Source: Patella caerulea (lineage: Eukaryota). Taken from it: a DNA stretch of 64,000 nucleotides. The notes under the pieces were generated by a model. That model worked only from the letters and a program-made list of their open reading frames with translations, was not told where the DNA came from and made no database searches. The position numbers and the translations under genes are program-made. The DNA lies in contig JAZGQO010000002.1 in NCBI GenBank assembly GCA_036850965.1, positions 26,932,901 through 26,996,900 on the forward strand, written 5' to 3'. Of this stretch, positions 1 through 64,000 are shown piece after piece; within the stretch, counting starts at the first letter, position 1, and each line of letters begins with the position of its first letter.

Positions 1-1
1 T

Positions 2-271
2 AGACTAGATCAAAGAATGTCCATGAGTATCTGTCACGTGTCCCCTCCCGATGGTAGAGGTAGCGGAACAAACACGAAGAAGAGACACTGCGCAAATTTC
101 GACGATTATTTGAAGAAAAAGCAATGTTTGGTCACCATAAAGAATGCCGACGAACTCTGTTTTCAGCGAGCTATAGTCGTCGCTCGTCATTATGCCAACA
201 AACAGGACACGCCTGAATGGGTAAGAGAGAAGAAGAGATTAACCAACAACACAGGACCCCGAACATGGTAG
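2..271 (+). pseudogene. OTU-like cysteine protease (deubiquitinase) N-terminal segment. It is in frame with the pPolB ORF but cut off by TAG at 269-271.
   Basis: Cys-box-like NADELCFQRAIV (D..C.F.RA) lies here. The His-box-like LYLHDRHYDVI lies about 110 aa downstream inside the 332-3673 ORF. Same frame (frame 2), open to the window edge. TAG differs from TGG (Trp) by one base. Confidence 0.55.
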
Positions 272-331
272 ACCAGAAAAACGGAAGCACTCATCGATGC
301 TGTCGGTGGAGCCAGGCAAGCCTGTACGGGG

Positions 332-3300
332 ATGGAAACCTGGGAATTGTACGCCAAGTATTTGGGGGAGCAAGGTTATCAGCTCAACGTTTTCTCTCGG
401 GCCATCTTTGGGAAGGCGATTTATCGGGGAACAAAACACGTCACAGGCACACCAAAACATCTGAACCTGTATTTACACGACAGGCATTACGACGTCATTA
501 CCTCCATGCCCGCCTTTGTAGAAAGGTCGTATTTTTGCGAGACCTGTCAAGTAGGATACGATCATGCCGAGATACATTCGTGTCACGTCATGTGTCATGG
601 ATGTAAGACAGTGGGTCCACCCTGTCCACCTGATCCCAACACAAAGACGTGTTACCGTTGTCATCGTGTGTTTGTGAGCCGCCAGTGTTTCGACAACCAT
701 CTCGCCACCCGTTCCAGAGCCAAGTGCAGTGTATGTTATCGATGGAAGAAATGTGAGAAATGTCAAAAAGAGTGGGACGTCATCAAGGCCAAGCGCAATT
801 TGGAAGAACACCGATGTGGAGAATACGAATGTTCCATCTGCCGAGAGTGGCACACGGCCGAGAAACAGTTTTGTTACATCCAACCACTGAAATCACCCAT
901 CGACATGAATAAAGACCGCAAGACCCAAATGGACAAACTACAGAAATCAACGTTGACCCGCTTCGTCTTCTTTGACTTTGAATGCCAGCAAGATACCGGT
1001 GAACACATTCCCAACCTATGTGTCCTGCAAACCTGCTGTCACTTTTGTATCGACAATCAAGATCCCTGCGAGCATTGCGACACGTACTGGAATCACCAAA
1101 GAGAAATGGTGTTTAAAGGCCCAGACACGCTGGACGATGTAGGAAAATGGTTTTTGCAACTCGCTGCACACGGTACGGTGGTAGATGGTCGGAAACATGA
1201 CAGTCACGAATCGAGTCCCGTGATTGCCGTGGCTCACAACTTTAAAGGTTACGACGGACTGCTGATTTTACAGACGCTGCACAAACATTCCGTGGCGCAA
1301 CCCGAAGTGATTATGAATGGCGGTAAAGCGATGACGATCACTGTCGGTACGGTAAAATTCATCGATTCCCTCAACTTTTTACCGATGGCTTTACGGGACA
1401 TGCCCAAGACCTTTGGCCTGCAAGAACTCAAGAAAGGTTATTTCCCTCACCACTTTAACAGACCGGAGAACGAAGAATACGTGGGCGCCTATCCTCCCGA
1501 CACCGATTACGATCCGGATGGCATGAGTGTGACTGAACGAGAAAAATTTCACGAGTGGTACCAACAACACAGTCACCACGTCTTTGATTTTCGCCAGGAA
1601 ATTCTCGCCTACTGTAAGAGTGACGTCGATGTCCTCCGCCGATGCTGTGGCGTGTTTCGAGAGATATTTCTCATGGACACGGGAATCGATCCCTTCGAAA
1701 AAAGTTTGACCCTGGCCTCTGCCTGCAGTCGCGTGTTACGCACGCACTACATCAAGAAAGACACCCTCGTCGTCATTCCTCGAGCCCTGATGCAAGAGCT
1801 AAAACTTGGTAAGGACTGGCACCGCTTCCAGCCTCGACAACAGTCCAACAAAGCCCTTCGATGGTTGGAATGGGAACAACATCAACAGACCATGGCAGCT
1901 TTCCGAAACCAGACCCCACTACCCAACATTCGACACGCCCGTAACGGTAGTGAATGCCGAGTTGGCCCTTATAGCTTAGATGGCATGGACAAGACCACGG
2001 GTACGGTGTACGAATTTCACGGGTGTGCCTTTCACGGTTGTCCCAAATGTTATCCGGGTCCCGTCCAAGACCTTCAGCATAAACATCCCTACGATCCATC
2101 TCGCAGTATGAGGGACTTGTACCAGCAGACCCAAGAACGTCACCGTCGACTCCAGGAACAGTACGGTATGCAGACCATCCGCGTCATGTGGGAGTGTGAG
2201 ATGGAGGAAGAACGACGCCACGATCCCGAGATGGACGAATTTTTACAAGGCTTGGAAGATCAGCAATGGCCCGCTCCCGAACCACTGATGCCCCGCAACG
2301 CTTTCTTCGGCGGAAGAACCAATGCCATCCAACTGTTGGTGAACGAGTCGGTGGAAGACATGCGCTACATCGACGTGGTGTCCTTGTACCCTTACATCTG
2401 CAAGTACGGTACCTTTCCCATCAAGGAACCCACGATCGTCACACAGCCCGATCAAGACCAGTGGCAACAGTACGAAGGGTTGATCCAGTGTTCCGTCTTG
2501 CCGCCCCGTGGCCTGTACCATCCAGTGCTCCCGTTTCGGAGCAAACAGAAATTGGTGTTTGCCCTATGTCGAAGCTGCGTCGACGAACACATGCAACAAG
2601 GGGAGATTGCCGAATACCAACCGTGTGAGCACACCGACGAACAGCGAGCCTGGGTGGGTACGTTTGTCACCCTGGAACTCAAGAAAGCGGTGACCCTAGG
2701 ATACCAAGTACTGAAATTCTACGAAGTTTGGCACTGGAAAGAATTCAGCACTTACGATCCCGAGGCCAAAACGGGTGGTCTGTTTACTGGGTACATCAAT
2801 CACTACCTGAAGAAGAAGATGGAAAGCAGCGGTTATCCCGACACCTGTCACACCGAAGAAGACAAGACCCGCTTCGTCAACGACGTGTACGACACGGAAG
2901 GTATTCGTCTGGATCCCGCGTCGATAAAACCCAACAAAGGGATGCGGGCGTTTAGCAAGTTACAATTGAACACAGCATGGGGTAAATTCGGACAGAGAGA
3001 CAACTTTCCCAAAACAGAATACATCACGGAGCCCAGCGTCTATTTTGAAAAAATGTTGGACGTGACCCAGACCGTACGAGATGTGCAGTTAGTCAACGAT
3101 AACATGGTCTTGATGGAAACGTTGAAAAAAGAAGAACACGTCGCACCCTGCCCCATCACCAACGTGGTTATCGCCGCCTTTGTCACTGCCCAGGCCCGTT
3201 TGAAACTCTATTCCGTCTTGGAAAAGTTGGGAGAAAGGGTATGCTATTTTGACACCGACAGCGTCATCTACCAATACCACGCCACGTCATGGAATCCCCC

Positions 3301-3673
3301 GGAAGGTTCTAGTTTGGGTCAGTGGAAGAACGAGTTGCCCGAAGATGTCACCATTCGAGAATTTGTTAGCGGAGGGCCAAAGAATTACGCGTACCGCCAG
3401 AGCGATGGAAAAACTGTATGTAAAGTCCGGGGATTCACCTTGAATTACCGTGCCTCCCAGCAGCTGAACTACGCCATCATGAAGGAGAATGTACGGCACG
3501 TCAATCAAAACGAGCCTCTGGTCATAGCCAATCCGTTCAAGATTACCAGATCACGTGACCGCCGTCTTTGGACACGCCCCGAGAACAAAAGATATAAAAT
3601 CGTGTATGACAAGCGGTTTGTTCAATTCAATGACGATGGCCAACCGAGCAACACTTACCCCTATGGATACTGA
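332..3673 (+). CDS. Protein-primed family B DNA polymerase (pPolB) with a Cys/His-rich N-terminal region.
   Basis: Exo I FVFFDFECQ, Exo II HNFKGYDG, Exo III YCKSDVDVL. Pol motif A DVVSLYPY, motif B KLQLNTAWGKFGQR, motif C YFDTDSV. Confidence 0.9.
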   Translation: METWELYAKYLGEQGYQLNVFSRAIFGKAIYRGTKHVTGTPKHLNLYLHDRHYDVITSMPAFVERSYFCETCQVGYDHAEIHSCHVMCHGCKTVGPPCPPDPNTKTCYRCHRVFVSRQCFDNHLATRSRAKCSVCYRWKKCEKCQKEWDVIKAKRNLEEHRCGEYECSICREWHTAEKQFCYIQPLKSPIDMNKDRKTQMDKLQKSTLTRFVFFDFECQQDTGEHIPNLCVLQTCCHFCIDNQDPCEHCDTYWNHQREMVFKGPDTLDDVGKWFLQLAAHGTVVDGRKHDSHESSPVIAVAHNFKGYDGLLILQTLHKHSVAQPEVIMNGGKAMTITVGTVKFIDSLNFLPMALRDMPKTFGLQELKKGYFPHHFNRPENEEYVGAYPPDTDYDPDGMSVTEREKFHEWYQQHSHHVFDFRQEILAYCKSDVDVLRRCCGVFREIFLMDTGIDPFEKSLTLASACSRVLRTHYIKKDTLVVIPRALMQELKLGKDWHRFQPRQQSNKALRWLEWEQHQQTMAAFRNQTPLPNIRHARNGSECRVGPYSLDGMDKTTGTVYEFHGCAFHGCPKCYPGPVQDLQHKHPYDPSRSMRDLYQQTQERHRRLQEQYGMQTIRVMWECEMEEERRHDPEMDEFLQGLEDQQWPAPEPLMPRNAFFGGRTNAIQLLVNESVEDMRYIDVVSLYPYICKYGTFPIKEPTIVTQPDQDQWQQYEGLIQCSVLPPRGLYHPVLPFRSKQKLVFALCRSCVDEHMQQGEIAEYQPCEHTDEQRAWVGTFVTLELKKAVTLGYQVLKFYEVWHWKEFSTYDPEAKTGGLFTGYINHYLKKKMESSGYPDTCHTEEDKTRFVNDVYDTEGIRLDPASIKPNKGMRAFSKLQLNTAWGKFGQRDNFPKTEYITEPSVYFEKMLDVTQTVRDVQLVNDNMVLMETLKKEEHVAPCPITNVVIAAFVTAQARLKLYSVLEKLGERVCYFDTDSVIYQYHATSWNPPEGSSLGQWKNELPEDVTIREFVSGGPKNYAYRQSDGKTVCKVRGFTLNYRASQQLNYAIMKENVRHVNQNEPLVIANPFKITRSRDRRLWTRPENKRYKIVYDKRFVQFNDDGQPSNTYPYGY
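3593..3600 (+). promoter_or_regulatory. TATA box (TATAAAAT) inside the pPolB 3' coding region, 37 nt upstream of the ATG of the death-domain gene.
   Basis: Spacing matches the other TATA-to-ATG pairs in this element. Confidence 0.45.
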
Positions 3674-4475
3674 CTTGCGGGTCTCGGGAACATGGCGAAC
3701 GAACGGAGAAGAGGACGAACCGGCAGAAAATATGATCGAGAAACTTAGACAACGATGGCTCAACTTTCGAGTGTTGAAATGTTTCCTGCCCATTATAGAA
3801 GAAAGGCAACACGAAGAGTGTATCGGCTGCAAGTACGAACATCCCAGTCAGAGATACCACTCGTGTCTGGGACTAGGCGTTTCTTCCATAACGGGTCAAC
3901 CCTCGCACCCCGTGGACGATTACAATCACTACCTTTGGGTGGACGAGCCGAAACTGCAAGACATCGATAACGTGCTAGGCAGTATGATGGACGATCCACG
4001 GGATCAAGTCAAGACGTGGGAGGACGAACAACGATGGCGAGAAGACGTCGACAAAGCCTTGAAAAAGTTCTGGACGGTGGTACCGGGCTTTAAGACCTCG
4101 TTGATCAAACGCAAAGACGAGTTTGTCGAACAGAAAGAAGACTCCATACGCCAGTGGATGGACGGTTTGCCGAAGAAAAAGAAACGATGGTCTCTGGATC
4201 AAATGGATATCAATGTCATGTCCGGCAACATGGGAGAAGACTGGGAATGTATTGGCAGACATCTGGGGATCAGAGAAGCGCGAATCAGTCAAGCCAAGAT
4301 GAGTCATCCCAACAACGCGCGCATGCAAATCTTCACCGTGTTCAATCAATGGCGACAAAAGCACGGTAATGGAGCCGACCTGATGACGTTGTTGGAAGCC
4401 TGTCACGTGAGTGAAGCCTTGATCGATTGGGACGAAGTGAAAAAGTACGTGGACAGCCTGGAAATCATAGACTAA
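3630..4475 (+). CDS. Element-encoded protein with a C-terminal death domain (DD superfamily).
   Basis: The C-terminal ~80 aa (GEDWECIGRHLGIREARISQ..PNNAR...FNQWRQKHGNGADLMTLLEACHVSEAL) aligns without gaps to the FADD/MyD88 death-domain pattern (NxGxDW..(L/I)(A/G)R.L, second W about 36 aa later, A..L..AL). Candidate ATGs are at 3630, 3636 and 3663; the ORF overlaps the pPolB stop. Confidence 0.55.
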   Translation: MTMANRATLTPMDTDLRVSGTWRTNGEEDEPAENMIEKLRQRWLNFRVLKCFLPIIEERQHEECIGCKYEHPSQRYHSCLGLGVSSITGQPSHPVDDYNHYLWVDEPKLQDIDNVLGSMMDDPRDQVKTWEDEQRWREDVDKALKKFWTVVPGFKTSLIKRKDEFVEQKEDSIRQWMDGLPKKKKRWSLDQMDINVMSGNMGEDWECIGRHLGIREARISQAKMSHPNNARMQIFTVFNQWRQKHGNGADLMTLLEACHVSEALIDWDEVKKYVDSLEIID

Positions 4476-4524
4476 ACAACGAACCAATCAAAACGAAGGA
4501 AAAGAAAGAACCAATCAAAAGCGA

Positions 4525-4551
4525 GTGACGTCACGACCAAGACTATAAGAA
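4525..4551 (+). promoter_or_regulatory. Promoter of the CCHC gene: CRE palindrome GTGACGTCAC, two CCAAT boxes (4484, 4512), TATAAGA at 4544.
   Basis: The motifs are read directly. After removing the SINE and one duplication copy, the TATA-to-ATG distance is about 43 nt. Confidence 0.5.
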
Positions 4552-4574
4552 GCGAAGTGTCAGACTGAAATTTC

Positions 4575-4722
4575 CAAAAACCGGGGGGTTGGGATGGCCT
4601 AGTGGTCTAGAGTGCCGCGCTTCGACCTCTAGCTGGCCGGTCACCTCTGGCTTGCGGCTGTGGTTTCGAGCCCTGGTGTGAGCGTATGTGGCATGGAGAT
4701 AGGGGCTCCTTCTCAACCTCGT

Positions 4723-4753
<31 letters not shown>

Positions 4754-4861
4754 ACAGCAAAGACCCCTGCGCGTGCGCTAAGATAATGAAAATCAAAAAT
4801 AAGACTTGTCTGCGATATCACCTTCGGTGGAAGCGGACGTTAAACACCAAGAACAACAACA
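4575..4861 (+). mobile_element. tRNA-derived SINE inserted between the TATA box and the ATG of the CCHC gene, flanked by an 11-bp target-site duplication ACTGAAATTTC (4564-4574 and 4862-4872).
   Basis: tRNA-like head with A/B boxes (TAGTGGTCTAGAG ... GTTTCGAGCCC), a conserved core and a (CAA)n tail. A second copy of the same head and core lies reverse-complemented at 26232-26522. Confidence 0.8.
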
Positions 4862-4884
4862 ACTGAAATTTCATTCTGCTCTCG

Positions 4885-5409
4885 ATGGCTAGTCAAGCTT
4901 GTTTCTCCTGTAACAATGTCGGACACTGGTATAGAGACTGCCCTGCTCGTTCCCAACAACAGCAACGAAAACCAAGACAAGACAGACCAGCCTACGGTTC
5001 CTATGGAAGTTGTTACCTCTGCGGAGAACCAGGACACTGGGCACCCCAGTGTGGAAAACGAACAGAAGCCCAAAAAGCGAAGAGTGATGAAGAAAGAAAA
5101 GAAACTGTCAAAAGAAAGTGTTACGGAATCAAGAGACCCACCGACGAAAATCACAAGTGCCTCAACTGTGGACAGCTCGGGCACGGCCTGCTCGAGTGCC
5201 AAGAAGAAATCCAAACAGAAAACAACTTTGAAGCCGTTGCCAGTCGCATGTTCGACAACAACATCGACATGCCCAGAGACAACACCCGCAGTCAGCGATA
5301 CTGGTTCTGGTGCGGAGAAGCGTTCGAGCTCTACAGACGATACAAAGAAAAAAAGAAAACAGCTGACGAAGCTTTCTATTCCACCGACTATTCTCCCGAC
5401 TACCAGTGA
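4885..5409 (+). CDS. Nucleic-acid-binding protein with three CCHC zinc knuckles (CX2CX4HX4C).
   Basis: CFSCNNVGHWYRDC, CYLCGEPGHWAPQC, CLNCGQLGHGLLEC. Confidence 0.7.
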   Translation: MASQACFSCNNVGHWYRDCPARSQQQQRKPRQDRPAYGSYGSCYLCGEPGHWAPQCGKRTEAQKAKSDEERKETVKRKCYGIKRPTDENHKCLNCGQLGHGLLECQEEIQTENNFEAVASRMFDNNIDMPRDNTRSQRYWFWCGEAFELYRRYKEKKKTADEAFYSTDYSPDYQ

Positions 5410-5722
5410 AAACGGTGAAACTTCGAACGGTGAAATCCCGAAGACGGCTGTCCTCTTGTTGGCAGAGAAGGAAGCAGAAAGTTTTTCCCGAGCACTCATC
5501 CAATATGCGGGCCCGAGAGATATGACCGAAGTCTTGTCGTATCCCCCTTGTTTCGATATGAGTGAATGGATACCCGTCGTCGTCACGTTTGCTGAAGTGG
5601 AAGACTGGCACCCACACGACACGATGCAGAAGCTTTTGGGACATGTGTATTGGATTCCTCGCGTCCTGAGAAATGTACCCTGGGTGAGACAAGAGATCCT
5701 GAAGAGAGAACGCGATAACTAA
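5410..5722 (+). other. Protein-like ORF continuing past the CCHC ORF stop in the +1 frame (C-terminal part of the 4916-5722 ORF). Possible frameshift or spliced C-terminal extension of the CCHC protein.
   Basis: Non-random sequence (…EVEDWHPHDTMQKLLGHVYWIPRVLRNVPW…) fills the otherwise ~460-nt gap before the next promoter. Confidence 0.3.
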
Positions 5723-5869
5723 TTTTTTCTTTTCCTTTGTATGATATGTTCTATTGAATGTTCTTTTCCTTTGTATGATATGTTTGTTGCATTGAATGTT
5801 CTTTTTGTATTTTTAGTAAAATAAATTGTGTTCTAATTTCACTCCATGTCTGTTGTTCTGGCGCGAAGG

Positions 5870-5877
5870 TATAAAAG
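5870..5877 (+). promoter_or_regulatory. TATA box (TATAAAAGG), 43 nt upstream of the ATPase ATG. A poly(A) signal AATAAA lies just upstream (~5821).
   Basis: Direct read. Confidence 0.5.
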
Positions 5878-5912
5878 GCAGGGGAAAAGGGAATGGGGGA
5901 AAACAGTGCAAG

Positions 5913-6524
5913 ATGGATGTGACGTTCAAACATCCCTTTACCATGTTAGTCAGTGGTCCAACGGGTGTTGGGAAAACGGTCTTTGTGCAGAAGTTTCTTC
6001 AAGCGTCCCTGTTCGACGTCCCTCCCCAACGTATCGTGTGGGCTTATGGCGAATGGCAAGAGAGTTACGATCGCTTTCCCTACACTTATGTCAAAGGTTT
6101 GACGGATATTGACGACGTGATGGGTCAAGTCAAAGGTCCACAAGTCTTAGTCGTGGACGATTTGATGGGAGAAGACACGGAGATATTGCAAAAGTGGTTC
6201 ACGAAAAAGAGTCATCACCACGACACGAGTGTCATTTACATTGTGCAAAACTTGTTTGACAAGCAACAGCGTACCATCAGTCTGAATGCTCATTACTTGG
6301 TCTTGTTCAAAAATCCCCGAGACGCCTCGCAAATTGGTGTGTTGGCCCGTCAGATGTACCCTTCCCGTTCCAAGTATATGCAAGAAGCTTATGAAGATGC
6401 GACGAGTACCCCTCGCAGTTACTTACTCGTTGATTTGAAGCCCGACACACCCGAAGCTTTGCGACTGAGATCCAACATTTTACCCCAAGAGGAACCACCC
6501 ATCGTCTACGTCCAAAAAGTATAA
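5913..6524 (+). CDS. P-loop ATPase, putative genome-packaging ATPase (A32/IVa2/FtsK-HerA-like).
   Basis: Walker A GPTGVGKT, Walker B VLVVDDL, downstream YIVQN. About 204 aa. Confidence 0.6.
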   Translation: MDVTFKHPFTMLVSGPTGVGKTVFVQKFLQASLFDVPPQRIVWAYGEWQESYDRFPYTYVKGLTDIDDVMGQVKGPQVLVVDDLMGEDTEILQKWFTKKSHHHDTSVIYIVQNLFDKQQRTISLNAHYLVLFKNPRDASQIGVLARQMYPSRSKYMQEAYEDATSTPRSYLLVDLKPDTPEALRLRSNILPQEEPPIVYVQKV

Positions 6525-6527
6525 AAG
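6520..6527 (+). promoter_or_regulatory. TATA box (TATAAAAGGGGG), 45 nt upstream of ATG 6565.
   Basis: Direct read. Confidence 0.5.
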
Positions 6528-6564
6528 GGGGACCTGTACCTCGAATTGACTCTTGTTTGTCACG

Positions 6565-7518
6565 ATGGCTCGTACGAAGAATACGCAGAGGAAACACCCA
6601 CCTCCCACCCTTCCCAGGGCGACGTTCCCGACGTTGGCACCGGACCTTCGTGATCCCACGGTACGAAGTCAGACTCGCCCGAGAATGAGGGCCCCCAGAA
6701 CACAGTGGTCACCTCCCTCGTTGACACCACCCACGAGTCCCATGTCTCCTTTACCGGCCACACCACCACGTTTCACCTTACCGGTCACACCTCCACGTCC
6801 CTCGTCACCACCTTCCCCTGCTCGGTCTCTCTCCCCGATCTTTCGCAGACCACGAAGAGAAAAGAAGAGTTCTATGAAAGGACTCAAGTCCTTCATTCGC
6901 AAGTTACAACATCTGACTCCCGATATGGCTTATGGGCAGTTGGTCAAGAATACGGGCCGGGCACGTATTGGATTGTTGCAGTGGTTCAAGTTGGCGGCCA
7001 ACCATTTGCTGAAGGGTAACATTCAGCCACTGCACGCTCAACACAAGAAATGGGTGGAACGAAATCGACAAGTGTTGACCCAACTGACGGAGAGAAACAT
7101 GCCGACGACCGAAAAACTCTCCCTGATCATGAAACCTGGGGGACGTGGATTTTTTGGGGGTGTGTTGATTCGTATCTTGCTGCGATGGAAGGAAAGGCTG
7201 CAAGAGGAAAGAAACAAGAAACGAAATCAATTCGTTCGACGGACCGCACAGCGCGGAAGGGGACTGAGTACCGAAGAATTGAACAAACATCGAGCGTTGC
7301 TTCGCAAACTGAGTAATGTTCCACCCGACGTCAAACGGCGACTTGTCGATCAACAGGGTGGGGCCATCGGGGCATTGCTGGCCATGGCCCTCCCGGCTTT
7401 GGCCCCCTTGGTATCTAATCTATTGGGTGGACAAAAGGGTGGTAAACATCCCTTCCTTAGAAGGCACGATAGAGCAAACGCTATGGCTGCCGAGCTATCT
7501 AAACTATTTGGTGGATAA
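6565..7518 (+). CDS. Pro/Arg-rich putative virion core protein whose N-terminus resembles the histone H3 tail. C-terminal Gly/Ala-rich hydrophobic segment.
   Basis: N-terminus MARTKNTQRK versus H3 MARTKQTARK. PPxP repeats, RRPRREKK, and GGAIGALLAMALPALAPLVSNLLGG near the C-terminus. The ORF-track start at 6553 is TTG; the first ATG is 6565. Confidence 0.5.
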   Translation: MARTKNTQRKHPPPTLPRATFPTLAPDLRDPTVRSQTRPRMRAPRTQWSPPSLTPPTSPMSPLPATPPRFTLPVTPPRPSSPPSPARSLSPIFRRPRREKKSSMKGLKSFIRKLQHLTPDMAYGQLVKNTGRARIGLLQWFKLAANHLLKGNIQPLHAQHKKWVERNRQVLTQLTERNMPTTEKLSLIMKPGGRGFFGGVLIRILLRWKERLQEERNKKRNQFVRRTAQRGRGLSTEELNKHRALLRKLSNVPPDVKRRLVDQQGGAIGALLAMALPALAPLVSNLLGGQKGGKHPFLRRHDRANAMAAELSKLFGG

Positions 7519-7534
7519 CCCAGAGAACAGAAAG

Positions 7535-7542
7535 GTATAAAA
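7535..7542 (+). promoter_or_regulatory. TATA box (TATAAAAAGGG), 39 nt upstream of ATG 7574.
   Basis: Direct read. Confidence 0.5.
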
Positions 7543-7573
7543 AGGGAACCGGAGAACGACCCCGAGCTCAGTC

Positions 7574-8026
7574 ATGGAGACACTGCGGTATCTCTTGAAC
7601 ACTGCACCGAAAGACCGTCCCCTTTTACTCGAGACCCAACCCATTGTCGACGGTGTGTGTGAGTGTATTGGAAACCTGATTCGCGGCAACGTTCCTGTGA
7701 CCGACAAAGAAGTCAAGCGCTTGAAAAAGGACGCCCCCTTGTTACGACGTTTGGGCACGTCTAAAACACCTTGGAAGACCCGTCGGCGACTTTTGAAGCA
7801 ACAGAAAGGGGGATTCTACACTCGATTGTTTCGGTCCTTTCCCAAAGATGAAATTCGCCAAGAAAATGAAACTGGTACCCTTCGAGGGACTCCCCGACGT
7901 CAAACCCGTCGAAGTCAGGCCAGTCGAACCCGTGTACGATCGAGATCCACTGCAGCAGGCCGTCGAGAATGTCCACCAAGACATGCAACACGTGCTAAAC
8001 GATCCCACCCTAACCGACGAAAATAA
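7574..8026 (+). CDS. Hypothetical protein with an Arg-rich C-terminus. Overlaps ORF 7848-8537 in another frame, so only one of the two may be real over the overlap.
   Basis: ATG follows the TATA box at the canonical spacing. The tail (…RRQTRRSQASRTRVRSRS…) could be an out-of-frame artefact. Confidence 0.35.
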   Translation: METLRYLLNTAPKDRPLLLETQPIVDGVCECIGNLIRGNVPVTDKEVKRLKKDAPLLRRLGTSKTPWKTRRRLLKQQKGGFYTRLFRSFPKDEIRQENETGTLRGTPRRQTRRSQASRTRVRSRSTAAGRRECPPRHATRAKRSHPNRRK

Positions 8027-8537
8027 AATGCAACGGTACGGACAGTTGTTACATCGTTATCAAACGATGCAAAGGAAAAGAAAACAGGTTGTTCCCTTGT
8101 TGGACGACAACATACCCGAGCCAAGAGAAGAAGAAACTTCGGAGGCACCCATCCTGGAGTCGGTCCCTCGACCTTATCAACACCGAGCTCGCCTTTTGTT
8201 GAAACACATGAAAGAAAAGACACCTTGGTCGTGGAACGAGAACTTGGAATTGGTTCGGAATGGGGTACCCGTACCCAACACCAATGCCATTGACATTGTG
8301 AACGATTTGGTTCGTCGACGAAAGAATACCCAGGCTCCCGTGGGATGGTTTGGCGTGATGCAAAGTTTGAAGGCCACGAACGTACCGCGCGAAGCCATCG
8401 GGAATCAAGAACGATGGAACGTGTTGTCCACACCACCGACACGGACTCCGCCGCGACGCCCGAGAAAGAAGAAAATCTCCAGTACGGATACGCCTAGTAT
8501 ACCTACCAGAAGATGGCTCTCCTTGCAAAAACTATAA
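7848..8537 (+). CDS. Hypothetical protein (229 aa), possibly a virion or assembly protein.
   Basis: Long GC-rich ORF with protein-like composition ending at the next TATA box. No recognisable motif. Confidence 0.4.
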   Translation: MKFAKKMKLVPFEGLPDVKPVEVRPVEPVYDRDPLQQAVENVHQDMQHVLNDPTLTDENKMQRYGQLLHRYQTMQRKRKQVVPLLDDNIPEPREEETSEAPILESVPRPYQHRARLLLKHMKEKTPWSWNENLELVRNGVPVPNTNAIDIVNDLVRRRKNTQAPVGWFGVMQSLKATNVPREAIGNQERWNVLSTPPTRTPPRRPRKKKISSTDTPSIPTRRWLSLQKL

Positions 8538-8541
8538 ATAG
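8534..8541 (+). promoter_or_regulatory. TATA box (TATAAATAG), 35 nt upstream of the integrase ATG.
   Basis: Direct read. Confidence 0.5.
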
Positions 8542-8568
8542 CCTGTTCATAGGGACACCTGCTGAAAC

Positions 8569-18482: not shown

Positions 18483-21400
18483 TGTCGAACGTAGAACAAA
18501 TTGCAACAAAAGGTTTTTTGTTATATATTGACTCAGTATGATGTCCTAAGTAAGGAAATGAAAGTTTACCAAAATCGGAGTCCAAATAAGGACAGGGGGC
18601 GTGGCCAAATCCAAGATGGCGGCTGTCGATCAAAACTCGTGAATATCTCTAAAACTATTGGATTTAGACACCATAAATGTATTGCGGACAGATAGGAAGT
18701 CGGTATCAGCGAGTCCAAAAATGGCGACGTTATGTCTCTATGACGTCATGACGTTACTGTGACGTCACAACGGCATATCAGACGTCGCATTTTTTTCCAA
18801 AACCAGTCCATTTACACGCGTGTTTACAGTACAAACGAATGCTGATGCAGAGAAAAGGATATTCACATTATGGGTTCATAAAGAAGAACAATGTGTTACA
18901 CTAACGTAGAAGGGGGCTAATAGTATATGACTCTGACAGCATTGTCGTAAATTGATACTATTGCAGTAGCCGTAGGAACGCGCATTCGTATCAAATGTTG
19001 ACAAAAATAGTTTACACCAATTTTAAGAAATGAAATGAAATGTATGACCAACTGTTCTGCTCCCCTCTAGGTTCCATCAGTTTGATGCGAGGAGAATTTT
19101 GCCATGCAGTGGTGCAACGACACTCTTATATCGAATTCCCACTGCTAAGGGTTCTTTTCCTGGATCAGTGCATTCAAGGCTGACTGCTCTTGACGTTTGG
19201 CTCACTCAGAAGTAGTTTAATCCCCAAAAGGATTTATATTTTGACACAGGTGTCGTCTAGATTTGTTACAAAACCGATCTGGACCGAAATGCGAACAACA
19301 CCCCCTGGTAGTGTTTCTGAAAGCATAACTTAGAGAATTACGTTTCGGGAGCTACTTTCACATGGACAGACAATACCAGCGTCAAAATTTAAAATATTTG
19401 TTTAGAACTGAAATAAATGAACTAACTATAAGTCAATCTCCAGGCTAAAAACATTAACAGAATTGATTGTGTATATCTGGAATAGACACGACCGAAGCAC
19501 AAAACAGTGCAAGATGGTGGCCGCCATGAACCCCCATTCGCTGAAGCTGTCATTGAAAACGACGTAGATGTTATTTTTTGTGAAAAATCATTGAAATCAT
19601 GTTGGGGCTGTACGGATTATATAGCCCTTAAGGTTGCAAAGCAAACAATGTAACGTGTTGTGGAATGTGGATGTTGACATTTTGACTACTAAATGTGTCT
19701 GAGATAACTTCTCCACAGGTAGCGTGTATCAGATGTTCCGATTGTACCACAGATTTTAAAACGGTGAAAATTGGTCTACCCGATCTTTACGTTTTGCCAC
19801 TGGCTCTAGCTGAAATGATACTAGTCCGGCAGTCAAACACCAGGTGAAGTCTTGCGATGGAAATAAAGCAGGGCCCGTAACAGGGGGAAGGCAACTGGGA
19901 CACTTGTCTAGGTGTCTAGAACTCAGAAGGTACCAACAGTATGCCAAGTAATGTTTTCAACAACATTTGTTGGTTTAAAGGAACAAATATAAAAAAATTT
20001 TACTTGATCGTAAAACAGAAGAAAACCGGTAGCTTTTCTGAATGTTGGTACCTAGTTCCAGGGGTAAGATTAGAATTGGATTTTGTCAGTTCACCTTTTT
20101 GGGAATAATTGGTAAATCTAGAAATGTAAGTCACCTGCCCAGACCTTACTGCAGTGTGGCTCCGACCCGTTCTCGTTTCGTTTGATGCTATCATCATCGT
20201 CAGGGTGTCCCGGTCAAGTCCGGGCCTGAAGAACGCTTCGATGAACTAATGATCCAGTTACCCCAGCCATAAAATATGCCTAGTGACGCTAGAGACTAGG
20301 TGTTTTGCCAAACGTTTTGCCGAGTTGCTTGTCCCAGGGTCATGAAATAAAGACAATCTAATGTTTTTCGATAGATTATATATCTTTAATATGTGTCGAT
20401 TCAGAATGTTGCCAATTTGAATACATATTAGTATTCCAATATGACGGCTTTATTACAAATATGGCCAAATTTTGCGTGAAATTTCGATGTTAGCAATGTG
20501 ATTGTATAATACGTCAAATCGTAGGTTTTCGAAGTAGACAAATTAATACCTCAATCACAAAATGTGCCATGGCCGATTAAAACACCATTATGGGACTCAA
20601 ATTCGACAAAATATCCATGTTCAGGAGATCATGGAAGAAAAAAGTAAATTTAGCATTTCAGATATGAATTCGGCTACCTGGAAAACCTCCAGTTTAAACG
20701 TAGTACACTATCTTATTACCATAACTACCGTGCTTATTATCTCAGTTTGGGTAGAGCTGTAGGACGTTAAACCCCGCCAATGCGAATATAGCGGTCAAAT
20801 TGAAATACCTTCCTGGAACATATTTTATGTTGATATCTGAATTATGGGTACACTAAAAACATACACAGGGAACTTTGTGATTTTCTCTCAAAATTGGTTC
20901 CATTTTGATTTTGTTTTCCTAGCAGAATTCGCCGTCACTTTTAGGGGGGGGGGGGCGATTCCAAAGCTCTTTGGATTCAACGAGTCGTATTGGTGACAAA
21001 TATTAGAACTGCTTCAAAATCGGGTCTAAAATAGCTATGTAAAGATGGTAGAATCAATTTTGAGGATGAGAGCGATGATGCAGTGGCCAAAAAGATAAAA
21101 ACAAGCGACATTAAGGAGCTCAGTGAGGCCATGTTTTGACACCCATTTCTGCTTGTACTGGGGAAGTGCATTGATTGTTGAATGAGCAGTGCCTATCGAT
21201 TTTCACCTTTTCGAACTCGTATCTGCCCAGATATGATCCGGACCCCCAAAACACCACTCTTAATTAATGCTTTTCGGGACATTACCGCCAAAAATGGTTT
21301 TGTAGCACATCTCGGGAACATCTAGGAAATTTGTGTCAAAATAAAAAAATTTCTGATAATCTTTAGGCCGAATGTCAAAGTTGATCAACCCCCGCCGATT

Positions 21401-22018
21401 CAAACTTTGATGCAATTCTCCAGTAAAGTGCGTAGGCCGTTGCGGCATTGCAGGACACATTTTCCCTCATGGCACAGCGGGATGGCCTAGTCGGAGTAGA
21501 CCAATAGGATGCATAACCCCATTTCGTTTCATTTCTCCCAACAATTGAAATGAATCCGGGTTCCTACAGCTACACTATGGTACCACCTACCGACAATGCA
21601 GCAATATTTGTTTACTTTAAACCTCCTACATTATTGTAACGTTTTGTTCTTCTCTGCATCAGCATTTGTTTCTGCTGTTAACATGCGTAAATGGACTGTT
21701 TTTGGAAGAAATGCGACACCTGATATGCCGTTGTGACGTCACAGTAACGTCATGACGTCATAGAGACATAACGTCGCCATTTTTAGACTCGCTGGTACCG
21801 ACTTCCTATCTGTCCGCAATACATTTATGGTGTCTAAATCCAATAGTTTTAGAGATATTCACGAGTTTTGATCGACAGCCGCCATCTTGGATTTGGCCAC
21901 GCCCCCTGCCCTTATTTGGACTCCGATTTGGGTAAACTTTCTTTTGCTTACTTAGGACATCATAATAAGTCAATAGAAAACAAAAAACCTTTTGTTGCAA
22001 TTTGTTCTACGTCAAATG
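18483..22018. mobile_element. Non-autonomous DNA transposon, ~3.5 kb, with ~400-bp terminal inverted repeats (TIR-L 18483-18870, TIR-R 21630-22018) and no long internal ORF.
   Basis: The two segments are near-perfect reverse complements and hold ATGACGTCATGACGTTACTGTGACGTCAC (stacked CRE-like palindromes) and AAGATGGCGGC. ORFs 18501-18695 and 21806-22000 are mirror images of each other. Confidence 0.7.
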
Positions 22019-23712
22019 CTAATTTGACTAGACTAATTCAACTGTTTTTATCAGTTACATTTAGAATGAATTAAATTTTTTAAATGCAAGTTGAGCAGCT
22101 TTCTTCAAAAACGTAGAATGACTGTCTAATATAACTGCCATAGATGACAATTCTGATGTCTGCAACTGAAATGGAAACAATAACATAGGTTGCCAGGGAA
22201 AAAATATACACCTGGTAAGAAGGCTGGGCAGCAGTAAATGTAGTCACACATTGAAAGTGCTATAATGCTCTATATTAAACATGCATTATGCAAGAGCTAA
22301 ATCTGCCAATTACAAGTCTTTCTTTAGGCCTGAAATGTTATCTAAATTATCAATTAGACATTTTTAAACTAACTTATCCAGACCATAATAAACTCTCGAT
22401 GTCTAGACTAGCCTTCGATGTTGCCTGGATTAGATTCCTATATGCTGCTTAACGGCCATTGATAAATAAATTTAAAACATGGATAATCGCAAACTCCGCG
22501 CAGTGTTTTGTTTGATTAGAGCTAATCCCACTCGCTGCTATACAGAGCAAACATTTTTGTGCTAAATTATGATTGGTCAGTAGTCCCATTACCAACCAGT
22601 AGCTGACAGCGTTACAAAGGCTTTGCCTTAAAAACAAAGCGCCTAATTGGACCAAACATGTTTATGTTACGTAATGGCTCACGATTTTATTATGTCCAAT
22701 TAACCAGTGCATAGCAGATTATTGCAGTAAAACTAATTGAGTGACAAACGAGGTTATCAAATCGATTATAATGTAAACAATACTGTTTGGAAACGAACAT
22801 ACTTTTACCTTTTTTTAATACCTTGAATCACTGTCCAAAGTTTTAGGGAAGACCCAGATTAAACGAAGGACTGTCATGTTGCTGTACTCAAGTGATAGCT
22901 TTGATTGAACGGGAAGAATAGACACACTCCTTCAAAAGTTCAAGAATCAGAAGCTAATCCAGCAATGGCCAGAGAGGGATTTCTTGGGCCATTGCTTCAG
23001 GAATATGGGATAATCAAGACTATGCTGTTTATATTAATGATTTTAGTAATGATGACCGAAGCAAGGCGAAAGTTTCACCCGATTCTTTCTTGGCTCATAG
23101 TGGATCAATTTTCAGCAAATTACCATTACACTATCTAGTTTTTAACTATTATAGTGAGAACTGCCAACTCTTTATCTTATCTCCCATAATGTATCTTTAA
23201 TAATAGGTAAAATAGTTTAAATACAACGATCACATCCTTTTTCTGCACTTGATTTATACTGAAGCTCAATTTACATGTATACCAACTAAACTATTCAAAT
23301 TAATTGGGTTTTCACTTCCTTCATTTCTACACGTCACCAACTTACCCAATGAAAAGTGTACACAAAATGTATTTTATTTACGGTATTCAAAATATTTCAA
23401 ACATAAGCTCTGATCTATTTAGCTGTACCAATACTACATCCGGTAGATAGTGGAAAGGATATTTCAATGTTTTCACGAAGTTAATTTGTAGACATTTGAT
23501 AGATAAAGGGAGGACAGTCTCTGTGGGTGTCCAGTGGTATAAATGGTATGGGTGATTAATTTCAAATCTTTACAGTAGCAAGCCTTTGGATCTTACTTCT
23601 CTTTACTTTCGGACTATTGGATATTCTTGGACTACAAACTGTTAATTTTAAAACAAAGTCAGCTTAACTATTAGTTATCATATACAGAAGAAAGTATATA
23701 TACCTGCTTGCC

Positions 23713-23906
23713 ATATCTATTGATGAAGTGTAGTAAAAATTTTCCAAATTTCTTACTGGTAGATAACTTAGTTCTAGACAGTGATAAACAACCAATCAGA
23801 TCAACGGTAACATCCGATGATATGTCTACCTTGAGTTCAATTAGTGATTGTAAAATTGAGATGATTGGTTCATCTATAACTCTAGGGGTAGCAGCCATAA
23901 TCCTGT
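23713..23906 (-). CDS. Possible host exon (~65 aa, …IMAATPRVIDEPIISILQSLIELKVDISSDVTVDLIGCLSLSRTKLSTSKKFGKFLLHFINRYGKQ) with consensus splice sites at both ends.
   Basis: Acceptor ttgtttacag| and donor CAG|GTATAT on the minus strand. The ORF is long for AT-rich DNA. Confidence 0.25.
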
Positions 23907-25719
23907 AAACAATCAAACATGGGAAAATACTGATATATTGTGTTGCCAGCGAACACTTTGACCTGTAGAGTGTTTGCAAGGTTAAGATGACAGGGGAAAT
24001 TGATGAACAACTCTGAAATTTCATATGATTCCTCCTCCAGACTATTTCATTTAGTTTCGAAACATTATTTTGAACAACATGAGGTTTAGAATATTTACAA
24101 TAATAGACAGTGAATGGGAGTGATGATTGCTCGTAATATAACATACATAAATACACAGTTGAATAGGTCATTTTGAAAATGCACATACACATACATGTAT
24201 ATTATTTGACATTTGACGTCAACAAAAAAGATACATTTGATTATACCTAATAAAATATTGATGATCCCTTGCTTCCATACATTGAGAACAAATTCTACAT
24301 ATTATTTCACTGTGATATACATCTGAAATAACAAGTGTAATAGTACAATCAAAACACCAACTTCAAAGACCACGATTCAAAATTCTAATTGATGTAACAA
24401 TGAAATATAAACATCATTTGTCCGTATTGTGTTGTTGTGAGGCTGTATAAAGAAATAACCATAGTAAATATCAACAGTAAATATTCTCCTAGCCTAACTA
24501 TGATTTTATCAATAATAGTTTCTATCAAACACTTACTGTACTTGTATATCAGTGTGTAAATGTTTAATTCATCATGTTTTTGTAAATACGAAATAGACTG
24601 TTGAATTGTTTTTCCTTCAAAAGTTCCATTTAATGGCTTTTCTTTTGATTAGTTTTTCTTTGACTGCTTCAAATGTCCTATCACACAAACTAGATCATTT
24701 CTGTACAAACATATGAATCAATTTTATTTCAATAATTGAATTGCGTGCATAGAAGTCTTTAGCAGTAGGAGGAAATTGTAGAACCCAGATAAAATCCATG
24801 AGGTTGGACTGAGACCCGACACATTGTCATGTACAAGCTGGAAATCAAAGACTTGACCCATTACATACCTCATGATCTAAAGTGTATGCTTTAACATTCA
24901 GCACCCCCTCCTCTATGACTAGCATATAAGCTACATACACAATTTAATAACTCTACTTACTTATAGGTATCTCTATAATAATTTTTGAAACTATATCAAT
25001 GAACTGTTTAGGGAAGACTTTACATAAATCCATCAATACAGAAGCCAAGACTCGAGTTGGTGTCTGTGTTATATCTATAAACTATAAAATAAATCACATA
25101 ACATTGTCAGGCAATGAATAAATGTACCCCAGCAGCTGGTTTGATGAAAAACAGAAAAATGTTACAAGGTTTCAGTGACAGGGGAAAAAGCCCCATCTAA
25201 ACTTAGTGTCCGATACTTGATTTTGATAGGGTACCTTCAACATAGTAAGCCACGTACCTAGAAAATTTAAACAAATTATTTCAGGTTTGGTGACAAGGGC
25301 AATATCAATTAAATTTTCCTTTTCTGACTATCTAATTGTTAGCCAAAACGTTAGACAGCGAGAAATGAGGTTTACCAACCGCTCGACACAAACTATGTCA
25401 TTTCAAGAAATGAAATCAGCAGTTTGAAAAAGAATACCCATAACCTTTTTGTTACAGACAATAAGTACCGGGTATGTTCACACTAAAGTTAAAATGACTA
25501 TATTTTACCTTTTCTTTAATAGCATATTCCATAAAGACAGTTGTATTATCATATGGTATAATAGTAGAATTAGACAATAGATGTTCACAAGCTGTTGTTA
25601 AACATTCTTCATCATAGTCTGAGATACCAAGATATACACATATACTCCCTACCTATTAATAAACAATAGATTTATTGTAGTCTTATACACAAATACCTAT
25701 TAAGGAACAAACTTTATCA

Positions 25720-26344
25720 TAATCTGAAAGATGAGTTGCCAGGCAATGAAACATACACCCACGGCGGCTAAATCGTCTGGGTAGTCAACAAGGGTTGTCG
25801 CATATTTTTACTTTTTTCGGTAATAAAACATTTGTAATATACTAAAATCTGATTAAGAGTAACAACTCATTAAATAATTATCAGAAATCATTAGAATTTG
25901 TTTGGTTTTTATAAAGTTTTGCTCCATGCTAATGTTAAGTATACGAAACATTTAATATCATGGATTTAGCTGTTCACTTATATCAAAATTCACTGAAAAT
26001 CAAAATACTTGTTTGTTTCAAGACCTTAAACTCTGTATCAATCTGAATTTAACCGGATGATAAGTTTGTCCTCAAGAGTGTTACATGATTTTTCAAAGTA
26101 ATCAAGGGAGATAATGTTGTCAGTAAAAATCAATAGGCTTCTTTGTCTCATGACAGTAAACACTGTGTATAAATTTCAAGTCAATTGGATATTAACTTTG
26201 GCCTCTAGAGCGTCCACAAGATTTTTTGAAGAGAGAGAGAAATGGGGTTTAAAGTCCACTCAACACAAACTAGGTCATTTCGGGACTAACATATGGTTTC
26301 ATTTTATTTCAATAATTCGCTTGCGCGTAGGGGTCTTTAGCAGT

Positions 26345-26375
<31 letters not shown>

Positions 26376-26700
26376 ACAAGGTTGAGAAGGCGCCCCTATC
26401 TCCATGCCACATACATACACACTAGGGCTCGAAACCACAGCCGCAAGCCAGAGGTGACCGGCCAGCTAGAGGTCGAAGCGCGGCACTCTAAACCACTAGG
26501 CCATCCCAACCCCCCGGTTTTTGGAAGTGATCAAAGACCATAACACTGGCAGTAATTTTCAGGAAACACTGAAAATCAATAGGCGTCTTTGTTTCATGAC
26601 CTTAAACACTGTGTATAAATTTAAAGTCAACCGGATATTAACTTTAGCCTCTAGAGCGTCCGCAAGCAATTGTGCTCTTTTCTATTTTTTCATTATATTA
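25720..26700 (+). mobile_element. HINE-like element copy (5' region plus ~150-bp monomers), disrupted by a nested SINE and 3'-truncated.
   Basis: The 5' region matches 28740-29040. Monomers match the 29040-30120 array. Confidence 0.6.
26232..26522 (-). mobile_element. tRNA-derived SINE (same head and core as 4575-4861, different tail) inserted into a satellite monomer.
   Basis: It is the reverse complement of the SINE head. The host monomer sequence GATTTTTTGAAG|TGATCAAGG is split by the insertion. Confidence 0.75.
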
Positions 26701-26809
26701 GCAGTCGTTGTTTTTTGTATTTTAGAGGAGAGCCGAAAAAAGCTCCCCTTAATGAAGACATTGAGAAAATCGCTCCCCTAAAAAAGGCTCTCCTAGTTTC
26801 GATAAGAAG

Positions 26810-27175
26810 AGTGTTTAAAGGGACAATAACATTCTTGCTGGCTTGGTAGCTCCAGAAAATATATAATACCCTTATTCTAAGTACTAGATGATTAAATGTC
26901 CTACCTGTTGTGTAAATTATCCATTACAACCTATTTTATTTGTCCAAAGGGTTCGAAAATATTTTAAAATCCAAGTCACATTTGAAAAGGTTTACGTTAG
27001 ACTTTTCAAATCAATTGGTTGAATTTTTCCAATTTTTTAAATTAGGTGTGTTAAAGTGAAATTTATATCATCAATTAATTGGAATATTGTAAAATAATAC
27101 GATTTGTTGACCAGAATGAAGATTGGGACATATTTTTCAGTTACAACAAGATTGTTATTGGGGCTTTAAGAAATT
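26810..27175 (+). repeat. Interspersed ~270-365-bp repeat family. Other copies: 41741-42000 (+) and 43955-44390 (-).
   Basis: Near-identical copies were read directly. Confidence 0.6.
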
Positions 27176-27879
27176 AAGGAGAGTGATCTGATATTAAGAA
27201 GAGTGATTAGTTGTATGTATATGGAAAATGGTTCTGAAGATCAATAACAGCGTGTAAGGGGTCATTCCTGTTTACATAAATGATAATAAATGTATTCTGC
27301 TAAGCTACCTACTGTAATAGGCCCTAGCACTCGTTCGTAATCGTAGCCGTACGGTCAAGTAAAACTTCTGCTAATGTCTATAATACGGTATTACAATAGA
27401 AATACTTGTCAATATTTCTAAATATATATAGCTGGTAAATTTTATTTTTTTTAAAAACATAACCCCTATTCAAAATATAATCATAAACGCTTGACGATTC
27501 CATCAAAATATAATCTATTTCTTTCGGAATTATTCTCATTGGAAATTTTTACGTGCCATCTCTCGTAATTTCTCATGTCTCGCGAGAGTTCTACTTTTCA
27601 TTTCAGTTAAATGAACCATCTATTTTTAGCAACTGTTTCATCGGAATTTTATTACAATGTGCAATCACATTATACTCATCGAATACATCAAATAAATGTT
27701 CACAATGACCGTACGGCGGCGATCGGAATGCGAGTCCTTCTCGCATTTTACAAATATGGAGAGCGATTTTCAATTTGAAGGCGAGAGAGAAAAACCTCCC
27801 CTAGGGCGACATTCAGGAGCTCGGCAGGCGCTTGAGAGCGATTGCGCGCCTCAAAAAACAATGAAGGTAATAGGGAAGG

Positions 27880-28565
27880 GACAAAATAACAAAAAATTCT
27901 GTAGGGGTGTTTCTTAGGGGAAATTGATTGAACAAAACAATCTTGGCAAACATTTGGTTCTACCACAATTTTTGCGGTCGGGTAATTGGCATTTTTCAAA
28001 ATGGCGGCCCAAAGGTGTCTTTTTCCTAAGGTTTGTCCTCGAATGGGCCAGATATGTGTTCCAATATGTTTTAAACAAATCTTATTTATTTTGCTTCTTA
28101 TTGTGAACAATATTATATTCAAATGGGAACACATCAATAACAACACATTTGTACACTTATGGATGTTTAATCTGTAATCAACGGTACAAAGTCATTGGAG
28201 TATAATTTGTCGAACTCGGCATACACGAAATCATATTAAAAGACATACTTGACCACATATCTACCACAAGTGACAACAAAATTTCCTAAAAAAAATCCAA
28301 ATTTTGCCCAAGTGGTGGCCATTTTGGATCCAATATGGCCGCCGTTGCTCGAAATACGTTGGGGTATATCTTTTTGATCGCGGCATACTCGAGAGTCATT
28401 GAAACACATATCTGGCCCATTTGAGGACAAAACTCAGGAAAAAGACATTTTAGTGCCATTTTGAAAAATTCCAATTACCCGATCAAAAAAATCGAGATAC
28501 TATAGAACAATTTTTTTTGCCAAAATCGTTTTTTTTTCAATCACCCCTGCAGAATTTGCAGATGG
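27880..28565. mobile_element. Foldback/MITE-like element with ~230-bp inverted arms (27880-28100 and 28335-28565) around a ~230-bp loop.
   Basis: The arms are reverse complements sharing GGGTAATTGG(C/A)ATTTTTCAAAATGGC…GGGCCAGATATGTGTT. Confidence 0.6.
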
Positions 28566-28739
28566 TAGAAAAGTGCATTTAGTCCTATCCCTAGTTATAT
28601 ATTCATCAGGTCCAGGCCCCCAGCAGACAGAAAATCACACTCCATGATAGGAATTTTATCACATCAAAACCAAACACTGGATAGCAATGAGATGTTTGTT
28701 GATGAAAATATTACAGTTAAAACAATAAAAGTCAGTGAA

Positions 28740-30196
28740 AATCAAAAAGATAGGTTGCCAGGCAACGAAACATATGCCCACAGCAGCTAAATCGTCCGGG
28801 CAGTCAACAAGGGTTGTCGCATGTTTTTACTTTTTTTGGTAATGAAACAACTCATTATGTAATTATCTGAAAATCATTAGAATTTGTTTGCTTTTAATAA
28901 AGTTTTGCCCCACTCTATCAATTAGTATAAGAAACATTTAACATCATGGATTTAGCTGTTCAGTTATCAAAATTCACTGAAAATCAAAATACTTGTTCGT
29001 TTCAACACCTTAAACTCTGTGTATCAATCTGAAGTCAATTGGATGATAAGTTTGGCATCTGTAGCGTCACAAGGTTTTTTGAAGTGATCAAGGGAGATAA
29101 CTCTGGAAGTAATTATTTGAAATCAATGAAAGTCAGTAGGCTTCTTTGTCTCATGACCTTAAACAGTGTGTGTAAATTTAAAGTCAATCAGATATTAACT
29201 TTGGCCTCTAGAGCGTCAACAGGATTTTTTGATGTGATCAAGGGCCATAACTCTGGCAATATCAGAGATCGCTGAAAATCAATAGGCTTCTTCGTCTCAT
29301 AACCTAAAACACTGTGTATAAATTCAAAGTCAATCGGATATCAACTTTGGCCTTTAGAGCATCCACAAGGTTTTTTGAAGTGATCAAGGGCCATAACTCT
29401 GGCACTAATTATCGGAAATCGCTGAAAATCAATAGGCTTCTTCTTCTTATGACCTTAAACACTGTGTATGAATTTAAAGTCAATCGGATATTAACTTTGG
29501 CCTCTAGATCGTTCACAAGATTTTTTGAAGTGATCAAGGGCCATAACTCTGGCACTAATTATCAGAAATCGTTGAAAATCAATAGGATTCTTTGTCTTAT
29601 GACCTTAAACACTGTGTATAAATTTAAAATCAATCGGATATTAAGTTTGGCTTTTAGAGCGTCAACAAGATTTTTTGAAGTGATCAAGGGCCATAACTCT
29701 GGCACTAATTATCAGAAATCGCTGAAAATCAATAGGCTTCTTCGTCTTATGACCTTAAACACTGTGTATAAATTTAAGGTCAATCGGATATTAACTTTGG
29801 CTTTTAGAGCGTCTACAAGATTTTTTGAAGTGATCAAGGGCCATAACTCTGGCACTAATTGTCGGAAATCGCTGAAAATCGATAAGCTTCTTCGTCTTAT
29901 GACCTTAAACACTGTGTATAAATTTAAAGCCAATCGAAAATTAACTTTGGCCTCTAGAGCGTCCACAAGATTTTTTGAAGTGATCAAGGGCCATAACTTT
30001 GGTAGTTATTATCGGAAATCGCTGAAAAGCAATAGACTTCTTTGTCTCATGACCTCAAACACTGTGTATAAATTTAAAGTCAATCGGATATTAACTTTAG
30101 CCTCTAGAGCGTCCACAAGCAATTGTGGACGCCGGACCGACGGACGGACGGGGGCAACGACAATATACGACCACATTTCAATGTGGGCGTATAAAA
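28740..30196 (+). mobile_element. HINE-like element: ~300-bp 5' region, seven ~150-bp monomers, palindrome GTCCACAAGCAATTGTGGAC, (GGAC)n microsatellite, hairpin terminus.
   Basis: Terminus …GACCGACGGACGGACGGGGGCAACGACAATATACGACCACATTTCAATGTGGGCGTATAAAAAG. The 300-aa ORF 29314-30216 is an artefact of the monomer length being a multiple of 3. Confidence 0.7.
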
Positions 30197-30849
30197 AGCA
30201 AATTAAAGAAAAGTAGGGTTTGAATTGTAAAAAGGAACCAATAAGTGCACTGTGGAGATATATTTGTCTTAACATCTTACCTGTTGGGGGTTTGAAGTGA
30301 TAAAAATATCAAAGTTTGAAGAATCTTGCTGACCACATCTCCAATTTTCTTCTAAATTATTTATCTTTACCTGGAAAAAAAAAAAACCCACAAAAAAATT
30401 ATTACTGATACCAGCGTTCAATTCATAGTTGGCAAGGCAAAGTCCATTATAGACCATTCTCATTCTCAACAGCAAAAATGTCCATGTTACATATAAAAAT
30501 TATCGAATATTTGGAAAAGATTATCTTTTAAAAGAGAAATGGGGTTTAACATCCACTCGACACAACTAAGTCATTTCGGGACTAACATATGGTTTAATTT
30601 TATTTCAATAATTCGCTTGCATTATATTATAACTTTCTTTTTTTTCCTGCTAATTGGTTTCTCCTTGTTATTCCTACTTGTTATCTTTGATCTGGTTAAT
30701 TAGGGTTTCACACTGCGAAGCTTGTGTGAAACACTATTGTTTTTGTTAAAATTATTATTCTTATTAGGGTTTCACACTGCGTAGCTTGTGTGAAACACTA
30801 TTGTTTTTGTTAAAATTATTATTCTTATTATTATTATTATTCAGATTCC

Positions 30850-33800
30850 AATTTGAATAGATCTCAGCAACTACGTGTCGCATCGTTACGATTTCTTCGG
30901 TTTTACTGGGAAAGTGGGTGTGACTTAGAGGATAAAGCTATTTTGAACGTTCTGCGACAATGCGAAATGTCCGAAATCACCAAATGATCGTTTTTGAAAA
31001 TATTGCAGTAATTTTAACATTAATCATTGGATTTTAACTTTCGATACATTTTGGCATAGCCGGAGACAGGGCACATAGCTACGCTACTTTCGATTTTTGA
31101 TTTTCTGCAAATCTTCGAAGATATTTGGCGCCAAATTTCGAAAATTTAAAATTTTACAAAAAACTTTTTTATTTATGAATATTTTTTAGTCGTGTTGTGC
31201 ACAGAATTAAAGAGTCATCTGACTAGTGCAAAAATGTTAAAAAATTTTGTCTCAGTAATTTTCCTTGGCCGCCATTGGCTAATTCAGTTTTTCAGTCCTA
31301 GATTAATTTTTTATTGTTCGATTTGTATAAAACAAAGTTCATATGCTTCGTTGTCTCAATTGTCATTTTTTTTATTACCGGAAGTGTTATCTGTCGGCAC
31401 CGGAAGTGGCATAATTTTACCAAAAACTACAATTTTGACAGTTAGGTACCATTTTTCGAAAACAAATATTATTTTTTGGAAAAATTATTTGACTCAAAGA
31501 GTGTGCCCTTTCAAGGCGCAAAAAATGTCGGAAGCAGTTTTTTTAATTTCGATTTCATTTTCGAGCAAATTCGATTAAATGGCTAAAAATGGTGTAAAAT
31601 TGACCTATTTACAACCTATTCAGGCTTTTCAGATTTTAAAATATTTCTTCGTAACTTTTATAAACTTGTAGCTATAACCCATACGAAGAAAATGTATGTT
31701 AAAATTAGTTTGTAATATAAGCAGTTCCCAAGAAATGGGCAGTTCTGTACAAGTCACTGTTTTCGTTATTTTACCTGTAAAATAGTCAATTATTATTGGA
31801 TTTTTATAAAAGTGACATCATTTGATTCAAAAAGCATGTACCGTCAGATCAAGTTGATTACAATTTAAAATTGACACCGGAAGTGGCGTCATTTGGTCAA
31901 AAACTGCATTTTAAACTTTTTAAATCAATGTTTTATTCAACCAAGAATAACTTAATATGTATTAATAATTTTAACTTTTGGCTTAAATTCACATATAAAT
32001 ACAACTCATATAGTCATATAGATATCATAAAATTGTTTCTAACTTGTTCGGTTGCCGAGAAATAGACGGTTTTCTACAGGTCACTTTTGAAGGTTTCGGG
32101 GCCATAAAAGTGTCAATTATTATTCGATTTTCATAAACGTTACACCATGTTATACCTAATGCCATTTGTGATTTCATACAAGTAATTTAAGATTTTCATT
32201 ATCACCGGAAGTAACGTCATTTTGGCAAAAACTGAATTTTTAGCCTTCAAAACAGATATTTTATTCAAATGAGTCTGTTTTGAAATCTTTTTCAAATTAT
32301 GGTATTTGATGCCAATCAACAAATAGAATGAACCCATACGATCATACAGATACCAAAAAATGGTTTCTAACTTGTACGGTTGCAGAGAAATAGCAGATTT
32401 TCTACAAGTCACTTTTCAAGTTTTTTGGTCTTTAAAAGTGGCAATTATTATTCGATTTACATAAAATTGTCACTAATATGATATCGTATGCCATTTCTGA
32501 TTTCATAAGACTAATTGAACATTTTCATTAACACCGGAAGTAATTTAATTTTGTCAAGATCATTTACAAGTAACAAATGTATAAAATGACTTGATATTGC
32601 TGGATTGATTGCTTGATTCTACGTCCATTTTATTTGTGTGCAATGTTAATTTGGAAACCTGTTTAGTGGTTTCGTTGGTACCGGAAGTGACATATGTTCA
32701 AGTGTAACTTGGCACCGAAAGTGACATGTTTAAGAGTAACTTGGCACCAGTGAAACCCGTCATTCCTGCATGCAGGTCTAGTTATTATTATTCTTCTTTT
32801 GTTTTGAGTAGATCTCAGCAACTGCTTGTCGCATCGTTACGATTTCTTCGGTTTTACTGGGAAAGTGGGTGTGACTTAGAGGATAAAGCTATTTTGAACG
32901 TTCTGCGACAATGCGAAATGTCCGAAATCACCAAATTATCGTTTTTTAAAATATTGCAGTAATTTTAACAATAATCATTGAATTTTAACTTTCGATACAT
33001 TTTGGCATAGCCGGAGACAGGGCACATAGCTACACTACTTTCGATTTTTGATTTTCGGTAAATCTTCAAAGATATTAGGCGCCAAATTTTGAAAATTTAA
33101 AATTTTACAAAAAACTTTTTTATTTATGAATATTTTTTAGTCGTATTATGCACAGAATTAAAGGGTCATCTGACTAGTGCAAAAATGTTAAAGAATTTTG
33201 TCTCAGTAATTTACCTTGGCCGCCATTGGCTAATTCAGTTTTTAAGTCCTAGATTAATTTTTTATTGTTCGATTTGTATAAAACAAAGTTCATATGCTTC
33301 GTTGTATCAATTGTCATTTTTTTTATTACCAAAAGTTTTATCTGTCAGCACCGGAAGTGGCATAATTTTACCAAAAACTACAATTTTGACAGTTATTTTA
33401 CTTCTTCGAAAACAAATATTATTTTTTGGTAAAATTATTTGACTCAAAGTGTGTGCCCTTTCAAGGCGCAAAAAATGTAGGAAGCAGTTTTTTTAATTTC
33501 GATTTCATTTTCGAGCAAATTCGATTAAGAGGCTAAAAATGGTGTAAAATTGGCCTATTTACAACCTATTCAGTCTTTTCAGATTTTAAAATATTTCTTC
33601 GTAACTTTTATAAACTTGTAGCTATAATCCATACGAAGAAAATGTATGTTAAAATTCGTTTGTACTATAAGCAGTTACCAAGAAATGGGCAGTTCTGTAC
33701 AAGTCACTGTTTTCGTTATTTTGCCTGTAAAATAGTCAATTATGATTGGATTTTTATAAAAGTGACATCATTTGATTCAAAAAGCACGTAGCGTCATATC

Positions 33801-34760
33801 AAGTTGATTACAATTTAAAATTGACACCGGAAGTGACATCATTTGGTCAAAAAATGCATTTTAAACTTTTTAAATCAATGTTTTATTCAACCAAGAATAA
33901 CTTAATATGTATTAATAATTTTAACTTTTGGTTTAAATTCACATATAAACAAAACTCATATGGTCATATAGATATCATAAAATGGTTTCTAACTTGTTCG
34001 GTTGCCGAGAAATAGACGGTTTTCTACAGGTCACTTTTGAAGGTTTCGGGGCCATAAAAGGGTCAATTATTATTCGATTTTCATAAACGTCACACCATGT
34101 TATACCTAATGCCATTTGGGATTTCATACAAGTAATTTAAGATTTTCATTATCACCGGAAGTAACGTCATTTTGGCAAAAACTGTATTTTTAGCCTCTAA
34201 AACAGATATTTTATTCAAATGAGTCTGTTTTGAAATCTTTTTCAAAGTATAGTATTTGATGCCAATCAACAAATAGAATGAACCCATACGATCATACAGA
34301 TACCACAAAATGGTTTCTAACTTGTACGGTTGCAGAGAAATAGCCGATTTCCTACAAGTCACTTTTCAAGTTTTTTGGTCTTTAAAAGTGGCAATTATTA
34401 TTCGATTTACATAAAATTTTCACTATATGATATCGTATGCCATTTCTGATTTCATAAGACTAATTGAACATTTGCATTAACACAGGGGGTAATTTAATTT
34501 TGTCAAGATCATTTACAAGTAACAAATGTATAAAATGAATTGATATTGCTGGATTTTGTTGATTCTGCGTCCATTTTATTTGTTTGCAATGTTAATTTGG
34601 AAACCTGTTTAGTGGTTTCGCTGGTACCGGAAGTGACATATGTTCAAGGGTAACTTGGCACCGGAAGTGACATGTTTAAGGGTAACGTGGCACCAGTGAA
34701 ACCCGTCATTCCTGCATGCAGGTCTAGTTAATTGTTGTTATTGTGTTATATGCTTTAATG
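30850..34760 (+). repeat. Tandem duplication of a ~1.96-kb unit (30850-32810 and 32810-34760). Each unit is built from ~328-bp sub-repeats headed by CACCGGAAGT, preceded by two ~70-bp hairpin repeats (30700-30850).
   Basis: The two units are near-identical. CACCGGAAGT recurs at 31876, 32204, 32532 (period 328) and again in unit 2. Confidence 0.75.
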
Positions 34761-36025
34761 TTATTGGCTTTAATGTTATTGTCTTTTCTGCTTTAATGGT
34801 TTCTACTGGTTGTCTATATATTACATCTTTCATCTTGGTTAATTAAGTTGTTATTGTTTTATCTGCTAAATGGCTTCTAAAGCGTCCATCTATATATTGC
34901 ACCACATTTATGTTAACTAATCATTATTTGCTTGATAACGATACCTGTATGTGTATTGAAACGTAGCATGTCAATAAAATTCAGAAGTAGTATATCCATA
35001 CAAGTGTGTTTATTTAAAGTAACAATGTGTCTATATTTTGTTCAAATATCCTATATCTCACTTCCTAATCCACGCTAAATATGTCCTCGGATAAATTATC
35101 TAACATCTAATTATGAAAACAAAATCAAAATATCAACACTAGATAATGTCCTAGCTTGGATCTAAAAAGAACTATCAAAAAAATCAATAGATAACATTGT
35201 TTCACAATATTGCAGTTTGAAAGTGATTCATATCATGTCAACATGATGTATCAAGACTTTAATTGTTCTATTATTAGGAGAATAAGGAGACAGTAAGTTA
35301 ATGAGTACACATCATGGCAGTGTAGATAGTAATCAAGGAATAAACATGTCTAATAAGCATTTTGGTCACTGTCATGTCACTGGTGTTTGTGACGATTAAG
35401 TGAAGAGTGAAGATGTCTCAATTATGAATGGATTTGAATTAAGTGTATATAATAAACACTGACTTTAAGTACATATAATTTTGTTATGTTCATTTTATGT
35501 GCTCTATAAATTAGTTTTTCCTGAACAAATCAGAGGTAGATTTTTAATAGGTGACCCAGATGAAAGGAAATTCATATTGATGTGCCCTAAAACATGCCTA
35601 TGGCTGCTGTTATGATTGACAAATCATTAATTATTTCATACTATAATAATTACCTATTTTAAAATCTGTATTTAAAAAGGCGCATACAGTTAGATTTTCA
35701 CCCATGGCTAGCTATTATGATTGACCAATCATTAATTACTTTATACTGCAGTAATTACCTACAATATATTTTAAAATCTTTTTTTAAAAAGATCAATACA
35801 GTTAGATTTTATGTATATGACAGGTCTTACAGGGACAAAGGCATCACGATAACTTGGAAAGCACTGTTGAAAGAGAATATGAACAGATCGATTGGCCAAC
35901 CAATCAAAAAAAACCTCCCAATCGCGGAATAACAGAGCACACATGCAAGGTTTCGAATGTGTCAGGGGCAACAAATTTGCAATTATAAGTGATCCCTGTC
36001 TACCACACCAACTTTCAGAAACATA

Positions 36026-37528
36026 TACTATTCAAAAAAAGTAGGGGATATTTGATTTTTAAGTGTTATTAAAGTCACCTAATGAAACTGACGAAGAAAC
36101 AAATGACAAAATGAAATGAAGTTCACATTCATCGATTTATTCCAAATGATCGTTAGACTAAGTAAGGCACAGACTGACCATTATAAGGGTAAAATGATAC
36201 CCGGGGTCAAACAGCAAAGTTACCACAGCATCACAACAAAGTCAGTAACAGGTAAATCCTCCTCTGTTTGCCAAACAAGCATTGATCCGACGTGGCATAC
36301 TCCTAATGAGACGTCTAAGGTCATTTTGGTCCAGATTGTCCCATTCCTGTTGCAACGCAGCAGCAAGTTCTTGGACATTGGCAGGACATTGTTGACGTTG
36401 ACGTAACCTCTGTCCAAGCATGTCCCAGACATGCTCAATGGGGGAGAGGTCGGGACTGTGGTGATGTTATGTTGTTGGAGGTAACCTGTAACGATCCTGG
36501 CCCTGTGACATCTTGCGTTGTCATCCTGGAAGATGAAACGGCGGCCATGACGTCGTGCAAACGGCACAACATGGACTGCCAAGATGTTGTCCCGGTAGTA
36601 CTGGCCTGTAACACGCCCTGCAACAACATGTAAAGCCGTTCTTCCAGCAACAGTGATGCCTCCCCACACCATAACAGAACCACCCCCAAATCGATCATGT
36701 CTCATAACGTTAACGTCTTGGAAGCGCTCGTTTCGACGACGCCACACCCGCCTACGTCTGTCCAAAAAATCAACAGTGAACCTTGACTCATCTGAAAACA
36801 TCACATTGCTCCAGCGTCGATTATCCCAGTGTTGACAATTCCTACACCAACGACGTTTTGCCTGAATGTGATGATCTCTCAAACAAGGGATCACGCGACG
36901 ACGCCGGGCGCGAAGGTGACCCCTATGTAGTCGATTCTGAATCGTCTGGCCACTCACTCTAACACCAGTGTCTGTTTGAAGACGAGCGCTGATCTGATTT
37001 GCTGTGATGGCACGATTTCTCAAGGTCAAGGTACGGATAAATCGATCCTGGGCTTGAGTTGTCGCCCTTGGTCGACCTGAGCGTGGTCTGTCCTGTACAG
37101 ATTGTGTATCACGGTATCTGGACCATAGCCTACTTATGACAGACTGAGAAACATTCATCGTCTGCACCACAACCGCCTGTGTTGTGCCGATCTGTAGCAT
37201 GCCAAGGGCACGTAACCTTTCATTTTGGGTAAGCCGAAAATTTGTTTTCTGGTCACTAAAACAATTAAACTGATGTTTCCACCCTGGAATTCATTGCCAC
37301 AATGACTGTAACATTCAAAGTCAGAGTCGTGCAAATCTTGGGTTGGACCCCCATGATGATCCCAAGCATCACCTGCATTCCATGCGGTAGCTATTGGTGC
37401 GTTTGGGCGTCACATTTAACTGGAAATGTTTCTTCTGTTAGGTTCTATAGTGACTTTTTTCGTAGTCATTTGCATATTTTAGTATTATGCCCCCAAAATC
37501 AAATATCCCCTACTTTTTTTGAATAGTA
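36026..37528 (-). mobile_element. Tc1/mariner DNA transposon (~1.5 kb) with ~37-bp TIRs (TACTATTCAAAAAAAGTAGGGGATATTTGATTTT) and TA target-site duplications.
   Basis: Left end TA|TACTATTC… at 36024-36062. Right end …GAATAGTA|TA at ~37492-37530. Confidence 0.8.
36220..37200 (-). CDS. Tc1-family DD34E transposase, near-intact. A frameshift near 36460 places the third catalytic motif (SPDLSPIEHVWD) out of frame.
   Basis: VMFSDESRF (D1), FQDDNARCH (D2), and DLSPIEHVWD in another frame ~34 aa after D2. Confidence 0.75.
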   Translation of the reverse strand: MLQIGTTQAVVVQTMNVSQSVISRLWSRYRDTQSVQDRPRSGRPRATTQAQDRFIRTLTLRNRAITANQISARLQTDTGVRVSGQTIQNRLHRGHLRARRRRVIPCLRDHHIQAKRRWCRNCQHWDNRRWSNVMFSDESRFTVDFLDRRRRVWRRRNERFQDVNVMRHDRFGGGSVMVWGGITVAGRTALHVVAGRVTGQYYRDNILAVHVVPFARRHGRRFIFQDDNARCHRARIVTGYLQQHNITTVPTSPPLSMSGTCLDRGYVNVNNVLPMSKNLLLRCNRNGTIWTKMTLDVSLGVCHVGSMLVWQTEEDLPVTDFVVMLW

Positions 37529-38262
37529 TATTATAATTGTATACAAAGAATACCTTATCATCAGCTGTGAGATTCCCAAATACATCTATCTTTGTAACTT
37601 CATCTGAAAGAGAAATCAAATAGGCCTGATCACAAATAACATTAAGGTCATTAAACTTTCATCTACAATAACAGACACCTCCATTGAGTAGTTAATAGAC
37701 TATTGGTACCAGTATTGTTTGATGGTACAGAATTCAAATCTAGCATCTCTTTCCAAAATCAAGTCACAAATAGTTTTAAGAACCTTGATTTCATAGAAGA
37801 CTATATGCTGTATATGCCATTTGAGCCTAGTGCAGAATCCACATCACCAAATGGTTTTGCAGATTCGTGTATGGATATACCTCTTGAGAATAGAGACGGT
37901 ATACAGAATCTGGATTGGGAATGATGTGGTTATAAACCAACAAGTTTTACTGGTATATGTCTATTTTATCATAACACCACTTCTCCGTTCTATATATATA
38001 TCAACCAGTAATACTTTTACCCAAAACATTAAATCCATTTGGGATTTAAAATTCACACAATTCACTGCAAAATGAAATGCCATAATCCAATGCAGACAAT
38101 TTGATTGGGCAATAAACGTTGACATATCTATACACAGTCATCAAAGAATATATCTCTGTGAATAATGTCATAAAACATAAAAATCAACATGATGATTTAA
38201 AAAGATTGTGTACATAAAAGTCAGGACATGAAAAATAAAACCAAAACATCTCCATACCTGAG

Positions 38263-38545
38263 GTTTCCCTAGATCTTTTTGCTGGAGGTTCTTCTGCTGA
38301 ATCTGTTTGCTTTCTCTTCCTTGTACCAGAAATCTTTGGTTCAGTTTCTTCTTCTTCTTCCGATGATGATATAACAATACATTGAGACATCTGAGAAATG
38401 CTTTCGATTAACTTTTCTGGGCTGTTTACAATTTGAACAGAATTGCCACATTTAATACCTTGAGGAGATTGTTTGTAATTGTGTTCGTCCAAGTCAATAT
38501 CATTGTCATACAAATTTGAACTTTCTTCTTGGGAAAACTTTACAT
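38263..38545 (-). CDS. Probable host exon encoding an acidic/Ser-rich nuclear-protein segment with a bipartite NLS-like KRKQTDSAEEPPAKRSR.
   Basis: On the minus strand, donor CTCAG|GTATGG at ~38263 and a pyrimidine tract plus AAG/CAG acceptor at ~38545. The ORF is protein-like. Confidence 0.35.
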
Positions 38546-39239
38546 CATCTTGAGGAACACAGCAGAATAATTCTACAGAAATATTTAGAATAATTACACA
38601 ACATAATTCAAAATACAATTTCAAAGCAAGTTTGGAAGATGTAAGCAAATCCACTATTATTTCAACTGATATAATTATAGCCATAGCCTGTTTAAAAATT
38701 GTAAACAAGGGAGTTTAACTTGAGTATTGCATGGAATCACTTGCTTGGAAATTGCATTTTGAGGGACATTATTGATAATCGATTTAATATTCAAAATGTC
38801 AATTTGCCATCAAGAGAGAGAAAGAGAGAGAGTTGGGTTTAATGTCATTATTGCTATAATAATTAAAAATTAGATGATAATAAAAGAAAATATTGAAAAT
38901 TTCAGTCAAATGACCCCACCCACATATTCAGCGGTGGTAACCAGTAGTAACAACAGTGACTAACAGTAAACATTAGCTTGGTAAGCCATTTATTTTCAAG
39001 ATGTCAGTCTGATAATAATACTTCCGGGAAATTAGGTTTGATGTTCAATTAAATTAATGCACGGTCGTTTTGGGACCAAAATATAGTTTGATTACGTCTC
39101 TGTGGGCAACTGGAGAAATTGCCAACAATGGAAATGGCTAATTATATGGGTATTGTAAAATGAAAGGCCTATATCATACACAATAGCATACTTAGTAGGA
39201 CCAATGTAAGAGACACGAAAATATATAGAACAGGCGGTT

Positions 39240-39648
39240 ATGGTGTATCGGTGATATTTGAACGGTTTTAAAATCAGATAAAAATTGTGACCTCTGAAGG
39301 TACTGCAAGCTAAAAATGTGATTTATCGTACAATAAGGGGCCATAATACGCAAAAGTATGGTCCGATATGCACCGTATAGGAACCGAGATCTTTGGGTTA
39401 TAAACAGATATTTTAAGGTTTATAAAAATCAGATAAAAACTGTGACCTCAAGAAGGACCAAAAGCTAAAAATGTGATTTTTCATATAATTTGGGTCCATA
39501 ATCCATGAAGTCATGGTTCAATTCATGCCAATATCAACAGGAACCAAGAGCATTGGGGTATAAACCTATATTTCAAGTTTCGTCAAAATTGGACAAAAAT
39601 TATGAATGGACAGGGGCGACAACAATATACGTCCACATGAAAATGTGG
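39240..39648 (+). mobile_element. Short HINE-like element (two ~165-bp monomers of the 59-61 kb family) ending in the conserved terminus CAGGGGCGACAACAATATACGTCCACATGAAAATGTGG.
   Basis: Direct read. Confidence 0.6.
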
Positions 39649-40019
39649 AAAAATAATAATAAACAAGCTAACAGTGAGGCTGATGTCCCCCACCGAAATC
39701 CCAAAATAAATAGATGACACATATTAATTAATCGCACATTTATTTTTTTCAAACGTATCGAGCAATCAAACTGTACACGAAGTGTCATCCAAAAGTGTTT
39801 TAGAAAGAAAAATGCTAAAACCGATGAGAAAAATGAAAATGTACCCTAGTTAGGGGGACCCTAAAGCCAGACAAAAGGGCCCCCACGCTTGACAAAAGAG
39901 CCCCTCTGGCCAAGGGAAGGGCCCTCGTGTCCGAGTCAATCGTTTCTATACACTGTTACTGTCGAATCCATTACTGAATGAGAATGCAGTCATTGTATTG
40001 GCATAAAAATCATCAATCA

Positions 40020-40488
40020 AGATGAACCTAAGTTATCTTGTCCCAAAGTATCAGCCAATCAAATTGCTTATCTCTGCCTACCATAAGAAGAAAATGCTCA
40101 TCTTTGAACTCCATCAAGGCATTGACCTAATAAGCATACACACCAATTTTGAACATTTTAACTCAATTCGAAGGAGAGTTATTGTGTTCCAAATACTCGA
40201 CCAATCAACTTGCATATCGCTCTGCTTACTCTGAGCAGAAAATGCTCATTATCGAACTTAGTCAAGGTATTAGGCTACTGTAATGAAACTATACACCAAG
40301 TTTCATCACTCTCACTTAATTAGAACTAAAGTTATCGTGTCCCAAAGCGTCAACCAATATCTCTGCTTACCCTAAGCGGAAAATGCTCATCTTTGAACTC
40401 CATCAAGGCATTGACCTAATAAACACATACACCAAGTTTGAACATTCTAGCTCAATTAGGAAGAGAGTTATTTTGTCCCAAAAAGTGT

Positions 40489-40527
<39 letters not shown>

Positions 40528-40575
40528 CCATTTCAATAGTTGCCCAACTTTCTTCGAAAGACGGGGGACAAAAAA
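40020..40575 (+). mobile_element. Related element: ~120-150-bp tandem monomers, then a (GACA)n microsatellite (40490-40527), then tail GACGGGGGACAAAAAATATAATCC.
   Basis: Same array, microsatellite, tail architecture. The tail is similar to GACAGGGGCGACGACATAATACG of the main family. Confidence 0.5.
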
Positions 40576-41740
40576 TATAATCCTAAAACTAAAGGTTTAT
40601 ACTAATACACCAGTTATGGATGTTAAAATACACTTGCATAGGCAATTGAATCTTGGAATTGAAATGGTGTGTAACGACCTACGTTTCTACATCCAACTGG
40701 GCTAATACACTGCGCACATGGCAGCATTTCCGCCTACTCTTCTTTGTATTCCAATTGTAAAGGAATCTTTTTTACGTGCATCTCATTATGTACACTGTGT
40801 CTTGGTTTTTCGACCCATCCAAATGTCCCTCAATCTTGAATAAATCTGACAATGGGAAACCATGCTGGAAAATACTCAAGAACTTTCTCGAACACTAGGT
40901 CTACTGGTAATAGAGTCAGCATCTTACTCACTAAGCCACCGTGGCTACCAAAATAAAAAGAAGCAAACAGATAAATACGGTCTTAAATAGATCATACATT
41001 AATGATACTACTTACCTGCTATCAGAGCTTGACTTTTCTTCCAAGTAATATTGTCTTCAGTATTTTTTAAAGTCTTCAACAGGCTCTGATATAGCTGACT
41101 ATTGCAGGACGAAAATTTATACATGGATAAACTTGTTACTGCACTTTGCACATGTTTGGTTAGCAGGACATGTAATTTCATCATCCATGACTCATAACGA
41201 AGATGTGGTTTTATCTTGATTAGAAAAACTTGAAGAGCTGTACAAGAAATCGAGTGACGATGATGAAAGAAAACTGCCATTAGAAGGCGCTGTATGTCTG
41301 AAGACAGCAGTACAATTCTTGGTTTACTGAAAATAAAAGGTTCTTTTACCAAAAAAGTTCATAATAGGCCAACCATAATAAGTTTTGAAATAAGATAAAC
41401 TTGAACTTTCCAAACAGCTACAGAACTATGGAGCTTTGGATGACGTATCTGTTGTTCCACAACAGAGATGAGAAAGTGAGATTTGTAGGCCTACAGTGTC
41501 AGTTTAGACATAGAGCACTGTAGTTTTCATAGATGCTACCTTGGTGATATTGGAATTAAATCCTTCATGATCAAGGAAGTTAACAACACAGATAAATGTT
41601 CTGGTACTTTCTCTATGGCTGTGATTTATGTCATATTGAAACCTCCTCAGAAATAGCCAGAACATTTAATGTTTAACGAAATATGTTAGTAAACAAACAT
41701 CAATCCCTGTTTCATCAGGAGATATGGTGCCCAATCTCGA

Positions 41741-42000
41741 TGTAAATTATCCATTACAACCTATTTTACTTGTCCCGAGGGTTCAAAAATATTTTAAAAT
41801 CCAAGTCACATTTGAAAAGGTTTACGTTAAACTTTTCAAATCAATTGGTTGAATTTTTCCAATTTTTCAAAATAGGTGTGTTAAGATGAAATTTATATCA
41901 TCATTTAATTGGAATATTCTAAAATAATATGATTTGTTGACCAGAATGAAGATTGGGACATATTATTCAGTAACAACAAGAGTGTTATTGGGGCTTTAAA
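41741..42000 (+). repeat. Copy 2 of the 26810-27175 repeat family.
   Basis: Sequence identity. Confidence 0.6.
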
Positions 42001-42208
42001 TTTGAATCAGGCATAAAATAAGTTTTTCCTAAAATGATTTGTTTCATCATGCCAGAAAGCGGCTGATGTTCTTAATACATATGTACATAGTATAGAATGT
42101 CAGCTGCCTGACTGTTGGCTTTTGCTATTCTGGGACAAATTACGAACAGAACCAAGTCGACCCTAATGACCTAACCCATAATTCAAAATCTAATTATATT
42201 GTACTTAC

Positions 42209-42420
42209 AAAGCTAACTGGTTAGCTACAATGTTTGGTTCAATGTCCACCAATTCAGACAGTAACGTTGTCCAGTTTGGTTTGATTTCATATCCACAGGA
42301 CATAACATCTTTAATCCAATCCTCTGCAGCTTTCAGTTGTTTATTTGGACTTGATAGAGCCTTCAACAATCCTTGCCAGTCTTTACTTATTTTATTTATA
42401 AGTTGATTATTATTGTTAAA
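42209..42420 (-). CDS. Possible death-domain-like exon of a host gene (…ISKDWQGLLKALSSPNKQLKAAEDWIKDV…NWTTLLSELVDIEPNIVANQLAL) ending at donor AGCTTTG|GTAAGT. A weaker paralogous segment lies in ORF 41008-41352 (-).
   Basis: The DW..LL.AL … W..LL.EL spacing resembles death-fold domains. GTAAGT donor at 42203-42208 on the minus strand. Confidence 0.25.
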
Positions 42421-43954
42421 ATACATATTGGTTTTTTTTTGTCATTTTATTAAATATCTGAAATATTAGAAAAATGTTTCATCAAAAGGATAACAGATTC
42501 CATTATAATACACAGCGGTGGTAGTTCTGTAACTTCCACACACTAAGGTTCGTCCTTGTGTTATTTGTCACAGCCTCCTGACTTATCTTTTGGCAGAAGA
42601 AATAGTTTACTGATACAATTAGATATATGTATAAGAAATCCAGATTTATGAATAAAATTCTTGTACTGCTCACAGTTTGTTTTTGGCGTTGTAACGATGG
42701 GGTTACTTTTTGGGGCTATGTTAGCATTTTCAGGAGTGTTTTTGTGATTTTTTAATTTGATACCAGTACCATAGGCTACATGGTTTATCTGAGTTAAATT
42801 GATAATTTAACAGTAGGATGTTAAACCCCATTTCATTTCCACAATACTAAGACGTGTACACAATTTTGTTGTATGGAAGAGAAGAAATGCTAGTAGCCTA
42901 GGCTACTCTTTGACTGTTTTGTTATTTGATTTTAGATCGAATCACCAATGTTTGTGAAATAAACTCAATTGTATTGTTTGTTAATTGTATGGAAGAAATA
43001 AATTTTACTCCTTGATTGTTTTGATGTTATATCAGCATTATCATTTTAATAGCTCATCGATGTTTTGTAATAAAATTAACTTGTATTGTTTGTTCATTTT
43101 ATCATCACTGAACTTATACTTGGCAATTTCATACTAACTTGTCTATAGTATCATGTGGCCGTAAACACCGGGATCGAACAAACGATTCTCAAAAAAAACT
43201 CATGACCCTAGACTACTTATTACACATGTAATACATAGATATAAACTTCCAATCTTCAATAATATAATTTGTTGTAAATATATACGCAATTAGAATCATT
43301 TGGACTTCTCTTCAAGTTTATGCTCCTAACCCTGTCTGTCTGATGAAAATTACTTGATCCCCTTTGCCAACTTCCTTTTCAATTAATGATGTATGAGATT
43401 AGATTGGTCGATATAAATAGCACAATCACCAAGGGTGGATGATGTAATTTGAAAACGTGTTTCCCCCATAGATTAACTCAGGGATTAATGGAGTAGAGTA
43501 GAATGGGAGAGAATCACTGGAGATACCGAGAATGCCCTTGGCCTTGGCCTTATGGCTGGATTGAGAAGTCTGAGTGATACAGGTGTGGACGACTCCAGCA
43601 ACAGGCCAACGGGTAGGCTATAGGCGACTTCACGGTTCACTGGACTTTTCGTGTGGAGTGGATGACTTTCCTTGTGGACGACTTGACCGGTAGCACGATT
43701 TACCCAATTCTTCCCAAATCCACCATTATTTCAACTGATATCACAATAATTTATATCTATGGCATAATAATTACTTTTAAAAAAAAGATATAGCCTACAT
43801 ATTGATTGTTATATAGCCTATGTGGAAATAATGGCCCAGAGGTTTTGGGTAGATTTGTTTATTTGGCCCTACATGAGTTATGTCGCTTAGTTACAACTAA
43901 CAAACTTGCTTCTTCTTATAAAAGGGTTGCAAAGTCGACATATTAAGCCCCTCT

Positions 43955-44390
43955 TTAAAGCCCCAATGCCAATATGTACCACTCTTGTTGTAAATGAATA
44001 ATATGTCCCAATCTTCATTCTGGTCAACAAATTGTATTATTTTACAATATTCCAATTAATTGATGGTATAAATTTCATTTTAACACACCTAATTTAAAAA
44101 ATTGGAAAAATTCAACTTATTGTATTGATTTGAAAAGTCTAACGTAAACCTTTTCAAATGTGACTTGGATTTTAAAATATTTTCGAACCCTTTGGAAAAG
44201 TAAAATAGGATGTAATGGATAATTTACACAACAGGTAAGACACTAAAACATCTAGTACTTAGAATAAGGCTGTTATTTATTTTCTAGTACTTAGAATAAG
44301 GCTATTATTTATTTTCTGGAGCTACCAAGCCCTGCAACGTACAGATTCAGAAGGGTGCTATTGTCCCTTTAAATCTTTCCCGCGAATAGT
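43955..44390 (-). repeat. Copy 3 (reverse) of the 26810-27175 repeat family.
   Basis: Reverse-complement identity including the extended flank. Confidence 0.6.
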
Positions 44391-45299
44391 AGTCTAGATT
44401 ATTTAGTCGACATTATTAGTGTGTTGTACTTTCTCGATTTAGTTAAACAAGACCTATGTCCTCATTATGATTTTCCTCAGGTGTGTCCCGAATTGAACTC
44501 ATTATTATGATGAATTCATGTTCAGATTAAATATAATAATGTTTGTTATCAATCGGCTCAGCCATCTATTAGTAGCCTACCCATGAACTAGTCCAGGTTC
44601 GGTACGATTTGCATGAACACCGCTTTTATGATAACATCCGGTAGAAAAGGGGCGTGTTATGAACTTTATAAACTTTTGCAAAGTTGCTTTTGAAAGCAGT
44701 AAACAACAGTTTGATAAATGAATTGAATGTTCAAATAGCAGATAAACGGGAATTGTTTCCTTTTTAATTTGAAGGCTTTATAAAGGTTTATTACTGTCAC
44801 TGTCATAATTTTAAAGGGGTAGCACACGAAATACCCAAATTCACCCACAATCCACGGGCCAGTCATATAATTTTATAATAATTATTTATATTATAACTAT
44901 TTGATAATATATAAGGTCCCATGATGTGGCCTTACTGGCCTTTATGCTGAAATGTCATTTTAATTTCACAAATATAACGTTTTTCATTTTTGGGGTTGAA
45001 ATGCCTGTATAAAGCAAATTTGATGGAAGATGTAGGGCCTTAACAAATCCACCATTATTTTAACTCTTACTGGTATCATCATATACATCATAGACTATCA
45101 TAATAATTTATGTTGATATTTACTGTACTTTATGCTAAATTGTCTTTTTTAATTGAAAATTGTGTAAAATTGCGTCTCTAAATGAGATTTCGAAGCAAGT
45201 GTGGAAATTGTAGGCCAAACTGAGAACGTTGTTATATGAAAAATTGTATTTTTAAAACAAGAACGTTATGATTTAAAATTAAAACTTCTAGTTTGGCAT

Positions 45300-45960
45300 A
45301 AAGAGAGACAGACAGATCTACATGTAGAGATGGGGTTTAATGTCCTCTCAACACAAACTAGGTTATTTATATGGTTCAATTTTATTTCTATAATTCGCTT
45401 GCGCGTAGAGTAGTTATGCAACGATTCATTGATGAATCGCAATATTTTAAAGATCCACGATGCACGATACAATCAATGTCCATATCACGATTCGTTATCC
45501 AAATAAAAATTTCACAAAAATAGACTACCACAATATTCCATTAAATGCGTAAATAAGTCCATGAGCAAAATAACTTTTTACTTTCAGCGAGTGTTAAGGC
45601 TCTTTCGACACTTGAAGTGGCAAATTACTTGACTGAGAAAACGCCACATTTAAAGTAAACCATAAAAGAAGGCCTATTTTAAAACTTTATTTTGTATCAC
45701 AATATTCATCGCATCATAGACTATGCATCGTGATACGCATCGAATCGTGGCCTGGCGTATCGTTGAAGTCTTAGTAGGAGGAAACTGGAAGACACAGAGA
45801 AAACCCACAAGGTTGGACAAGTGACAGTGCCTACTCCTTGGCAGGAGCAACTAGGGAATCGAAACCACCCTAGTTGACTCAATGATAGACTGTATGTTCA
45901 ATGTGCATGTGCTAACCATTCAGCCGTATCCCCCTCGCTCCCTCAGGCATAAAGAACAGT
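45300..45960 (-). mobile_element. SINE copy (tail GGGGTTTAATGTCC at 45335, tRNA-like head ~45830-45950) split by a nested ~340-bp inverted-repeat element (45415-45760).
   Basis: SINE head, core and tail segments are recognisable. The insert has complementary ends (TGCAACGATTCATTGATGAATCG … CGATTCGATGCGTATCACGATGCA). Confidence 0.45.
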
Positions 45961-46733
45961 CTTATAATATCAATATAGATATAAATTATTATTATACGAG
46001 TTGAAATGATAGTGCATTTGGGTAAATCGTACTACTGTTGTCATAGGCCTTACGGTAGTCTTTGTACACAGTCAATCCCCCAGCCCTGGCATTAAAAAAT
46101 CCTATATGTAGACTATCCTTATAATAGATCATCGATGTGGTGATGAGGTCTGTCATTTAGTCAAGTTACCTAGGGTTGCCTGTCACCTTGTGGGTTCTTC
46201 TTTTCCTCTTGAATAAGGTCTGTCATTGAGTCAAGTTTATGGTCATGTGAATAAAAATATTTTGTGTGTTTTCTCTGTGTCGTTCGGGTTAAATTCCGCC
46301 CGTTGTTAAAAATTCTACCATATGGTAGTCTTGAAATTGTGTCAAGTGGATGTTAAACCCCATTTCTCTTGCTCTCTCTTTTTTGTATGACCCATTTTCA
46401 ATACAATATATTAACATTTCCTATACCTAATAATAATCAACTTGGTACGCCAAGTCATGTAGCGAGATACCATTCATATATCTATTTGTTTATTAACACA
46501 CTTGATAAAATAGCCAAGGTTACTGATTCAAAAGATATTTAATCTGAATATGTGCCAGATTGTGTACATTGTTATTGTAGCTTGCTCATTAAATGACTTG
46601 ACATACTTCCTTAAGTCCTGCTGGGTTAAGTGATAGTTATGTCTTATTTGAAAAGCAAATGGCCAAACAGTGAGATGAGGTGCACATAAATGAAGGCTTA
46701 AATTTATAGTATTATTTTTGGCAATTTCAGAAA

Positions 46734-47244
46734 ATGGAACAATTTAACGAAATTCAAGATAAACTCGAAAAAGCCATTGAAAAAGATGACACAAATGCAT
46801 CTACAGATAAAAGCAACTCCAATAAACCCAAAACAGTTATCAAACCTGACCCAACAATCAGAGAAAGACTTGCAGAAATAATACATTCACAAAAATTCCA
46901 CATTGCTGTCGTGGTACTTGTCGTCTTAGATTGTATCCTGGTAGTTGCAGAGTTGCTCATTGACTTGGATGTAGTAAAACTGGAAGATAAAGAAAATCAT
47001 GACGCCCCCAAAGTTCTTCATTACCTCAGTATAACAGTTTTGTCTTTGTTTATGGTAGAAATTGGTGTCCGTGTTTTTGTTATGAGACTAGAATTTTTCA
47101 AGCATAAGTTGGAAGTTTTTGATGCGATTGTTGTCATTGTGTCATTCATACTTGACATTGTGTTCCGTAATCAAGAAGGTTCGGCAACTGGTGTTGGTTT
47201 ATTGGTTGTATTAAGATTGTGGCGAGTCACCAGAATATTAAATG
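46734..47244 (+). CDS. HVCN1: Voltage-gated proton channel Hv1 homolog, coding exon 1 (N-terminus and S1-S4 voltage sensor). Preceded by acceptor …tttcag| at 46730, donor AATG|GTAGAT.
   Basis: [50 protein letters not shown] and S4 LRLWRVTRILNG, versus human FHYMSITILVFFMMEI…[26 protein letters not shown]…LRLWRVARIINGI. Confidence 0.85.
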
Positions 47245-47915
47245 GTAGATATATTTTAATCATCTTGAATGTTACTATAGTATGTATCAATTTAAGGCAG
47301 ATTTCATTTCTGCAGGCAATATCAGCTAATCCCAACAAGTGTAAGGATGAAGTCCTTGTGTATACTTACAAGTCCTAGGACCAGATAATTAAGTGTTTAA
47401 CTTTTTATTTTTTTGTAAGAATAAATAAAGTCAAAGGTCAAAGAAATTAAAGCCGTGTTTTTTGCAGACATTTCTTTAATATATTGAATGATTTATATCC
47501 TCCATATCATCTCCAATATAACCAAATCATAAAATATCTGATCTTCGGGTAGTTATGGAGGAGTGGATACCCATGGGGAAAATATGGCATAATTAAAGAA
47601 CATTCATCGCACCAAGTATTCACATGTTTAGCCTTTTTGTGGGGCAAGGGCTCTTAAGTCCTCCAAATTCTTTGAAACATTGAACATTCCCTTCAAAACA
47701 GAACAGAGCTACTCTTGCCCTGACTAAATTCTATCAAATGCTTAGGATCAAGTCTAATTACAGGTTGTTCAAGCTGTGATGATTTATATTTTTTCAAGTT
47801 GTCAGATTTTTAAGAGTGCGGCACAGAACATCTTCTCCCTTTCTCAATATCGCAACTATCATATATCTGAAAGTGTGAATGGCTTTATTGTAATGTTGTT
47901 TGTTATATTTTACAG

Positions 47916-48073
47916 GGATAGTGATGTCTGTTAAGGCTCAGGCCCAGCGTAAAATAGAGCATGAAGTAGCACTGAGAGAAGAATGTGAGAAAAAACTCAC
48001 ACAGATGATGTCCACCATACAGAAACTTCAAGATTTACTAAAACAGAATGGTATTAATGTACCAGAAAATTGA
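47916..48073 (+). CDS. HVCN1: HVCN1 homolog, last coding exon (C-terminal coiled coil). Acceptor tttacag|, phase 1, stop TGA 48071-48073.
   Basis: (G)IVMSVKAQAQRKIEHEVALREECEKKLTQMMSTIQKLQDLLKQNGINVPEN continues the S4 sequence in frame, as in vertebrate Hv1 (IIISVKTRSE…coiled coil). Confidence 0.8.
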
Positions 48074-50065
48074 AGCGTGATTATATTGATATCACAATGT
48101 CAATAATCTATCTGTTGCTCTTTGCCTTTCTTAAATAGTGTTAGGAATAGTGACCTCTTAAAATATCATGAAATAGGTAATTAGATTTTTGTATGCCCAA
48201 ATTGAAATATGGTCATATTATATTGTCTTCACCCCTGTCCATCTGTCACCAGTAGTTGCTTGTGGCCACTCTAGAGGCTAAAGTTAATGTCTGATTTAAA
48301 TTAAATTTACCTGTATACCCAGAGTTATGGCCCTTGATCTCTTTGAAAAGTCTTGTTGATTCCCTAGAGACTAAAGTTAACATCTTTTTGACTTGAAAAT
48401 GCACAACATTTTTGTATGTTCATTGTTCATGAGATAAAGATGTTGATTTTCAACAATTTCTGATAACTTAAACAGCTTAATTTATGATATTACATGTTTT
48501 ATATAATAAATGTTAGCATTGGGCAGAACCAGAAACCCAAATAATTCTATTGATATCTGATAATTCCTTAAAAGGGTTGTTATTTGTTACTTTTAATCAG
48601 TTTTAAGTGTCTTGTGTAAAAGCTTATTACCAAACAAGATAATAACATAGCTTCTGTGAGTGTATGTTTTGTAACCTATCTTTAAAAAAATAAAATGAGC
48701 TGTACCACTTCAATTAAGTCAAAACAAGTATTCCAATTGGTGTTGGGACATGCTCTTTTTGAACGATTATAGTACTGGACACAGATGTATTATCTGGTTA
48801 TGTCTCAAGCGAGCTTTATCTATAGATGTAGAACTTTAAAAAATGGCAGATTATCATCCAATAAAACTAATCAACGCATAAAAATACATTGAAATCAACA
48901 ATTTTATCTTTGATCTTATAATCAAGAAACTTATGGCATATCACAGCTGATTCTAGTATATTTATTATTTGTTACAGGCTCTTGTTAATTGAGGCATATT
49001 GGTCAAAACACAAATATGATCAATTTGTATGAATAAAAAACCTTTAAATTAATATGTAATATATTATACATTTATCATAGTAAATGGCGGAGATAAAACC
49101 CAAAGCAAGACTCTATAAATACCAAAACCAGCAGATTTCATGCATTTGAAAGAATTAAAAATAGGTCATTTTTGAAGACAAATGCTGGAAGTTTGAAATG
49201 GCTGATATGATAATAAGGTTGATGGTTTTACATATTTTGTGCTGTATCAATGGGTCCTCAAAATTGTCTCTCATTTCACAAGAACTGATCACAATTATAG
49301 TTTTAATATTTACACATTTTATATTTTTTTTCATCTTATTATATAAAAGCATAAATGCACAAACAACAATTATCATTGTTGTGATTTTGAACCATTTTGT
49401 TGATGGCATATATGAGATTATTTACATATCTATATATTTATATTTTATTAATATACACATATTTATATTACTGTACATGTATATATATTTGTTAGTTTAT
49501 ACAACACAACATATCACAAGTATTACATTTATAATTTGTTAAGTCTGGGTAAAATACTCCCATTTATCAATACATATACGTTTAAATATTTTAAAGGAAA
49601 ATATTGGATGATTCATCATGTTTGGTCAACAGTAGCAAGACAGTAAACTAGAATGTTTTAATTGTTGTTTTCTATCTGTGAAGTCTGGGAAGACAACGAA
49701 CGCTACTGTTTCGTTATTTTCAAAAATAAATGTTAAAAAACATCTTGTAGTACTGGACACTGTTATCATTGTATTTATTTATTTATTTATATAAGGATGC
49801 TTTCAATCCTAAATGTGTATTGCATTAAATATATTATTGATATTTTCATAATAAATTGCATATTATAGCTGAAACTGATATTTTTCAAATGAAAAAGTGT
49901 TATTATCTATAACATATATAGTACATATTTAATATGAAAATTTATAAACAAATGATTATTATTGATTATCATTAATATTTTGAAGAAATCTCACACATTA
50001 TGTACATATCTACTCATTCCAGTGTATAATGATCTTGCTTTTTGCAAGAATTATTTTAATTCATA

Positions 50066-50545
50066 TTTAAAGTAGCTAAGTCTCTAACTCAATATCATCC
50101 CAAATCTTCAACATTGTAAACACAAATTATTTGTCAATTTAAATCAACTTTGATGCTGTGATCTTACTGGAAAAAGATGAGCTTCAGATATCCAATATTT
50201 AAGACAAAATAAACATTTCACCATTGTTACACGAATCATGTACCATAATGCGTTTCAGTCCCAGTTGTAACAAGAGACTTGAGGGACGAGGCTAGACACA
50301 TTACACCAAATCAAACGGCATATGTAAACTGGAATAACCAGATGCTAAAAATTTCCATTCGATTGAAACTGCTGGCTTATTTCGCAGAACAGAACTGATT
50401 TGAAATTGAAATAAAACGGAAAACATTGAATGTAAATCAGTTTATATACATTCATATTACAGTTTTATATGTGTTGCGACCCACTTGTGTCAATTTCTAG
50501 GTCCCAAATGTTAGCAATTTAGCTCCTTTAATTGTGAATGACTAA
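50066..50545 (+). repeat. ~450-bp dispersed repeat. Second copy at 54158-54575, in intron 1 of the 3beta-HSD-like gene.
   Basis: Direct sequence similarity over the whole length. Confidence 0.6.
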
Positions 50546-52568
50546 CACAACTGCAAAGCCTTAATATTAGTTATTTATTTAATTATTTAAAGATTTTTAA
50601 ATAAATAGTTTAAAAAAGATATTTAAATGAATGTTTTAAAATACAATGTTTTATAATTACAAAATTTGTAAAAGGCTGTATTCAATGATACTTGCTTGTA
50701 TTTGCATGTAGTTATAGAATAAAGATAAATAATTGGGTATCTGGATAGGTCTGTATTTGTAATACTGGTACATTTGAATGTGAAACTTTTTAACAAAACA
50801 GAAATCATAATTTACTATCTATTATTACTTTGGTGATGTTCAATATTTCTCATTTAATTTTTTTCCAGTTATGTTATGTATTTTCGTGTAGTTTAATTTC
50901 TCTTTTTTTTCCACTCATACTTTCTTTATTATAGATTTCTGAAAAAGATTTTTGTACATTTGCCTACACATTTAATTTGAATATGGTCACATTCCATTTA
51001 TTCATATAGCAATTTTTTTTTATTATCACTGGTATTGTTTACAAATTATATTATATTGTATATTTATAAAGATAACAAATTTTGTAAATTATTAAAGTTA
51101 TAACTTGTCTATCTTATTTAATTTTTCATATTACTGAATGTTTAACACATTACATATATTAAAGATAATTCTATTATTGTTAACTTGATATTTATTAGAG
51201 TTATGATATTCGAATATTTGATACAGAGTGTATAAATATGAAATCTGATTAATTAAGCAGACAGATCTTAATTGCTTCCAAAACAAAATAAAATTTTTGA
51301 TATGAATTTATTGTTGTCCTTGAATCACTCTCAAAGAGTCTTTTGTCATTCTTGATATTTAGATATGAAATATTATGGACCTGATTTTATGTCCATGCAG
51401 TGATATAACCAATTAATTTCTATTCTTTGCTTTTTGTGGGACTTTTAGCAAAATGTCAACCTAGTGCCATTCTAGAAGTGCTATAATTGGATCAGCCAAA
51501 TGTGTTTGGTTTAATCCTTATTAAACACCCCTACTAAAAGACCAGCAGAGGGGGGCCATGTCTTCTGCACCTGATCTCTCTTATGCTGAATGTGACTGTA
51601 TAGTTAGAACCATATATAAATCTCACCCACCTCTGGGCAGACGTCATTTGAAACCATTGTCTGTTGGAAGAGGTAGGTTTAACATTTATTGAATGCTTTA
51701 TTTCAACTATTGTACTGTTTAAAATATTTTATGAATCATTTTTTTTTTATTTGTTGATTGAAAAATGGAGCAATATGGGGTTTAACGTTTTACTTTTCTG
51801 CATGAGTGTTGTTCTTATACTGTCCAAATTTAAAGTGGACATTGCCGTAATCTGTCTCTGGACATTGATTTGAGAGCTGGCACAAAATACTTTTCTGCTG
51901 GAGTAGCCCTTGTCTTTGTTTCTCTCTTTTTATAAAGTAAATGAATTTCTGTTTATTAATTGAGAAGCCAATCTGTTGCACTCTGTTTTACTGATTTTGT
52001 GAACAGTTAATCTCATCTATAACACAATAATCACTATCACTAATAATCAATTTCATCATGAAATACAGCATAAAATACACAATAAATAGCACCATTAAAT
52101 TTCTCACTAATAAAAATCTGGTTATTATAAAGTTATTTCAGATTTATAAGTTCAACTATAACGAAAAACAAACAAACTTGCTCATGTATTTATGAAATTA
52201 CTTGCAAATAAGACTGGTTATGATTAAGTCTATTTAAAATTTATTAATTCAACAGTTTGCTTTCCTACAGCAAACAAACAAACTTTCCCATTAAGAGTTG
52301 TATTTATGCTGAATAAATTTTGTGTTAAAATAATGGTTATTATGATATTATTTTAAATTTATTAGTTCAACAGCAAACAAACTTTCCCTTTTATATTAGC
52401 TTAGCTAAAAGATGTTTTTATGTTGATTTCTCTTGTCCTTTTAAGTACACATTATTAATGGTTTCTTTCTCTCCAATATTTCAGATGTTCTTGAGAAATA
52501 GAATTTTAATAAACAGGACAACTCATATAAAGAAAATGTTCAGCACTGGAGAGTATGTATATACATAA

Positions 52569-52740
52569 AAATAAACACACTTGTATGGATATACTACTTC
52601 TGAATTTATTAACAAGCTATGTTTCGATACTCATACAGATATCGTTTTCAAATTTGCTTGAAAACGATATCTGTATGTGTATCGAAATGTAGCTTGTTAA
52701 TAAATTCAGAAGTAGTATATCCATACAAGTGTGTTTATTT
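52569..52740. repeat. Near-perfect palindrome: two ~83-bp arms (52569-52651 and 52658-52740; 3 mismatches) around a 6-nt spacer. A single arm homolog lies at 34925-35010.
   Basis: Reverse-complement comparison done by eye. Confidence 0.8.
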
Positions 52741-53919
52741 TTAGTGAAATCTATTTCTATATGTCTTAGAAGGATTATGTATTATATATATATATTCAGT
52801 ACTGAAGAGTATTTATTATAATTTAGTAATACTTGTGCTATAAAAGTGGGAAAACAGTATTCAGTAGAATTCATTGTTGTGTCTTGTAGTTGGCAGTTCA
52901 GAATTTTAAGCACCATAAGTTTAGTTATATTGCTTTAAGAATTTTAAGCACCATAAGTTTAGTTATATTTGAGAGAAATTTTAACCTCAACTCAAAAGAA
53001 ACTAGGTATTTTGGAGACCAACATGGTAAATCTTTATCTAATAATTCAATACTAGATCTTTAGCAGTGGGAGAAAAGCAATTAGAACTACTTTCACTTAA
53101 CGCGGACCTAAATCTTGTGCTATTAATCAAAATTTTAAAGTGCACATAAAATGGCCCTGAAAATTTTTCTATGTGAGTAGTCCATGGTTATTTTATCCAC
53201 TTTACGGCAAATTCACATCAATCCGACTAAAATTTATTCAGCTATCTTCACTCAATTGTACATAATGAAACAAATTCTAAATTAGAACCACAATACTCTT
53301 CTGACGAAAATGTATCTCGAATCGTTTGGACTGTAAACAATGGTAGAGTGTATTAAAATCGCTGCCGTGGGAAAACAGAACGACCATACATTATGAAACA
53401 GATTTTAAATTGGATCTTGAATTAAAATGAATTACAAAACAAATTATTCCGTAGTCAATTGTTTTATTTAATTAGTGGGATTAAGGAATCAGTCAGGCGT
53501 TAATGAATACACACGCCGGGTGTATATAGGTAATTAAGGAATAAACATTCCGAATATGAATTTGGTCACTGGCGTCTGAGGGGTTTAAGAGTGTTTTCAA
53601 TAACTGGCAAAGTTGTTTTTACGGGATACGACTTTGAGTGAAGATAGCTAAACTAATTTTAGTCGGATTGATGTGAATTGCCGTATTGTGGATAAAATAA
53701 CCATGGGCTATATACATATAGAAAAAAAATTGAGGCCATTTGATGTGTACTTTAAGAATGAGAACTTAACTAAATTGGTATGGTGTATTTTCAAATATAT
53801 GTTCATAAGTAAGTGTAAAAAATCCCACAAAGACCAGTCCCCGGTAACCCATTTATGGTTGCTTTCGTAAATGAGATCCTAGTTTGTAATTATTTATTAA
53901 GAATTTGTTTTCTGTTTAG

Positions 53920-54068
53920 CATTTTAACACCAGAGAAGAAAGAGATAGTTGTAATAACTGGAGGATCAGGATTTTTAGGTCAACATATTGTCCGTCAAAT
54001 ACAACAACATACTGCACATGTGGGAGAAATACGTATATTAGATGTAAAACCAGTCCAAAAATTTATGG
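53920..54068 (+). CDS. 3beta-hydroxysteroid dehydrogenase/NSDHL-family (extended SDR) gene, exon with the NAD-binding motif. The start codon may be ATG 53855 or lie upstream.
   Basis: EIVVITGGSGFLGQHIVRQ (GxxGxxG). Donor ATGG|GTGAG at 54068/54069, phase 1. Confidence 0.75.
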
Positions 54069-55295
54069 GTGAGATAGCTTTTATAATGCTACAATGCACT
54101 GAAATCAGTGCAGTGTCTCGCCAGTCCATTCTGTGATTCAGTGAAAATAACCTCTCATTTAAAGTAGCTAAAGTCTCTAACACAAATTATTTGTCAATTT
54201 AAATCAACACTGATGTTGCCATTTTACCGGGAAAAGACAGGCTTTTTATATCCAATATTTAAAACAAAATAAACATTTTACTATTGGTAAGCTTACGCAA
54301 ATCGTGTACCATAATGCATTTCAGCCCCAGTTCTAGCAAGAGACGAGGCTAGAAACATTGCACCAAATCAAACGGCGTATGTAGACTGGAATAACCAGAC
54401 ACCCGAAATAGTCACTCAATTGAAACTTTTGGTGTTAAGATCAGAGTACCAACGAGAACGATTGAATGTAAATCAGTTTGTATACATTCATATTAATTAT
54501 TATATGCTTTGCGACCCATTTGTGTAAATTTCTAGGTCTCAAATATTAGCGATTTAGCTCCTTTAAATTGTAGAGAATAAGTTTTTACCAGAACTCAATC
54601 TGATTAAAACACAGTTCCTATTTCGTTTCGTTTTTATAGTTCAAAATTTTTTTTTACTTGTCTTTACTACACTAGGATCTGAAAGCGTTCATATCATTGA
54701 CATGTTTTGAATGATGTGAGGGATTATCCAATCAAACAGTCTGTTACGGCGACTTCTTGGCCTTTTTAATGCACAGATCTGTTGGTAAACCATTAGAAAC
54801 ATCAACACTGATTGATTAATCATTGTCACAGGGTCAAAAGTCTCTCATCTGACCCGCTAGACCATTGAAAGTGCATGTATAAAAAAAAACGAAATGAAAT
54901 ATTGATCTGTATTTTAATCAGATTGAACAGAATTTTGTTTCAGAATTTTAATAATAAGTTTAGTGAAAACTATGGCAGGCTTGTAGACTGGCTGTGTATA
55001 GCATTCATACTTTTTCACTTAACCATATATAGTACAGTACTCTTAAAGACAGTGCCTTTTATTGTCCAATTTAAAATCATGCCTGATGGATGATTTTGTT
55101 CAATTGATAGTTTGTTGGCAATAAATTAATACTCTCACTGCACTAAGGTAAATCTTGTCAAACATTTAAAAAAAAAAAAAAGTATGTGGAGATGGTATTT
55201 CCGTGCCTTCAATCCAGTCTTTACAAAAATATCCATAGATTTAGATATTCCACTTTATAAAAAGATGCGAATATTTTATATTGATGTTCTTGTAG

Positions 55296-55460
55296 AATAT
55301 GATGATTTGATACCTACTAAGACTATATTAAGTAGCGTTAATGATATCTGTGGTGTTCGTCAAGCTATACACGGAGCTGATAGTGTTATACATGTAGCAG
55401 GACTAATTAGTTACGGTACATTTCCTGATATTAATGGAATGGAAAAAATCAACATCGAAG
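55296..55460 (+). CDS. 3beta-HSD-like gene, exon 2.
   Basis: Acceptor cttgtag| at 55295, donor GAAG|GTAGTA, phase 1 in and out. DSVIHVAGLISYGTFPDINGMEKINIEG versus human [30 protein letters not shown]. Confidence 0.75.
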
Positions 55461-55859
55461 GTAGTAATCTACACAATATATTTGACAAGTTGTCTAATTT
55501 GAATATAATTGAAGTAGCGTGTTATCATATGTTACTTACATCCTGATAGGGTATTGATCTGTTAAAGATACGATATGAAATGGGGTTGTTGGCCTACTTT
55601 TTTTGCAAAAGGCTATAAGAAGGGAAATTTTGCCTTGACACTAGTGCTATGGTCTACTTGTCATGCCAGTGTGTACATAGTACCTCAGTTTTTCTTCCTT
55701 GTAAGATCCTCCTTTCCGCACCACTGATATGGCAAATCAGCAGTGGAAAATTCTTAGGAAGGTTCTCACTCAAAACACACTGTATGGCCATTTTCATTAT
55801 CAGCATTCTGTTTCATGTCATTTCTTTGACTGAGAAATATTGTACTGCCTTCCCCAACA

Positions 55860-56150
55860 GGGAGGGAGGGAGGGAGAGAGAGGGAGAGAGAGAGAGAGAG
55901 AGAGAGCGAGCAATGGGGCTTAACATCCACCTGACACAAACTTGGTCATTTTGGGACTAACATATTATTTAATTTTATTTCAATAATTCACTTATGCGTA
56001 AGGGTCTTTAGCAGTGCGGAAAACTGGAGGAATCGGCGAAAACTCATGAGATTGGACAGACATTGCTACTCCTTGCCATGTATAAGTATTTGGGGAATTG
56101 AAACCATGCAACTTAACTCAGTGACAGACCTTGATTTGGCCATCCAAACC
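55860..56150 (-). mobile_element. tRNA-derived SINE (reverse) in intron 2 of the 3beta-HSD-like gene, with a (GA)n tail at 55861-55906.
   Basis: Same tail and core as 26232-26522 (GGGGCTTAACATCCACC…TTTATTTCAATAATTC…GGGTCTTTAGCAGTG…). tRNA-like head at ~56090-56150. Confidence 0.7.
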
Positions 56151-56263
56151 CTTCATTAGACAGTGCTGGGCTGGATGTAATTCCATTGCCTTATAATGAC
56201 ATTGTCATTGTCTTGAAAATGTATGAATTTATGATATAATTTCTGAAATGGTAATGATTGCAG

Positions 56264-56476
56264 GTACTAGAACAGTTATAGAAGCTTGTATTAAAGAAAA
56301 TATAGAGAGATTGATATTTTGTAGTACAGTAGATGTTGTTATAGGTCATAAAGATATCACTAATGGTACTGAAGAGACTGGTATACCAGATGATTTTCTT
56401 TTCCCTGGTTATCCAGACACTAAATTTAGAGCAGAAAGACTCATTTTAGAGGCAAATGGAACAAGACTAAACAGTG
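56264..56476 (+). CDS. 3beta-HSD-like gene, exon 3.
   Basis: Acceptor gattgcag| at 56263, donor CAGTG|GTAAAA. GTRTVIEACIKENIERLIFCSTVDVV… versus human [26 protein letters not shown]. Confidence 0.75.
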
Positions 56477-57160
56477 GTAAAAATTTATTTTAGTATTTAC
56501 TACATCCACCTTTGTTTGAAAGCAATATTTACAATTAATAATATGGGACGGAGTACATTATAACATGAACCTTATAATATTATTAGGTTCATGATTTAAA
56601 TTCGAATTAGCACCACTGAGGCAATATACCTAACCAATGTGGATTTCCATCATGAGAGAATTAGATGGTTCAAGCATGTATTCCTGCCATTCCAGCATGG
56701 GAGTACAGCTACTTGCAAGCCTTATTTTTGTGCCTTTGCAGCCAAAATCCAATTCTGTGCTCACCTTAATTTCAATAGCCAAACAATCATTGAAAAAATC
56801 TCAACAACTGGAGCACTAACTGGGATCTGCAGAGCTCATAAAATTTACTTTCACATATAATATCGGTCTTTTAAAATGTTTTTCGACAGGGGAATACATG
56901 GATAATAGGAAATGATGACATAAGCACTTTTTGAAAAGTGCACAGAGTTATATATTTATTCTGTTATTTAAATTAAACATTGACGTGGTTCCTCCTTGAG
57001 ACAAGCCAAAAATATATTTACTCCCACATGAAATGTTAGCATATTCAAATTTTGCAACTGGGGAATACATGACAGATAGGAAGTGATGACATATAACTTT
57101 TTGGGAATGAACACTGGGTTTTATTAATGGATATATGTAAGTTTCTTTTTATTTTTGCAG

Positions 57161-57717
57161 GTATGAAGATTCATACAATTTCACTCAGGCCAAATGTTAT
57201 GTATGGAGAAGGAGATCCATATTATGTCACAACAGCTCTTAGGAATGCACGGGATAATAATGGTGTACTGATACGTGTGGGTGATGGAAGTGCACTATTT
57301 CAACAAACATATGTGGGTAATGCTGCTTGGGCATTTCTTTGTGCAGATGCAGCACTAAAAAATAATCCATCTCAGGTTTCTGGACAAGTGTTTTTTGTGC
57401 CAGATGATACACCACTCCAAAATACATTTACTTTCATGAACTATTTTCTAAAAGATCAGAATCTAAATCTGTCTCGGTTCTATCTGCCATGGAAATTTGT
57501 ATATGTGACATTATATTTTATGGAGCTGGTTCTGAAGGCGCTAAAGCCTCTGGTAAAACTGAATCTCCCAGCTCAGTCATGTAGTGTTAAATATATTAAT
57601 ATGAATCTGTACTTTAGTCCACAGAAATCAAGACAATTGCTGGGATACAAACCATTTTATTCTCCTCATCAGTCCTTAGAGAAATCAGCACTATTTTATA
57701 AAAACTTTCCATTATAA
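57161..57717 (+). CDS. 3beta-HSD-like gene, terminal exon (stop TAA 57715-57717).
   Basis: Acceptor atttttgcag| at 57160. LRPNVMYGEGDPYY / YVGNAAWAFLCA / GQVFFVPDDTPLQNTFTFMNYFL / LGYKPFYS versus human LRPMYIYGEGS / VGNVAWAHILA / [22 protein letters not shown] / LAYKPLYS. Confidence 0.85.
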
Positions 57718-58559
57718 ACATTCATTAATTATAAATAATAGCATTTAAACAAAATTATAATTATTTTATTGTATCTGAACTTATATTTATTGACAAGATT
57801 TTACTCTGGTCTGAAATTTAGTAATGATGCCTTAACTACAATTATTGGTCTAGATAAAACTAGCATCAGTTGTGTAATAGAAATTGGTTGTTCATTGGTA
57901 GCCTATACAGTTCATGCAATAAGGTATAGACAATTCAAGCTAATTTGTGTATCATAGCGAGACAATTATGGCTGGAATGATTCAGACACAATACCAGATA
58001 ATCCATCAACTTCATCATCATCATATTTAACTTTATATTTGGGATGGATATCCTGTTTCACTGTTAGAATCATTTAGTTTGTGTAATATTTACATTATAT
58101 TCAATATATTTATATCAAGTTTTATCTTCATCTTGTATTGTTTTTGGTAGTGTAAAAGATTTATTATAAAATTGTTGGTGGAGATGAGGTAATTCTTTAA
58201 TTCTATGTAACTCTGTTGATGGGTCCAGAATTTTATCTATAAAAAGCGTTGTTAAAGAAAATAAATATTTCTATACTGCTGCCATGGGTTTTTAATCCTA
58301 GACATCACTGCTAACACCTTAGAAGTCCTAATAGAGAATAGGGGAAACAATTTTTGAACATCTTCAAATTGCCATTAAAGGGCCAATCCCGATAACTTTC
58401 TGAGGAATAAAACTGCTTAATTTTGTGTTAAAATCCCTTAAAACCCATTACCTAAGGCCGACCAACTAACACGATATTTGTGATAAGCTTGTAAATAACT
58501 TAAATCTGACAGTCTTCATCTGGAAATGGAGACCATTGTATTATACAGTATGTGGATAA

Positions 58560-60753
58560 AACCAGACTTTTTTCTATAAAGATAGGCTGGCACTGCCAGG
58601 CAGGATACGCCCACATTTTCGAGAGATGGATAGAGAACAAGCAATACCAAAAGTGATTTTTCCTACATCATTAAGTTAGAATTTGATATGTGCAAATATT
58701 GAAATGAATTAAGATATTTGGGTTAGAAAGGTTCATTTCAGTAGGCTTCAAATTCGACTGGGGATCATGTTGCTAAGTGGGTAAGATGCTGGCTTGGTTG
58801 CCTTGAGGTTTGGTGTTTGATCCCTGCATTGGGTGACAAAGTTCATCTAGATTTTCTAGCGTGGTTTCCCCTTGTTCGTGATGAAGGATGGATGGCCTGA
58901 CAAGAACAGCTGTCAATTTTAGTCCGATTTTCACGAAATTCGACCTCAACCTTCATTATGATGTAACGGTGATATAATCAAACGTTTTTTTAAATGGGAT
59001 AATAATTCTGACCCCAGAGGGACCACAAGCTAAAAAAGATAGGCTGGCACTGCCAGGCAGGATACGCCCACATTTTCGAGAGATGGATAGAGAACAAACA
59101 ATACGGAAAGTGATTTTTCCTACATCATTAAGTCCTGTATTTCATACTGTATTGGGAGCAGCCATTTTGTTGGTCAGTTCCAGTCTGATATTCATGAAAT
59201 TCGAAGTCGACAATGATTATGGTGTGACGGTACACAACCTAGAAATGTGACTTTTCGTCAAAATCGGATAAGAATTGTGACCTGTACAGAGTCAACAACC
59301 ATGATATACCATATCTTTACACTATTCGCGTACAAACGGCGACCATTTCGTCCGGCAATTTTGGTACCATTTTCACGAAATTCGAATAATTCAGGAAGTT
59401 ACGATCCGATATGCGCAAATACCGAAAGGAACCAAGATCTTTGGGTTATAACCATGCATTTCAAGTTTCATCAAAATCGAATTAAAATTGTGACCTTTAC
59501 AGGGTCCACAACCTTGATATACCATTTTTTAACAGTATTCACGTACAAACGGTGGCCATTTTGTATGGCAATTTTGGTCTGATTTTCCCGAAATTCGAAC
59601 TCAACCTTCCTTACGGTGTAACGGTAATATAATCAAACGTTTTTTTAAATCGGATAATAATTGTGACCTCCAAGCTAAAAAAAAAGGCGATTTTGCGTAT
59701 AATCAGGGGCCATAATTCAGGAAGTTACGATCCGATATGCGCAAATATCGAAAAGAAGCAAGATCTTTGGGTTATAACCTTGAATTTCAAGTTTCATCAC
59801 AATCGAATCAAAATTGTGACCTCCACAGGGTCCACAACCTTGATATACCATTTTTTAACAGTATTCGCGTACAAACGGCGGCCATTTTGTATGGCAATTT
59901 TCGTCCGATTTTCCCGAAATTCGAACTCAACCTTCCTTAGGGTGTAACGGTGATATAATCAAACGTTTTTTTAAATCGAATAATAATTGTGACCTCCAAG
60001 CTAAAAAAAAGGCGATTTTGCGTATAATCAGGGGCCATAATTCAGGAAGTTACGATCCGATATGCGCAAATATCGAAAGGAAGCGAGATCTTTGGGTTAT
60101 AACCATGAATTTCAAGTTTCATCAAAATCGAATCAAAATTGTGACCTCCACAGGGTCCACAACCTTGATATACCATTTTTTAACAGTATTTGCGTACTAA
60201 CGGCGGCCATTTTGTATGGCAATTTTCGTCCGATTTTCCCGAAATTCGAACTCAACCTTCCTTAGGGTGTAACGGTGATATAATCAAACGGTTTTTTAAA
60301 TCGAATAATAATTGTGACCTCCAGAGGGACCACAAGCTAAAAAGGGTGATTTTTCGGATAATCAGGGGCCATAATTCAGGAAATTACATTCCGATAGCCG
60401 CAAATATCGAAAGGAACCAAGATCTTTAAGTTACAAACATGCATGTCAAGTTTCATCAAAATCGGTTCAAAATTGTGACCTCTATAGGGTCCACAAGCTA
60501 AAAACGTGATTTTTCGTACAATCAGGGGCCATAATCCATGAAGTTTTGATCCGATACATGCCAATATCGAAAGGAACCGAGATCTTTTGGGGATAAACCT
60601 ATATTTCAAGTTTCGTCAAAATCGGATAAGAATTGTGACCTGTAGAGAGTCCACAAACAAATTGTGGACGGACGTCCGGACGGACGGACGGACGTCCGGA
60701 CGGACAGGGGCGACGACATAATACGTCCACATGAAAATGTGGGCGTATAAAAA
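58560..60753 (+). mobile_element. HINE-like element with a ~325-bp satellite array (~5 monomers, 58890-60660), palindrome GTCCACAAACAAATTGTGGAC, (GGAC/GTCC)n microsatellite and hairpin terminus. ~100-bp direct repeats lie at 58563 and 59037.
   Basis: AATCAGGGGCCATAATTCAGG recurs at 59703 and 60028 (period 325). Terminus GACAGGGGCGACGACATAATACGTCCACATGAAAATGTGGGCGTATAAAAAG at 60706-60753. Confidence 0.7.
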
Positions 60754-61468
60754 GGTCATTTTTCGTACAATCAGGGGCCATAATTCAGGAAGTTACGATC
60801 CAATGGGCGCAAATATCGAAAGGAACCAAGATCTTTGGGTTATAAACATACATGTCAAGTTTCATCAAAATCGGTTCAAAATTGTGACCTCGATAGGGTC
60901 CACAACCTTGATATAACATATTTTCACACTATTCGCGTACAAATGGCGGCCATTTTGTTTGTTAATTTTGGTCCAATTTTCACGAAATTTGAACTCAACC
61001 CTCATTACCATGTAACGGTGATATAATCAAACGTTTTTTAAAATCGGATAATAATTTTGACCTCCAGAGGGACCACAAGCTAAAAAGGGCGATTTTTCGG
61101 ACAATCAGGGGCCATAATTCAGGAAGTTACGATCCGATGGGCGCAAATATCGAAAGGAACCAAGATTTTGGGGTTATAAACATGCATGTCAAGTTTCATC
61201 ACAATCGATTCAAAATTGTGACCTCTATAGGGTCCACAAGCTAAAAACATGATATTTCGTACAATCAGGGGCCATAATCCATGAAGTTCTTATCCGATAC
61301 ATGCCAATATCGAAAGGAACCGAGATCTTATGGGGATAAACCTATATTTCAAGTTTCGTCAAAATCGGATAAGAATTGTGACCTGTAGAGAGTCCACAAA
61401 CAAATTGTGGACGGACGGACAGGGGCGACGACATAATACGTCCACATGAAAATGTGGGCGTATAAAAA
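60754..61468 (+). mobile_element. Second, shorter HINE-like element of the same 325-bp family, directly abutting the first (2 monomers plus terminus).
   Basis: Identical terminus at 61420-61468. Confidence 0.65.
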
Positions 61469-62640
61469 TAATATGTAGGTGAAATTTACCTTTTGTTATC
61501 AAGTACAGTACATGAGTCATTCACTGTATAGACCTCTCAAGAAATGTGAATCGATTATCAGGTCACCCAATGAAAAAATTGACCTGAAATCTTAAAAGGG
61601 TTATGTGTCCGGATAAGCAGTGTTGACGTTCACGTCCAAACGACTCAATATTTTGAGCTGAAATTTTGAGACAAGATAAATACACCATGCCTCTATATTT
61701 TGGTCCATAAATTTGCTAAACTCTCAGACTTTAATTTTTGAGACTCTGTTCTTATCGGGACTGTCCCTTTAAAATAAGTTTTAAAAAAGCTGAAAAGCAA
61801 ACTATTGATATTTGATTTACAGTGAGTTATGTCTGACATATAAAGTGTTATGTTGACCATGCATTTTAAGTTTAGAAGAAAATTAACAGGGTGCATCTGA
61901 ACATCACTACATATAAAGCATTAAACTAGATGATGAAAAAGCTGTAGTCCTGGCCAAAATATCCAGTAGAATAATTTTATAAAGACATGAAACTAATAGG
62001 GTTTAATGTCCTACTTTTGTGCACCAACTGGGCTTATGAAGGAATTTTACTGGATAGCAAAGTTACCCGTCAAATTACTGTCAAGAGTTTTTTCTGTGCT
62101 TACCAAAAGTACATGAATGGACCTCTGTTGTTTTTTTTGTCTCAACTGAATGATTAGATCCATTTTCCTTGGGTGAAAAATCATCAAGAATTTATGCATT
62201 AAACACTGGGATGAAACCCTGGACCCCTGTGTTACATAGAAGATGACTTGTCAGGCAAGATTTCATCAATTCAATATTAACAGGAGAAAATCTTCATGAT
62301 TCATGACCTAAAAAGTTTGGATTTGGTTAAGGCTTCGTCCTTAGGCCAAAACAAAATTTTAAAATTCCACTGAGAACTTCTATGAACACTCAGGAGCTTT
62401 GATATGCCATAACGAAAAACTTCACCAAGATTTAATCAGTTCTGTAACTCTTAATCCTGTAACAGTGTAACTAGTTCCAATGATATCAAAAAATTGACTG
62501 AAACAATACGCTGAGATTTCTTATAAAATAATTCTGAAGTTTCATAGATTATGACCAATCCTTACAAATTTGAAAAAATAAAATGTCAAGAACTTTGATT
62601 TGTAGAGTGTTCATAAGAAACTATGGCCGCACATGACGAC

Positions 62641-62675
62641 AATATACGTCCACATAAAAGGTGAGCATATAAAAC
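62641..62675 (+). repeat. Degenerate remnant of the HINE-like terminus (GACGACAATATACGTCCACATAAAAGGTGAGCATATAAAAC).
   Basis: Similarity to the conserved terminus. Confidence 0.4.
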
Positions 62676-63697
62676 ATTTCTATTTGTAATTTAATAAATC
62701 CTGTAAAAGGATACTGTGATAGGAGGAAACAATCTCTCTCATATTTCTAAACATCTTAAGTTTACCACAAACATGTATCATATCACCCAGTTCATATAGT
62801 TTTGGTTTACAGACATCATCTAATTTCTTTATCAATATACCTGGTAATCTTCTTAATGGATAATTATCAACTGAAAAACACAATGATCTTCATACTATAA
62901 TAAAAATAGCCGTTGTACTATTTAGATAATCTGATGAATATGTTGTTAAACAGAGAGAGCCAATGGCAGTCACCCACCCCACAAAAATTAGCAAATTTAA
63001 ATGTGGTATATAGATTCAATTATTGGCTTAAGCACAAGGATCTTCAGCAGTGGCAGTAGACTGGAGAAATTCTAGGACATTGCCTCCTGATAATGTACAA
63101 AGTATCGTGCAAATTTGGCATGAGAACCAGGACATTTTAATTGATGATGGACTTCACAATCTAAGGCACATGTGTTATACTGATTGGCCTCCCAACAACC
63201 ACCATTGGGTTGAACAATAGTTTATCATGACAAACAAATATTATAAGCTTGGATGGTGTACTGTGAATTGAATGACAAATATATATTTGGATGATGTTAA
63301 TTCGAATTTGAAAAACCTTTTGTTGTATAATGGTGATAAGATAAGATAAGATTTTATTGCATCGAAACGTCCATTTAGGACAGCATGCAATATAAACATG
63401 AACAGTCGATAACAATATGACCAATAATATTATCATTCATATATATGACAATGGTCATTTTCATATAGCTTATAATAATAATAATAACATTTACTAACAG
63501 GGCAGCATAATGTGTTACGTAAAAATTTACGTCAACCGAGTCCAGGTCAATACAATTATGATGCATGAGTATAATAAATACATAAATGACAAGAAGAGTT
63601 TGCATTGTTATTACAACAATAATGATAATGATAATATAAATATAGTAGTGGAAAAATGCAGAGAGTAATTTGATACAAGAGAGACAGGCTACACATA

Positions 63698-64000
63698 TTA
63701 TGACCTTAGATTCAATGCATGAAAAACAAAGGCACAAACTGAGTTTGTAACTGTTTTAGGTGGGTTAAACAGGTTTTCTAGGAAAAAGGATAGATAGTTA
63801 TCTGTAAGTTTCGGGTATATGTGTACCATACGCAAATCTTCATACAGTGGACATTCAAGTAAAAAATGAGATTGTTGAAGACCCAGCGAAGAAGTTGAAA
63901 ATAAAACAAGATCATCTGCAAATAGGAGATGGGATATTTTGAGATCACCAAGACAAGGAGCTGCTGTGTTACCATAAGTTCCTAAATCATTTCCATACAT
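63698..64000 (-). CDS. Fragment of a non-LTR retrotransposon reverse transcriptase (motif C region), running out of the window.
   Basis: ISHLLFADDLVLFSTS (the FADD/YxDD box) followed by …GL…N..KT-like sequence. Confidence 0.45.
   Translation of the reverse strand: MYGNDLGTYGNTAAPCLGDLKISHLLFADDLVLFSTSSLGLQQSHFLLECPLYEDLRMVHIYPKLTDNYLSFFLENLFNPPKTVTNSVCAFVFHALNLRS

What the first reader, a model, noticed from the sequence alone, without database searches (positions are those of the whole stretch)
4885..5722. Triple CCHC zinc-knuckle (Gag nucleocapsid-like) protein, possibly extended by a +1 frame switch
Three perfect CX2CX4HX4C knuckles in a Polinton are unexpected, since such knuckles are a retroelement hallmark. 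A second protein-like ORF continues in the +1 frame to 5722, filling the space before the next promoter. This suggests a frameshifted or spliced fusion, or a captured Gag-like nucleic-acid-binding gene.
Basis: seen in the sequence. Interest (0 to 1): 0.6.

Follow-up and report, generated by a model that had tools for sequence, protein, structure and literature searches.

The report
Two-frame zinc-knuckle gene in limpet Polinton
A virus-like transposon (Polinton) of limpets has one transcription unit with two overlapping reading frames, a three-zinc-knuckle nucleic-acid-binding protein and a second, longer protein in the +1 frame with a conserved domain of unknown fold; they most likely start at two neighbouring start codons and are not fused by frameshifting or splicing.

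Summary
Window 4885-5409 encodes a 174-aa protein with three exact CX2CX4HX4C knuckles (Pfam zf-CCHC, E 2.9e-10). The +1-frame ORF 4916-5722 (268 aa) covers the whole knuckle ORF and runs 104 codons past it.

Both frames are real genes. Related Polinton loci from limpets (Patella, Lottia) and a Tara metagenome carry both, always between the protein-primed polymerase and the packaging ATPase. Beyond the knuckle stop only the +1 frame is constrained (omega 0.17, against 6.5 for frame 0). Indels there are 15 and 21 nt, and the domain has no start codon of its own.

The fusion reading is not favoured. In four diverged lineages the +1 frame has no stop from the second ATG of the unit, 4-31 nt after the knuckle ATG, to its end. 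The chance is 0.015-0.058 per lineage, about 1e-6 jointly. The first ATG has a pyrimidine at -3 in all but one locus. No shift site, homopolymer or strong splice pair is conserved.

Best reading (0.6): a dual-coding mRNA read by leaky scanning. The +1 protein has a disordered, basic, overprinted N-terminal half and a confidently folded about 90-aa C-terminal domain with no known relatives. The protein resembles Gag only in its knuckles. In this copy a SINE sits between the TATA box and the ATG.

The parts
4511..4549 (+). Promoter of the unit: CCAAT box (4511-4515), CRE-like TGACGTCA (4526-4533) and TATA box TATAAG (4544-4549).
   Evidence: Read directly from the sequence. The same CCAAT, CRE and TATA order precedes the knuckle ATG in L001 and L006. 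CCAAT and TATA elements do so in L002, L003 and L004. The promoter function is inferred from consensus elements only.
4575..4861 (+). tRNA-derived SINE-like insertion in the 5' leader, flanked by an 11-bp target-site duplication ACTGAAATTTC (4564-4574 and 4862-4872). It is specific to this copy.
   Evidence: It is absent from the otherwise collinear L001 and L006 (alignment). A second copy lies inverted at 26337-26526, 95% identical over 190 nt. A-box-like and B-box-like motifs and an (AAC)n tail are read from the sequence. ARAGORN and Rfam call nothing here. The insertion adds upstream ATGs at 4686, 4693 and 4787.
4885..5409 (+). Frame-0 ORF: a 174-aa protein with three CCHC zinc knuckles and a conserved C-terminal segment (..F..LFDNN..PR.N.R..RYWYWCGEAFE..RRY..).
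   Evidence: Supported. Frame-0 omega is 0.21 over the overlap (4916-5406) and 0.13 in its knuckle part, window against L001. Homologues are 84%, 46%, 40% and 39% identical.
4900..4941 (+). Knuckle 1, CFSCNNVGHWYRDC.
   Evidence: Exact CX2CX4HX4C motif. The ligands are invariant in 5 of 5 homologues. Pfam zf-CCHC and zf-CCHC_2 match it.
5011..5052 (+). Knuckle 2, CYLCGEPGHWAPQC.
   Evidence: Exact motif and the best Pfam zf-CCHC stretch, residues 42-56. The ligands are invariant.
5158..5199 (+). Knuckle 3, CLNCGQLGHGLLEC, preceded by the conserved KRP..(E/D).NH(K/R) motif.
   Evidence: Exact motif. NH(K/R)CLNC..(L/M)GHG...C is conserved in all five homologues.
4916..5722 (+). +1-frame ORF of 268 aa. 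Its ATG (4916-4918, context gtaacaATGt) is the first ATG after the knuckle ATG.
   Evidence: Supported. Near-identical products are annotated as proteins of 266-269 aa in at least 8 Patella caerulea loci. Equivalent ORFs of 272, 308 and 289 aa occur in L002, L003 and L004. The probability that the frame is open by chance is 0.015-0.058 per lineage.
4916..5407 (+). Overprinted N-terminal half of the +1 protein. It is predicted to be disordered, is rich in S, T, P, K and E, and carries basic clusters (KPKKRRVMKK, KKKSK, KKKRK).
   Evidence: AlphaFold2 gives pLDDT below 50 and no secondary structure for residues 1-172. +1-frame omega is 0.94 here. Composition and basic clusters recur in all four lineages.
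5441..5719 (+). Conserved C-terminal alpha/beta domain of the +1 protein (residues 176-268), with invariant A, G.R, P, W..VV, D..Q...G..YW.P and W. No known family or fold matches it.
5820..5825 (+). AATAAA poly(A) signal that closes the unit. The next gene's TATA box follows at 5870-5877.
   Evidence: Read from the sequence. AATAAA or ATTAAA occupies the same position after the +1 stop and before the next TATA box in L002, L003 and L004. No promoter lies between the two ORFs.

Best explanation
One RNA polymerase II transcription unit encodes two proteins in overlapping frames. The unit runs from the CCAAT/CRE/TATA promoter near 4511-4549 to the poly(A) signal at 5820.

Ribosomes that start at the first AUG (4885) make a 174-aa protein with three CCHC zinc knuckles. 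It is probably a single-stranded nucleic-acid binder or chaperone of the Polinton replication and packaging module. That role is inferred from the domain type and from the gene's position between the protein-primed polymerase and the packaging ATPase.

Ribosomes that scan past the first AUG start at the next one (4916, +1 frame) and make a 268-aa protein. Bypass is plausible because the first AUG has a pyrimidine at -3 and the leader is short. The N-terminal 165 residues of this second protein are an overprinted, disordered, basic reading of the knuckle gene. Its C-terminal 90 residues form a conserved globular domain of unknown function, encoded beyond the knuckle stop.

Shown: both frames are conserved, and each is under purifying selection where it does not overlap the other; the +1 frame is kept free of stops over the whole overlap; the downstream domain has no start codon of its own; and there is a single promoter and a single poly(A) signal.

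Inferred: leaky scanning as the way the second AUG is reached, and the functions of both proteins.

In this particular copy a SINE has landed in the 5' leader and adds three upstream AUGs. Expression here is probably impaired even though both ORFs are intact.
For: 1. The +1 frame has no stops across the whole knuckle ORF in the window, L001, L006, L002, L003 and L004. The +2 frame has 5-12 stops.

2. I resampled synonymous codons while keeping each knuckle protein sequence fixed, using the elements' own codon usage. P(+1 open from ATG2) was 0.044, 0.015, 0.058 and 0.029 for the four diverged lineages, about 1e-6 jointly. It was 0.025, 0.013, 0.035 and 0.023 with pooled usage. With each gene's own usage, the conservative case, the joint value is about 7e-5. 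The null model is calibrated on 13 control genes, most of which show observed stop counts close to expectation.

3. In every intact locus the ATG that opens the +1 ORF is the next ATG after the knuckle ATG, 4-31 nt downstream. ATG1 has a pyrimidine at -3 in the window, L001, L003 and L004. The +1 ATG has a purine at -3, and in L003, L004 and the second +1-frame ATG of L002 also a G at +4.

4. The downstream domain is coding in the +1 frame. Its omega is 0.17-0.21, against 6.5 for frame 0 and 1.6 for frame +2. The only indels after the knuckle stop are 21 and 15 nt.

5. No ATG exists in that frame between the knuckle stop and a Met 37 codons further in. That Met is absent in L004 and L005, while residues upstream of it are conserved.

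6. There is one promoter upstream, one poly(A) signal after the +1 stop, and no promoter between the ORFs.

7. The predicted disorder of residues 1-172 matches the overlap exactly, and a confident fold follows. This pattern is typical of overprinted proteins (established knowledge; reviews listed).

8. No conserved frameshift or splice signals are present.
Against: - There are no transcript, ribosome-profiling or peptide data, so use of the second AUG is inferred.
- Within the overlap the +1 frame shows no amino-acid-level constraint (omega 0.94, and 1.55 in the knuckle part).
- Synonymous sites of the knuckle gene are only marginally more conserved than in control genes (CMH p about 0.05 on non-independent pairs). 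dS between the window and L001 is 0.30, against 0.27-0.47 in the neighbouring genes.
- In L002 the first ATG has a strong context (G at -3, G at +4), so leaky scanning there would rest on the short leader alone.
- Only about four independent lineages were available.
- The Patella annotations of the long ORF are gene predictions, not evidence of expression.
Confidence: 0.6

Rival explanations
1. Programmed +1 (or -2) ribosomal frameshifting, or transcriptional slippage, near the 3' end of the knuckle ORF. The product would be a knuckle-plus-C-terminal-domain fusion analogous to Gag-Pol, made alongside the 174-aa protein.
For: The downstream domain has no start codon of its own, and its conserved part begins within about 20 codons of the knuckle stop in every lineage. 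This layout is typical of frameshift fusions. The window has an A7 run at 5348. One Patella caerulea gene model (P0025) starts in the knuckle frame and continues in the +1 frame.
Against: No known +1 shift motif is present in any locus. No homopolymer of 6 nt or more occurs in L006, L002, L003 or L004. The A7 run reads AGAAAAA in L006 and AAAAAC in L001. The 3' tails of the knuckle ORF are not conserved in sequence or length. A shift near the 3' end gives no reason for the +1 frame to stay open for 165-215 codons upstream in four lineages, nor for a +1 ATG to follow the first ATG directly. P0025 switches frame after residue 22, not near the 3' end, so it looks like an indel copy or an annotation artefact.
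Confidence: 0.12
2. Splicing joins part of the knuckle ORF, or only its first codons, to the downstream domain, giving a spliced fusion or an alternative isoform.
For: The host is an animal and the element is nuclear, so splicing is possible. Lenient scans find GT...AG pairs of suitable phase in each locus.
Against: All candidates have weak donors (6 or 7 of 9 matches, the best being 7 of 9 in L003). Such matches are what lenient thresholds give by chance. Neither donor nor acceptor positions are homologous between lineages. The linker just after the knuckle stop evolves by in-frame indels (15 and 21 nt), as expected of exon sequence read in the +1 frame. Splicing does not explain the long-range openness of the +1 frame.
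Confidence: 0.1
3. The downstream domain is an independent small protein started at a non-AUG codon, or at the internal Met (5521), for example after termination-reinitiation. On this reading the stop-free +1 frame over the knuckle ORF is a by-product of its purine-rich, hydrophobic-poor composition.
For: Prokaryote-style gene callers called such short products: 101 aa from a GTG in L002 and 66 aa from the internal Met in L006. Only about 2-3 stops are expected in the +1 frame of the knuckle ORF, so the signal rests on few sites. The +1 frame shows no amino-acid constraint inside the overlap.
Against: The internal Met is missing in L004 and L005 (GPRGF), whereas about 15 conserved residues lie upstream of it. 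The joint probability of four open frames is about 1e-6, or 7e-5 in the conservative case. The +1 ATG sits next to ATG1 in every locus. Reinitiation after a 170-220-codon ORF is not expected in eukaryotes (established knowledge).
Confidence: 0.12
4. The downstream +1 ORF is not a gene at all. It would be a chance ORF or a decayed remnant in the 3' UTR of the knuckle gene.
For: It has no Pfam, PHROG, PDB or fold match.
Against: Its omega is 0.17-0.21 in the +1 frame only. Homologues reach down to 27% identity, with 14 invariant residues, in limpet genomes and a marine metagenome. The AlphaFold2 fold is confident, with pLDDT 79-93.
Confidence: 0.01

Closest known systems
Viral overlapping (overprinted) genes expressed by leaky scanning from one mRNA. 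Examples are paramyxovirus P/C, influenza PB1/PB1-F2, and polyomavirus ALTO or middle T in the +1 frame of large T.
   Same: Two AUGs lie a few to tens of nucleotides apart in different frames. The first is in a weak context. The second frame is kept open over a long overlap. The overprinted part is disordered and basic, and the older frame carries the recognisable domain.
   Different: The host element is an animal Polinton/Maverick, a dsDNA element with ordinary monocistronic TATA-driven units. I found no overlapping gene described for these elements. The second protein is not wholly overprinted: its conserved globular domain lies outside the overlap. The arrangement therefore looks like an upstream extension of a neighbouring gene into the knuckle gene. 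Expression has not been tested.
Retroviral and retrotransposon nucleocapsid (Gag NC) CCHC zinc knuckles.
   Same: The CX2CX4HX4C spacing is identical, with aromatic and Gly-His residues at the usual positions. The best PDB sequence matches are Gag/NC chains, with E values from 1.5e-6 to 1e-4.
   Different: No capsid or Gag domain and no adjacent pol gene are present. The protein has three to five knuckles plus a family-specific C-terminal RYWYWCGEA segment. It sits between the protein-primed PolB and the packaging ATPase of a DNA element. Cellular multi-knuckle proteins of the CNBP or ZCCHC type are an equally plausible source, and the origin remains unresolved.
Gag-Pol-type frameshift fusions, such as Ty1/Ty3 +1 frameshifting and antizyme.
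   Same: A knuckle ORF is followed by a +1 ORF that has no start codon of its own and begins close to the upstream stop.
   Different: No shift site is conserved. The +1 frame is open for the whole upstream ORF and begins with its own AUG.
Accessory genes of Polintons, Mavericks and adintoviruses, such as anti-apoptotic and 'Oncoid' genes (Starrett et al. 2021, PMC8502044).
   Same: These are lineage-specific accessory genes placed around the PolB and ATPase core. The neighbours here include a Death-domain gene, and BIR genes occur in the relatives.
   Different: In the papers I could search I found no CCHC-knuckle gene and no relative of the +1 protein's C-terminal domain described for these elements.

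Membership tests
zf-CCHC zinc knuckle (Pfam PF00098) | CX2CX4HX4C ligand spacing. | tested here: met
   Three exact motifs at residues 6-19, 43-56 and 92-105. All ligands are invariant in 5 homologues.
zf-CCHC zinc knuckle (Pfam PF00098) | Profile score above the Pfam gathering threshold. | tested here: met
   40.2 bits against a cut-off of 20.8, E 2.9e-10. All 5 family members match, with a best E of 4e-21.
zf-CCHC zinc knuckle (Pfam PF00098) | Zinc binding and nucleic-acid binding. | not testable with these tools
   This needs biochemistry.
Retroelement Gag / nucleocapsid | Knuckles lie at the C-terminus of a Gag protein that has a capsid (CA) domain. | tested here: not met
   Only zinc-knuckle families match, in all 5 members, and no Gag or CA family does. 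The protein starts 5 residues before the first knuckle.
Retroelement Gag / nucleocapsid | Adjacent pol gene (protease, reverse transcriptase, integrase) in the same element. | tested here: not met
   The flanking genes are a protein-primed PolB, a Death-domain gene and an A32-like ATPase. The rve integrase lies 3 kb away as a separate gene.
Programmed +1 ribosomal frameshift fusion | A conserved shift-prone site in the overlap, close to the upstream stop. | tested here: not met
   No Ty1, Ty3, antizyme or PA-X-type motif occurs in any locus. The A7 run is unique to the window copy, and the tails are not conserved.
Programmed +1 ribosomal frameshift fusion | The downstream ORF has no initiation codon of its own. 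| tested here: met
   No ATG occurs in the +1 frame from 5410 to 5520. The conserved residues upstream of the first Met, and the absence of that Met in L004 and L005, show that this Met is not the start.
Programmed +1 ribosomal frameshift fusion | A trans-frame protein product. | not testable with these tools
   This needs proteomics or reporter assays.
Overlapping genes read by leaky scanning | The second ORF's AUG is the next AUG after the first, in another frame, with none between them. | tested here: met
   Offsets are +31 in the window and L001, +4 in L002 (with a further +1-frame ATG at +31), +22 in L003 and +19 in L004. All are in the +1 frame with no intervening ATG.
Overlapping genes read by leaky scanning | The first AUG is in a suboptimal context or follows a very short leader. 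| tested here: inconclusive
   A pyrimidine sits at -3 in the window, L001, L003 and L004. L002 has G at -3 and G at +4. Leader lengths of about 11-30 nt are inferred only from the TATA positions. No transcription start sites have been mapped.
Overlapping genes read by leaky scanning | The alternative frame is kept open beyond chance across diverged relatives. | tested here: met
   Zero stops are observed where 1.8-2.7 are expected in each of four lineages. P is 0.013-0.058 each and about 1e-6 jointly, or about 7e-5 in the conservative case. Control genes behave as the null model predicts.
Overlapping genes read by leaky scanning | Reduced synonymous variation of the older frame within the overlap. 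| tested here: inconclusive
   There is an excess of 16 identical codons (CMH p about 0.05 on non-independent pairs). dS in the close pair is not clearly reduced.
Overlapping genes read by leaky scanning | Both proteins are detected. | not testable with these tools
   This needs ribosome profiling or proteomics.
Polinton / Maverick | Protein-primed family B DNA polymerase, retroviral-type (rve) integrase and an A32/FtsK-like packaging ATPase in one element. | tested here: met
   PF03175 matches at E 9.8e-40, and rve matches at E 3.5e-11 together with a chromodomain. AAA_16 and Pox_A32 match the ATPase weakly, below their Pfam cut-offs. Capsid genes, the protease and the terminal inverted repeats were not examined. 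The left end of the element lies outside the window.

The most novel reading that the evidence does not exclude
A conserved dual-coding gene in an animal Polinton/Maverick. A CCHC-knuckle gene has been overprinted in the +1 frame by the N-terminal extension of a neighbouring gene. The second protein has a C-terminal domain with no detectable sequence or fold relatives. To my knowledge this would be the first documented overlapping gene pair, and the first CCHC-knuckle gene family, in Polintons. It would show that these DNA elements use the translational tricks of small viruses.
Probability: 0.55. Interest if true: 0.6.

Novelty: new variant of a known kind. Interest (0 to 1): 0.55.

Why it matters
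Polintons/Mavericks are thought to be integrated viruses, but most of their accessory genes are uncharacterised.

- **Viral-style gene economy.** A conserved two-frame gene indicates selection for coding economy like that of small viruses. It therefore points to selection on an infectious or replicating genome and not merely on a decaying transposon.
- **A candidate DNA-handling protein.** The multi-knuckle protein is a candidate single-strand-binding or genome-condensing factor for protein-primed replication or packaging. No such factor is assigned in Polintons.
- **A new domain.** The +1 protein adds a conserved domain with no known relatives.
- **Annotation.** Patella caerulea gene models record only the +1 ORF and miss the knuckle protein, while prokaryote-style callers split the unit wrongly.
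- **Testability.** Several recent, intact copies exist in limpet genomes, so expression can be tested directly.

Tried and rejected
1. The word-indexed protein search with the downstream domain found nothing. The exhaustive HMMER search was needed to find relatives.

2. Searches for further loci in IMG/VR and JGI metagenome contigs, using profiles of both proteins, found nothing. The bacterial and archaeal genome collection was not scanned because it is irrelevant here.

3. Exact look-ups of the window's two proteins, and of the Patella proteins P0018, P0024 and P0025, found no DNA on record. The genomic copies in Patella caerulea could therefore not be compared at the DNA level.

5. A tRNA or Rfam identity for the SINE-like insert gave no hits.

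6. The splice scan gave only weak, non-homologous candidates. The frameshift-motif scan found nothing conserved.

7. An early codon-usage table used a wrong frame for the ATPase gene (5914 instead of 5913). I corrected this with essentially the same result.

8. Literature searches for CCHC knuckles or overlapping genes in Polintons, Mavericks and adintoviruses found nothing relevant. The sequencing-run accessions of the related contigs were not found in any paper, so I do not know whether those contigs come from DNA or RNA.

9. The terminal inverted repeats of the element were not found. The window starts inside the element.
Full report
**Observation**

The region was read directly and its ORFs were listed. 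Positions 4885-5409 (+) encode a 174-aa protein. It has three exact CX2CX4HX4C motifs:
- residues 6-19, nt 4900-4941
- residues 43-56, nt 5011-5052
- residues 92-105, nt 5158-5199

Pfam zf-CCHC scores 40.2 bits against a gathering score of 20.8, E 2.9e-10. No Gag or capsid family matches the window protein or any of its four relatives.

A second ORF at 4916-5722 lies in the +1 frame and is 268 aa long. It does not merely continue after 5409. It is open across the whole knuckle ORF and runs 104 codons beyond it.

The element is a Polinton. PolB (PF03175, E 9.8e-40) lies at 332-3673, an A32-like ATPase at 5913-6524, and an rve integrase with a chromodomain at 8679-9578. The window holds only one copy of the knuckle gene.

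**Related loci**

The knuckle protein has few relatives in 5.8 billion proteins. P0001 is 84% identical and also 174 aa long. P0002 is 46% identical. Everything else is a generic CCHC protein.

The downstream domain found nothing through the word index. An exhaustive HMMER search then found six proteins.
- The best hit is 99% identical. It is one of at least eight Patella caerulea annotated proteins of 266-269 aa that correspond to the long +1 ORF. The window therefore comes from Patella or a close relative.
- P0020 (308 aa) and P0023 (289 aa) are only 30-35% identical in the domain. Their N-terminal parts read like knuckles translated out of frame.

I retrieved DNA for these loci:
- L001 and L006, which are close copies
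- L002
- L003, with four knuckles
- L004, a Tara metagenome scaffold with five knuckles and the order PolB, knuckle unit, ATPase
- L005, a Lottia gigantea copy decayed by frameshifts

In every intact locus the knuckle ORF is intact in one frame, and a 268-308-codon ORF is open in the +1 frame. The unit always lies between PolB and the ATPase.

**Which frame is constrained where**

Nei-Gojobori estimates for the window against L001 are as follows.

| Region | Frame 0 omega | +1 omega | +2 omega |
|---|---|---|---|
| Overlap (4916-5406) | 0.21 (0.13 in the knuckle part) | 0.94 | 1.19 |
| Downstream of the knuckle stop | 6.5 | 0.17 | 1.6 |

The only indels after the knuckle stop among three close copies are 21 and 15 nt. 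So the linker from about 5410 to 5450 is also read in the +1 frame. That frame has no ATG from 5410 until a Met 37 codons further in. This Met is replaced by Phe in L004 and L005, while about 15 residues upstream of it are conserved. Translation must therefore enter the +1 frame from upstream.

**How the +1 frame is reached**

*Stop-free +1 frame.* The +1 frame has no stop over the whole knuckle ORF in four lineages whose knuckle proteins are only 39-49% identical to one another. I resampled synonymous codons with each protein sequence held fixed. The results are below.

| Codon usage used | P(open) per lineage | Joint probability |
|---|---|---|
| Usage of the window's Polinton genes | 0.044, 0.015, 0.058, 0.029 | about 1e-6 |
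| Pooled usage | 0.025, 0.013, 0.035, 0.023 | not computed |
| Each gene's own usage (conservative) | 0.039-0.14 | about 7e-5 |

The expected number of stops is only 1.8-2.7 per gene. Thirteen control genes mostly show observed counts close to expectation. The +2 frame has 5-12 stops.

*Position and context of the second ATG.* The ATG that opens the +1 ORF is in every locus the next ATG after the knuckle ATG, 4-31 nt downstream. ATG1 has a pyrimidine at -3 in the window, L001, L003 and L004. The +1 ATG has a purine at -3, and in L003, L004 and the second +1-frame ATG of L002 also a G at +4. L002 is the exception, with a strong ATG1 context.

*One transcription unit.* The unit has one CCAAT/CRE/TATA promoter 40-60 nt before ATG1. 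It has one AATAAA or ATTAAA after the +1 stop, and no promoter between the ORFs.

*No fusion signals.* No known +1 shift motif occurs in any locus. The A7 run at 5348 is unique to the window copy. Candidate introns of the right phase have only weak donors (6 or 7 of 9 matches) at non-homologous positions.

These facts fit an overlapping gene read from its own AUG by leaky scanning, or by transcripts that start just past ATG1. They fit a 3'-proximal frameshift or a splice poorly.

*Caveats.* Within the overlap the +1 frame shows no amino-acid constraint. Synonymous conservation of the knuckle frame is only marginally raised (CMH p about 0.05). No expression data exist.

**The two proteins**

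The knuckle protein family has two to four N-terminal GHW-type knuckles. These are followed by a conserved KRP..NH(K/R)CLNC..LGHG..EC knuckle and a family-specific C-terminal segment, RYWYWCGEA.E..RRY. Its best PDB sequence matches are retroviral nucleocapsids, but only over the knuckles. It has no Gag domain and no neighbouring pol gene. It therefore resembles Gag only in having the knuckle motif. Its origin, retroelement or cellular CNBP-like, is unresolved. A role in binding single-stranded DNA during protein-primed replication or packaging is inferred only from the domain type and the gene's position.

**State of this copy**

A 287-bp tRNA-derived SINE-like element lies at 4575-4861, with an 11-bp target-site duplication. 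It sits between the TATA box and ATG1. It is absent from L001 and L006, and a second copy lies 21 kb away. It adds three upstream ATGs to the leader. This copy is probably poorly expressed even though both ORFs are intact.

**Comparison with what is known, and novelty**

The organisation works like the leaky-scanning overlapping genes of small viruses, such as P/C, PB1-F2 and ALTO. It differs in that the conserved domain of the second protein lies outside the overlap. It fails the tests for a Gag gene and for a frameshift fusion (see the membership table).

I found no description of CCHC-knuckle genes or overlapping genes in Polintons, Mavericks or adintoviruses in the searchable literature.

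I rate it a new variant of a known kind, of moderate interest. The mechanism is inferred, the comparative set is small, and the functions are unknown. The predictions are sharp and can be tested in limpets, which carry many recent copies.

Noticed in passing
window 4575-4861 (target-site duplication at 4564-4574 and 4862-4872); second copy at 26337-26526: A tRNA-derived SINE-like element with A/B-box-like motifs and an (AAC)n tail is inserted in the 5' leader of the knuckle unit, with an 11-bp target-site duplication ACTGAAATTTC. It is absent from the collinear copies L001 and L006. An inverted copy, 95% identical over 190 nt, lies 21 kb away. ARAGORN and Rfam do not recognise it, and I did not establish its family (possibly a Nin-type SINE of limpets).
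   Followed up: partly
window 3555-4475 (+); L002 1386-2000; L004 91-585; L006 362-1180: The Polinton carries a Death-domain gene (Pfam PF00531, E 3.9e-10) directly upstream of the knuckle unit. Related elements carry BIR (IAP-like) genes. These look like apoptosis-modulating accessory genes, as in large DNA viruses.
   Followed up: partly
window 8679-9578 (+): The integrase gene (rve plus chromodomain) has only 5 stops in its +1 frame, where 12.2 are expected from synonymous-codon resampling (none of 1000 simulations was as low). The frame is not fully open and the cause is unexplained.
   Followed up: no
Patella caerulea protein KAK6173476.1 (P0025, 278 aa); no window coordinates: One annotated Patella protein starts with the first 22 residues of the knuckle protein and then continues in the +1 frame. 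It is either a copy with a 1-nt indel or a gene-model artefact. Its DNA could not be retrieved.
   Followed up: partly
L005 9400-10534 (Lottia gigantea KB202656.1): The Lottia gigantea relative is a decayed copy. The knuckle reading frame jumps between frames through indels, and the annotated 177-aa protein (XP_009060752.1) is a remnant of the +1 ORF.
   Followed up: partly
window 7574-8026 / 7848-8537, and 10015-10899 / 10896-11366 / 11341-12708 / 12611-13216 (+): Further plus-strand ORFs of the Polinton overlap one another by tens to about 180 nt and have no Pfam match. They may be capsid-module genes, and they may involve introns or further overlaps.
   Followed up: no
window 14720-16760, 28960-30160, 59240-61410: Satellite-like tandem arrays with periods of about 145-150 bp and about 325 bp lie downstream of the Polinton genes and further along the window. 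Several other dispersed repeats occur, for example inverted 315-nt arms at 18489-18803 and 21698-22012.
   Followed up: no
window 5727-5800: The 3' UTR after the +1 stop contains a short direct duplication (ttttcctttgtatgatatgtt appears twice). Contig L006 ends after the first unit, so whether the duplication is specific to the window copy could not be checked.
   Followed up: no

What the first reader, a model, noticed from the sequence alone, without database searches (positions are those of the whole stretch)
6565..6600. Histone H3 tail mimic (MARTKNTQRK) at the N-terminus of a Pro/Arg-rich putative core protein
Eight of the first ten residues match histone H3 (MARTKQTARK), including K4 and R2/R8/K9 equivalents. 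Histone-tail mimicry is a known viral strategy. In a DNA-packaging or core protein it could recruit host chromatin readers or writers to the element genome.
Basis: partly seen in the sequence, partly recalled or inferred. Interest (0 to 1): 0.65.

Follow-up and report, generated by a model that had tools for sequence, protein, structure and literature searches.

The report
H3-like tail on Maverick core protein
An endogenous Maverick/adintovirus-like virus in a limpet genome encodes a very basic, core-type protein whose first eight residues copy the tip of histone H3; every related limpet-virus lineage keeps that tip unchanged, which suggests, without proving, that the virus imitates a histone tail to engage host chromatin machinery.

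Summary
ATG 6565 opens a 317-aa ORF starting MARTKNTQRK, 8/10 identical to histone H3. The start is well supported: a conserved TATA box sits 45 nt upstream, this is the first AUG, and the Kozak context is good.

Six divergent lineages (46-62% identity; Patella, Lottia and four metagenome or read-archive contigs) all begin MARTK[N/H]T-x-R. Synonymous sites are saturated, yet A1, R2, T3, K4, T6 and R8 never change, and all six equal H3. The K9 equivalent is not conserved.

The protein has pI 12. It consists of a 100-residue disordered Pro/Arg-rich tail, a helical domain, and a C-terminal module linked only transitively to adenovirus core protein pX. It has no histone fold.

More distant homologues (oyster, metagenomes) lack the tail, so it is a gastropod-lineage addition. 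The single abalone homologue starts with RRKQxxP, the NuRD/RbAp48-binding motif.

It meets the sequence definition of an H3 N-terminal mimic (iM-Z-R-X-K). Its closest viral precedent is adenovirus protein VII (AKKRS). Binding to host readers is untested. Verdict: a selected N-terminal motif (near certain), probably a histone-H3 mimic (about 0.45). I class it as a new variant of a known strategy.

The parts
6520..6527 (+). TATA box (TATAAAAG) of the core-protein gene, overlapping the stop codon (6522-6524) of the upstream packaging-ATPase gene
   Evidence: Read directly. The same GTATAAAA(A)GG box lies 33-45 nt upstream of the ATG in L001, L003, L005 and L006 (TATATAAAG in L002) and in L004. 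CATAAAAGG occupies the equivalent place in the abalone locus L021.
6565..6594 (+). H3-like N-terminus MARTKNTQRK. After Met removal this is A1 R2 T3 K4 N5 T6 Q7 R8 K9.
   Evidence: Invariant M-A-R-T-K-x-T-x-R in six lineages, with different synonymous codons at R2, T3 and R8. Identical in 10 Patella paralogues.
6565..7518 (+). Complete CDS (317 aa plus stop) of the basic core-type protein
   Evidence: ORF list. 99% identical to Patella caerulea KAK6171663. pI 12, with K+R 62 against D+E 16.
6595..6873 (+). Disordered Pro/Arg/Ser/Thr-rich tail (residues 11-103). Conserved short motifs: LPRAxFP, APDLRDPTxRxPTRP, TPPxxPxSPLP. Basic cluster RRPRREKK.
   Evidence: AF2 shows no secondary structure here, block-mean pLDDT 45-64. 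Alignment A3 gives the invariant columns. pN is 0.19-0.40 against saturated pS of 0.63-0.93, so the tail is translated and constrained.
6874..7263 (+). Conserved helical domain (residues 104-233), including the near-invariant KPGGxGF(F/L)GG loop (7132-7161) and a long basic helix
   Evidence: AF2 pLDDT is about 90 or above over most of the domain. Shared with 76 representative proteins. Near-invariant W140, F141, G192-G199. No fold match in PDB or BFVD.
7270..7431 (+). C-terminal pX-like module (approximately residues 236-289): two short helices, then QQGG followed by the hydrophobic helix AIGALLAMALPALAPLVSNLLGG
   Evidence: Family profile positions 224-273 match P0065 (E 5.6e-7). P0065 matches Pfam Adeno_PX PF05829 at 26.1 bits against a cut-off of 25, and P0081 matches at E 0.006. 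There is no direct Pfam hit for the window protein.
7420..7431 (+). LLGG (residues 286-289), the only strict adenain-type consensus site inside the protein
   Evidence: Regex scan; conserved as PLLGG in L001 and L005. Motif definition L(LR)GG / (MIL)XGG-X is from bioRxiv 10.1101/341131. Cleavage itself is inferred.
12662..13216 (+). Adenain-like maturation protease gene of the same element (context: the presumed processing enzyme)
   Evidence: 64% identical to the last gene of L001. Only a weak Pfam Peptidase_C5 hit, E 0.13, below threshold. His/Asp/Cys motifs are seen by eye.

Best explanation
ORF 6565-7518 encodes the basic, pX-module-bearing core-type protein of an endogenous Maverick/adintovirus-like virus of limpets.

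Expression (from the sequence): the gene has its own TATA-box promoter, and translation starts at ATG 6565.

N-terminal processing (established rule): because residue 2 is Ala, methionine aminopeptidase removes the initiator Met. This exposes a free N-terminus, A1-R2-T3-K4-N5-T6-Q7-R8, at the tip of a ~100-residue disordered Pro/Arg-rich tail.

Selection (shown): this tip is a short linear motif under protein-level purifying selection. Its six constrained residues are exactly those of histone H3 at the same distances from the N-terminus.

Mechanism (inferred):
- The protein coats or condenses the viral DNA.
- The tail projects from that complex like a histone tail.
- The ARTK end docks into host modules that read the free, unmodified or K4-methylated H3 N-terminus. 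The RBBP4/7 (RbAp48) top pocket of NuRD/PRC2/CAF-1 is the favoured candidate; PHD fingers and WDR5 are alternatives.
- This couples the viral genome, or the free protein acting as a decoy, to host chromatin machinery.

Strict adenain-type consensus cleavage is predicted only near the C-terminus (LLGG 286-289), so on that consensus the H3-like end stays on the mature protein.
For: Sequence and start:
- The sequence is as described.
- Five of the six lineages have the conserved GTATAAAA(A)GG box (L002 has TATATAAAG), and in all six MARTK[N/H]TxR follows the first ATG after the box.
- The apparent exception P0008 was a mis-called downstream start. The in-frame ATG at L002:916 gives MARTKNTKRT.

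Protein-level selection:
- R2 uses CGT/AGA/CGA/CGC, T3 uses all four ACN codons, and R8 uses AGG/CGT/AGA, yet the amino acids never change.
- R never swaps with K, and T never swaps with S.
- Synonymous sites are saturated (pS 0.6-0.9). All replacements within codons 2-10 fall at positions 5, 7 and 9.

Comparison with real H3:
- The three variable positions are the ones that differ from H3.
- Genuine histone-fold H3 genes beginning MARTKHTARK and MARTKNTVRK exist (L014, L015, L019), so positions 5 and 7 are tolerant in real H3.

Fit to the known class:
- The motif meets the published definition of H3 N-terminal mimicry proteins, iM-Z-R-X-K at the N-terminus. That is 48 of 20,996 human proteins, enriched for chromatin binders.
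- Peptides of the seven H3TMs tested bound H3K4me3-interacting effector domains on a protein domain array, and a number of them bound NuRD when unmethylated (PMC8166343).

Context:
- pI 12 and a disordered tail.
- A pX-like module by transitive profile matches.
- Adenovirus core protein VII is reported to carry an N-terminal AKKRS histone mimic (PMC6028506).

Independent hint:
- The only other lineage with an N-terminal extension is the abalone homologue XP_048255230, in syntenic position after ATPase and TATA.
- It starts MGQRRKQVHP, matching RRKQXXP. This is the FOG-1/SALL/BCL11 motif that binds RbAp48 (PMC3020727), and FOG-1 and histone H3 are described as binding the same top face of RBBP4/7 (abstract of bioRxiv 10.1101/303537, listed).
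Against: - No binding, modification or localisation data exist. Everything after 'conserved motif identical to H3 at its constrained positions' is analogy.
- The motif is one of three or four similarly conserved blocks in the tail, so conservation alone does not single out H3 mimicry.
- K9, central to many H3 readers, is not conserved.
- About 70 homologues in other molluscs and metagenomes work without any N-terminal tail.
- One contig (L004) has lost the motif: MAHTINITT followed by a stop.
- The abalone RRKQxxP is a single sequence with no relatives available to test conservation, and it was noticed post hoc.
- The virion-core role rests on a transitive pX match, not a direct one.
Confidence: 0.45

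Rival explanations
1. The resemblance to H3 is coincidental. The conserved N-terminal peptide serves a virus-internal or generic role: docking of the core-protein precursor to the capsid interior or the packaging ATPase (adenovirus pVI/pVII N-terminal peptides bind inside hexon; own knowledge), DNA contact, or nuclear/nucleolar targeting.
For: - The tail contains several other equally conserved motifs with no histone counterpart: LPRAxFP, APDLRDPTxRxPTRP, SPLP.
- Basic N-termini are common in viral core and capsid proteins.
- The weak definition M-Z-R-X-K occurs in 0.23% of human proteins, so such matches will turn up in any large scan.
- Distant homologues need no such tip.
Against: - Generic electrostatic or NLS functions would tolerate R/K and T/S exchange and register shifts. 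None occurs in six lineages with saturated synonymous sites.
- All six constrained residues, and only those, coincide with H3 in exact register from the N-terminus. The composition-based probability is about 1e-6.
- A separate basic cluster (RRPRREKK) is available for nuclear import.
- No adenain site lies near the N-terminus that would release it as a propeptide.
Confidence: 0.38
2. The first ~10 codons were captured from a host histone H3 gene, and the similarity is a neutral relic of that capture without present function.
For: The first 11 nt (ATGGCTCGTAC) are typical of animal H3 genes (own knowledge). Mavericks do pick up host genes; this family carries Death-domain, BIR and CCHC genes.
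Against: - A neutral relic would have decayed. Synonymous sites are saturated while the six residues are invariant.
- Similarity stops after residue 9-10, and nothing of the rest of H3 is present (no Pfam or PDB hit).
- Ten codons are too few to infer descent either way.
Confidence: 0.04
3. The H3-like peptide is not part of the functional protein. The real start is the conserved internal Met104, which corresponds to the N-terminus of distant homologues, and the upstream 103 codons are 5' leader or an occasional extension.
For: Distant homologues begin at the helical domain. A Met is present near position 104 in five of six lineages. L004 has a stop after nine codons and a later start.
Against: - The 103-codon extension is open in all six lineages and in 10 paralogues, with pN well below saturated pS.
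- The TATA box is positioned for ATG 6565, which is the first AUG in good Kozak context.
- L002 lacks the internal Met.
- Leaky scanning producing both isoforms is not excluded.
Confidence: 0.05
4. The tail is read by the element's own integrase chromodomain, not primarily by host proteins. This would tether integrase to the core-protein-coated viral DNA.
For: The integrase (8679-9578) ends in a chromodomain-like segment (Pfam Chromo E 2.4e-4; faint in L003). By eye it keeps aromatic-cage residues F/W/Y.
Against: - HP1-type chromodomains read ARK(me)S-type sites (own knowledge).
- The K9 equivalent is K/S/T/L across lineages, and position 7 is never Ala.
- The Chromo score is below Pfam's cut-off.
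- Chromodomain integrases are usually interpreted as targeting host heterochromatin.
Confidence: 0.05

Closest known systems
H3 N-terminal mimicry proteins (H3TMs; iM-Z-R-X-K at the N-terminus: VRK1, BCL11A/B, SALL1-4, FOG1/2, TSHZ, MEF2 and others; Chen et al. 2021, PMC8166343)
   Same: The initiator Met is followed by a small residue, with R at position 2 and K at position 4 of the processed protein, at the extreme N-terminus of a nuclear, nucleic-acid-associated protein. The motif is conserved within the family.
   Different: Those are cellular transcription factors and kinases; this is a protein of a virus-like mobile element. The match here is longer (also T3, T6, R8). Binding to PHD/Tudor/NuRD has been shown for H3TM peptides but not for this one.
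Adenovirus core protein VII (N-terminal AKKRS histone mimic, histone-like core protein; PMC6028506, citing Lee 2003 and Avgousti 2016)
   Same: A very basic core protein of a related virus lineage (both with a protein-primed PolB, an adenain-type protease and a pX-type core module), with a histone-H3-like motif at the N-terminus of the mature protein.
   Different: No sequence homology to protein VII was detected. The VII N-terminus is created by adenain cleavage, whereas here it is created by Met removal. AKKRS is a looser resemblance than ARTKxTxR.
Adenovirus pX/mu precursor (Pfam PF05829) and the adintovirus/adomavirus pX-containing core proteins (GasderminX, PLA2X, LO6; PMC8502044, bioRxiv 10.1101/341131)
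   Same: A C-terminal module of basic helix, GG, then a hydrophobic Ala/Gly/Pro/Leu helix, plus an LLGG adenain-type site. The gene sits in a Maverick/adintovirus-like element.
   Different: The link to PF05829 is only transitive. No gasdermin or PLA2 similarity was found. None of these proteins is reported to carry an H3-like N-terminus.
FOG-1-type NuRD-interaction motif (N-terminal RRKQXXP binding RbAp48; PMC3020727)
   Same: A basic N-terminal peptide that binds RbAp48; FOG-1 and histone H3 are described as binding the same top face of RBBP4/7 (bioRxiv 10.1101/303537 abstract). The abalone homologue of this protein starts MGQRRKQVHP, an exact RRKQXXP.
   Different: The limpet proteins read ARTKN, not RRKQ. 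The abalone motif is one residue further from the N-terminus than in FOG-1, and it is a single, unreplicated sequence.
Viral histone-mimic short linear motifs (influenza A H3N2 NS1 226-ARSK-229; SARS-CoV-2 ORF8 ARKS; yellow fever virus capsid H4-like N-terminus; PMC6028506, PMC11738798)
   Same: A short histone-tail-like motif in a disordered region of a viral protein.
   Different: NS1 and ORF8 are non-structural proteins of RNA viruses, with the motif at the C-terminus or internal, so no free alpha-amine is available. Here the motif is at the true N-terminus of a DNA-element core-type protein, in exact H3 register.

Membership tests
H3 N-terminal mimicry proteins (H3TM, Chen et al. 2021) | Initiator Met followed by A/G/S/C/T/P/V, permitting Met removal | tested here: met
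   Residue 2 is Ala in all six lineages and all 10 paralogues.
H3 N-terminal mimicry proteins (H3TM, Chen et al. 2021) | Arg at processed position 2 and Lys at position 4 (M-Z-R-X-K), located at the N-terminus | tested here: met
   M-A-R-T-K is invariant.
H3 N-terminal mimicry proteins (H3TM, Chen et al. 2021) | Peptide binds H3K4me3/me0 effector domains (PHD, Tudor) or the NuRD complex | not testable with these tools
   Requires peptide binding assays.
Histone H3 (histone-fold protein) | Histone fold following the tail | tested here: not met
   No Pfam histone hit even at E<=10. No PDB sequence hit for the family profile at E<=10. No histone among Foldseek matches. Similarity ends after residue 9-10.
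Adenovirus pX / mu core protein domain (Pfam PF05829) | Significant match to the PF05829 profile | tested here: inconclusive
   The window protein and its C-terminal 67 aa give no hit at E<=10. The family profile matches P0065 (E 5.6e-7), which scores 26.1 bits against the cut-off of 25 on PF05829. P0081 scores E 0.006.
Adenovirus pX / mu core protein domain (Pfam PF05829) | Gly-Gly protease site followed by a hydrophobic A/G/P/L/I-rich helix near the C-terminus | tested here: met
   QQGG|AIGALLAMALPALAPLVSNLLGG is present. The helix at 268-287 is predicted. LLGG matches the consensus. Cleavage itself is not shown.
Maverick / Polinton / adintovirus-like element | Protein-primed family-B DNA polymerase | tested here: met
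   ORF 332-3673 matches PF03175 at E 9.8e-40.
Maverick / Polinton / adintovirus-like element | Retrovirus-like (rve) integrase | tested here: met
   ORF 8679-9578 matches PF00665 at E 3.5e-11. This copy is split by a frameshift.
Maverick / Polinton / adintovirus-like element | FtsK/A32-type packaging ATPase | tested here: inconclusive
   ORF 5826-6524 gives only sub-threshold P-loop hits, including Pox_A32 (19.5 bits against 22.8) and FtsK_SpoIIIE. It is 75% identical to the syntenic gene in L001.
Maverick / Polinton / adintovirus-like element | Adenain-type cysteine protease | tested here: inconclusive
   ORF 12611-13216 matches PF00770 only at E 0.13, 12.4 bits against 21.3. No PDB hit. The catalytic-type motifs were seen only by eye.
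Maverick / Polinton / adintovirus-like element | Double- and single-jelly-roll capsid proteins; terminal inverted repeats | not tested
   The capsid candidates 11341-12708 and 9869-10896 have no Pfam hit and were not modelled. The left end of the element lies outside the window, so TIRs cannot be checked (one search found no inverted repeats).
FOG-1-type NuRD interaction motif (RRKQXXP) | RRKQXXP within the first ~10 residues | tested here: not met
   The window protein reads ARTKNTQRKHP. Only the abalone homologue P0042 (MGQRRKQVHP) matches.

The most novel reading that the evidence does not exclude
The limpet virus packages or coats its DNA with a non-histone protein carrying a working H3 'tail code'. 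Host enzymes would write K4, R2 and T3 marks on it, and host readers (RBBP4/7-containing NuRD/PRC2/CAF-1, PHD proteins, WDR5) would read them. Viral DNA would then be regulated, silenced or guided to integration as pseudo-chromatin without nucleosomes.

The abalone lineage would have reached the same RBBP4/7 pocket independently with an RRKQxxP tip. That would make N-terminal RBBP4/7 capture a recurrent strategy of gastropod Mavericks.
Probability: 0.15. Interest if true: 0.8.

Novelty: new variant of a known kind. Interest (0 to 1): 0.55.

Why it matters
Mavericks/Polintons/adintoviruses are widespread integrating DNA viruses of animals. Their biology after nuclear entry is essentially unknown: how the genome is handled, silenced or integrated.

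This finding offers a concrete, cheap-to-test molecular handle. The core-type protein has a tip that copies the H3 N-terminus in exact register and is kept under selection. Synthetic peptides could be tested against RBBP4/7, WDR5 and PHD fingers.

It would also extend viral histone mimicry from adenovirus protein VII and a few RNA-virus proteins to endogenous virus-like elements of invertebrates. The N-terminal H3TM class has so far been described only for cellular proteins, and this would extend it to a virus-like element.

If the resemblance is coincidental, the result is still useful. It defines a conserved N-terminal motif and the domain layout of a previously unannotated mollusc Maverick protein family.

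Tried and rejected
1. Direct family assignment. Pfam at E<=10 on the whole protein and on sub-regions found nothing meaningful. A PDB sequence search with the family profile gave no hit.
2. Fold assignment. The AF2 model is good for residues ~110-260. Foldseek against PDB and BFVD gave no match with E<0.1. The 'GasderminX' label from the adintovirus paper could therefore not be confirmed and is not used.
3. More family members. Profile-guided scans of IMG/VR and JGI metagenomes found no relatives. A search with the N-terminal-tail alignment was swamped by Pro-rich words and returned only Lottia copies.
4. An IMG/VR DNA scan for M-A-R-T-K-[N/H]-T-x-R returned 14 hits. None belonged to this family; three were real H3 genes.
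5. A search for relatives of the abalone protein returned only itself, so the RRKQxxP lead could not be tested for conservation.
6. Similarity to the H3 tail beyond residue 10: P16-R17 align in register in four sequences, but insertions in L003 and L006 break the register. Rejected as evidence.
7. P0008 and P0009 as counter-examples. P0008 was a mis-called start. P0009/L004 is a copy with a premature stop after nine degenerate codons.
8. Literature. No paper in the library links Polinton/Maverick/adintovirus with histone mimicry. A search for 'MARTK' gave nothing relevant.
Full report
**1. What is in the window**

The first ~13.5 kb of the window (GC about 50%) differs sharply from the AT-rich remainder (GC 27-43%). 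It carries, all on the + strand:
- a protein-primed family-B DNA polymerase (332-3673, PF03175, E 9.8e-40);
- a Death-domain ORF (3555-4475);
- a CCHC zinc-knuckle ORF (4885-5409);
- a P-loop packaging-type ATPase (5826-6524);
- the ORF of interest (6565-7518);
- an unassigned ORF (7848-8537);
- an rve integrase with a chromodomain-like end (8575-9578, frameshifted);
- a penton-like gene, a small basic gene, a 455-aa capsid candidate (11341-12708) and an adenain-like protease (12662-13216).

This is a Maverick/Polinton/adintovirus-like element whose left end lies outside the window. The host is the limpet Patella caerulea: the target protein is 99% identical to KAK6171663, and the cluster holds 11 paralogous gene models on different chromosomes.

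**2. The observation**

Positions 6565-6594 encode MARTKNTQRK, 8/10 identical to H3 MARTKQTARK. The 30-mer is unique in the window.

TATAAAAG at 6520-6527 overlaps the ATPase stop codon. ATG 6565 is the first ATG downstream and has A at -3 and G at +4.

**3.

(a) Sibling copies. Ten Patella caerulea paralogues that include the N-terminus all read MARTKNTQRKH, while substitutions occur elsewhere.

(b) Divergent relatives. Six lineages at 46-62% protein identity to the window protein all begin MARTK[N/H]T-x-R:
- the window;
- TARA metagenome contigs L001 and L003;
- read-archive contigs L002 and L005;
- Lottia gigantea L006.

P0008 seemed to start differently, but its gene model used a downstream Met. 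The in-frame ATG at L002:916 gives MARTKNTKRTQPPPGLPRAVFP.

One short contig (L004) has a decayed version, MAHTINITT followed by a stop, behind the same TATA box.

(c) Start codon. The GTATAAAA(A)GG box is conserved 33-45 nt upstream of the ATG in five of the six loci, and L002 carries a TATATAAAG box, while the intervening leader is not conserved.

So neither refuting condition holds.

**4. Selection**

Synonymous codons differ freely at the invariant residues. R2 uses CGT/AGA/CGA/CGC, T3 uses ACG/ACA/ACT/ACC, and R8 uses AGG/CGT/AGA. Conservation is therefore at the protein level, not the DNA or RNA level.

Nei-Gojobori counts show saturated synonymous sites (pS 0.6-0.9) against pN 0.19-0.40 in the rest of the tail. 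Where it can be calculated, dN/dS is about 0.1-0.3. The 103-codon extension is therefore translated and constrained.

Within codons 2-10, every replacement lies at H3 positions 5, 7 or 9. A1, R2, T3, K4, T6 and R8 are invariant, with no R/K or T/S exchange, and all six equal H3.

Real histone-fold H3 genes starting MARTKHTARK and MARTKNTVRK turned up in an IMG/VR pattern scan (L014, L015, L019). This shows that positions 5 and 7 are also the tolerant ones in true H3.

**5. What the protein is**

It has pI 12, with 62 K+R against 16 D+E. AlphaFold2 on a 33-sequence alignment gives the following:
- no secondary structure for residues 1-101;
- a confident helical domain at 102-233 (pLDDT about 90 or above over most of it), containing the near-invariant KPGGxGF(F/L)GG loop;
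- further helices at 236-287 and 301-315.

Neither Pfam, nor PDB sequences, nor Foldseek against PDB or BFVD assigns the helical domain.

The C-terminal module (...RRLVDQQGG|AIGALLAMALPALAPLVSNLLGG) is linked to the adenovirus pX core protein transitively. The family profile matches P0065 (E 5.6e-7). P0065 scores above Pfam's cut-off on Adeno_PX (26.1 against 25 bits), and P0081 scores E 0.006.

This agrees with published descriptions of adintovirus and adomavirus core proteins as pX-containing fusion proteins cleaved by adenain (PMC8502044; bioRxiv 10.1101/341131). The only strict adenain consensus inside the protein is LLGG at 286-289, so on that consensus the N-terminus is expected to remain on the mature protein.

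'Putative core protein' is thus reasonable but inferred.

**6. Distribution**

An exhaustive profile search of 1.84 billion representatives found 76 family members. All but the limpet group and one abalone protein begin directly with the helical domain and carry their low-complexity basic region at the C-terminus. They include an oyster protein (K1QA51) and many metagenomic sequences. The H3-like tail is therefore a lineage-specific addition, not a general adintovirus feature.

The abalone homologue (Haliotis rufescens XP_048255230) is syntenic behind an ATPase gene and a CATAAAAGG box. It has its own S/P/Q-rich N-terminal extension and starts MGQRRKQVHP.

RRKQXXP is the N-terminal motif by which FOG-1, SALL1 and BCL11A/B bind RbAp48 of NuRD (PMC3020727). 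FOG-1 and histone H3 are described as binding the same top face of RBBP4/7 (abstract of bioRxiv 10.1101/303537, listed).

This is a post-hoc observation on a single sequence with no relatives available. I treat it as a lead pointing to RBBP4/7, not as evidence of equal weight.

**7. Mechanism**

Shown:
- a conserved, translated N-terminal motif identical to H3 at all its constrained positions, in exact register;
- its location on a disordered tail of a very basic protein of a virus-like element.

Following from established rules:
- Ala at position 2 permits Met removal (rule as cited in PMC8166343), giving a free ARTK end.
- H3, with the same first four residues, is not N-terminally blocked (own knowledge).

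Inferred:
- The protein associates with viral DNA.
- Its tip occupies host pockets that recognise the H3 N-terminus.

Chen et al. define exactly this class (iM-Z-R-X-K at the N-terminus; 48 of 20,996 human proteins, enriched in chromatin binders). They show that peptides of the seven H3TMs they tested bind H3K4me3-interacting effector domains, and that a number of them bind NuRD when unmethylated.

Adenovirus core protein VII is described as carrying an N-terminal AKKRS histone mimic (PMC6028506).

I put about 0.9 on 'selected N-terminal short linear motif' and about 0.45 on 'acts as an H3-tail mimic'. RBBP4/7 is the single most likely target, at roughly 0.2.

**8. Rivals**

- Coincidence with a virus-internal or generic function (0.38). 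This is weakened by the absence of R/K and T/S exchange and by the exact register, but supported by the presence of other equally conserved, non-histone motifs in the tail.
- Neutral relic of H3 capture (0.04), contradicted by the selection pattern.
- Downstream start at Met104 (0.05), contradicted by tail conservation and promoter position. L004 and the distant homologues do show that the protein can exist without the tail.
- Recognition by the element's own integrase chromodomain (0.05), disfavoured because K9 and A7 equivalents are not conserved.

**9. Novelty and score**

Viral histone mimicry, N-terminal H3 mimicry in cellular proteins, and histone-like adenovirus core proteins are all known. 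No paper in the searchable library connects Mavericks, Polintons or adintoviruses with histone mimicry.

This is a new variant of a known strategy. It has unusually clean evolutionary support and no functional evidence. Interest 0.55.

Noticed in passing
window 3555-4475 (+); L002 647-895; L001 37-684; L005 1386-2000: The element carries a Death-domain ORF (PF00531, E 3.9e-10). Related elements carry either a Death-domain gene or a BIR/IAP gene in this accessory region upstream of the core-protein gene (directly before the packaging ATPase in L001 and L005). Cell-death modulators appear to be swapped between lineages.
   Followed up: partly
window 4885-5409 (+); L005 353-862: An ORF with three CCHC zinc knuckles (PF00098, E 2.9e-10), resembling a retroviral nucleocapsid, inside the DNA element. 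A longer ORF in another frame (4916-5722) overlaps it.
   Followed up: no
window ~8769-8793 and ~10126-10177: Compared with L001, the integrase and the penton-like gene of this copy each switch reading frame once (tblastn). This copy is probably decaying, or the assembly has indel errors. The core-protein ORF is intact.
   Followed up: partly
window 9489-9578 (+): The integrase C-terminus resembles a chromodomain (PF00385, E 2.4e-4, below Pfam's cut-off). By eye it keeps aromatic-cage positions (F, W, Y). The element therefore may encode both a methyl-lysine reader and an H3-like tail.
   Followed up: partly
window 10896-11366 (+): A small basic ORF with repeated YKGG/YRGG motifs followed by an amphipathic Lys/Ala/Val-rich stretch. 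It is 39% identical to gene g8 of L001. It may be a cupiennin/pVI-like membrane-active virion protein, but no database hit supports this.
   Followed up: no
window ~14700-16250: A tandem satellite with a unit of about 140-146 nt (at least 7-8 copies, 60-86% identity) lies about 1.2-1.5 kb beyond the last gene of the element (protease stop at 13216).
   Followed up: no
window 36220-37200 (-); 46734-47378 (+); 57127-57717 (+): A Tc1/mariner-type transposase ORF (HTH_Tnp_Tc3_2, DDE_3), and likely host exons of an ion-transport protein and a 3-beta-hydroxysteroid dehydrogenase-family protein.
   Followed up: no
L002 ~890-941: About 26 nt of the N-terminal coding sequence (AGAACGAAGAACACG...) are tandemly duplicated immediately upstream of the ATG. 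The gene caller had also chosen a downstream Met for this locus.
   Followed up: partly
L004 ~466-495: A related contig has a degenerate N-terminus (ATG GCA CAC ACA ATC AAC ATT ACT ACC TAA = MAHTINITT*) behind the conserved TATA box, with a new start about 70 nt downstream. This lineage or copy has lost the H3-like tip.
   Followed up: partly
L014 4548, L019 5526, L015 2955 (IMG/VR contigs, two labelled GVMAG or long viral contigs): Genuine histone-fold H3 genes starting MARTKHTARK or MARTKNTVRK sit on contigs classified as viral. The second shares its first 10 residues with the core protein of L003.
   Followed up: no
L021 10001-10957 (Haliotis rufescens): The abalone homologue of the core protein starts MGQRRKQVHP. 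This is an exact RRKQXXP NuRD/RbAp48-interaction motif, placed ahead of a ~165-residue S/P/Q-rich extension.
   Followed up: partly
distant homologues P0013-P0068: Many distant family members end with a recurrent (A/M/L)RF(S/T)PL motif after a long Lys/Ser/Pro-rich C-terminal region. The limpet proteins have P(M/I)SPLP in their N-terminal tail. The low-complexity region may have changed ends during evolution.
   Followed up: no
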